From the NCBI RefSeq assembly GCF_000007145.1, contig NC_003902.1:3716497-3748496 (forward strand): a DNA stretch of 32,000 bases. Reading direction: 5' to 3'. The DNA comes from Xanthomonas campestris pv. campestris str. ATCC 33913. Lineage in GTDB: Bacteria > Pseudomonadota > Gammaproteobacteria > Xanthomonadales > Xanthomonadaceae. Of this stretch, positions 1 to 32,000 are shown one piece after another; position 1 is the first letter of the stretch, and every line of letters starts with the position of its first letter. The notes under the pieces are model-generated. The model searched no databases. It had not been told where the DNA came from and saw nothing but the letters and a program-made list of their open reading frames with translations. The translations under genes and the position numbers were made by a program.

Positions 1-837
1 GCACCGGCGCGTCGTACGCTGGTGCGCGAATGGATCGGGCGTGGTGCCAGCGAGCGTCGTGCGTTGGCAGTGATCGGCATGAGCGCCAGTGCACTGCGGT
101 ATTGCCCGCGCGAAGATCGCAATGGCGAACTGCGCGAACGCATCTGTGCGTTGGCACATCGCCATCGCCGCTATGGCGTGGGAATGATCTATCTCAAATT
201 GCGGCAAGAAGGGCGCATCGTGAACTACAAGCGTGTGGAACGGTTGTATCGCGAGCAGCAGCTGCAAGTGCGCCGCCGCAAGCGCAAGAAGGTCCCAATA
301 GGCGAGCGTCAACCGCTGCTGCGGCCATCGCAGGCCAACCAGGTGTGGTCGATGGACTTTGTGTTCGACCGCACCGCGGAAGGCCGGGTGATCAAGTGTC
401 TGGTGATCGTGGACGATGCAACCCACGAAGCGGTCGCCATCGAAGTGGAGCGCGCGATCTCCGGGCACGGGGTGACGCGCGTGCTGGACCGACTGGCGCA
501 CAGTCGCGGTTTGCCGAAGGTGATCCGCACTGACAACGGCAAGGAGTTTTGCGGTAAGGCGATGGTCGCTTGGGCGCATGCCCGTAATGTGCAACTACGG
601 CTCATCCAGCCAGGCAAACCGAACCAGAACGCCTATGTTGAATCCTTCAACGGCCGACTGCGCGACGAATGCCTCAACGAGCACTGGTTCCCGACGTTAC
701 TGCACGCGCGCACCGAAATCGAACGCTGGCGACGCGAATACAACGAGGACCGACCCAAGAAAGCAATCGGCGGCATGACGCCGGCTGCGTATGCCCAACA
801 TCTGGCAAACACCGATATCATCAACCCCGGACTCTAA
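1..837 (+). CDS. IS3-family transposase OrfB (DDE / rve integrase core), 5' end off the window
   Basis: Frame 1 is open from base 1 (ORF track 22..837). Carries IS3/IS407-group signatures: WSMDFV..., [51 protein letters not shown]. Confidence 0.9.
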   Translation, partial: APARRTLVREWIGRGASERRALAVIGMSASALRYCPREDRNGELRERICALAHRHRRYGVGMIYLKLRQEGRIVNYKRVERLYREQQLQVRRRKRKKVPIGERQPLLRPSQANQVWSMDFVFDRTAEGRVIKCLVIVDDATHEAVAIEVERAISGHGVTRVLDRLAHSRGLPKVIRTDNGKEFCGKAMVAWAHARNVQLRLIQPGKPNQNAYVESFNGRLRDECLNEHWFPTLLHARTEIERWRREYNEDRPKKAIGGMTPAAYAQHLANTDIINPGL

Positions 838-871
838 ACCAGGCCGCTACTCAGGGCGGGGGGGCGTCGCA
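1..871 (+). mobile_element. IS3-family insertion sequence (copy 1), right-hand part; right end somewhere in 853-871
   Basis: Transposase stop codon at 835-837, followed by a short terminal segment (...ctactcagggcggggggcgtcgCA). This resembles the G-rich ...GGGGGCAGGTCA terminus of the neighbouring IS remnant. The exact last base is ambiguous. Confidence 0.7.
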
Positions 872-1200
872 CGGACAACGGCCCGGAGTTCACCAGCCGC
901 GCCTTCATCACTTGGGCACAGCAGCGTGGCATCGAACACATCCTGATCGAACCCGGCAAACCCATGCAGAACGGCTACATCGAGAGCTTCAACGGCAAGT
1001 TCCGCGACGAATGTCTCAACGAACACTGGTTCACGTCGCTGATCCAGGCTCGCGAGGTCATCGCCGATTGGCGGCGTGACTTCAACGAGGTACGTCCGCA
1101 CAGCAGCTGTGGTCGCATCCCGCCAGCGCAGTTTGCCTCCAACCACCGAGCACAAACCGGCAACAACGCAGTACCCTTCAACCCCGGGCTTTATCAGTAA
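865..1200 (+). pseudogene. 5'-truncated IS3-family transposase (C-terminal ~110 aa only)
   Basis: Frame 1 reads (R)[54 protein letters not shown]...[16 protein letters not shown]. That is only the second half of a DDE core. The upstream part is replaced by IS copy 1. Confidence 0.85.
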
Positions 1201-1229
1201 TCACTGGTATGGCCGGTGGGGGCAGGTCA
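872..1229 (+). mobile_element. Remnant (right end) of a second IS3/IS407-group element, interrupted by IS copy 1
   Basis: The reverse complement of 1211-1229 is TGACCTGCCCCCACCGGCC, a TG...-type terminal inverted repeat typical of this IS group. High-GC IS DNA ends at 1229 and low-GC DNA starts at 1230. Confidence 0.7.
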
Positions 1230-1393
1230 CCATCAATATTTGAGCGTTTGGGCAAGCCGACTGTTTTCAACAGAATCAGCCAAAGTAGTCATTCAAAGCT
1301 ATCAACGAATTTATAGCCAATGCACGTTTTAAACCCTTTCGAAAACCTGGATGTATTCTTTTAGTAGCGGGGCATTGAAATAGCCGTGATGGA

Positions 1394-1430
1394 GGTGTAA
1401 GGTGTAGCCTTACACATTACACATTACACA
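1394..1430. promoter_or_regulatory. Convergent heptamer repeat array (GGTGTAA GGTGTAG cc TTACACA TTACACA TTACACA), candidate operator
   Basis: Three perfect tandem TTACACA copies at 1410-1430 face two inverted copies at 1394-1407. The array includes the palindrome GTGTAAGG-N5-CCTTACAC. It ends 16 bp upstream of the ATG at 1446 of the HTH-protein reading frame. Confidence 0.5.
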
Positions 1431-1480
1431 GGGTGGGCCCATAGAATGGAAAAGGAAATTAATACCTTGCACCCAGGATA

Positions 1481-4400
1481 TTGGGTCCGAGAAAACATCC
1501 TCAACCCCGAAATCTCACTGTGACCGAAGCGGCAAAGCTTATCGGCATAAGCCGTCCCGGGGTCTCAAATTTTCTCAACGCAAAGGTGTCAGCGACGCCT
1601 GATATGGCGGCGCGGCTGGAGCGAGTGTTTGGTGTACCAGCGAAAGATATTCTCAACCTCCAAAGCCTTTTTGAATCACAAGTTGCCAAGACCGAAGTTG
1701 CCTCTGTAAGTGTGCGTGCCTACGTAACGCCGTTTCTTGGCATTTCAGGCAATGAAATCACTGATTGGTTTACAAAGACAATCTTGGCCCGCACCCGGTT
1801 ATCGGTTCTCCTTCGTACGCTCATCAATTCGACGGGAGAGAATCTGGAGAGAGTTGACTTCCCCGGAAACGACGATGCGGAGCGACCTGGTTGGGATGGC
1901 TTCATTGAAGGTACCTTAGGCACGCCATGGATTCCTGCAGGTGTATCGGGCTGGGAGTTTGGAGTCAATGCTGACATCAAAGCTAAAGCTGACGGCGATT
2001 TTGCGAAAAGTGTGAAAGCGACTAGTAAGGCTGATCGTCAAAATATCACGTTTGTGTTCGTTACTCCTCGACGATGGCCTGGAAAGACTACGTGGCTTAG
2101 CACCATGCAAGCAAAGGGGCTTTGGAAGGACGTTCGCGCTTACGACGTTAGTGACTTGGAGCAATGGATGGAGACATCAATTGCAGCGCAGACATGGTTT
2201 GCTAATCAAACTGAGCGGCCATCGAGGGGCGTTCGAACTCTAGAAAAATGCTGGACTGATTGGGCGAATGTTGCAGAACCACCCCTTCATCCGTCGCTCT
2301 TCAGCACCGCGAACGAAGTCTGGCGCAGCCGTATAAAATTGTTCTTGTCGAAGTGTGATTCAGAGCCGCTCATTATAACGGCCGACTCAGTAGAAGAAGC
2401 CGTTGCGTTCTTGAGCCAGGTATTCAACGAGCCGGAGCTTGGCCATCATAAAGACCGCGTGCTTGTATTCGACGAGTGCGGTGTGCTACCAAAACTCGCC
2501 CAGAGTACAACCAATTTCATTGCCGTTGCTCATACGAGAGATGTCGAGCGGGAGTTTGGGTCCTATAGCAGGTCGTTGCGTACAATCGTGGTCTATCCGC
2601 GCAACGCCTCTAATGCTAATCCAGACATCATCTTAGAACCACTCGGTTATGAGGTTTTCGGCAAAGCACTTGAGGCGATGGATAAGGGGCGCGACGAAAT
2701 AACTAGGCTTGCCAATGCCTCAGGGCGCTCTCTCACTGTACTGCGGCGTATACTTTCGACAATCCCAGCAATCAAAACTCCCGTGTGGGCGGCCAATCAT
2801 CAAGCTGCTTCCAGCCTTGTCCCGCTCGCACTTTTAGGAACTTGGGATACGCGTAACAATGCGGACCAGGCAACTCTTTCGCTGCTTGCGGGTGGCCTTT
2901 CCTTTGATGCGCTAGAAAGACGAGTGCAGGAACTGCTACAGTTTAACGATTCACCCGTGTGGTCCCTGGGCAACTATCGCGGAGTGATTTCCAAGATTGA
3001 CTCTTTATTTGCGATTGCTGGGGCTGTCACCCTAGGTGACCTCAACCACTTTTTCGACATCGCAAAGAGCGTTTTGGGCGAGGACGACCCCGCTCTTGAT
3101 CTTCCAGAGAAAGAGCGTTGGGCGGCGACCATTCATGGTAAGAAGCGCGAGTTCTCCTCAGCTCTCCGCGAAGGCATTTCTGAAACATTAGTTTTGCTCG
3201 CAGTTCATGGGAAGCATCTTTTTGGGAAACGTCTTGGTTTTGATGGCGAACTCGCTGCTGGCCGCCTGGTAGGGGAACTTCTAGAGCCGCTTGAAACACG
3301 GAAGCTGGAAGCGAACGATCGCGATCTTCCTCTATATGCGGAAGCTGCCCCAAAGGAGTTCTTGAGCATTATTGAGCGTGACCTCAGATCAGAGAGTCCT
3401 TGCACACTGGGATTACTGCGCCCTGTCGCCGCAGGCGTCTTTGCCTCACCTAAACGAACAGGTCTTCTCTGGGCGCTTGAAGGGCTGGCTTGGAATCCCT
3501 CAACTTTTCCTCGCGTTGTCAAAATTCTGGGGCGACTCTCCGAAGTCAAGATTGACGACAACTGGGCTAATAAGCCCGTTAACTCACTGGAGTCGATCTT
3601 CAGAGCATGGATGCCGCAGACGGCAGCTGATCATGACTCGCGGTTGAAGGCCATGCGGATGCTAATGGAGAAGCATCCACCAATAGGCTGGGAGATCTGC
3701 CTCCAGCAGTTCGGCGACTTTGGGCGCGGCATCGGCCATTACACCCAAAAGCCTAAATGGAGGCCAGATGGATACGGCTTTGGCGAGCCCCTCTCCACGT
3801 GGGGACCTATCAACAACTTTGTTCGCGAAATGGTAGAGATGGCGCTGACGATGCCGTTCTACACAGTCAATATGATTTGCGATCTTATCGCGCGGCTCCA
3901 TGCGCTGTCTGTCAAAGATCAAGAAAAAGTCTGGAAGATCATCGACGAATGGCGGAAGGCTGGAGCAAGTGACGCCGACATCTCCCGTGTGCGTGAAAAA
4001 ATCCGTGTGACCGTACTGTCACGACGCGGCCGGAAAGCTGCTAACGAGTGCGAACAAGCCACCCTTTCGAAAATCGCAAGGGCAGTTTACGCGTCGATGG
4101 AGCCGACCGACGCCGTTAATAAGCACGAATGGTTGTTCCGGCAGGGCTGGGTCGAAGAGTCTGCAGATGAACTCTCGGGTGAAGAGCTTGATTTTCAGGC
4201 TCGCGAACGCCGGATTGAAAAACTCCGATTCGAAGCCTTGACCGAGATCGCCGCCAACAATGGTTTAAATGGAATTTTTAATCTTGCCATGAAGGGCAAC
4301 TCTCACCGGCAAATCGGCTGGTATCTGGCGCGTGGAATCTTGAACACTCAGCAACTCGAAGAGTTGATACTGCAGTGCCTTAGCAAAGGCAACGAGAATA

Positions 4401-5545
4401 TCATTCATAACAGCATCGCAAGTGGTGTTTTGGGGGCGCTTGATCAAGAGCAGCACAACGCGCTCTTTATGAGCTTGCGCAACCAAATGTCTGAGCAGGA
4501 TGCTCTTCGCATGCTTCTTCTCTCACCCTATTGTAGAGCGACGTGGGCACTCGCAGGGCAGCTTTCAGCTGAGGCCAATCGTAGCTATTGGCGCGATGTC
4601 TCCCCAGAGTTCATATTTGATGCGCCAGACCAGAATAACGAGAGTATCGGACATCTGCTTAGCGTGGGAAGACCGCGTGCCGCCTTCTCCTCGGTGCACT
4701 TCAAGCTTGATGAGGTGCGTCCCGAACTTCTGGTTCGGATGCTTTCCGAAATACCAAAAGACAGTAATGATAAGGAAGGTGAATACCAGTTTCAAAGCTA
4801 CGAAATCCAGCAAGCTTTCAAGCTCTTAAACCGGAATCCTGATGTGCTTTTCGAGGAGAAGGCAGGGTTGGAGTTTATGTTTATTGATGTCTTAGCTCGT
4901 TCGCACCGTGGTGGTGATGGGCACCAAATTCCGAACCTCGAACGCTACGTCGAGGATCATCCCGAAATGTTCGTGCAGGCAATAGTTTGGACGTACAAGC
5001 GCAAGACACCCGGGGATGATCCTGCAGAGTTCAGTACGGGAGAAGCTAGGGAGCGGTTGGCTATACAGGGCCATCGCTTGTTAGATGCTCTAGAGCGCAT
5101 TCCCGGACAGGATGAGGTCACAGAAGAGCTGGCCCGTCAGAAGCTGACCGAGTGGATAGCTATCGTTCGAAGGCGTTGTTCCGAACTCGACCGCGCAGAG
5201 ATAGCCGACGTTTGCCTTGGCAAGTTTCTGGCATGCGCTCCTGTGGGGAAGGATGGAGTGTGGCCTAATGAGGTTGTTCGCGATGTTATGGAGGATCTGG
5301 AATCCGAAGAAATATCCCGTGGCTCTCATACTGGACTCTACAACTCCCGTGGTGCGCATTGGCGAGGCGAAGGAGGAAGTCAGGAGAGGGAGCTCGCAGC
5401 TAAGTATCGCAGATGGGCAGAGGCCCTGAACTTTTCCCACCCGTTCGTTTCTTCGTCTCTTCTTACATCCATGGTTGAGACCTACGAGTATGAGGCGGAG
5501 CGGCAGGATGCGGAGGCAGGTATTCGGCGACGCCTTCGGCACTGA
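1481..5545 (+). CDS. Giant (1354 aa) protein: N-terminal HigA/XRE-type HTH fused to ~1270 aa of unassigned, largely helical sequence
   Basis: A single uninterrupted ORF. The N-terminus TVTEAAKLIGISRPGVSNFLNAKVSATPDMAARLERVFGVPAKDILNLQ parallels the HigA antitoxin HTH (compare ...LLTGKAALTPEMAIKLS...WLNLQ). No canonical Walker A or other catalytic signature was recognised. The probable true start is the ATG at 1446 in another frame (see findings). Confidence 0.8.
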   Translation: MGPRKHPQPRNLTVTEAAKLIGISRPGVSNFLNAKVSATPDMAARLERVFGVPAKDILNLQSLFESQVAKTEVASVSVRAYVTPFLGISGNEITDWFTKTILARTRLSVLLRTLINSTGENLERVDFPGNDDAERPGWDGFIEGTLGTPWIPAGVSGWEFGVNADIKAKADGDFAKSVKATSKADRQNITFVFVTPRRWPGKTTWLSTMQAKGLWKDVRAYDVSDLEQWMETSIAAQTWFANQTERPSRGVRTLEKCWTDWANVAEPPLHPSLFSTANEVWRSRIKLFLSKCDSEPLIITADSVEEAVAFLSQVFNEPELGHHKDRVLVFDECGVLPKLAQSTTNFIAVAHTRDVEREFGSYSRSLRTIVVYPRNASNANPDIILEPLGYEVFGKALEAMDKGRDEITRLANASGRSLTVLRRILSTIPAIKTPVWAANHQAASSLVPLALLGTWDTRNNADQATLSLLAGGLSFDALERRVQELLQFNDSPVWSLGNYRGVISKIDSLFAIAGAVTLGDLNHFFDIAKSVLGEDDPALDLPEKERWAATIHGKKREFSSALREGISETLVLLAVHGKHLFGKRLGFDGELAAGRLVGELLEPLETRKLEANDRDLPLYAEAAPKEFLSIIERDLRSESPCTLGLLRPVAAGVFASPKRTGLLWALEGLAWNPSTFPRVVKILGRLSEVKIDDNWANKPVNSLESIFRAWMPQTAADHDSRLKAMRMLMEKHPPIGWEICLQQFGDFGRGIGHYTQKPKWRPDGYGFGEPLSTWGPINNFVREMVEMALTMPFYTVNMICDLIARLHALSVKDQEKVWKIIDEWRKAGASDADISRVREKIRVTVLSRRGRKAANECEQATLSKIARAVYASMEPTDAVNKHEWLFRQGWVEESADELSGEELDFQARERRIEKLRFEALTEIAANNGLNGIFNLAMKGNSHRQIGWYLARGILNTQQLEELILQCLSKGNENIIHNSIASGVLGALDQEQHNALFMSLRNQMSEQDALRMLLLSPYCRATWALAGQLSAEANRSYWRDVSPEFIFDAPDQNNESIGHLLSVGRPRAAFSSVHFKLDEVRPELLVRMLSEIPKDSNDKEGEYQFQSYEIQQAFKLLNRNPDVLFEEKAGLEFMFIDVLARSHRGGDGHQIPNLERYVEDHPEMFVQAIVWTYKRKTPGDDPAEFSTGEARERLAIQGHRLLDALERIPGQDEVTEELARQKLTEWIAIVRRRCSELDRAEIADVCLGKFLACAPVGKDGVWPNEVVRDVMEDLESEEISRGSHTGLYNSRGAHWRGEGGSQERELAAKYRRWAEALNFSHPFVSSSLLTSMVETYEYEAERQDAEAGIRRRLRH

Positions 5546-6297
5546 GTGGGCTTGAGCTGTGCGGGGTCAGTCTTCTGATGTCGGAACTAACCCCGCTATC
5601 CAGTACACTTTGAGCCATTAGCTGCTACTTATGAATGGCTAATGGTCCAAAGTAAGCGCTCGCGGTGATTGTGTAATCGGCTCTTCAACGTTACTGAGAT
5701 CTCTATAGCTTTAAACTAGCAGGTGAGCCTCAGATATGAATAGTTTGATGTTTGTTTGCAGCGCGCCACGTTAGTTGGTCAAGTTGCAATTTTTTTGATA
5801 GCGGCGTTCACTATTTTTTACACAGTCATTCCTTTATATCAGCAGAGTAACTTAGGCGGTACGATGAGCACTAATGGTTGTTTTGATAATCCATAATTTA
5901 GCTGACTCATCGCATGTGTCACAGTGACTTTTTTAACTCGGGATCTTCGAAAGAATAGCCACCTGATTTGCTGGATTCAATAGTACGGATGTGCTATGGG
6001 CAGCATGAGCCAAGCCCTCTATGTTAATCAAGCAGTTCAGCTTCCGAAGTGAGTGGGTTTAGAAGACATTGAGAAATGCGCAGTTTGCATGTCGACTTGC
6101 TTGATTGCTCAGTGCCAGCATTTCAATGGTATTTATACTAGATATCCTATCTTGAGTTGATGCGCATTTCGTCGACATATCATGAATTGCGTCAGGAAAT
6201 TCATCGCTAAGCTACGCGATTATAGGAGCCAGCAACCGAACCAGCCTTGCCCTCTGCTGTTGGCACAGATGATTGTGACTGTTAAGGAGTCTTGCGG

Positions 6298-7182
6298 ATG
6301 GAGCTGCGACATCTGCGCTGCTTTGTGGTTTTGGCCGAGGAACTGCACTTCACAAGAGCAGCTGAACGCCTCCATATCGAACAATCTCCTTTATCCAGGA
6401 CTATCAAGGAACTGGAAGACGACTTGGGCGCTTTACTGTTCAACCGTGATCGAAGAGGAACGCGGCTGACCGATGCCGGCAAAGCATTTCTTCTGGACGT
6501 ACGCCGTTTATTTACCACTTTGGATCAAGCCCGAGAAAATGTGAAGGCGGTTTCCGCGGGCTTCCGGGTAAGTATGCGGATTGCAGTATCAGACGGAGCG
6601 ATCGATTCCAGATTATCTGATCTTCTTGCACGTTGTCGCGAGGAGGAGCCTGATGTTGAAATTCGCCTCACAGAAGTCACGCTCTCTGAGCTCCTCCATG
6701 GACTAAGGTCGGGAGACTTCACCATTGGGTTCACACACACAGAAGAGGTTGGCGATGGCATTGTTGCTGAACCCATTTGGCATGCACGAATGGTTGCAGT
6801 GATACCAGCCCGTCATCCGCTACTCGCTTTCAAAGAAGTGCCTATCGAAGAACTTCTCCGCGCCCCATTGATCATGTGGAACCACCAAGCCTATGAGGGC
6901 TACGATAAGGCCTTTACCAAGCTGTTGCGAGGCTTGGATGAGAAACCAAACGTCATCGAGCGCGCAGCTTCGCTCGACGTTATGCTAGCTCTCGTTGCGG
7001 CTGGTTACGGGATTGGCCTCGCATCTGGCGCGAAGCTGGAACCGTGCAAGCATTCTGATATCGTCATCCGTCCATTGGCAAATCAATCAGCGGTGATTAC
7101 GACGTACATGCTGACAGCTGCCAATGCTGCGCCTTCAATCTCTGTGGATCGCTTCACAACACGTTTGAAAGATAGAAATTAG
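6298..7182 (+). CDS. LysR-type transcriptional regulator (full length)
   Basis: MELRHLRCFVVLAEELHFTRAAERLHIEQSPLSRTIKELEDDLGALLFNR is a classic LTTR winged HTH, followed by a substrate-binding domain (...LVAAGYGIGLAS...). AAGGAG lies 8 nt upstream of the ATG at 6298. Confidence 0.9.
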   Translation: MELRHLRCFVVLAEELHFTRAAERLHIEQSPLSRTIKELEDDLGALLFNRDRRGTRLTDAGKAFLLDVRRLFTTLDQARENVKAVSAGFRVSMRIAVSDGAIDSRLSDLLARCREEEPDVEIRLTEVTLSELLHGLRSGDFTIGFTHTEEVGDGIVAEPIWHARMVAVIPARHPLLAFKEVPIEELLRAPLIMWNHQAYEGYDKAFTKLLRGLDEKPNVIERAASLDVMLALVAAGYGIGLASGAKLEPCKHSDIVIRPLANQSAVITTYMLTAANAAPSISVDRFTTRLKDRN

Positions 7183-7209
7183 ATAATCGCTGCAATCAAA
7201 TCGAACACT

Positions 7210-7518
7210 TCACCCTTCTGAGTCAGAGTAAAGAATGCTTTCAGTAGCAGTCATCAGGTTGGCTGCACTGTCGTTTAATGCGATGGATACCCGCAAAATC
7301 AACGCTAGTGTAGGCATGTGTTGCCCCCGCTCGATCTTTCCCATGTGAGAGCGCTCAATGCCGGCGAGGGTTGCCAGCTCTTCTTGAGATATGTCGCGCG
7401 CAGTCCGTGCGGCACGTACAGCCTTCCCGAACGCAATCGCTGGCTCAGCTTCATAGGTGGTGGCGCCCATTGGGCGTCCTGGTTTCATTGTGCGCTTCTG
7501 CATCGGCAAAAGCGTCAC
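7210..7518 (-). CDS. XRE (Cro/C1)-family HTH transcriptional regulator
   Basis: ISQEELATLAGIERSHMGKIERGQHMPTLALILRVSIAL is a typical XRE HTH. The start is uncertain: GTG at 7518, or ATG at 7503 or 7488. Confidence 0.8.
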   Translation of the reverse strand: MTLLPMQKRTMKPGRPMGATTYEAEPAIAFGKAVRAARTARDISQEELATLAGIERSHMGKIERGQHMPTLALILRVSIALNDSAANLMTATESILYSDSEG

Positions 7519-7521
7519 GCA

Positions 7522-7553
7522 TTAAGCTTAACTAAACCACGTTAAACTTAACT
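7522..7553. promoter_or_regulatory. Direct repeats TTAAGCTTAACT / TTAAACTTAACT, 20 bp apart, in the divergent promoter region
   Basis: 12-bp repeats at 7522-7533 and 7542-7553 with one mismatch. They sit between the XRE gene start and the start of the LysR-effector-domain ORF. Confidence 0.35.
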
Positions 7554-7605
7554 CTTTGCATGATGTTTGGTGACTTTTCCCTTACATAGTCCGGAGGGGC
7601 AGACC

Positions 7606-8256
7606 ATGAACCAGGATTGTTGCTCGCGATTGATCAGAGTTGCCGCCGCTCCAGCAGTGCTGTCCCCAGAGTTGGCTGATCTCCTTGCGCTTCAGCGAAC
7701 AGAAGAGCCTGAAACACCTGTGCTATTGCAAGAGGTCACCCAGGACGTGCTCACGACTAGCATCCTCGGAGGAACCTACGATCTAGGCATCGGTTGGCCG
7801 GTAGCCACCGATGCCCTAGCCGTCCTGCCACTGTGGCGCGACCAATTAGCCGTCGCTTTGCCCGCTCGTTCCCCACTGCTGGCAAAGCGTGCTATTTCAT
7901 TACAGGTAACACTCAGTTACCCATTGATTTGTTGGCATCCGAATCCTTGTGTTGAAGGGCTTGATACGGAGGCAGAAACGGATGATCGAAGCGCTCATCT
8001 ATGCCGGGTTGCAGTCACATCCTTCGATCTGCTTACGGTACTCGTTGCGGCTGGCTATGGCATCGGTATTGCGCCGAAGAGCTACATAGTCAGTGCCCGT
8101 AATCGAGGTATCGTCATGCGCCAGATCCTCGGCACTCCTCGTTGGGTTTACACCTGTCTTTTTCGATCGGCTAATGCTCTCTCACCTGCAGTTGAAAGGT
8201 TTGTCGAGCGAGCGTCACGGGTAGCGATATCCACGGAAAACAAGCGTTTCAGGTGA
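7606..8256 (+). CDS. LysR substrate-binding-domain-only protein (no N-terminal HTH); possibly a truncated LTTR
   Basis: The sequence aligns by eye with the effector domain of the LysR at 6298 (...LPARSPLL..., ...LVAAGYGIGIAP...). It begins directly at the linker/RD-I region. GGAGGGG lies ~10 nt upstream of the ATG at 7606. The ORF track start at 7567 is a TTG. Confidence 0.65.
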   Translation: MNQDCCSRLIRVAAAPAVLSPELADLLALQRTEEPETPVLLQEVTQDVLTTSILGGTYDLGIGWPVATDALAVLPLWRDQLAVALPARSPLLAKRAISLQVTLSYPLICWHPNPCVEGLDTEAETDDRSAHLCRVAVTSFDLLTVLVAAGYGIGIAPKSYIVSARNRGIVMRQILGTPRWVYTCLFRSANALSPAVERFVERASRVAISTENKRFR

Positions 8257-8326
8257 AAACTGGAGCGGGATTTTGATAGACCGTTTATGGCGTTGTCGTG
8301 CATCGCTGCTATCGGCAAAAAAGAGG

Positions 8327-9328
8327 CTACAGAGAGGGCACAGTCGGCCGCTGCCGAGCTTCTTGCTCCGGAATCTGGTGTGGAGGCTGCTGCTGCGCGC
8401 GCTCCGTTACCGACTCACTGCTTTGCAGTTTTCGCACCTTTTCGAAAGATTGCTCAACTGGCGTCTGTATCGCCTCCTGAGTCGGCATGTATGCGCGCAG
8501 GGTTGCAGGGTTGTCTGAAGCGCCCTGCAGAATGAAGATTTTTTCGCCGGGCGCTGCGGCATTGGTCTGCTTGCTCAGTGCGATTTCGTCAACGCTACTG
8601 AAGTTGTTTTGCTTGGCGAGCGCATACACACTGGCGGTAATGCGGGCGCTGTCTGCAGCTTGCACGTGACCGGAATTTTTTAGTCCTTCGATCTTCTCGC
8701 GTATCTGCTGCATCAAAGCGTGATCCGGATGACCCTGGCGAATTGGATCGTTGGCCGGGGTACGTTCTAGCTCCCGGTTCTGGGCTGGTTGCTCGCGGTA
8801 GCGCAGTTCCTCTATACGTTCCTCTGACAGCATACGGTTGCCAAGGCCCGGCTCGACCCTGCCAGGGAAACCCTCTACCGGTAAACTCATCAATTCGCCA
8901 AAGGTTCGGAAGGCGGAATTGCTATTAACGGTGTCACCAAACACCTTGAAGCCATACTTGGGATAGTTCAGATTCAGTGCGTTGAGTTCTGGCATCGCTT
9001 TAACTGCAGTGTTCCAACGCGCCAGGATCTCATCCTTATCGCCGATGACGACGGTGCGTGATTGCTGGTTATCCTCAATGAAGGTACTTCGACTCACGTC
9101 GGTGCCAACTGAGGCTGCATAGGCACCATCGAGCGCAAGGTTCCAAGCACGAAGGGAGTGCCTAGCCTCGTCAGTACCTATTGTGAGTGCTTCGCCGGTT
9201 TGTCGATCAGTGGCCAGGCCGTGTAACTCAGCTAGAGCTTTACCCTGCTCATCGCGCAAAACCCAGAAATCGTGTCCAGCTACACCAAGAACATTGAGTG
9301 ATCTTGCTTCAATCGTATACTTCGGCAT
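8327..9328 (-). CDS. Candidate X-T4SS effector (X-Tfe-like): unassigned N-terminal ~190-aa domain plus C-terminal XVIPCD-like secretion domain
   Basis: The C-terminal ~140 aa read GHPDHALMQQIREKIEGL...SVDEIALSKQT...GEKIFILQGASDNPATLRAYMPTQEAIQTPVEQSFEKV, then a Q/P-rich tail (QQQPPHQIPEQEARQRP). This matches the motif order I know from XVIPCD domains. Recognition is by eye only. Confidence 0.65.
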   Translation of the reverse strand: MPKYTIEARSLNVLGVAGHDFWVLRDEQGKALAELHGLATDRQTGEALTIGTDEARHSLRAWNLALDGAYAASVGTDVSRSTFIEDNQQSRTVVIGDKDEILARWNTAVKAMPELNALNLNYPKYGFKVFGDTVNSNSAFRTFGELMSLPVEGFPGRVEPGLGNRMLSEERIEELRYREQPAQNRELERTPANDPIRQGHPDHALMQQIREKIEGLKNSGHVQAADSARITASVYALAKQNNFSSVDEIALSKQTNAAAPGEKIFILQGASDNPATLRAYMPTQEAIQTPVEQSFEKVRKLQSSESVTERAQQQPPHQIPEQEARQRPTVPSL

Positions 9329-9360
9329 GCTCTGTTCAATCCATGAATGCTTTGCTATTG

Positions 9361-9780
9361 CTACTTGCTAGAGACGCACGAGTCTAGCAAGCTCTTGAGG
9401 TTGGTCATCGCCTGTGCCACCCCTAGGTCAATAAAGTAGGGACCGCCACCTCTCAGCGTTATATCCGCCTGGTTAGCTCCTTGCGCACGTTCGATGCGCA
9501 TGCGGAAACCAGTGCGGTTCTTATCGTCAAAGGTCCCAGATTCAAGCACACCATTGATGCTGTCCTTACGCGTGATTTCTCTCCAAGAACTATCGGTTGC
9601 GGAGAGTTTGCTGATGCTGAGTTCGGCGCAGTCAAACAGACGTTGGTTCGGAAGATCACGAGGTATTGCCAAGTGATCGGAAGCTGTTGGGATCTTCCCG
9701 GTGGCTAGGAACGCGTTGCATCCACCCAGCGAGGAGATCGCCAAGCTAATGATAGTGAAAACTTTCAGCCGAGGTTTCAT
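9361..9780 (-). CDS. Small lipoprotein (139 aa), candidate cognate immunity protein (X-Tfi-like)
   Basis: Signal peptide MKPRLKVFTIISLAISSLGG|C, with a positive n-region, a hydrophobic core and a lipobox. SD GGAGA lies 6 nt upstream. The stop codon is 32 nt before the effector-like ORF on the same strand. Confidence 0.6.
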   Translation of the reverse strand: MKPRLKVFTIISLAISSLGGCNAFLATGKIPTASDHLAIPRDLPNQRLFDCAELSISKLSATDSSWREITRKDSINGVLESGTFDDKNRTGFRMRIERAQGANQADITLRGGGPYFIDLGVAQAMTNLKSLLDSCVSSK

Positions 9781-9964
9781 GTGGCTCTCCTGATAAGCGC
9801 TTAACGCATCACACTTCGACGATGCTGCGAGAGTGACGGAACACCAGTGTAAGTGGAACAGTAAGGCTTGTTGGTTTGACTACCCATTAGAGGAGCACTT
9901 GGGGCCTCGCACTTAGACATGACTTTTGAAGCCCCATTCGCCTTGCTCGGCGTTCATCCCCGCC

Positions 9965-11845
9965 TCAAAATTCAGACATGCATTCGGCAATCCTGTTTAT
10001 GGGGACTCGCTTCTCAACGACTGGCGTCGTTGCTTCAGATACGGCCCGGCAAACCGCCTCAACCATCGCTTGCTGATTGTCCGAAGTGAGCGCCTCAATA
10101 GGCGACTTGCCATCAAGTTCCTCGCGAGGTCGCGTCAAGGCGTAGTAGATATCCCATGTATCAACGCCACGGTGCAGACGCTTGAGTACCGCCTGCACCA
10201 AGCGGCGCTTGAACATGTTGAGTTGCCACACCGGAACCCGCTGCCCCTTGTTGCCCAACTGAATTGAAAGTAGGTTGCGGGCCTGGATCTCGTAAGTAAT
10301 CCACCGCCGCGATTTGCCCGCGAGCTTGGCATAGTCCGCGACGACCAGGTTGTCGGGCCCTTCAAAAATGTCCAGTACCTCCAATCGCTCTCGCTGGACC
10401 TCAGAGATCTTCGGTAGAGCGTATTCAGGCATTTGCACTGCAGAGAGCCGCTGAGTCCCGGTGCCGACAGCTGGCATCGTTTGCTCATTGGGTGCTACCA
10501 GCATGATGGGAGCGTGTTGGCCCAACGCCGGCAGCGGCGTGACTTTCTGACCGGCAATTGTGGGAACGCCCTGAAGGTGGATGGTGAGGTGCGTGCTGGC
10601 AATCTGAACCTGATTTTGCTCGAACAGATCCAGCCGATCAGCCCAGTCCTGCATCATTAGCCGACGCTGTTCAACGTACTCGGCATGGTTGTAGGTGGCG
10701 CTGATGCGATTGGGGTCAGCATGTGAGAGTTGCGCGTCGACCCAGACCTTGGGGTAACCCAGCTCATTGAGGGCGGTTGAAATCGTCGCCCTGATGCCGT
10801 GACCGGTGAGACGACCGTCATAGCCCAGCCGCTTGATCGCACGGTTGACCGTGTTTTCGCTCATGCGGGCAGTGATTCGCTTCACGCCTGGGAAAAGGTA
10901 GGTCTGCGCTGGTTTGAACAGGTCGAGCATGTGCCGCACGATCTCGATGGCTTGCACGGGCAGCGGCACGATGTAGGGCGGGATGTCAGTTACGCGTTTT
11001 CGCTTCTTCTTGGTCAGCATCTTGCGCTGCTTGAGCGACATCACCGGGATGATCCATAAACCTTGTTCCAGATCGAATTGGTCCGGCGTGGCCAAACGTA
11101 GTTCGCCTGTGCGTACACCCGTCAGCAGCAACAGGCGAATGGCCAATTGGGTCATCTGCATGCCGCGGTACTTGCGAAGTGTCTGCAGAAACAGGGGGAG
11201 CTCGGGCATACGCAGGAATGGGTTGTGCTCAACGGGCGGCAACGGAACAGCGACCACGTGTAGATCGATGGCGGGGTGCTCGACCATGCCCGGAATGACC
11301 ACCATGGCGTAGTCGGCGAGTTGCTTGAGCCAGGTGCGCACCTTTTCGGCGACGGACAGTGACTCGCGTTTCTCGATCCGGCCGATCACCTCCAGTAGCA
11401 CCGGACGGGTGATCTCGTAGATGGTGTAGCGTTTGAGGTAAGGGAATACATCTTTTTTGAACACGCGGCGGATCTGTTCCAGCGAACTTTGACGACCTTC
11501 TTCCAGGGTCAGTTGCCGGTGTTCCATCCACTTTTCGTAGACCGCCATGAAGGTGTTTTCGCCAGCCAACCGGATGGCTTGGCGTTTTTGCTTTCGGTCG
11601 GTGCGCGGGTTGATGCCCTTGGCGACGAGGGCACGGGCCTGGTCACGAAATTCGCGCGCGTCGCGCAGAGAGAGTTCGGGATAGCTGCCAAGCGAAATTC
11701 GGGCACGTTGTCCAACCCAGGTGTAGCGGAAGTGCCAGGCTTTGCCGCCAACAGGGGAGACGTAGAGGAACAAACCGTCGAAGTCTGCGAGGGTGTAGGG
11801 CTTGTCGGAAGCCTTTGCTTGCCGGACGACCATATCTGTGAGCAT
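9965..11845 (-). CDS. int: P4-type tyrosine integrase with ~215-aa C-terminal extension
   Basis: N-terminus MLTDMVVRQAKASDKPYTLADFDGLFLYVSPVGGKAWHFRY is an arm-type DNA-binding domain. Catalytic motifs are LTGVRTGEL, GHGIRAT and ATYNHAEY. GGAG lies upstream of the ATG at 11845 (the ORF track TTG at 11854 is unlikely). The core ends near residue 410 of 626. Confidence 0.9.
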   Translation of the reverse strand: MLTDMVVRQAKASDKPYTLADFDGLFLYVSPVGGKAWHFRYTWVGQRARISLGSYPELSLRDAREFRDQARALVAKGINPRTDRKQKRQAIRLAGENTFMAVYEKWMEHRQLTLEEGRQSSLEQIRRVFKKDVFPYLKRYTIYEITRPVLLEVIGRIEKRESLSVAEKVRTWLKQLADYAMVVIPGMVEHPAIDLHVVAVPLPPVEHNPFLRMPELPLFLQTLRKYRGMQMTQLAIRLLLLTGVRTGELRLATPDQFDLEQGLWIIPVMSLKQRKMLTKKKRKRVTDIPPYIVPLPVQAIEIVRHMLDLFKPAQTYLFPGVKRITARMSENTVNRAIKRLGYDGRLTGHGIRATISTALNELGYPKVWVDAQLSHADPNRISATYNHAEYVEQRRLMMQDWADRLDLFEQNQVQIASTHLTIHLQGVPTIAGQKVTPLPALGQHAPIMLVAPNEQTMPAVGTGTQRLSAVQMPEYALPKISEVQRERLEVLDIFEGPDNLVVADYAKLAGKSRRWITYEIQARNLLSIQLGNKGQRVPVWQLNMFKRRLVQAVLKRLHRGVDTWDIYYALTRPREELDGKSPIEALTSDNQQAMVEAVCRAVSEATTPVVEKRVPINRIAECMSEF

Positions 11846-12085
11846 GCGTACCAACTCCTGATGCTGCGAGTTGGATGCGATGTTTGTTCTCAGGTGGCCT
11901 GCTCTTCCAGCAACAATGCGGAACGGGTGTTCACCGCATTTTGTACCGCAAAACGTACCGATTTGTACCGGTAGTCAGTGGATTTCGCTGGACGTCACTG
12001 GACTGAAGAAGAGGGGTAATTCAGAACCAGATCAGTCACTTACAACGTTCCTTGGCGCTGGGTGGACGTCAGTGGAAAGTCGAAG

Positions 12086-12159
12086 TGGAGCGGGCGATGG
12101 GAATCGAACCCACGTCAGTAGCTTGGGAAGCTACAGCTCTACCATTGAGCTACGCCCGC
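12086..12159 (-). tRNA. tRNA-Gly (anticodon CCC), CCA encoded
   Basis: The reverse complement folds as a cloverleaf: GCGGGCG-TA-GCTC-AATGGTA-GAGC-T-GTAGC-TTCCCAA-GCTAC-TGAC-GTGGG-TTCGATT-CCCAT-CGCCCGC-TCCA. Length 74 nt. Confidence 0.95.
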
Positions 12160-12217
12160 GTGGCGTGGGCAGAGTTTATGCGCCGGCAGGCCTTGGGCGC
12201 AATGCGTGGCGCACATG

Positions 12218-12243
12218 ACAAGGGCCGGTTACCCGGCCCTTGT
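12218..12243 (-). terminator. Perfect 11-bp hairpin downstream of the esterase gene
   Basis: ACAAGGGCCGG-ttac-CCGGCCCTTGT lies 39 bp after the stop codon at 12282. There is no U tract, so function as an intrinsic terminator is uncertain. Confidence 0.4.
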
Positions 12244-12281
12244 CGTAGACAGCCTTAGCGCTGCGGGTGCAGCGGGTACGG

Positions 12282-14099
12282 TTAGAAGTTGCCGCTGAAG
12301 TTCACGAACACGGTGGCGTCGCGGGCGCTGCGCTGGGCGGTGGTGGTGCTCAGGCCGATGTTGCTCTGCAGGCCCCAGATGCCGGTGCGGGCGCCCAGCA
12401 CAACGGTCGCGTAGTTGCGGTCGAAGTTCTGGCCCGGGACGGTGTACATGCCCACTTCCGGCATCGACTGCAGCCAGGCGCTGGCTTCGGTGCCGTCCTT
12501 GAACTCGTGGTCGTAGGTGGCCTGCAGGTACGGCTTGACCGGCGCGCCATCCAGGCGCACCTGGAAGCCGATGCGGCCCACCAGCGAGTCGATGTCCTGG
12601 TCGGCATAGCCCAGCGCGGTGGAGCTTGCGTTGCTTTCGGTGTAGCCGTCGAGCTTGAGCTTCTGCCAGGTCAGGCCGACCACCGGGCCGTACTTGACGT
12701 TGCCTTCGCCCAGCGAATAGCCGGCATTGACCGCGGCAGTGAGGTTACTGCCGTCCGGCGAGCCACTGTGCACGCGGGTGGCTGGCCCCAGCTGGACTTC
12801 GCGGTCCACGTCGTAGCTCAGCCAGCTGTAGCTGACCTGGGCGTTGACCCAGACCGGGCCGGTGTACCAGCCGACGAAGCCGCCCAGCGTGGTGTCATCC
12901 TGCTTGAAGCTGCCGTTGCGGTTGCCGAAGTCGGCATCCATGCGGCCGAAGCCGGCAAAGCCGCCGAACACCAGGTCACCGGCGGTCCAATCCACGCCGA
13001 ACAGGCCGGCCGGCGCCATGCCGTCGTACAGGTCCGCATCGTCATAACGCTGAATGTCGCCACGCACGCTCCCCCACCAACGCAGGCCATCGGCCTCGGG
13101 CTTCCCATCAAGGTGCCAAGCCACCTGGTCGGCACGTGCGCGGCCGCCGGCCTGGGCGGAGCGCGTCAGCACCTGCTGCAGGCGCGGCGCTTCCAACAGC
13201 GAGATGGCGTACTGGCCCAGGATCTGGTGGGTGGCCGTGGTGGGGTGGATGCCGTCGGCGAACACATAGGTGTTGGGCGCGTTCGCGGCGACCAGGCTGG
13301 TCGGGTTGCAGGCCGGCAGCGCGAGCGCCGGGTTGCAGGCGGTACCGGTGACGTTGCTGAAACCGTAGATGCCCGGGTCGGCAACCACTTCCTGCAGGAT
13401 GTGGAAGGTATCGACCGGGATCACCCGCAGGCCGGCCGACTGCAGGCCGTTGAACAGTGCGGTGTTGTAGGCGGTGGCAGCGGCCGTGCCCTGCGCCATG
13501 GCGGCGGCACCGCCGGCGCGGAAGCGCGGGGTGATGCCCACATCCGGAATGGTCGGCACCATCACATAACGTGCGCCAGCGGCCTGCAGCGCGCCAACCG
13601 CGCCCACCTGCGCGGTCACGGCGCTGCCGATGATGGCCTGCGCCTGGGCAGGCGCGGTGGCTGCAGCGAGCAGGTCATTGGCGCCGCCCCACACGGTGTA
13701 CAGCGCATTCGGGTTGGCCTGACCACCGTTGGCCACCAAATAGGTATTGACCTGGCTGGTCACCGACGGTGCTGCGCCGAGCGCGCTGACCGAACTGGCC
13801 TGGATGCGCGCGCCGCCGGCAGCGTAGTTGTCGCCGGTCTGGCCATTGCCGTTGGGCGCCGCATTGGTGCCGAAGTGGTCGCCCACGTATTCGGCCCACA
13901 CCCAGCCCGGGTTGGTGGTGAACTTGCCGGTGACCGCGCGCGAGGCGGCCGGCAGCAGCGGGTTGTAGTAACCGCTGTCGGTGAGGCTGTCACCGAAGAA
14001 CACGGTTTGATCGAAGGCCGAGTCGGCCATGGCCGGGCTGGCCGCCAGCGCGATGGCCACGGCCATCAGGGAACGGATCGGGCGAAGGGTTGAAGCCAT
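12282..14099 (-). CDS. estA: GDSL/SGNH esterase-lipase autotransporter (EstA-like)
   Basis: Signal peptide MASTLRPIRSLMAVAIALAASPAMA, then the GDSL block FFGDSLTDSG. The C-terminal ~280 aa is an aromatic-rich beta-barrel ending ...VFVNFSGNF. Confidence 0.9.
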   Translation of the reverse strand: MASTLRPIRSLMAVAIALAASPAMADSAFDQTVFFGDSLTDSGYYNPLLPAASRAVTGKFTTNPGWVWAEYVGDHFGTNAAPNGNGQTGDNYAAGGARIQASSVSALGAAPSVTSQVNTYLVANGGQANPNALYTVWGGANDLLAAATAPAQAQAIIGSAVTAQVGAVGALQAAGARYVMVPTIPDVGITPRFRAGGAAAMAQGTAAATAYNTALFNGLQSAGLRVIPVDTFHILQEVVADPGIYGFSNVTGTACNPALALPACNPTSLVAANAPNTYVFADGIHPTTATHQILGQYAISLLEAPRLQQVLTRSAQAGGRARADQVAWHLDGKPEADGLRWWGSVRGDIQRYDDADLYDGMAPAGLFGVDWTAGDLVFGGFAGFGRMDADFGNRNGSFKQDDTTLGGFVGWYTGPVWVNAQVSYSWLSYDVDREVQLGPATRVHSGSPDGSNLTAAVNAGYSLGEGNVKYGPVVGLTWQKLKLDGYTESNASSTALGYADQDIDSLVGRIGFQVRLDGAPVKPYLQATYDHEFKDGTEASAWLQSMPEVGMYTVPGQNFDRNYATVVLGARTGIWGLQSNIGLSTTTAQRSARDATVFVNFSGNF

Positions 14100-14254
14100 G
14101 GGAATGCCTGCTCAAGGTAGAGTGGAACCGGACCGGCCTGCATACGTACGCCGGCGAATGGCACATCGTTTCACCCTCGCCGTCCACGCTCACGCTGCAT
14201 TGCCGCATAACGCAAAACGCGCGCCCTGGCGGCACGCGATGCAACAATGATGAC

Positions 14255-14455
14255 ATGAACATTCAACTCAACGGCACTCCACGCACGCTTCCCGACGACG
14301 TGCTGTTGTCCGCGCTGCTGGAACTTGAAGGTCTGTCGCAGCGCCGCGTTGCGGTGGAGGTCAATGGCGAAATCGTCTCGCGCGGGTTGCACGCCACCCA
14401 TGCGCTGCGCGAGGGCGACGTGGTGGAAATCGTGCATGCACTGGGCGGCGGTTGA
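14255..14455 (+). CDS. thiS: Sulfur-carrier protein ThiS
   Basis: 66 aa, MNIQLNG...VEIVHALGGG, with the diagnostic C-terminal GG. Lies directly upstream of thiG. Confidence 0.9.
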   Translation: MNIQLNGTPRTLPDDVLLSALLELEGLSQRRVAVEVNGEIVSRGLHATHALREGDVVEIVHALGGG

Positions 14456-14503
14456 TCGCGGTGATGGCCGGCGCATCCACGCCCGATCGGTGATAATCGC
14501 CGC

Positions 14504-15298
14504 ATGACACTTTCCGCCCCCTCCGATGCGCTGGTGATCGCCGGCAAGCCCTACCGTTCGCGCCTGCTGACCGGCACCGGCAAGTTCAAGGACCTGGACG
14601 AAACCCGCCTGGCCACCGAGGCCGCTGCCGCGCAGATCGTCACCGTGGCCATTCGCCGGGTGAACATTGGCCAGGACCCCAACGCGCCCAGCCTGCTCGA
14701 TGTGCTGCCGCCGGACCGCTACACCCTGCTCCCCAATACCGCCGGCTGCTACACCGCCGAAGACGCGGTGCGCACCTGCCGGCTGGCCCGTGAGCTGCTG
14801 GATGGCCACAACCTCACCAAGCTGGAAGTGCTGGGCGACGAGCGCACGCTCTATCCGGACGTGGTGCAGACGCTCAAGGCCGCCGAACAACTGGTCGCCG
14901 ACGGTTTCGAGGTCATGGTGTACACCTCCGATGACCCGATCCTGGCCAAGCGGCTGGAAGAAATCGGCTGCGTGGCGGTGATGCCGCTGGCCGCGCCGAT
15001 CGGCTCGGGCCTGGGCATCCAGAACAAGTACAACCTGCTGGAAATCATCGAAAACGCCAAGGTGCCGATCATCGTCGACGCCGGCGTGGGCACCGCCTCC
15101 GATGCCGCCATTGCGATGGAACTGGGCTGCGACGGCGTGCTGATGAACACCGCCATTGCCGGTGCACGCGACCCGATCCTGATGGCCAGCGCGATGCGCA
15201 AGGCGATCGAAGCCGGCCGCGAGGCGTTCCTGGCTGGCCGGATTCCACGCAAGCGCTACGCCTCGGCATCGAGCCCGGTCGATGGCGTGATCGGATGA
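14504..15298 (+). CDS. thiG: Thiazole synthase ThiG
   Basis: [10 protein letters not shown]..., LLPNTAGC..., [13 protein letters not shown]..., GVLMNTAIA are canonical ThiG blocks. Confidence 0.95.
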
Positions 15299-15442
15299 GC
15301 AGGCGCGCCGAGATGGCCTTGCATGCGCGGCCTGCGCCTGGCGCGGGCCACGGCGCGCGACGCCTGCTTGGCTTCCATTTTTCCTTTACTCACGCCCCTC
15401 TCCCCGCGGGACAGTGGCGTTGTTTGCCGATGGCTGATTTTC

Positions 15443-16228
15443 ATGACTGATCCTTTCACCAGCGACGGCGCCAAGATGCCGCCCAAGCCCTTCACCATCG
15501 AAGAAGGTCGCCGCCAGGTGCGCAGCTTCGTGTTGCGCCAGGGCCGCTTTACGCCGGCGCAGCAGCGCGCGTTCGACGAGCTGTGGCCGCGCTTCGGTCT
15601 GGACTACACCGGCGCCCCGCGTGACCTGGACGCCGTGTTCGGCCGCCCCGCACCCAAGGTGCTGGAGATCGGTTTCGGCAATGGTGCGGCCTTGCGCTTC
15701 GCAGCCCAGCACGACCCTGCGCGCGACTACATCGGCATCGAGGTGCATGCCCCCGGTGTCGGGCGGCTGCTCAATGCGCTGGACGATGACGGCGCCACGC
15801 ATGTGCGCCTGTATCACCACGATGCAGTGGAAGTGCTCGAGCGCGAGATCGCCGACGGCGCGCTGGATGAAGTGCGCATCTATTTCCCGGACCCGTGGCA
15901 CAAGAAGCGCCACAACAAGCGCCGCCTGGTGCAGCCGGCGTTCGCGCAGTTGCTGGTGCGCAAGCTGCGCGATGGCGGCCGCTTGCACGCGGCCACCGAC
16001 TGGGCCGACTACGCCGAACAGATGTGGGACGTGCTCGACGCCACAGAAGGCCTGGTGAATCGCGCCGGCCCACGCGGCCACGTCGCACGCCCCGCCTGGC
16101 GCCCACAAACCCATTTCGAGACCCGTGGCCAGAAGCTGGGCCATGGCGTGTGGGATTTGCTGTATGACCGGGAATCGGGAATGGAGAATCGGGAATCGCC
16201 AGGGCAGGCGCCAGCGGCGCCCGGATAA
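15443..16228 (+). CDS. trmB: tRNA (guanine-N7)-methyltransferase TrmB
   Basis: [29 protein letters not shown] and ATDW..Y are TrmB motifs. The start is taken at ATG 15443 (MTDPF...), and the upstream part of the track ORF is non-homologous. The 3' end runs into a repeat element. Confidence 0.9.
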
Positions 16229-16288
16229 CCTGCACGCGTCAGCGCCATCCGTTCTTGCCATTCCCCATTCCCGACTCCCCATTCCCGG
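16169..16288. repeat. Inverted arrays of GGGAAT(C/G) heptamers (Xanthomonas-type intergenic repeat)
   Basis: 16170-16197 is GGGAATC GGGAATG GAGAATC GGGAATC. 16259-16286 is the reverse-oriented CATTCCC CATTCCC GACTCCC CATTCCC. The two arrays are separated by a ~60-bp spacer. Confidence 0.8.
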
Positions 16289-16294
16289 CACCTC

Positions 16295-18157
16295 ATGGAC
16301 ACCGCGCTAACGCTGACCAACGACATGAAGCTCGTCCTCGGGCTGGTCGGCTTTACGATGGCGATGTTCCTGTTCGAGCGCATCCGCGCCGACGTGGTGG
16401 CGTTGATCGTGTTGGTGGTGTTGGGCGTCACCGGGCTGGTGGCGCCGGAGGAACTGTTTGGCGGCTTCTCCGGTAACGCGGTGATGAGCATCATCGCCAC
16501 CACCATCCTGGGTGCGGGGCTGGAGCGCACCGGCGCCTTGAACCGCCTGGCCACCTGGTTGCTGCGGCGTTCGCACGGCAGCGAGCAGAGGCTGATGATG
16601 ATGACGCTGGGGATCTCCGGCCTGAATTCGTCTTTCATGCAGAACCCCTCGGTGATGGCGCTCTACCTGCCGGTCGCCTCGCGGCTGGCCGCACGCACCG
16701 GGCTCACCTTGCAACGCATGCTGTTGCCGATCGCCGCGGCGATCGTGATGGGCGGTGCGCTCACCATGGTGGGCAATTCGCCGCTGATCCTGCTCAACGA
16801 TTTGTTGGTGTCGGCCAACAACAATCTGCCCTCGGGCATGGCCAGCATCGAGCCGTTGACCATGTTTGCGCCGCTGCCGATCGGCCTGGCGCTGCTGGTT
16901 GCCGCCTTGCTGTATTTCCGGTTTTACGGCGACCGCAAGTTGATCGAGGAAGAGCGCCTGATCAATGAGGGCGTCACGCCTTCGCGCACCGAGAGCTATT
17001 TCGCCAAGACCTACGGCATCGACGGCGATGTGTTCGAGCTCACCGTCACCGCCGAAAGCCCACTGGTGGGCATGACCCTGGGCGAGGCCGAAGCCATTCA
17101 CGATGCGCCGCTGCTGTTGGCGCTGAAGACCGGCAACGACACCCGCCTGGCCCCGCCGGCCGACATGCGCATCTGGGTCGGCAGCGTGCTGGGTGCGATG
17201 GGCAAGCGCCAGGACGTGACCGACTTTGCGCAGAACCATTTCCTGCGCATGTCCTCGCGCCTGCGCAACCTGGGCGATCTGTTCAACCCAAGCCTGGCCG
17301 GCATTTCCGAGGCGGTGATTCCGCCCAACTCGCGCCTGATCGGCAAGAACGCCGCCGAGCTGCGGCTGCGCAAGCAAAGCGGCATCAGCCTGCTGGCGAT
17401 CAACCGCGACAAGCAGGTGATTCGCGAGGACGTGCGCAACGTGGCACTGCGCGCCGGCGACATGCTGGTGTTTCACAGCATCTGGCAGGACCTGGCGCAG
17501 GCCGCGGAAAGCCGCGACTTCGTGCCGGTCACCGACTTCCCGAAGGGCGAACAGCGCCCGCACAAGTTCAAGATCGCGATGGCGATCTTCGCCTTCACCA
17601 TCCTGATTGCGCTGACCTCCAAGTTGCCGGTGGCACTGACCTTGATGACCGGCGTGGCCTGCATGCTGGTGACCGGCGTGCTGCGCATGGACGAGGCCTA
17701 CGCCTCGATCAACTGGAAGACCATCTTCATGATGGCCGGGCTGATTCCGCTCGGCTGGGCGATGGACAGCAGCGGCACCGCGGCGTGGGTGGCCGGCCAC
17801 ACCATCGACCGCCTGCCGGAAGGCATGCCGGTGTGGGCGCTGGAGATCAGCCTGGCCTTGTTGACGACCGCTTTTTCACTGGTGATCAGCCATGTCGGCG
17901 CGACCATCGTGATGGTGCCGATCGCGGTCAACCTGGCGCTCGCGGCCAACGGCAACCCCACGGCGTTCGCCTTGATCGTAGCGTTGTCGGCATCCAACAA
18001 CCTGATGACCGCCTCCAACCCGGTGATCTCGATGGTGACCGGCCCGGCCAACTACCAGCCGCGCGAGCTGTGGCGCGTGGGCGCACCGCTGTCACTGATC
18101 TACATCGTGGTGATGGTGACGATGATCAACCTGATGTTCTGGTGGGCGGCGCGCTGA
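16295..18157 (+). CDS. SLC13/DASS-type anion permease with two central TrkA-C (RCK_C) domains
   Basis: 620 aa. It has multi-pass hydrophobic N- and C-terminal halves. The soluble middle contains two repeats of the ...L.GKTL.E...R...G..LLAI.R... type (FELTVTAESPLVGMTLGEAE... and EAVIPPNSRLIGKNAAELRLR...). Confidence 0.8.
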   Translation: MDTALTLTNDMKLVLGLVGFTMAMFLFERIRADVVALIVLVVLGVTGLVAPEELFGGFSGNAVMSIIATTILGAGLERTGALNRLATWLLRRSHGSEQRLMMMTLGISGLNSSFMQNPSVMALYLPVASRLAARTGLTLQRMLLPIAAAIVMGGALTMVGNSPLILLNDLLVSANNNLPSGMASIEPLTMFAPLPIGLALLVAALLYFRFYGDRKLIEEERLINEGVTPSRTESYFAKTYGIDGDVFELTVTAESPLVGMTLGEAEAIHDAPLLLALKTGNDTRLAPPADMRIWVGSVLGAMGKRQDVTDFAQNHFLRMSSRLRNLGDLFNPSLAGISEAVIPPNSRLIGKNAAELRLRKQSGISLLAINRDKQVIREDVRNVALRAGDMLVFHSIWQDLAQAAESRDFVPVTDFPKGEQRPHKFKIAMAIFAFTILIALTSKLPVALTLMTGVACMLVTGVLRMDEAYASINWKTIFMMAGLIPLGWAMDSSGTAAWVAGHTIDRLPEGMPVWALEISLALLTTAFSLVISHVGATIVMVPIAVNLALAANGNPTAFALIVALSASNNLMTASNPVISMVTGPANYQPRELWRVGAPLSLIYIVVMVTMINLMFWWAAR

Positions 18158-18502
18158 GCGCGTTGTGGCGGTAGAGGGGGAGCGTCGCGCCTCTGCGCTG
18201 AGTGATGGCGCGCCGTCGTGCCGACTTTACGAATACGTGCGGTGCGCTGCGGTCGATGCATGCAATCCATTGCAGTGGCGCTGCGATCAATGGGCACTCT
18301 TTGCAGTGAGCATCTGACCGGCGGCGGCATCGCAACACGCGGATAGGCGTGACTGGCACTGGCAGTGCGTGGCGGATGCCGGTGCACTGCGCGCACTACC
18401 TCCAGCAGTCTTGCAGTCCAACAGTCTTGAAACGTGCGGTCTGCAGCATAGCGACGACTGCCCTCGCGATGCCGCATGAAGCCCATCTACGCCCACGCCA
18501 GC

Positions 18503-18844
18503 TCACCCCAGCAGCACCTGCTCGCCATCGATGCGCACCGGCACCGCCACCAGCGATTGACCGCGACACGGCCCGCTGACGCATTCGCCGGCATCCAGCT
18601 CGAACGCCGCGCCGTGCGCGGCGCACACCAGCTGGCCTTCCTTGGTCTTGAGAAACTGGCCGGGCGCCCAATCCAGCCGGCGGCCAGCGTGCGGGCACAC
18701 GTTCAACCAGGCGCGGACCTGTGCACCGTCGCGGTACAACACCACCGATTCCGGCCCGCCATCCCACAGTGCTTCGACTTCTAGAAATCCGGCATCGGGA
18801 ATCTGCGCCAACGGAATCGGCGCGGTGGGCGGTAGTGACGACAT
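18503..18844 (-). CDS. Rieske [2Fe-2S] domain protein
   Basis: CPHAGRRL...CAAHGAAF gives the CxH...CxxH cluster ligands. The start was chosen at ATG 18844. The ORF remains open up to 18919. Confidence 0.8.
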   Translation of the reverse strand: MSSLPPTAPIPLAQIPDAGFLEVEALWDGGPESVVLYRDGAQVRAWLNVCPHAGRRLDWAPGQFLKTKEGQLVCAAHGAAFELDAGECVSGPCRGQSLVAVPVRIDGEQVLLG

Positions 18845-19260
18845 GGGATCGATCGCTGCGAACAGACCTGATTGTGCCATGCCGCTCCCTGGGGACTGCG
18901 CCCAGGCGCATTGCGCCATTTCAAGGCGGCGGCGTCCGCGTCACTGCGGCTCCGCGCGGCTTCGGCCATCGCGCATTCCTAACAACCAACGCGCCTGGCT
19001 ATCAGACAGACCGCAAGGCAACTTCCCCACTACACGCTGCAACTTCCGCAACCAACTGCAACTAGCCGATCACAGCTAAGCCATCGCAGTTAGCAGACAC
19101 AACCGCGTGCAGGCCCAACAACAACACGCGAAGCGCGTGGTTCCCAACACAACCAATGTGATGGGCTTAACAGAACGGCACTCGATTTAACGAACTTTTC
19201 ACTCAATGACATGAAACCGCAACGATACTGCCCCCTCGTTTCCTCCGGCAGCCCACCGCC

Positions 19261-19536
19261 ATGCCCGCACGCATCTTCCAATTCGGCAACCTCCACCACC
19301 TGTTTGCGCCGCGCAAGCCGCGTCACCCGTTGGTGCGCGTTGCCGCTGGCCTCGCCGGCCTGGCTATCCTGGCCGTGCTGATCTTCTTCAGCGTGTTCGT
19401 GGGCGCTGCAATGATCCTTGGTGGCGTGGCCTGGAAATTGTTGAGCAAGTCCAACCGCCGCGCGCCGCAGCACGCCCGCGTGGTGGAGGCCGAGTACCAC
19501 GTAGTGCGCAAGCCGGCCCTTCCGCTCTCGCACTGA
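19261..19536 (+). CDS. Small hypothetical membrane protein (91 aa)
   Basis: One clear TM segment (VAAGLAGLAILAVLIFFSVFVGAAMILGGVAW) and high third-position GC consistent with host coding DNA. No recognisable family. Confidence 0.5.
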   Translation: MPARIFQFGNLHHLFAPRKPRHPLVRVAAGLAGLAILAVLIFFSVFVGAAMILGGVAWKLLSKSNRRAPQHARVVEAEYHVVRKPALPLSH

Positions 19537-19628
19537 GCCGCACGCTGCAGCGCGCCTGAGGCGAGCGTTGTTTTCGCCTGCACCGCCAAGCAGCTAGACT
19601 CACGCGTCCTGTCTTTGAGGATGCGTGC

Positions 19629-20342
19629 ATGACCCACGATGTGATTCCCGCTGCCGATGTCCCGCGCATTCCGGTGGTGGGTGGCGGCAGTTTTCCGGTG
19701 CACCGCATCTACTGCGTCGGCCGCAACTTTGCAGATCACGCCCGAGAAATGGGTGCCACCGCGCCGGCGTCCAAGGCCGAACGTGGCCAGCCCACGTTCT
19801 TCATGAAACCGGCCGACGCCATCGTGGTGGGTCATGGCGACCACATCCCCTACCCGCCCGGCACCAAGGAGCTGCACCACGAGGTGGAGCTGGTGGTGGC
19901 CTTGGGCAGCGATGCACCCGCCGGTGAACTGCCTGTGGACCAGGCCGAGGCCCTGATCTATGGCTACGGCGTGGGCCTGGACCTGACCCGTCGTGATCTG
20001 CAGGCCGCGGCCAAGGCCAAAGGCCTGCCCTGGGACATCGCCAAGGGCTTCGATCATTCCGCACCGATCAGCGAGCTGGTGCATGCCGGCGAAGTGGGTG
20101 CACTGGATGCATTGAACCTGTCGCTGGAAGTCAACGGCGAAGTGCGCCAGCAATCGTTGCTGGACCAGATGATCTGGAACGTGCCGGAGATCCTGCATGA
20201 GCTGTCCAAGCTCTATGCATTGCGCGCGGGCGATCTGATCTTCATGGGCACGCCGGCCGGCGTCGGCCCGTTGTTGCCGGGCGATCACTTCAGTGCGCGC
20301 CTGGAAAACGTGGCCGAACGCCACGGCATCATCGCGGACTGA
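19629..20342 (+). CDS. Fumarylacetoacetate hydrolase (FAH) family protein
   Basis: [41 protein letters not shown] and [13 protein letters not shown] are characteristic FAH/YcgM-type blocks. Confidence 0.9.
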
Positions 20343-20404
20343 CATCGGCCGGGCTACGATCGCTGCAGCGGCAGTGGGTCCGCGTCCCCCATCTGGAGTG
20401 CACT

Positions 20405-20836
20405 ATGGGAATGGTCAGCGAATTCAAGCAATTCGCGATGCGTGGCAATGTCATCGACCTGGCGGTCGGTGTGGTCATCGGCGCGGCGTTCGGCAAGATC
20501 GTCACCGCGCTGGTGGAAAAGATCATCATGCCGCCGATCGGCTGGGCCATCGGCAACGTGGATTTTTCGCGGCTGGCGTGGGTGCTCAAACCGGCGGGCG
20601 TGGATGCCACCGGCAAGGAAATTCCTGCCGTGGTGATCGGCTACGGTGACTTCATCAACACCGTCGTGCAGTTCGTGATCATTGCCTTTGCGATCTTCCT
20701 GGTGGTCAAACTGATCAACCGCCTCAGCCAGCGCAAGCCGGATGCTCCCAAGGGCCCGAGCGAAGAAGTGCTGCTGCTGCGCGAGATCCGCGACTCGCTC
20801 AAGAACGACACGCTCAAGAATCCGACCGTGCCGTAA
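20405..20836 (+). CDS. mscL: Large-conductance mechanosensitive channel MscL
   Basis: [41 protein letters not shown] is near-identical in pattern to E. coli MscL. Length 143 aa. Confidence 0.95.
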
Positions 20837-20950
20837 ACAAGCGGCCACATCCTTGCGCGCACTTCGCACACGAGGATGACTTTTCGCACGCAGACGGGGG
20901 ACCTCGCGCTGATAAGCTCGGAGTCCCCCTTGTCGTTGGAGCCGTCCTGC

Positions 20951-22369
20951 ATGCGTCGCCTCGCTGTCGCCATCTCCGCCCTGCTTGCCACCTCCGCAGC
21001 GCTTGCCGCGCCCACCAGCATTCCCGATAGCGCGTTGCGCACCGCCGCGCAGTTGCGCGAGCAGGCGCTGGCCGACAGCACCGGCTTTGCAGTGGTGGAA
21101 TCGTTGACCACCGAAGTGGGCCCGCGCATTGCCGGCGGTGAAGCGGATCCACGCGCGGTGGCCTGGGCCAAGGCGAAGTTCAAGTCCTTGGGCTTTGACA
21201 AGGTCTGGACCGAGCCGGTCACTTTCCCCAAGTGGGAGCGCCGCAGCGAGCAGGCCGCCGTCATCGGCGCACATGCGCAGCCCTTGCATATCACTGCGCT
21301 GGGCGGCAGCCCGGGCGGCACCGTGGAAGGCGAGATCGTGCGCTTCGAGAATCTGGCTGCACTGCAGGCGGCGCCGGCGGGTTCCCTGGCCGGCAAGATT
21401 GCCTTTGTCGACTACCAGATGGTCAAGGCGCGCGACGGCAAGGACTACGGCAACGGCGGCGCAGTGCGCAGCAAGGGCCCTTCCGAAGCAATCCGCAAAG
21501 GCGCCATCGGCTTTGTGATGCGCTCGGCCGGCACCGACTCGCATCGCGTACCGCACACCGGCATCACCCGTTTCGATGAAGGCCTGACCCCGGTACCCGC
21601 AGCGGCATTGTCAGTGCCCGATGCCAACCAGTTGGCACGCCTGGCAGCCCTGGGTAGCACCCGCGTGCGGCTGGCGCTGGATTGCGGCTGGGATGGCACG
21701 GCCACTTCGTACAACGTGATCGGTGAGATCACCGGGCGTAGCAAGCCGAAGGAAGTGGTGGTGATCGGCGGGCATCTGGATTCGTGGGACCTGGGCACCG
21801 GCGCCATTGACGACGGCGCGGGCGTGGCGATCACCATGGCCGCCGGCCATCTGATCGGCCAGCTCAAGCAGGCGCCCAAGCGCACGATTCGCGTGGTGGC
21901 CTTCGCCAACGAAGAGCAGGGCCTGTACGGCGGCAAGGCGTATGCGGCTGCGCATGGCAAGGACGCCAAGGACATGGCGCTGCATCAGATTGGCGCTGAA
22001 AGCGACTTCGGTGCCGGGCGCATCTACGCCTTCAACACCGGTTCGGCGGCGCCGGAACAATCGCGCGCGGCCACCTAGCAGATTGCCGAAGTGCTGAAGC
22101 CGCTGGGCATCGCGTATGAGCCCAGCAAGGGCGGCCCTGGCCCGGATGTGGGGCCGATCTCTGCCAAGGGCGGTGCCTGGGCGTGGCTGGCGCAGGACGG
22201 CACCGACTACTTCGATCTGCACCACACCGCAGACGACACGCTGGACAAGATCGATCCGAAGGCGCTCGCGCAGAACGTGGCCGCCTACACCGTGTTCGCG
22301 TATCTGGCCGCCGAAGCCGATGGCGATTTCGGCAGCCGCGCAAAGTCTGTGCAGCCGCCGAACGAGTAA
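20951..22369 (+). pseudogene. M28-family (PA-domain) aminopeptidase interrupted by an in-frame TAG at 22076-22078
   Basis: Signal peptide MRRLAVAISALLATSAALA. M28 blocks GGHLDSWDLGTGAIDDGAGV and ANEEQGLYG lie before the stop. The final metal-ligand block DLHHTADDTLDKID lies after it in the same frame (track ORFs 20876..22078 and 22091..22369 are both frame 2). Confidence 0.8.
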
Positions 22370-22420
22370 GCTGAGGCGCACTGCCAGCGGTGCGCTTCAA
22401 CTCCAGGACGAGCACACACG

Positions 22421-23470
22421 ATGGCGGCCAAGCGGCAACGCACTGCGACCACGGCAGCAACCCTGCTGGATGTCGCCAAACACGCAGGCGTCTCGCCGAT
22501 GACGGCCTCGCGCGTCATCAACCGCCACCCGCATGTGGGCGAAGACATGCGGGTGCGGGTGGAGGCCTCCGTGCAGGCCTTGGGCTACCGGCCGAATCTG
22601 GCCGGCCGCTCGCTGCGCACCAGTGGATTGCTGCGCATCGGCGTGCTGTACAGCAACCCGAGTGCGGCGTACCTCAATCAATTCATGCTCGGCCTGCTCG
22701 AACAGAGCAGTCTCAATGGCAGCCAGGTGCTGGTGGAGAAATGCGGCGCCATCCGCAGCCAGCGCGCTGCCACCGAACGCCTGCTCGCCGCCGGCGTGGA
22801 TGGCGTGATCCTGCCGCCACCGTTGTGCGATTCACGCCAGACCATTGCCGAACTCGATGCACGCGGCATCCCGGTGGTGGCGGTGGCCAGTGGCGCACCG
22901 ATGGCGCAGATCAGCTCGGTGCGCATCGACGACTACCAGGCCGCGCGCGCGCTCGTCGATCATCTGATCGCGCTTGGCCATCGCCGCATCGCCTTGATCA
23001 AGGGCGACCCCAAACACACACCCAGCGCGCTGCGTGCCAGTGGCTACGCCGACAGCCTGCAAGCGGCGGGGCTGGAGATCGATGAGGCGCTGATCGCCGA
23101 GGGGTTGTTCACCTATCACTCGGGCCTGCTCGCCGCGCGCGTATTGCTCGCAGAACCCGCACCGCCCACGGCGATCTTCTGCAGCAACGACGACATGGCA
23201 GCAGCCACCGTAGCGGTGGCGCACGGGCTGGGCCTACGCGTGCCCGAGGATGTGTCGGTGGCGGGCTTCGACGACACGCCGGTGGCGACCACCATCTGGC
23301 CCGAACTCACCACCGTGCATCAGCCAGTCACCGCCATGGGCCGCGCAGCGGTCTCACTGCTGGCCGAAGCCATTCGCGAACGACGCAAGGGCGCACCAGT
23401 GCAAGGCGTGCATCAGGTGATGAAGTACACGCTGGTGAAACGCGGTTCGACGGCGGCGCCGGTGGTGTGA
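22421..23470 (+). CDS. LacI-family transcriptional regulator
   Basis: TLLDVAKHAGVSPMTASRVINRHPHVGEDMRVRVEASVQALGYRPNLAGRSLR is a LacI HTH, followed by a periplasmic-binding-protein-like sugar-binding domain. Confidence 0.9.
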   Translation: MAAKRQRTATTAATLLDVAKHAGVSPMTASRVINRHPHVGEDMRVRVEASVQALGYRPNLAGRSLRTSGLLRIGVLYSNPSAAYLNQFMLGLLEQSSLNGSQVLVEKCGAIRSQRAATERLLAAGVDGVILPPPLCDSRQTIAELDARGIPVVAVASGAPMAQISSVRIDDYQAARALVDHLIALGHRRIALIKGDPKHTPSALRASGYADSLQAAGLEIDEALIAEGLFTYHSGLLAARVLLAEPAPPTAIFCSNDDMAAATVAVAHGLGLRVPEDVSVAGFDDTPVATTIWPELTTVHQPVTAMGRAAVSLLAEAIRERRKGAPVQGVHQVMKYTLVKRGSTAAPVV

Positions 23471-23506
23471 TGTGGTGATGGTTGCAAACGTATGGCTGCA
23501 CGTGCA

Positions 23507-23624
23507 ACGCACAAAAAAAAACCGCATCGCTTCCCGCCGATGCGGCCAAATGGGAGGGTGCCCGGGCTTGCGACCGGGCGAACTGCAGCCACCGGCCTAT
23601 GCCAGTGATGGGAAGCACAGCAAT
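23507..23624 (-). ncRNA. Copy A of a paralogous ~118-nt terminator-containing RNA module (3'-UTR element or sRNA candidate)
   Basis: Aligns with 25997-26114. Both copies share the terminator hairpin, the CACCCUCCCA linker, a second hairpin, GCUGCAGU and CUUCCC blocks. Confidence 0.4.
23513..23547 (-). terminator. Rho-independent terminator (minus strand), ~270 nt downstream of the GH6 gene
   Basis: The minus-strand RNA reads CCGCAUCG-GCGGGAAG-CGAUGCGG followed by nine U. On the plus strand this is A9 at 23513-23521 and the stem at 23522-23545. Confidence 0.8.
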
Positions 23625-23818
23625 CCGGCTCAGACGATCAGAGCGAAGTTCGCAATTTCGTACTGACACACGACGCCCATGCAGGCAAAGCGCGAAAACA
23701 GCTGCATGACACGATGTGTAGGGCTGCGGGGCTCACTGATGGCGGCCGTCGTGTTCACGACCGCCATCACCGCAGACTGCGTTGCGATCAACTCATTGCA
23801 CTGAGAAGAGCAAGACGG

Positions 23819-25497
23819 CTACTTGTTCGGCCGGGCGATCACCAAAGCCGATGGCGCGCTCGCACCTGCCGCGTTGTTGGCCGTCACCACGTACACGGCA
23901 CCATTGACGACCGCGCGGTCTACATAGGCGGTTGAGATGACGTTGCTGCTCACCGTCGTCAATGCGCCCGTGGTGCCGGCGCGGCGCTGCACCGTGTAGC
24001 TAGCTGCGCCGCTCACGGCTGACCAGCTCAGCTTGACAGTGCTATCTCCCACCGTAGCGGTGAGCCCACGGGTTGCAGCCGGTACCTGGCGCGGTGGCAG
24101 TGCAACAGATGCGGCGCTGGCGGTCGCGATGTCCGGATAGGCGTTGTTGACCAGCGCAACGAACTGGTTGTGGAACCAGGCGCCGGAAATCGGCGCGCCC
24201 GGCATCGCACCACTGAGCACGCCGTCGGCCGTGGTGTAGGTGGGGTCGCACATCCGGTCGAAGCCCTTGCCTTCATTATTCGGAATCAGCGTGCTGGAAC
24301 CATCCGACTCACCCGGTGGCTTGACCCATGCGTAGGCATCCAGATGCGCACCGGGCGCTGCAGCGGGCGGCATACCGATCCCTGCGTTGCTCTGATTGCA
24401 CCAATTGCCACGATGGAGCCGGCGATCGATGCGCCCGGAATTCACATAGGTCGTGATGTCGCTGCCGACTGCCGCAGTCGGACGATTCGGCCCGCCCCAG
24501 CCATTGCGCCCGGTATCGATGATGAAGCCGATCGTGCCCGGCCAGCCCGCACCGACGAATCCGCTATACAGCGCCTGGGTGAAATCGGTCTCGTCGAAAT
24601 ACGGATTCCATTCGTAGTACTTGGCCGATTTAATCGGCTGGCCATTCACGCTCAACTCGGGGTTGGGCAAATTGGGCTCGTTCAACGGCGTGGTATTGGC
24701 GGTGTTGGTCACAAAGCCATCGACGCTGGACAGGCCCGCGGCAGTGCCCTGCACCACGCGCGTGTACAGCGCAATGGTCGGGCCGCGATTGCTATCCCAA
24801 CCCAGCCAGCCGGAATGGCCGATATCCAGATAATTGTAGGTATTGGGAATTGCGTGCAGCTTGTCGATCGCATACTTGATGCCGGCCTCGTAGATGCCGG
24901 TGGAATTGGCCAACGCGCAGCGCATGTCGTTCAAGTTGGTGACAAGGTTGGGCAGGCTATCCGGCTCGATGACATTGACGATGCGGATGTCCTTGTACTT
25001 CGGATCGGCAAAGATGCCGGCAATCACGTCGATGTAGTCTTTCTTGTAGCGCTCCAGCGCTGCGGGAGTGAGCGGCAGTTCACCATTGGATGCCAATGCA
25101 TGGCAGTCGCGCCCGGGCAGATCGTAAATGACGAAGCTGGCGGTGATGGGTGTGTTGGCTTTCTTTTGCGCCAGCGCCGCGTCCAGATGCGCGCGCAAAC
25201 CGAGGCGCCCGGCGTTCTTTGAGCCGCCGGCAATCGCATCGATGCGATCGAGCCAGACCGCCGTGGGAGTATTTTTGACCACACCCATTTTCGCCTTGAG
25301 CGGCACACTTTCACTTTCGCAATCGATGCATCCACCTTCTTTGCGTAATCCGGATTCACATAGCCGGTTGCGCCTACGAAGGGATTATCGACATGCGATT
25401 GCGCGGACACCGCCGCGATCAGCAAAGGGTTTGCAACCAGCAATGACAACGCCAGTGTGCGCTTGATGTTGCGACGGATGCCTTGATTGGAACGCAT
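23819..25497 (-). pseudogene. cbhA: GH6 cellobiohydrolase (CbhA/CbsA-like) with C-terminal FN3-like domain; frameshifted near 25304-25325
   Basis: The signal peptide and first GH6 block (MRSNQGIRRNIKRTLALSLLVANPLLIAAVSAQSHVDNPFVGATGYVNPDY...) are in one frame (track ORF 25024..25599). The rest (TPTAVWLDRI..., VIYDLPGRDCHALASNGE, DIGHSGWLGW) is in another frame (23819..25306). Confidence 0.8.
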
Positions 25498-25996
25498 GGT
25501 ATTCACCTTTTTCCGTGGTTGGTTCTCAGGGATTGCGGATGTTCTTTCAGCACGACCGTGGTGGTATTGGCCTACTCCCATTCCTGTAAAGGCACCCATC
25601 GAAGACTCCTTGGAAGGCGATCGGACACGCTCCGCCAGCGCACATCCGCAACGGCGTACGAGGGCAAGACATCAGCAACGCGTACGCAAGGAGGCAGGGC
25701 CAGATGGCCTTGATCCAGACGAAAACGCATAACGCTCAGCGTGTATCAGGGGCAGGGTACCGGGCCGATAAGCGCGTTCCGGCACTTGCGTGATGAGTGG
25801 ATGATCTCCAGGGAGCGAGTGAGCGAGCAGCATTGACTGCTGTGCTTGCGAGCGGCGTGACCAAGCTCGCCATGCGCAAACTACGCCGCAGCTGTGAGCG
25901 GCGCAATCGCCAAAGATTGCGTTCGGACACAGATCCGAATACCCGCTACACCCATCGGTGCAGTCCAGGCATTACGACACAAATGGATGTGCCAGC

Positions 25997-26114
25997 ACGC
26001 ACAAAAAACGGCCACATCGCTTCCCGACGATGCGGCCGAATGGGAGGGTGCCCGACGTTTCCGTCAGGCGTACTGCAGCGCCGCATGAAAACGGCGACGG
26101 GAAGAACGCGCAAT
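25997..26114 (-). ncRNA. Copy B of the paralogous RNA module, in the 3' UTR of the TonB-dependent receptor gene
   Basis: Same architecture as copy A. It starts ~80 nt after the receptor stop codon (26192). Confidence 0.4.
26003..26038 (-). terminator. Rho-independent terminator (minus strand) after the TonB-dependent receptor gene
   Basis: The minus-strand RNA reads CGGCCGCAUCG-UCGGGAAG-CGAUGUGGCCG (11 bp including one G-U pair), followed by U6. Confidence 0.8.
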
Positions 26115-26191
26115 GATCGCGTGGAGAGTCTCGCTAGAAGAACATGCAGCACGACGCGGATGCGCGCCATGCCGCATGGGGTGCAGCCGGA

Positions 26192-29128
26192 TCAGAAACG
26201 CAAACGCAGGCCCGCGTAATAACGACGCTCGAAGATGTTCTGGTCGTAATAGTGGTTGGTCCACTGCGCGTAACGCCGCTCGCTCTCGCCGGTGAGGTTG
26301 GTGGCCTGTGCGTACAGCGTCAGGTGGTCGTTGACGTCGTAGCTGAAGGAGGCATCCAGATAACCGACGTCGTCGTTCCAGATCGCCAGCTCATCGCCCC
26401 ACGCACCGCTATTGACCTGGCTGAAACGCTTGCTGCGCCAGTTGTAGGCCACGCGCGCCTGCAACTTGTCCTTTTGATACCACAGCACCGCATTGGCCTG
26501 GTGCTTGGAGTTGTCGCCGATCGGCAGCGTGTTGCCTTCGATATCGGTGTTGTCGGTATCGGCATCGGAGAAGGTGTAGTTGATGTTGGTGCCGAAACCG
26601 CTCAGCCAGCCGGGCAGGAAATCGAAGGCCTGTTGATAGCCGATTTCGAAACCCTTGATCTTGCCGCCACCGCCATTGACGATGCTCTCCACCGGGCCGC
26701 CAAGCCGCACCACACCGTCGGCATCGGGCTGCGGCTCGATGTTGGTCACCGTGGTGGGGAACGACTTCACGTCGATCAGGAACGCGCCCACGCTGACCAA
26801 CGACGCATCGGAGAAATACCATTCCCACGACGCGTTGTAGTTGGTGGCGCGGTACGGATCCAGATCCGGGTTGCCGGAACGGCCATTGAGGAACAGCACC
26901 GCATCGGGGGGCAGCGCAGGGTTACGCGGTGGCGTGCCATTGACCGCATAGAAGCTCACCAGACCGCGGCCGAGATCGGGTAGATCCTGACGTGCCACCG
27001 CCTTGTTGTAGGCGAAACGCAGTTTCTGCGCGTCGGTGATGTCCAGCGACAGGTTGGCGGTGGGCAGCACGTCGGTGTATTGGCGATTCAAACGGTTGGT
27101 ACCAATCGCCGGGCTGACACCGTTCCATTCGACATTGCCGATAAACACGTTGCCGCTGCTCAGATACTGATCGATCGCCAGCTTGGTCTGCACGATGCGT
27201 GCGCCGATATTGGCCGTCCACGGCACCGCACTGCCGGTGCCGCCTTCCAGATTCGCCAGGAAATACGCCGCCGTGCTTTTTTCGGTGACCTTGTACGAAT
27301 CGGCAGCCTGCTGGTAGGCCACGTTGCCCGGATACAGGCTGTTGATATACCCCACCGGGTCCTTCATGACCTGCGGATTGATCGCCGGCAACCCCTGGCT
27401 GCCCAGGCCGGTAACCTTGAGCGGATCGAAGTCGTTGAAGTACGCCCAGTAGCCGGGGATGGAATTAAACGGCAGCAGGCGCGCTTCGGACACGCCGCTG
27501 CAGGTGTCGGAGATCAGCGGGTCCTTGAAGTAGTACAGCGAGCGGTTGGGGTCTGCGCATGTGGTCGACACCGGCGACAGGTAGCGATAGGTGTCCAGCT
27601 TGACCTCGCGCTCGCCGTAGCGGATGCCGAACTGGAAGCCGCGTACCACACCTTCGTCGAACTCGAAGGTGCCATCGGCACGGAATGCATCCATCGTCGC
27701 TTCGATCTTGTTGCCCTGCGCCCAGGTCGACATCAGCTGCCAGTTGTCCGGGTTGGACACATCGGTGCCGAGGTTGACCGCCGGGTAGGTGCCGCGGAAA
27801 TCCACCGAGGCATCCACGGTTGGCAAGCCATTGGCGTTTGCCCATTGCGTCACGCCGCCAGCGCGGGTGATCTGATCGCCGCGAGTCACCACCGCATCGG
27901 CACGCGCTTCGTCGTAGGTGCGCTGTGCATCGCCATGCACCCAGCGGAACGATGCACGGAACGGGCCGCCGTCATCGAAGCGCAGCTCCAGGTTGGTGTT
28001 GAGCGAATCCGAATCGGCCACGCCGGCCATCGAATGTGCCTGGAAGCGGTTGTAGCGGAACTGGCCGTATTCGAGCACGCCGTTGGAATCGACCACCGAT
28101 CCCGGCTGCAGCTGATTGGTGGCCCAGCCGGTATGCAGCTGCGCGGCCACCGAGGTGTCCTGGTCTTCGAGCTTGGTATAGGCCGCGTCGGCCAGCACCG
28201 TCCACGAGTCGTTGATGTTGAACTGAAACGAGCCGTTGACGCCGGTGCGTTGGCGGTCGGTGCTGCGGTTATCCAGTTCGGTGGCGACCCAGTTATAGAA
28301 ATAATCACGCGGCAGGTTGGACGGATCGGTATTGCTGCCGATGCGGCCATCGCCGTTGAAGTCGAAGCCCACGTTCTGCTCGGTGGATTTTTGCGCGCCG
28401 TTGGAATACACGCTGGGGTGCTTGTTTTCCAGGGTGGCATCGGAATACGACACCGCCAGCAGGGCGCCCCAACGTTCGGTGCGGAAGCTGGCCAGGCCCG
28501 AGTACAACTCGTTGAGTTCTTCCACGCGGTCGCCGTAGGAACCTTCGGCCTGACCGCTGAAGGTCCAGCCTTCGGGCAGATCGAACGGGCGACGCGTCTT
28601 CAGCGAGACCGTGCCGCTGATGCCGCCATCCAGATCGGCGGCAGTGGGCGACTTGATTACGTCCACGCCGCTGAATAGTGTCGGCGGGATGTCGACGAAA
28701 TCCGGCTGTGCGCGGCCGATGTTCGGTTGGCCGAATTGATCGCCACCACCTGCGCTCAGATACAGCTCGCCATTCATCGTGGTCTGCACCTGCGGCATGC
28801 CGCGGATGTTGAGCTGTGAGCCCTCGCCGGCGGAGCGCCGGATCTGTACGCCGGGTACACGCTGCAGCGAATCGGTGATGGTGACGTCGGGCAGCTTGCC
28901 GATGTCTTCAGCCGAAATTGAATCGATGATTTGCGCGGCAGTGCGCTTGTTCTCGATGGCTTCGGCCTGCGCGCCACGCACACCCTTGACCATGACCTTG
29001 TCCAACTCGGTGACACCTGCGCCGGCACTGGCGTCCTGCGCTTGCGCGCCACCAGCCAGCAAGGTCAGTGCGGCCGCGAGCGCGGCGGCCAGCGGTGTAT
29101 GACGTGTATTCGACAGCAACTTGTTCAT
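26192..29128 (-). CDS. TonB-dependent outer-membrane receptor (carbohydrate-type)
   Basis: Start at ATG 29128, preceded by GGGAGGGG. Signal peptide MNKLLSNTRHTPLAAALAAALTLLAGGAQA, then a plug domain (...IDSISAEDIGKLPDVTITDSLQRVPGVQI...). The beta-barrel ends ...YYAGLRLRF with a terminal aromatic residue. Confidence 0.9.
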   Translation of the reverse strand: MNKLLSNTRHTPLAAALAAALTLLAGGAQAQDASAGAGVTELDKVMVKGVRGAQAEAIENKRTAAQIIDSISAEDIGKLPDVTITDSLQRVPGVQIRRSAGEGSQLNIRGMPQVQTTMNGELYLSAGGGDQFGQPNIGRAQPDFVDIPPTLFSGVDVIKSPTAADLDGGISGTVSLKTRRPFDLPEGWTFSGQAEGSYGDRVEELNELYSGLASFRTERWGALLAVSYSDATLENKHPSVYSNGAQKSTEQNVGFDFNGDGRIGSNTDPSNLPRDYFYNWVATELDNRSTDRQRTGVNGSFQFNINDSWTVLADAAYTKLEDQDTSVAAQLHTGWATNQLQPGSVVDSNGVLEYGQFRYNRFQAHSMAGVADSDSLNTNLELRFDDGGPFRASFRWVHGDAQRTYDEARADAVVTRGDQITRAGGVTQWANANGLPTVDASVDFRGTYPAVNLGTDVSNPDNWQLMSTWAQGNKIEATMDAFRADGTFEFDEGVVRGFQFGIRYGEREVKLDTYRYLSPVSTTCADPNRSLYYFKDPLISDTCSGVSEARLLPFNSIPGYWAYFNDFDPLKVTGLGSQGLPAINPQVMKDPVGYINSLYPGNVAYQQAADSYKVTEKSTAAYFLANLEGGTGSAVPWTANIGARIVQTKLAIDQYLSSGNVFIGNVEWNGVSPAIGTNRLNRQYTDVLPTANLSLDITDAQKLRFAYNKAVARQDLPDLGRGLVSFYAVNGTPPRNPALPPDAVLFLNGRSGNPDLDPYRATNYNASWEWYFSDASLVSVGAFLIDVKSFPTTVTNIEPQPDADGVVRLGGPVESIVNGGGGKIKGFEIGYQQAFDFLPGWLSGFGTNINYTFSDADTDNTDIEGNTLPIGDNSKHQANAVLWYQKDKLQARVAYNWRSKRFSQVNSGAWGDELAIWNDDVGYLDASFSYDVNDHLTLYAQATNLTGESERRYAQWTNHYYDQNIFERRYYAGLRLRF

Positions 29129-29265
29129 GGTCCCCTCCCAGGGATGACAACACTCCACGACCATTTCGAATGGTGCCGCCGGGGGGCGGCACGGTGTGTC
29201 TGACGCGTTCAACGCGCCAGTGCGAGCTCCGTGCGGGGCACGGCATAGCAACTGCAAGGACGCCG

Positions 29266-32000
29266 CTAGGGACTGCCGCTGGCGGTGCCCGAAGACGGTG
29301 CAAGATTCCACCCGCGCAACTGCACGCGCGCGGCGCGCAAGCTGGCCTCGGCCGGCCCGCGAATCTCCACGGTGCGGCTCTCGCCAGGCGCAAGATTGAG
29401 ATAGTTGTCGCTGTAGTAGGCCGGCAAGATGCGCTGGCCTTGCGCATCCACCAAGGTGAGCTTGGCGCCCAGGGCCACGTGCTGCGAAGGGTTCCGCACA
29501 GTGGCGCTCAACACCGGCGCATCGCCTGCCTGCAGCTGCGTGGTGAGCTCCAGTGGCACCGGCGCCAATGCGTCCAAGCAGCGCATGGCAGCGGCGTCGC
29601 GCGCCACCCAGTAGAAATTGCGCGAGCGCACCGTGCCGTCGCGCTCCAGCAACTGCAGCCGCACAAAGCCCAGGTCCTTTGCGTTCGCCAGCAGTGGCGT
29701 CAGCTGAAGCACGGGTGCAGACACCGCCACCGCTGCTGCATCCACCGCCTGCTCGCGCTGTTGCAGCAGGCGGCCGTCGGCCGCATAGGTCTCAGCCCGC
29801 ACACGCAGGCCACGCACGGCTGTGGTCGTGTTGTTGACCACCACGACTTCGTGGCCGGGCAGATTCATCTGCACATGCAGTGGCTCGGCGGCATTGCGCA
29901 CGCCGTAGTACGCGGCGTGGGTGTCGTAATCGTGGCTGTAGATCTGCCACATGTTGCTGGGCCACGCCGGGTGGCTCATCCACAGCAGCCGGCCGCTGTT
30001 CTTCGTCCACAACTGCGCGTTGAACCCTTCGAAGATGGCGCGGTAGGTTTCGTAATTGAGCAGCTGCGCCTTGCGTTCGAAATCGTCCAGACTGGTTGGT
30101 GCGCCAAGCTTGTCGCTGAGTGAGCGCATGAAGCTGGCGGTATCGCCGTTGCCGGACTGATGCCAGTCGTGATACGCCCAGCTGTCACTGATCGGCCATT
30201 GATCCTGCACCGCAGGTACCGACGCCTTGAAGGACTCCAGGGTGGAGAACGACGGTGTACCCACTTCCACCGAGAAGCCCTGTGCCAGCTTGTTGAAGTA
30301 CGCCACCGGCTCGCGATAGTTGTACGGGCCGCTGCCTTGCAGATTCACTTCGTTGGAACTGGCGGTGTACCAGCGTGTGCCATCGAGCGCGGCGACCAGC
30401 GCGTCCAGGCCCTCGTTGAGGATCGGCGCGGGAACGCCTTCGTTGCGGCCGAACCACAGCACAATCGAAGGGTGGTTGCGGAAGCGCGTGATGACCTCGG
30501 CGGCATTGGCCAGGAACAGCGCCGCGTCGGCCGGCTCCATGTTGTAGTTCTGCGTGGATTGCCAGAAGTCGTTCAACACCAACATGCCGTATTCGTCGGC
30601 CAGGTCGAAGAAGCTCGCTCCGGTGTTCTGCCCCACCCAATTGCGCACCACGTTGAAGTGCGCATCGCGCTGCAGGCGGAAGTACGGCTCCAGGCGCTCG
30701 CGTGAGACGCGCTTGCGCCAATCGTCCATACCCCAATTACCGCCCTTGATCGCAATCCGCACACCGTTGATGCGCAGCACCAGATGCGGGGCCAACGTAC
30801 TGTCATCCAGCTGCGTCACCGCTGGCGACGCGAGTGCGCCGGGATACAGCGATTGCGCATTGCCACCGGGCACCGGGCGAATGGCGGCGTGCCGCACATC
30901 GACGATGCGCTCGCCACGCTGCCGGGCCTGATTGAGATCCACCAGCACACGACGCAGTGCGCCACGTTCGTCGAACAACGACAGCTCGTAAGTGACCTCG
31001 CGAATACCGAACCGCAGTTGCTGCAGATCCGACTGCACACCGCCCGCTGCGACACCGACCTGCAAGGTGTACAGCGAGGGCTCGCCATACCCATTCGGCC
31101 ACCACAGCCGTGGATTGGTCACCACCAGCTCCGGCGTGTCGGCGGCAGTGAGTGTGAGCGTGGTGCCGCCCGCAGGCACGTTGACCTCACGCTGGATACG
31201 CACATCACCGAAGGCAAGCTGCACTGTGCCCTGCACCGCAGTGCCGCTGGTGTTGCGCAATGGCACGGCAATTTCCAGCTCGGCGCGGCGATGGCCGGGC
31301 GCCAGTTTGGCGGTGACCACGTGCGTGTCGCCGACCGCGAGCGGGCCGGTGGCATGCAGCTGTACATCCTGCCAGAGCCCGGCATTACGGTCGCGCACCG
31401 CCGGGATCCAGTCCCAGCCTTCGCTGGCAATGAAGGTGGGCCCATCCAGTGCCTGCATGCCACCGTTCTCGCCAACGCCGGCGGTCATCGACTGCTCGTG
31501 CGCAATGCCCGGATGCGGCGGCGGCGAAACACGCACGGCAATCGCATTGCGGCCGGGCGTGAGGTAGCTGCTGACATCGAACCGCCCACGCGCGAATGCG
31601 CCACGCGTACGCCCCACCTGCACGCCGTTGACCCAGATCTCGCCGGCGTAATTGATGCCGTTGAACACCAGTTCCAGGCGCTTGCCCTGTGTGCTGGCAG
31701 GCAGCTCAAAGGTGCTGCGGTACCACCAGTCCTGGCGGCTCAGCGATTCGGGAATGGCCATGTTGTTGAGGCCGATATCCGGATCTGGATACACACCGCG
31801 ATCGACCAGCGTGGTGAGTACCGTGCCCGGCACGGTGGCCACATGCCATGCGCTACTGGAAGGTGCAGCGCCACGCGACAGCTCGGCACCACCACGCGTG
31901 CCGAGGTCAGGCGCAGCGGCCAGCTGCCAGCCGCCCACGCGCCATGACAGCGCATCCAGCGGCTGCAATGCGGGCGCATTGGTGACGGGCTTGGCCACCG
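29266..32000 (-). CDS. Glycoside hydrolase family 2 (beta-mannosidase / exo-glucosaminidase-like), 5' end probably off the window
   Basis: Over 910 aa, with GH2 sugar-binding and TIM-barrel blocks (LVFNGINYAGEIWVNGVQVG, GGNWG.DD, FGRNEG, HPAWPS). The first codon in the window is GTG and no signal peptide is visible, so the N-terminus likely lies beyond base 32000. Confidence 0.8.
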   Translation of the reverse strand, partial: VAKPVTNAPALQPLDALSWRVGGWQLAAAPDLGTRGGAELSRGAAPSSSAWHVATVPGTVLTTLVDRGVYPDPDIGLNNMAIPESLSRQDWWYRSTFELPASTQGKRLELVFNGINYAGEIWVNGVQVGRTRGAFARGRFDVSSYLTPGRNAIAVRVSPPPHPGIAHEQSMTAGVGENGGMQALDGPTFIASEGWDWIPAVRDRNAGLWQDVQLHATGPLAVGDTHVVTAKLAPGHRRAELEIAVPLRNTSGTAVQGTVQLAFGDVRIQREVNVPAGGTTLTLTAADTPELVVTNPRLWWPNGYGEPSLYTLQVGVAAGGVQSDLQQLRFGIREVTYELSLFDERGALRRVLVDLNQARQRGERIVDVRHAAIRPVPGGNAQSLYPGALASPAVTQLDDSTLAPHLVLRINGVRIAIKGGNWGMDDWRKRVSRERLEPYFRLQRDAHFNVVRNWVGQNTGASFFDLADEYGMLVLNDFWQSTQNYNMEPADAALFLANAAEVITRFRNHPSIVLWFGRNEGVPAPILNEGLDALVAALDGTRWYTASSNEVNLQGSGPYNYREPVAYFNKLAQGFSVEVGTPSFSTLESFKASVPAVQDQWPISDSWAYHDWHQSGNGDTASFMRSLSDKLGAPTSLDDFERKAQLLNYETYRAIFEGFNAQLWTKNSGRLLWMSHPAWPSNMWQIYSHDYDTHAAYYGVRNAAEPLHVQMNLPGHEVVVVNNTTTAVRGLRVRAETYAADGRLLQQREQAVDAAAVAVSAPVLQLTPLLANAKDLGFVRLQLLERDGTVRSRNFYWVARDAAAMRCLDALAPVPLELTTQLQAGDAPVLSATVRNPSQHVALGAKLTLVDAQGQRILPAYYSDNYLNLAPGESRTVEIRGPAEASLRAARVQLRGWNLAPSSGTASGSP

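Follow-up and report, generated by a model that had tools for sequence, protein, structure and literature searches.

The largest gene of the island in the window (the whole 32,000-nucleotide stretch of Xanthomonas campestris DNA analysed here) raises the question of what a giant protein does when its head resembles the HigA antitoxins and its body cannot be assigned by sequence. The gene is a single long open reading frame, as the first-pass annotation had described:

1481-5545, + strand: open reading frame as called in the window, TTG start, 1354 aa, stop included

The same annotation took the gene for an orphan, which is refuted by homologue searches. With 90% clusters the body gave 2072 matches, with 50%-identity clusters 6098, 2592 of the latter at E ≤ 1e-30, and phrog_18693 matched the window protein over its full length (E 2.7e-146). 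Members are spread over many phyla and nearly all are of about 1,360 aa. Beyond the helix-turn-helix (HTH) head, no Pfam or NCBIfam family was found over the remaining ~1270 aa, in agreement with the earlier failure to assign them; no defence model of PADLOC 2.0 covers the giant protein, and no published experiments on any family member were found. The giant gene belongs, as a copy with slight damage, to an unstudied one-gene family of very wide distribution, which databases mislabel "HigA antitoxin".

The absence of a recognisable enzymatic body, also claimed at first pass, holds for sequence searches only, since predicted structures give folds throughout the body. Confident AlphaFold models and Foldseek searches resolved four parts, of which sequence profiles assign only the head. 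The features of the protein are as follows:

1481-1705, + strand: HigA-type XRE helix-turn-helix head, residues ~1-75, the first ~25 residues missing here (profile searches)
1742-2266, + strand: restriction-endonuclease-like module, residues ~88-262, alpha-beta-beta-beta-alpha-beta in the model, with invariant D139, G140, W158, E159, K169 and D173
2267-2635, + strand: pseudo-NTPase domain, residues ~263-385 (model, Foldseek, alignment)
2636-3016, + strand: helical lid and winged-helix-like part, residues ~386-512 (model secondary structure; boundaries approximate)
3017-5542, + strand: HEAT/ARM-like alpha-solenoid, residues ~513-1354, presumed sensor (model pLDDT 87; Foldseek)
3323-3685, + strand: segment similar to Avs8A / PD-lambda-4A, residues ~615-735 (PADLOC PDLC03991)
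5321-5533, + strand: conserved C-terminal block RGxxxRGEGGxQERxLAxKYRxWA, residues 1281-1351, TPR-like (alignment conservation)

The AF2 model of the N-terminal and core part (pLDDT 89.4) was searched with Foldseek. For residues 76-760 the top PDB matches were SAMD9 (1.7e-5), EfAvs5 (4e-5) and Avs4 (7e-5), all with probability 1.0, followed by 6mfv (STAND-TPR protein), Apaf-1, Dark, CED-4, NLRs and RFC; TM-scores to STAND proteins were 0.13-0.24, low values of the kind that multi-domain matches should give. In the model, residues 263-512 correspond to a STAND/AAA+-like NBD-HD-WHD core, which shows a dN/dS of 0.06-0.11 and contains the invariant motif SGRSLTVLRR within its lid and winged-helix-like part. 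At the Walker A position of the pseudo-NTPase, the strand PLIITA is followed by a two-residue turn, D-S, and then by a helix. Across 387 sequences this position reads P-[LF]-V-I-A-A-D-S-x-[ED]-E-A-L-A-F with the same two-residue turn, the P-loop GxxxxGK[ST] being absent from all of those examined, and three relatives at 24-29% identity read alike, i.e., without Walker A. The strand VLVFDE occupies the Walker B place; the pattern hhhhD[DE] is not kept there, the hydrophobic strand being retained with D331 in only 52% of sequences and a variable next residue. The model and the alignment thus agree with the original placing of PLIITADSVEEAV at the P-loop site and of VLVFDE as Walker-B-like, and the dead P-loop suspected there is real and family-wide.

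The solenoid of ~840 aa (AF2 model, pLDDT 87.1) accounts for the remainder of the protein, which had been described as helix-rich and whose last ~850 aa are all helical in the model. Residues 560-1354 matched the HEAT/ARM solenoids importin-beta, SF3B1, CRM1 and CAND1 in Foldseek, and the family profile gave weak kinesin-light-chain TPR matches in the C-terminal block, which is retained in a Shewanella relative with a swapped effector. PADLOC model PDLC03991 matched 19 of 33 members (window copy E 1.2e-4; best member 2.6e-9); the similarity to Avs8A is local, ~110 aa at 13-33 bits in a collinear position, and 14 of the 33 members are without a match. A C-terminal repeat sensor and an N-terminal effector are predicted on one polypeptide, as in STAND/Avs proteins, and the domain order proposed from the letters is supported by the Foldseek matches together with these PD-Lambda-4_A matches.

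The N-terminal module was described as nuclease-like at residues 125-200, without the canonical PD-(D/E)xK lysine. In ORF numbering (model residue + 75), DSSP of the AF2 model gave a helix at 101-118, strands at 122-126, 140-144 and 154-160, a helix at 166-180 and a strand at 189-194, i.e., an alpha-beta-beta-beta-alpha-beta core of the PD-(D/E)xK type. D139 lies just ahead of the second strand and E159 closes the third, as that fold expects, and the +2 position after E159 is G161 rather than lysine (motif E159-F-G161), so the missing lysine was correctly read. What had been overlooked is an invariant K169-x3-D173 on the helix after the third strand, a pattern which we take to resemble the GDXnERKX3D of ERCC4/XPF nucleases. 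In the conservation set of 387 sequences, extending down to 32% identity, D139, G140 and K169 show no variation, and E159 and D173 each occur in 386; the motifs persist in branches of 24-29% identity, and the dN/dS of the module (0.06) is the lowest of the protein. Local structural matches to viral entries in BFVD had weak E-values ("Restriction endonuclease", probability 0.98, E 0.19; "endodeoxyribonuclease I", probability 0.84, E 0.38), and Pfam and PDB sequence searches with the module gave no match and no nuclease family. Since the canonical lysine is absent and sequence assigns no nuclease family, the activity is read from predicted topology and invariant residues; K169 and D173 are kept on the next helix, so the module need not be inactive, and it is probably a nuclease.

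The HigA/XRE identity given to the head was confirmed. Pfam HTH_3 matched it with E 3e-8, TIGR02607 (antidote_HigA) matched the truncated head of the window copy with E 1.4e-9 at 37.6 bits, under the 47.7-bit cut-off, and the family profile matched the solved structures of YbaQ, HigA and VapI (E 4e-12 to 1e-7). The database name "HigA family addiction module antitoxin" fits 6% of the protein. The HTH is carried by 119 of 133 near-full-length representatives, and ~7.5% of representatives are without it yet keep the whole body. The first reading of the head was incomplete in that a conserved element upstream of the gene had been missed:

1395-1429, no strand: operator-like palindrome GTGTAAGG-N5-CCTTACAC, then a 7-nt ATTACAC duplication (inverted-repeat search; candidate HTH site)

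In a DNA alignment, GTAAGGTG...CCTTACAC is unchanged in four relatives and the surrounding intergenic DNA is divergent. TGTA-N6-18-TACA was found upstream of the gene at 55 of 71 species-level loci vs 1.4% of control windows. This speaks for autorepression, with the HTH as the putative repressor of the gene's own promoter.

The frequency of the head and the conserved palindrome would also suit a transcription factor of the MalT/AfsR/GutR type that responds to a ligand: a small molecule or protein would be sensed by the solenoid, the STAND-like core would change state, and the HTH, as the output, would control other genes. HTH outputs are well established among STAND proteins (MalT, AfsR), and several family loci lie among metabolic genes. 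We consider this reading unlikely: the only conserved operator found is that of the gene's own promoter, there are no conserved neighbouring target genes, the body is kept whole where the HTH is missing, and the strongest constraint falls on the D/E/K/D module, for which a pure regulator has no need. Relatives also exchange the N-terminal module: the Shewanella relative combines the same sensor with a different module, and in Buttiauxella the sensor is preceded by a HetE-N ORF (PF20701, E 1.5e-40).

The gene is found in mobile islands in E. coli and in the X. campestris window, where the island ends as follows:

9965-12159, - strand: island boundary, P4-type tyrosine integrase (9965-11854) beside tRNA-Gly(CCC) (12086-12159)

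The GC content is ~51% leftward of this boundary and ~65% rightward. Among 54 loci, no flanking ORF family recurred at more than 4. The gene moves as a single unit and frequently has defence genes next to it, the recurring defence-type neighbours being ApeA; DndB, SLFN and E2/JAB; DUF4238 with ImmA/IrrE; Abi with Sie; and AbiEii. Mobile and defence settings recur among the homologues surveyed. Against a defence role, several of them sit between housekeeping genes with neither a mobile nor a defence neighbour, and the family is rare on plasmids (26/72,556) and phages (1/50,697).

A gene standing singly at variable places in mobile islands and bearing a HigA-type head could be a selfish addiction module, and defence proteins that fuse toxin to antitoxin, such as CapRel, are known (cited in PMC13581612). 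The protein would then be a toxin and antitoxin fused in cis, its nuclease held in check by the HigA-like head or by the solenoid, and it would stabilise the islands that carry it rather than sense phage. This we hold to be improbable, since no conserved HigB-like partner accompanies the gene, HTH-less members retain the body, and one polypeptide chain offers no difference in stability through which post-segregational killing could work. In addition, the family is rare on plasmids, and in X. campestris the gene has been disrupted repeatedly with the island kept.

These disruptions include one at the start of the window copy, whose ATG at 1446 had been marked as needing repair:

1446-1523, + strand: original 5' end, now out of frame, ATG and 24 codons (MEKEINTLHPGYWVRENILNPEISL), then TGA at 1521-1523
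1503-1504, + strand: 1-nt deletion, AAA to AA, source of the frameshift (DNA alignment)

Homologues begin MEKE..LHPGYWVRENILKPRNLTVTEAAKL, and alignment with three intact relatives (L017, L019, L005) gave ATCCTC-AACCCCGAAAT against ATCCTCAAACCTCGAAAT, which locates the missing A. Judged from this alignment, the deletion removes the first ~25 HTH residues of the X. campestris copy. A GTG at 1520, the start of the 1341-aa database entries, overlaps the upstream TGA (GTGA); at best, stop-start coupling there could yield a 1341-aa protein, which is speculative. All eight X. campestris alleles listed with their N-terminus start past the frameshift site (MTEAAKL or MGPRKHPQPRNL), other strains show breaks near residues 521, 700 and 1139 at >99.6% identity, and IS3 fragments lie immediately upstream of the gene. 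Because other strains carry further disruptions, the locus is decaying in X. campestris. The decaying remnant considered at first pass thus applies in part, to the window copy only, with alleles starting past the frameshift and several broken elsewhere.

From the deletion, the shared allele starts, the breaks and the IS3 fragments, it is somewhat probable that the window copy is a non-functional pseudogene persisting because the frameshift is recent, which is compatible with any reading of the family. On the other side, the remaining 1341-1354 codons are intact, the GTGA overlap could permit re-initiation, and a comparison with the closest relatives gives a dN/dS of 0.10, mostly reflecting history before the frameshift; members naturally devoid of the HTH also show that the body can work without its head.

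For the family as a whole we lean towards a large group of single-gene Avs/NLR-like sensors, autoregulated and nucleotide-independent, with a putative abortive-infection nuclease. The mechanism is drawn by analogy with Avs3, Avs4 and Avs8; that the palindrome is there and conserved was shown by comparison. Some trigger, of which a phage protein is the likeliest, would bind the solenoid, lift autoinhibition and drive oligomerisation through the NBD-HD-WHD scaffold; having lost the nucleotide-binding loop, the scaffold would act without NTP. Oligomerisation would unite the N-terminal restriction-endonuclease-like domains (D139, E159, K169, D173), which may then cut nucleic acid and abort infection. 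The HigA-type HTH would be no antitoxin; its putative binding to the GTGTA-N-TACAC palindrome in its own promoter would keep expression of a dangerous protein low. More tentatively, the receptor may be its own repressor, the trigger at once oligomerising the P-loop-less scaffold, firing a non-canonical nuclease and freeing the HTH from GTGTA-N-TACAC. If true, sensing and induction would be coupled in one polypeptide, and few single-gene immune sensors still missing from the catalogues would be as widespread as this family.

The family was also compared with known systems. HigA antitoxins (TIGR02607; PDB 2icp, 4mcx, 6f8s) have the same HTH fold as the first ~85 residues of the family and bind a palindromic operator in their own promoter, as the family's HTH probably does. 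The assignment as a type II antitoxin HigA was rejected: HigA has ~100 aa vs 1366 aa for a family member (members 1354-1366 aa), and it adjoins a HigB/RelE-type toxin gene, whereas family loci are without a HigB neighbour, none of their annotated neighbours being HigB-like.

MalT/AfsR-type regulators likewise have an HTH, a STAND-like core and a sensor of helical repeats on a single chain. They bind and hydrolyse ATP, and we know of none with a nuclease-like module; in the family, by comparison, ~7.5% of representatives do without the HTH. The best structural matches (residues 76-760, E 1.7e-5 to 1e-4), Avs4, Avs5 and SAMD9 (8dgf, 9jap, 9zjr), are, like the family, single polypeptides that run from an N-terminal effector through an NBD-HD-WHD core to a helical sensor at the C-terminus; sequence identity is 8-10%. 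Avs4, Avs5 and SAMD9 have canonical Walker motifs and, to our knowledge, no autoregulatory HTH.

Avs8A is an Mrr-STAND protein for which capsid proteins of the HK97 fold are the trigger (bioRxiv 10.1101/2025.07.02.662641; PMC13581612). Among known defence proteins it alone has detectable similarity in sequence to the family. The family differs from it in giving ~110-aa local matches rather than a full-length PD-Lambda-4_A match, in a nuclease-like module without a sequence match to Mrr, in the lack of a conserved upstream or downstream ORF where Avs8 is paired with an Avs8B gene, and in the addition of a HigA-type HTH and an upstream operator-like palindrome. Avs8A is also a STAND NTPase, whereas Walker A is absent from the 387 family sequences. 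Both share the order of N-terminal REase-type module, STAND-like core and helical sensor, and are of similar length (Avs8A profile, 1283 positions; family without the HTH, ~1260). The natural Avs8 homologue KpAvs8 is reported to be, like the family, without nucleotide-binding residues (PMC13581612).

The giant ORF, for which an exact-sequence look-up returned Xanthomonas campestris pv. campestris, lies within a low-GC stretch of the window (about 51% GC, against about 65% to its right) that ends on the right with an integrase and a tRNA gene; the left end of this island is beyond the window. It includes pieces of IS3-family transposases, regulators of the LysR and XRE types, and a gene for an XVIPCD type-IV-secretion effector, as follows:

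22-837 and 964-1200, an incomplete IS3-family transposase ORF each (rve/rve_3 domains), directly upstream of the giant gene
1481-5545, + strand, giant ORF, 1354 aa
6292-7182, full-length LysR gene
7210-7518, XRE regulator, on the strand opposite to the LysR gene 6292-7182
7567-8256, LysR substrate-domain ORF without HTH
8327-9328, - strand, XVIPCD ORF of 333 aa (PF20410, E 7.7e-25)
9965-11854, - strand, P4-type integrase, right border
12086-12159, - strand, tRNA-Gly(CCC), right border

The two IS3-family ORFs derive apparently from separate copies, and the LysR substrate-domain ORF looks like a truncated duplicate. The XVIPCD domain is a signature of Xanthomonadales type-IV-secretion antibacterial effectors. 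Of the 629 aa of the integrase ORF, the catalytic domain reaches to about residue 393; either the C-terminal remainder is a long extension without assignment, or the ORF as mechanically called is too long. A search of plasmids for near-identical DNA found none. A promoter and terminator scan gave counts not above those of shuffled sequence and was not used.

The giant protein had been described as an orphan in the first-pass annotation, a description refuted by 2072 significant matches among 90%-identity clusters and, for the body of the protein, by 6098 matches among 50%-identity clusters (2592 at E ≤ 1e-30). Nearly all of these homologues, which together with the giant protein are referred to here as the family, are 1350-1370 aa long. 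The HTH is present in 119 of 133 near-full-length representatives and missing from 10 of the 133, and the HTH-less form is matched end to end by phrog_18693. At least 583 family loci were found in species-representative genomes, distributed over Proteobacteria, Acidobacteriota, Bacteroidota, Firmicutes, Cyanobacteria, Planctomycetota, Chloroflexota, Gemmatimonadota and other phyla. Where the protein is named at all, the commonest database name is "HigA family addiction module antitoxin"; carried in thousands of genomes, this name reflects 6% of the length of a protein of about 150 kDa.

Sequence searches of the giant protein against Pfam, NCBIfam and PDB returned the HTH only and nothing for the body, in agreement with the first-pass annotation, which had called the body unassignable and whose observations overall were largely right. 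Two AlphaFold2 models were built on 85-sequence alignments, one of residues 76-760 (pLDDT 89.4) and one of residues 560-1354 (pLDDT 87.1), both of them confident. Comparison of the N-terminal part with the PDB by Foldseek gave human SAMD9 (E 1.7e-5), EfAvs5 (4e-5) and Avs4 (7e-5) as top matches, followed by a STAND-TPR protein, Apaf-1, Dark, CED-4, NLRP2, NLRC4 and RFC clamp-loader subunits, and the C-terminal part matched HEAT/ARM solenoids such as importin-beta, SF3B1 and CRM1. The resemblance to STAND/Avs proteins noted earlier is thus backed by predicted structure, and also by sequence similarity that is weak but recurs among members: the PADLOC model PD-Lambda-4_A matches 19 of 33 diverse family members (best E 2.6e-9) over about 110 residues where the solenoid begins, with collinear positions.

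At the position of the P-loop, family members show a strand that leads through a turn of two residues into a helix, with the pattern P-[LF]-V-I-A-A-D-S-x-[ED]-E-A-L-A-F, in which S303 and E306 are 98-99% conserved; the Walker-B aspartate is present in just 52% of the sequences. Relatives of 24-29% identity, encoded on plasmids of Rhizobium, Shewanella and Adhaeribacter, share this P-loop-less pattern, and with these included no sequence examined has a P-loop, which bears out the earlier remark that it is apparently dead. The region is under strong purifying selection (dN/dS 0.06-0.11), and we read it as a structural pseudo-NTPase.

Residues ~88-262 adopt an alpha-beta-beta-beta-alpha-beta topology in the AlphaFold2 model. 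D139, G140, W158 and K169 do not vary among 387 sequences, of which 386 keep E159 and 386 keep D173. The canonical PD-(D/E)xK lysine is absent, as had been noticed from the sequence, the position two after E159 being occupied by glycine, and a K169-x3-D173 motif on the following helix is conserved throughout the family. Local matches to a viral structure library, both with weak E-values, were to a "restriction endonuclease" (probability 0.98) and to a T7-endonuclease-I-like protein (0.84). A domain-only profile of this REase-like module matched nothing in Pfam or PDB, and no sequence profile ties it to a known nuclease family, so that it is called here a putative active nuclease.

Just upstream of the start codon of the giant gene are two sequence features:

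1395-1415, palindrome GTGTAAGG-N5-CCTTACAC
1416-1429, 7-nt tandem duplication ATTACAC ATTACAC, directly after the palindrome

The core of the palindrome is invariant in three relatives despite differing intergenic surroundings; the ATTACAC duplication is absent from the three closest relatives. When the 160 nt upstream of family genes were searched, with random windows of the same loci as controls, TGTA-N6-18-TACA was found in 55 of 71 species-level loci versus 1.4% of the control windows. The perfect palindrome GTGTAGCGCTACAC is present at many of the 71 loci, including those of Paenibacillus, Metasolibacillus, Planctomycetaceae and Gemmatimonadaceae. This conservation argues that the HTH probably acts as a repressor at its own promoter, beyond which no conserved target of the HTH was visible. 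A different N-terminal HTH, matching the PADLOC "Control_protein" model (E 5.8e-13) rather than HigA, is found in a homologue from the 29%-identity branch on Rhizobium leguminosarum pRLN3 (locus L012, 5596-9660), which suggests more than one acquisition of the HTH head.

Homologues begin with MEKExxxLHPGYWVRENILKPRNLTVTEAAKL. In the window the frame of ATG 1446 encodes MEKEINTLHPGYWVRENILNPEISL followed by a stop, and the long ORF resumes in a different frame with ...PRNLTVTEAAKL. Alignment of the DNA with three intact relatives located the lesion to one A missing from an AAA run at 1503-1504. The TGA of the upstream frame (1521-1523) overlaps the main-frame GTG at 1520, where the 1341-aa database entries begin. 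Because this GTGA overlap (1520-1523) has the geometry of termination-reinitiation coupling, translation from GTG 1520 might still yield a 1341-aa protein that lacks the first HTH helix.

Among the matches listed, each of the 8 X. campestris alleles containing the N-terminus begins at a point downstream of the frameshift, and other X. campestris strains (>99.6% identity) carry additional breaks near residues 521, 700 and 1139; on this evidence the gene is in decay in the species. The dN/dS of the window copy versus its closest intact relatives is 0.10, and the damage is therefore recent. The window copy is frameshifted and its lineage is losing the gene; damaged as it is, the copy is probably disappearing. 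In complete X. campestris genomes, fragments of the protein (records P0404, P0407, P0410, P0411 and P0414) end in foreign residues at ~521, ~700 and ~1139, the terminal residues GNL being identical in P0407 and P0410, and it looks from this as though the same element may have inserted repeatedly into the gene.

Several observations speak for a conflict system. The family gene occupies unrelated genomic places. An integrative element of E. coli with AlpA, NikA and TrbL has the gene at its end, adjoining a PIN protein. Defence neighbours of family genes are ApeA; DndB, Schlafen/AlbA, an E2/ThiF/JAB gene, an HTH with M78 peptidase, and HNH; DUF4238 and ImmA/IrrE; Abi and superinfection-exclusion genes; AbiEii; and SMC-like ATPases with DUF4276. 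Against a role in conflict, however, certain copies are flanked by housekeeping genes, and plasmids (26) and phages (1 record) rarely carry the family, numbers on which phage or plasmid cargo was rejected as its main habitat. Swapping of the effector, in turn, counts towards conflict. A Shewanella plasmid protein retains the sensor and the C-terminal block and differs in its N-terminal module. On the Buttiauxella plasmid pBTX_57 (locus L015, 4582-7676), a HetE-N domain ORF of 106 aa (PF20701, E 1.5e-40) directly precedes, with a 5-nt gap, a 922-aa sensor-only homologue of the winged-helix/solenoid part; the pair represents a two-gene variant or else a fusion that has been split. Immediately upstream there is a group II intron.

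The family is widespread, and no paper on it was found in a literature search by protein accession and keywords; the present analysis supplies a testable architecture for this misnamed protein. Its function as a whole we infer to be that of an immune sensor. If so, an entire family would work on a STAND scaffold without a nucleotide-binding loop, which is relevant to how far NLR-type activation depends on NTP binding; a toxic sensor would be restrained by an HTH fused to the same protein, its operator being conserved from Proteobacteria to Firmicutes; and a very common single-gene system would be added to defence-finding tools. For this X. campestris strain, with its damaged copy, the practical import is smaller.

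A HigB-HigA toxin-antitoxin reading was rejected, the toxin partner being absent (54 loci), and any one family of flanking ORFs was shared by at most 4 of 54 family loci. PD-lambda-4A, since renamed Avs8A, is a STAND protein with an Mrr nuclease whose triggers are capsid proteins of the HK97 fold (bioRxiv 10.1101/2025.07.02.662641; Nature 2026, PMC13581612). Its homologue KpAvs8 naturally lacks nucleotide-binding residues (PMC13581612) and is the single natural exception seen so far to NTP binding in NLR-type activation. Whereas Avs8 has a partner gene, the family has none. It differs from known Avs proteins, moreover, in lacking a P-loop in every sequence examined, in its non-canonical nuclease-like site and in its fused HTH, the probable repressor of its own promoter.

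Follow-up and report, generated by a model that had tools for sequence, protein, structure and literature searches.

The DNA analysed here, a stretch of 32,000 nucleotides called the window below, comes from Xanthomonas campestris pv. campestris (Xcc), and the proteins that it encodes are identical to those of strains ATCC 33913 and 8004. Two neighbouring genes on its minus strand encode a small lipoprotein and, downstream, a candidate effector (Table 1). Both are real genes and not chance open reading frames, because identical proteins are recorded across hundreds of Xanthomonas contigs and the N-terminal domain of the effector (hereafter the N-domain) has at least 214 homologues. The effector is identical to AAM42416.1 and AAY48093.1 of X. 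campestris pv. campestris, occurs in identical copies on 230 contigs and already bears the NCBI name 'XVIPCD domain-containing protein'; none of the papers searched mentions the gene under the accessions tried. Its start codon is supported by homologues with the same MPxYxIEARS beginning. Judging from its sequence the protein has no signal peptide, and the lack of cysteine that an initial annotation of this DNA had pointed out in the N-terminal part extends over its full length.

Both reading frames were found exactly where the initial annotation had placed them, with a gap of exactly 32 nt between the stop codon of the lipoprotein gene and the ATG of the effector gene, and the good Shine-Dalgarno sequence that it had assigned to the first gene is indeed present. 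No terminator-like site lies between the two genes, which probably form a bicistron.

Table 1. Features of the effector-lipoprotein locus and its surroundings (positions in the window).
Feature	Position	Strand	Basis
Candidate X-Tfe gene, 333 aa + stop	8327..9328	-	ORF list; database-identical protein
Gln/Pro-rich C-terminal tail, residues 300-333	8330..8431	-	Sequence
XVIPCD, residues 198-299, VirD4-recognised secretion domain (predicted)	8432..8737	-	Pfam PF20410; Foldseek
Flexible linker, residues 179-197	8738..8794	-	AF2 full-length model
N-terminal domain, residues 1-178, putative toxin/enzyme	8795..9328	-	AF2 domain model
Codons of Asn135-Ser136-Asn137; Ser136, candidate nucleophile	8918..8926	-	Conservation
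Codon of His36, candidate catalytic residue, motif AELHGLATDR	9221..9223	-	Conservation
Codon of His19, candidate catalytic residue	9272..9274	-	Conservation
Spacer, 32 nt, lipoprotein stop to effector ATG	9329..9360	-	Sequence
Lipoprotein gene, 139 aa, candidate X-Tfi	9361..9780	-	ORF list; synteny in 29/58 loci; allele-specific pairing
Signal peptide + lipobox, L18-G19-G20-C21	9718..9780	-	Sequence
Shine-Dalgarno AGGAG, 6 nt 5' of lipoprotein ATG	9787..9791	-	Sequence
Tyrosine integrase, 629 aa	9965..11854	-	Pfam Arm-DNA-bind_3, Phage_int_M, Phage_integrase
tRNA-Gly(CCC), island attachment site	12086..12159	-	ARAGORN

The pair had been described as a horizontally mobile module in a low-GC, integrase-bearing island, and this description was borne out. 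The GC content is 0.51-0.55 over about positions 1000-10000 versus 0.64-0.70 from position 12500 on, and the step falls at tRNA-Gly(CCC), next to the integrase gene. The integrase belongs to a cluster found in many Xanthomonas species and in Pseudomonas viridiflava, and it adjoins tRNA-Gly(CCC) in four loci (L001, L004, L005 and L006). Moreover, the same integrase/tRNA-Gly(CCC) island with the pair recurs in several Xanthomonas species and on a P. viridiflava chromosome. The neighbouring tRNA gene, the change in composition and the recurrence of the module at this tRNA in other genomes are all features of a tRNA-targeting tyrosine-integrase island. IS fragments occupy the left end, at the window edge, and a search for a flanking direct repeat of the tRNA 3' end (attL/attR) gave a single candidate, a 19-nt repeat (18/19) that lies within the ORF of an IS transposase (positions 440-458) and is probably due to chance. 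A tblastn search of PLSDB gave no effector match that would indicate plasmid carriage. Pseudomonas is absent from the X-T4SS carriers listed in PMC6536674.

The initial annotation had read the effector as bipartite, with a C-terminal XVIPCD recognised by its motif order. The protein does end in a genuine XVIPCD: a Pfam profile search matched PF20410 to residues 198-299 (E = 7.7e-25, 87.9 bits against a cutoff of 24.9), and the sequence matches in the PDB (9p3h, 7r6s and 7mu9) covered the C-terminus only, with E = 2.9e-15 for 9p3h_A. The NCBIfam match (NF050128) was likewise restricted to the C-terminus, residues 196-315. [quoted passage not shown] Foldseek matched the domain to 7r6s (E = 1.8e-6) and to 7mu9, the XVIPCD of XAC2609 (E = 3.5e-4, TM 0.65). 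The conserved blocks described for XVIPCDs, GLxRIDHV-like and FAVQGxxDPAHxRAHV-like and accompanied by a Gln-rich tail (PMC10432156), have their counterparts here in NFSSVDEIALS and IFILQGASDNPATLRAYM. Such a tail, a described XVIPCD feature (PMC6536674, PMC10432156), is found here with 7 Gln among the last 34 residues and a pLDDT of 53-61 for residues 311-333. At the other end of the XVIPCD, pLDDT drops to about 60 over residues 181-200, and beyond this linker region lies the separately modelled N-domain. In X. euvesicatoria, an XVIPCD and VirD4 binding were reported to be insufficient for exclusive targeting to the T4SS (PMC10432156).

Sequence comparison and modelling show the N-domain to be a folded module, conserved within an uncharacterised family. 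Modelled alone, it reached a pLDDT of 94.5 and a pTM of 0.91. The initial annotation had been unable to place this part in any toxin family, and neither could we: residues 1-195 had no match in single-sequence scans of Pfam, NCBIfam and PHROGs, and no toxin family of these databases was matched by the N-domain as a single sequence, by 46 members at E<=10 or by 145 full-length members. The best E-value of an N-domain profile against the PDB was 0.12, and only the XVIPCD was matched there by sequence or profile. Foldseek searches of the PDB and BFVD with the full-length and domain-only models gave no N-domain match at E<=0.001; the first-ranked structure was CLN5 (6r99), with E = 0.34, probability 0.41 and TMq 0.32. 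The earlier claim of a new fold therefore holds relative to the PDB and BFVD, these two databases being its scope.

The N-domain family comprises 503 clusters at 50% identity, and the domain sits at the N-terminus in 184 of 189 members. Its recurrent fusion partners are C-terminal export modules only, namely XVIPCDs (40/145) and RTX repeats (8/145; for instance P0218, P0227, P0259, P0272 and P0316), plus giant RTX proteins; some members are fused to subtilase and cadherin-like domains. Tails other than XVIPCDs were considered as divergent XVIPCDs and are not claimed as such, with hhalign probabilities of at most 18% (group G3) and about 0-2% for the rest. Of the 189 members, 51 consist of the domain alone, have no signal peptide and neighbour unrelated housekeeping genes, and such members are hard to reconcile with an obligatorily secreted toxin. 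A T6SS link of these domain-only homologues was discarded, the large upstream ORFs encoding MetRS, a GyrB-like protein, aldehyde dehydrogenase, GatB, a sensor kinase, an MMPL protein and the like. A conserved link to LysR regulators was also dropped: LysR genes recur near family members, and they are only about 30% identical to those of the window and generic.

A small set of residues is nearly invariant among the 189 members. His19 (99%), His36 (95%), Tyr122 (99%), Asn135 (99%), Ser136 (96%) and Asn137 (100%) are conserved across all four architecture classes. In the model, His19 lies on the strand formed by residues 17-25, His36 on the strand 31-41, and Ser136 at the N-terminus of the helix 136-146. 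Three divergent members have Cys in place of Ser136 (GNCNS) and keep both His residues, and this exchange suggests that the N-domain may be a Ser/Cys-His hydrolase, a proposal drawn from the conservation of these residues and from their places in the predicted secondary structure. Among known hydrolase folds the N-domain model found no match, the structure ranked first being again CLN5 (E 0.34, TM 0.32). All invariant residues are intact in the window copy.

The upstream gene had been said to encode a lipoprotein with a textbook signal and to be paired with the effector. Indeed, its product begins with MKPRLKVFTIISLAISSLGG followed by the lipobox Cys, which, like Cys51 and Cys135, is invariant in an alignment of 20 lipoprotein sequences (A5). 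The protein had no match in Pfam, PHROGs or the PDB and no detectable relative among known X-Tfis. A DUF3568 label carried by one UniRef member was not upheld, as ten diverse lipoprotein homologues gave no Pfam match at E<=10. In 29 of 58 N-domain loci, a homologue of the lipoprotein is encoded directly upstream of the effector gene, on the same strand and at a distance of 0-170 nt; these homologues track the N-domain whatever its C-terminal tail, including loci where the tail is not an XVIPCD. Pairwise identities of effectors and lipoproteins correlate (r=0.79), with the lipoprotein diverging faster (mean identity 39% versus 61% for the effector). Pairing is also allele-specific: A-type effectors go with A-type lipoproteins, and B-type effectors have an adjacent B-type lipoprotein plus an extra A-type copy, an 'orphan' in some islands. 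In another subclade, the same upstream slot is filled by a second, unrelated lipoprotein family. The synteny, the correlated divergence and the allele pairing support the pairing and make the lipoprotein a candidate cognate immunity protein (X-Tfi). The layout agrees with the rule that an X-Tfi gene stands upstream of its X-Tfe gene, with a lipoprotein signal when the target is periplasmic (PMC6536674).

As had been noted before, the pair is not accompanied by virB or virD4 genes: scans of the window's large ORFs detected neither VirB nor VirD4 domains. The 'orphan' location of the pair is not unusual, because dispersed X-Tfe genes are the norm (PMC6536674). The host X-T4SS is known here from the literature, in which Xcc ATCC 33913 and 8004 are named as carrying the system, though with a vir locus that is fragmented (Sgro et al. 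2019, PMC6536674).

All this makes a reading of the two genes as an X-Tfe/X-Tfi pair credible, and we consider it likely that they are an X-T4SS effector-immunity bicistron carried as cargo by a small tyrosine-integrase island at tRNA-Gly(CCC). Weighing against this reading are the fragmented vir locus of the host and the lack of vir genes in the window, the X. euvesicatoria result, the failure to match a known hydrolase fold, the domain-only family members and the presence of the island in Pseudomonas. The 333-residue protein, which has no signal peptide, would be synthesised in the cytoplasm. As for other members of the family, its XVIPCD would be bound by the VirD4 coupling protein for contact-dependent injection into rival Gram-negative cells, where the 178-residue N-domain may harm an envelope component that can be reached from the periplasm. 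The domain would probably hydrolyse an amide or ester bond, of either peptidoglycan or a membrane lipid, at a putative catalytic centre made of Ser136, at a helix N-terminus within an Asn-Ser-Asn motif, and of His19 and His36 on adjacent beta-strands. The 139-residue protein would be exported, lipidated at Cys21 and probably disulfide-bonded between Cys51 and Cys135. From the localisation signals, the synteny and the allele-specific co-variation, we propose that it resides in the periplasm of the producer, where it would bind the N-domain and neutralise it, as a protection against leakage or attack by kin. The export tag is of a known kind, and the candidate toxin and antidote come from widespread, uncharacterised families.

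The pair might instead mainly stabilise the island rather than arm its host, the effector reaching the cell's own periplasm without the T4SS and killing cells that lose the lipoprotein encoded on the island, a device that would work without any X-T4SS. Such a role would suit the travel of the pair with an integrase at tRNA-Gly(CCC), from Xanthomonas species to P. viridiflava, and it has a precedent in XAC2609, which causes effector-dependent envelope damage independently of the X-T4SS when its X-Tfi is missing, whence Oka et al. 2024 (PMC10933484) concluded that X-Tfis guard against cis-intoxication. However, island copies keep the full XVIPCD and the Gln-rich tail at about 84-100% identity, which argues for continued selection on secretion, and the extra A-type immunity gene of B-type islands is better suited to defence against a rival's toxin. 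As the main explanation we hold addiction to be unlikely; it is in any case compatible with an effector-immunity pair and does not exclude it.

It is more improbable still that the targets of the N-domain are non-bacterial or extracellular (fungal, plant or other eukaryotic cells, or exopolymers), with the lipoprotein as an accessory factor and not an immunity protein, even if RTX/T1SS-type C-termini and the subtilase and cadherin-like fusions typify proteins that are released into the medium and the Lysobacter X-T4SS effector LtdD is delivered into fungi (PMC13600162). Against such targets stand the periplasmic lipoprotein partner, conserved and allele-matched in 29 loci, and the second, unrelated family in the same slot, a pattern characteristic of self-protection against a toxin that is active in the periplasm; moreover, domain scans of family members detected no eukaryote-targeting domain or motif. 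The least probable reading, and one to which we give very little credit, is that of a decaying relic, an inactive N-domain beside an unrelated island lipoprotein. Decay does occur in the family: X. translucens, X. cerealis and X. sacchari have truncated proteins of 212-243 residues that stop where the XVIPCD begins, the lipoprotein of one locus (L013) is shortened, and many X-Tfe genes are fragments (Sgro et al. 2019). But the window copy is full length and shared unchanged by those 230 contigs, its invariant residues are all in place and both domains are modelled with high confidence, and synteny, co-variation and allele pairing show that the lipoprotein does not stand there by chance.

In plant-associated and clinical Xanthomonadales, the effectors of the X-T4SS form a recognised arsenal. 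[quoted passage not shown] 2019), and the locus described here gives one such region a concrete, testable definition, as a 178-residue domain with a high-confidence model and near-invariant residues available for mutation (H19, H36, Y122, N135, S136 and N137). The candidate cognate lipoprotein and the natural A/B allele pairs offer material for specificity tests, and the breadth of the family extends over 503 clusters, whose members bear an XVIPCD tag, an RTX tag, another tail or none. If the N-domain is a new envelope-degrading enzyme, a toxin and an immunity family would be added where Pfam and NCBIfam have nothing, and toxin modules would be seen to be shared by T4SS and T1SS export and to cross between genera with a small tRNA-Gly island; if the domain is inactive, it is simply another annotated XVIPCD protein. 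More tentatively, and with somewhat more doubt than confidence, we suggest that the N-domain may found an undescribed family of secreted envelope-targeting enzymes, with a fold that has no significant relative in the PDB or BFVD and a proposed catalytic centre of Ser(/Cys)136, His19 and His36; this may be a very distant branch of the permuted papain-like 'H-box/NC' enzymes that uses Ser. Such a family would use at least two C-terminal-signal export routes (the X-T4SS via XVIPCD and the T1SS via RTX), and at least two unrelated lipoprotein immunity families would have evolved against it, one allele pair residing on an island that crossed from Xanthomonas to Pseudomonas.

The likeness to 'H-box/NC-motif' proteins of the LRAT/PLAAT type and to CLN5 lies in two His on consecutive N-terminal beta-strands followed by Asn and a nucleophile at a helix N-terminus, which is N-S in the N-domain family (N-C in three members) versus N112-C113 in PLAAT3; CLN5 was the leading, though not significant, Foldseek match in both PDB searches (full-length and domain-only). 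Unlike these proteins, the window protein has no Cys, and 96% of members have Ser at position 136, with Cys there in only 3. No Pfam match to LRAT (PF04970) or NLPC_P60 (PF00877) was obtained at E<=10 in 46 members, and no PLAAT structure was among the top 50 Foldseek matches of the N-domain model. Homology to LRAT/PLAAT was rejected, with an hhalign probability of 0.05% against the single PLAAT3 sequence (identical to 4fa0/4dot) and of 0.1% against a profile of 86 PLAAT3 orthologues, all close mammalian ones and so of low diversity and power. The resemblance to permuted NlpC/P60 enzymes is a lead, not a classification.

T6SS pairs (Tae amidases with Tai proteins, Tle lipases with Tli lipoproteins) likewise combine an envelope enzyme that is injected into rivals, here a proposed one, with an adjacent periplasmic and often lipoprotein immunity protein, and they share the allelic diversification and the extra orphan immunity genes. 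They differ in delivery, no VgrG, PAAR or Hcp context being found near the family members examined, and the N-domain is not similar to NlpC/P60 or alpha/beta-hydrolase effectors in sequence, nor significantly so in fold. As in T1SS-secreted RTX enzymes, some family members place the N-domain in the position of the catalytic domain, whereas the window protein lacks RTX repeats and has an XVIPCD as its predicted export tag.

Set against known X-Tfe/X-Tfi pairs, the locus departs in its cargo and in its vehicle. Unlike in XAC2609 and TfcB, the N-domain is unrelated to GH19/lysozyme domains, nor is it related to lipase, M23, AHH or HNH domains; the NCBIfam equivalog of Smlt3024 (NF050128) was matched at 98.6 bits versus a cutoff of 800 bits, over residues 196-315 only; and the pair is carried by an integrase island, which is also found in Pseudomonas. 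Otherwise the locus is built like X. citri XAC2609/XAC2610 and S. maltophilia Smlt3024/Smlt3025, with an N-terminal cargo, an XVIPCD core and a Gln-rich tail in the effector, a candidate lipoprotein immunity gene directly upstream, a position away from the vir locus and a host species that is a listed X-T4SS carrier.

The C-terminal half of the effector is an XVIPCD, the secretion domain recognised by VirD4. Residues 198-299 match Pfam PF20410 (E 7.7e-25; 87.9 bits against a cutoff of 24.9), and matches to the NCBIfam Smlt3024 equivalog and to PDB chains 9p3h, 7r6s and 7mu9 are confined to residues ~190-315. The full-length AF2 model (pLDDT 90.4) comprises, in this part, helices 203-217 and 224-240 and strands 248-251, 263-268 and 277-282, followed by a Gln/Pro-rich tail modelled at lower confidence. 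Foldseek matched the same model to 7r6s, S. maltophilia TfcB (PMC11253643), and to 7mu9, the NMR structure of the XAC2609 XVIPCD. When compared with the XVIPCD motifs quoted from PMC10432156, the published blocks were seen as NFSSVDEIALS and IFILQGASDNPATLRAYM. The XVIPCD-like C-terminus proposed in the initial annotation is thus borne out by profile, predicted fold and solved structures. By exact-sequence look-up, the effector is identical to AAM42416.1 (ATCC 33913) and AAY48093.1 (8004), and ThiG, GH6 and the integrase also have exact matches in X. campestris pv. campestris. Its 90%-identity cluster includes X. fragariae, X. arboricola, X. vasicola, X. phaseoli, X. euvesicatoria and X. hortorum. 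Because NCBI and UniRef name it 'XVIPCD domain-containing protein' (older name 'DUF6696'), this part of the finding is already in public annotation; we found no mention of the gene in the literature searched.

Features of the window and of N-domain loci in other genomes (window positions unless a locus is named)
Feature	Position	Strand	Remarks
IS3-type transposase ORF (HTH_21, rve, rve_3) and second transposase fragment (964-1200)	within 22-1200	plus	island left edge
1354-aa island protein	1481-5545	plus	N-terminal HTH_3
Full LysR gene	6292-7182		travels with effector pair
Xre-type HTH gene	7210-7518	minus	travels with effector pair
HTH-less LysR fragment	7567-8256		travels with effector pair
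Effector ORF, 333 aa	8327-9328	minus	ORF call
Lipoprotein ORF, 139 aa	9361-9780	minus	ORF call; start MKPRLKVFTIISLAISSLGG followed by C
Tyrosine integrase, 629 aa	9965-11854	minus	Pfam Arm-DNA-bind_3, Phage_int_M, Phage_integrase
tRNA-Gly(CCC)	12086-12159	minus	adjoins integrase/pair region
GDSL-lipase autotransporter gene	12282-14099	minus	
608-aa antisense ORF	12267-14093	plus	no Pfam match
Tandem lipoprotein genes ahead of B-type effector	L001 8917-9973; L006 4915-5973; L007 80-1243		
Second lipoprotein family, upstream of N-domain genes	L034 2874-4109; L045 3662-4129; L047 5406-5879; L052 3803-4282		two tandem copies in L034
Further XVIPCD ORFs, 493-560 aa, adjoining N-domain gene	L008 7402-9066; L027 7066-12519	minus	Xanthomonas sp. 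NCPPB 1128; Lysobacter hankyongensis
Neighbouring genes with shared C-terminal stretch	L042 1680-3833; L050 4859-7008		
Pseudomonas homologues with hydrophobic end	L010 5944-6675; L011 5935-6675		P. ovata; Pseudomonas sp. 286

The arrangement described initially, two ORFs 32 nt apart with a lipoprotein signal and a good Shine-Dalgarno sequence, is present (AGGAG, 6 nt 5' of the lipoprotein ATG), with no terminator-like site found between the two genes; the lack of cysteine, noted for the N-terminal part, extends to the whole effector. The low-GC, integrase-bearing island is also evident: GC is 0.51-0.55 at about 1000-10000, with the pair inside, versus 0.64-0.70 from 12500 on, and the integrase and tRNA-Gly(CCC) lie alongside. 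The remaining large ORFs (GDSL-lipase autotransporter, ThiG, TrmB-like methyltransferase, CitMHS transporter, LacI, GH6, TonB-dependent receptor, GH2, LysR regulators and IS transposase) are ordinary Xanthomonas backbone or island genes. VirB and VirD4 domains are absent from all the window's large ORFs, in keeping with the claim that the pair lies away from any virB/virD4 genes there. Xcc ATCC 33913 and 8004 are both listed with an X-T4SS and X-Tfe substrates, their vir locus is fragmented, and X-Tfe genes are usually scattered round the genome (Sgro et al. 2019, PMC6536674). The antisense ORF mirroring the autotransporter gene is a shadow ORF of the kind typical in high-GC DNA rather than a gene.

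The suggested horizontal mobility is supported by the recurrence of the module, in the order integrase, lipoprotein(s), effector, LysR fragment, Xre and LysR, adjoining tRNA-Gly(CCC) in X. arboricola, Xanthomonas sp. LMG 31884 and a 6.3-Mb Pseudomonas viridiflava chromosome. The LysR/Xre/LysR-fragment trio is also found in loci L001 and L004-L007, and direct repeat D1 is explained by the two window LysRs being 30% identical paralogues. Distal cargo varies: DUF4189 proteins and a helicase in P. viridiflava, the 1354-aa HTH protein in the window. For nearly its whole length the latter aligns with PHROG 18693 (function unknown; E 2.7e-146); HTH_3 is its only Pfam domain, and it may have a regulatory or defence role associated with a phage or island. 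IS3-type transposase fragments take up the island's left border in the window. No convincing att repeat for the island was found in the window; at 440-458, inside the transposase ORF, 19 nt nearly repeat the tRNA-Gly end (12080-12098), probably by chance. The effector had no match in PLSDB plasmids. P. viridiflava (L001; GCA_053628875.1, contig range 1134850-1155845) has the integrase/tRNA-Gly(CCC) island in full, with an intact XVIPCD effector; Sgro et al. 2019 (PMC6536674) do not list Pseudomonas as carrying an X-T4SS.

The N-domain belongs to a large, uncharacterised family. A word-indexed search with residues 1-195 returned 214 homologues, in none of which a Pfam domain covers this region, and the profile of the N-domain alignment (A2, 46 sequences) retrieved 503 clusters (50% identity), of which 243 reached E<=1e-10. 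Profile searches of PDB sequences, Pfam (46 members, E<=10), NCBIfam and PHROGs gave no match, consistent with the initial failure to place the first ~190 aa in known toxin families. Modelled alone (pLDDT 94.5, pTM 0.91), the domain has five strands (4-13, 17-25, 31-41, 57-65 and 89-96) and helices including 98-117 and 136-146. Neither PDB nor BFVD held a fold match at E<=0.001, so the predicted fold is new relative to solved (PDB) and viral (BFVD) structures only; the top PDB match was both times CLN5 (6r99), which is not significant (E 0.34-0.47, probability 0.41, TMq 0.32).

Among 189 members with a near-complete N-domain, the domain is N-terminal in 184; 51 have almost no tail, 109 a tail of 71-200 aa and 12 a longer one. 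A Pfam scan of 145 members that extend beyond the domain gave just two recurrent partners, the XVIPCD (40) and RTX calcium-binding repeats (8), with cadherin or Ig-like domains in a few; neither a peptidoglycan-binding nor a second catalytic domain turned up. The giant members (P0218, P0227, P0259, P0272 and P0316; 579-2808 aa) start with the N-domain, followed by RTX repeats, HCBP_related or DUF4214 termini, a T1SS-type architecture; P0227 additionally carries subtilase S8 and a P-domain. Since the XVIPCD (T4SS) and RTX (T1SS) are both export signals read at the C-terminus, the N-domain behaves as portable N-terminal cargo. Many other tails are not detectably XVIPCD by hhalign, and we make no claim that they are. 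A near-identical stretch of ~110 aa (NRQFEQALKGTNGDRDAAA...QGKNGLIVSQGQGD...Q-rich) is shared by neighbouring genes with unrelated N-termini in L042 and L050; neither Pfam nor hhalign identifies it as XVIPCD, and Lysobacter-like genomes may use it as a secretion tag, either a divergent one or one of another kind. Together with the XVIPCD genes that form effector clusters with the N-domain gene in L008 and L027, it hints that some of these other tails are analogous tags. Members made up of the domain alone lie among unrelated housekeeping genes, with no T6SS context. Pseudomonas homologues of ~220-246 aa (L010, L011, P0013, P0018, P0028) end in a hydrophobic, transmembrane-like segment, not an XVIPCD, look tail-anchored and have no upstream lipoprotein. 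Effectors of the X. translucens/cerealis group are truncated to ~212 aa, ending at the would-be XVIPCD start (L012, L013, P0016, P0033, P0040, P0043, P0049), and the X. translucens lipoprotein is shortened in L013 and missing in L012; these copies look like decaying ones.

Seven residues stand out by their conservation across all four architecture classes: His19 (99%), His36 (95%), Trp105 (98%), Tyr122 (99%), Asn135 (99%), Ser136 (96%) and Asn137 (100%). In the AF2 model, Ser136 lies at the N-terminus of helix 136-146 and the two histidines on consecutive strands. The divergent homologues P0310, P0336 and P0341 read G-N-C-N-S at the motif and keep both histidines. A Ser/Cys swap at one position is the expectation for a catalytic nucleophile, which makes Ser136 the candidate. 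Judging from these residues, the N-domain is most likely a putative Ser(/Cys)-His hydrolase or acyltransferase, an assignment to which we give slightly less than even weight. The order His, His, Asn-nucleophile at a helix start is that of circularly permuted papain-like 'H-box/NC' enzymes (LRAT/PLAAT; CLN5). Sequence profiles do not support LRAT/PLAAT kinship (hhalign probability 0.05-0.1%, with a PLAAT profile of low diversity), and papain-like ancestry is a lead only, and an unlikely one.

A genome scan with the N-domain profile gave 58 loci, in Xanthomonas, Stenotrophomonas, Pseudoxanthomonas, Lysobacter, Thermomonas, Silanimonas, several Pseudomonas, Burkholderiales and other Betaproteobacteria, Pararobbsia and one Legionella MAG. 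In 29 of the 58, iterative searches of all ORFs with the window lipoprotein found a co-directional homologue directly upstream, at a distance of 0-170 nt; some of these loci have non-XVIPCD effector tails. The lipoprotein-plus-effector layout claimed at first is recurrent, and the two proteins diverge in a correlated manner (r=0.79 between pairwise identities over 435 pairs), the lipoprotein faster (mean identity 39% versus 61%). The lipobox Cys is kept at the aligned position, and Cys21, Cys51 and Cys135 are invariant in the lipoprotein alignment (A5, 20 sequences), consistent with an exported, disulfide-bonded protein. Some X-Tfis have been proposed to have a cytosolic form made from an alternative start (PMC6536674); with Met94 as the first Met past Cys21, such a form is unlikely here. 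This family has no relative in Pfam, PHROG or PDB. In another subclade the same upstream slot holds an unrelated Cys-rich lipoprotein of 155-159 aa with motifs PVLRDDF...DVFT (hhalign probability 0.5% between the families).

XVIPCDs bind VirD4 and are needed for X-T4SS secretion, Xcc has an X-T4SS, and for periplasmic targets X-Tfis are lipoproteins encoded upstream (PMC6536674, PMC8740702). The effector would be injected into rival Gram-negative cells, where the N-domain may attack an envelope substrate from the periplasm via the candidate Ser136, His19 and His36, and the lipoprotein would neutralise it inside the producer. X-Tfis can protect mainly against cis-intoxication (PMC10933484), and a rival reading, in which the pair is a cis-toxicity module stabilising its island, is compatible with the effector-immunity one. 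Other readings would give the effector a non-bacterial or extracellular target, or make the pair an inactive relic. With an XVIPCD, a folded and conserved N-domain, a lipoprotein signal, synteny with co-variation and an island context, the finding is real and the first interpretation, a putative X-Tfe/X-Tfi pair, holds.

Such a pair is a good experimental target and will not surprise specialists; what is new is the definition and breadth of the toxin-domain and immunity families, the proposed catalytic residues and the way alleles and orphan immunity genes are arranged. This last point is the most telling evidence tying the lipoprotein to the N-domain. A-type effectors (window, L004, L005; N-domain 95-100% identical to the window) have one A-type lipoprotein, at least 92% identical to that of the window. 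B-type effectors (P. viridiflava L001, Xanthomonas sp. L006 and X. hortorum L007; N-domain about 80%) have an adjoining B-type lipoprotein (95-99% within B, 71-79% to A) and, farther upstream, an extra A-type copy (90-94% to the window lipoprotein). This distal copy is apparently an orphan immunity gene, and the B-type loci show the cognate-plus-orphan immunity pattern known from polymorphic toxin loci.
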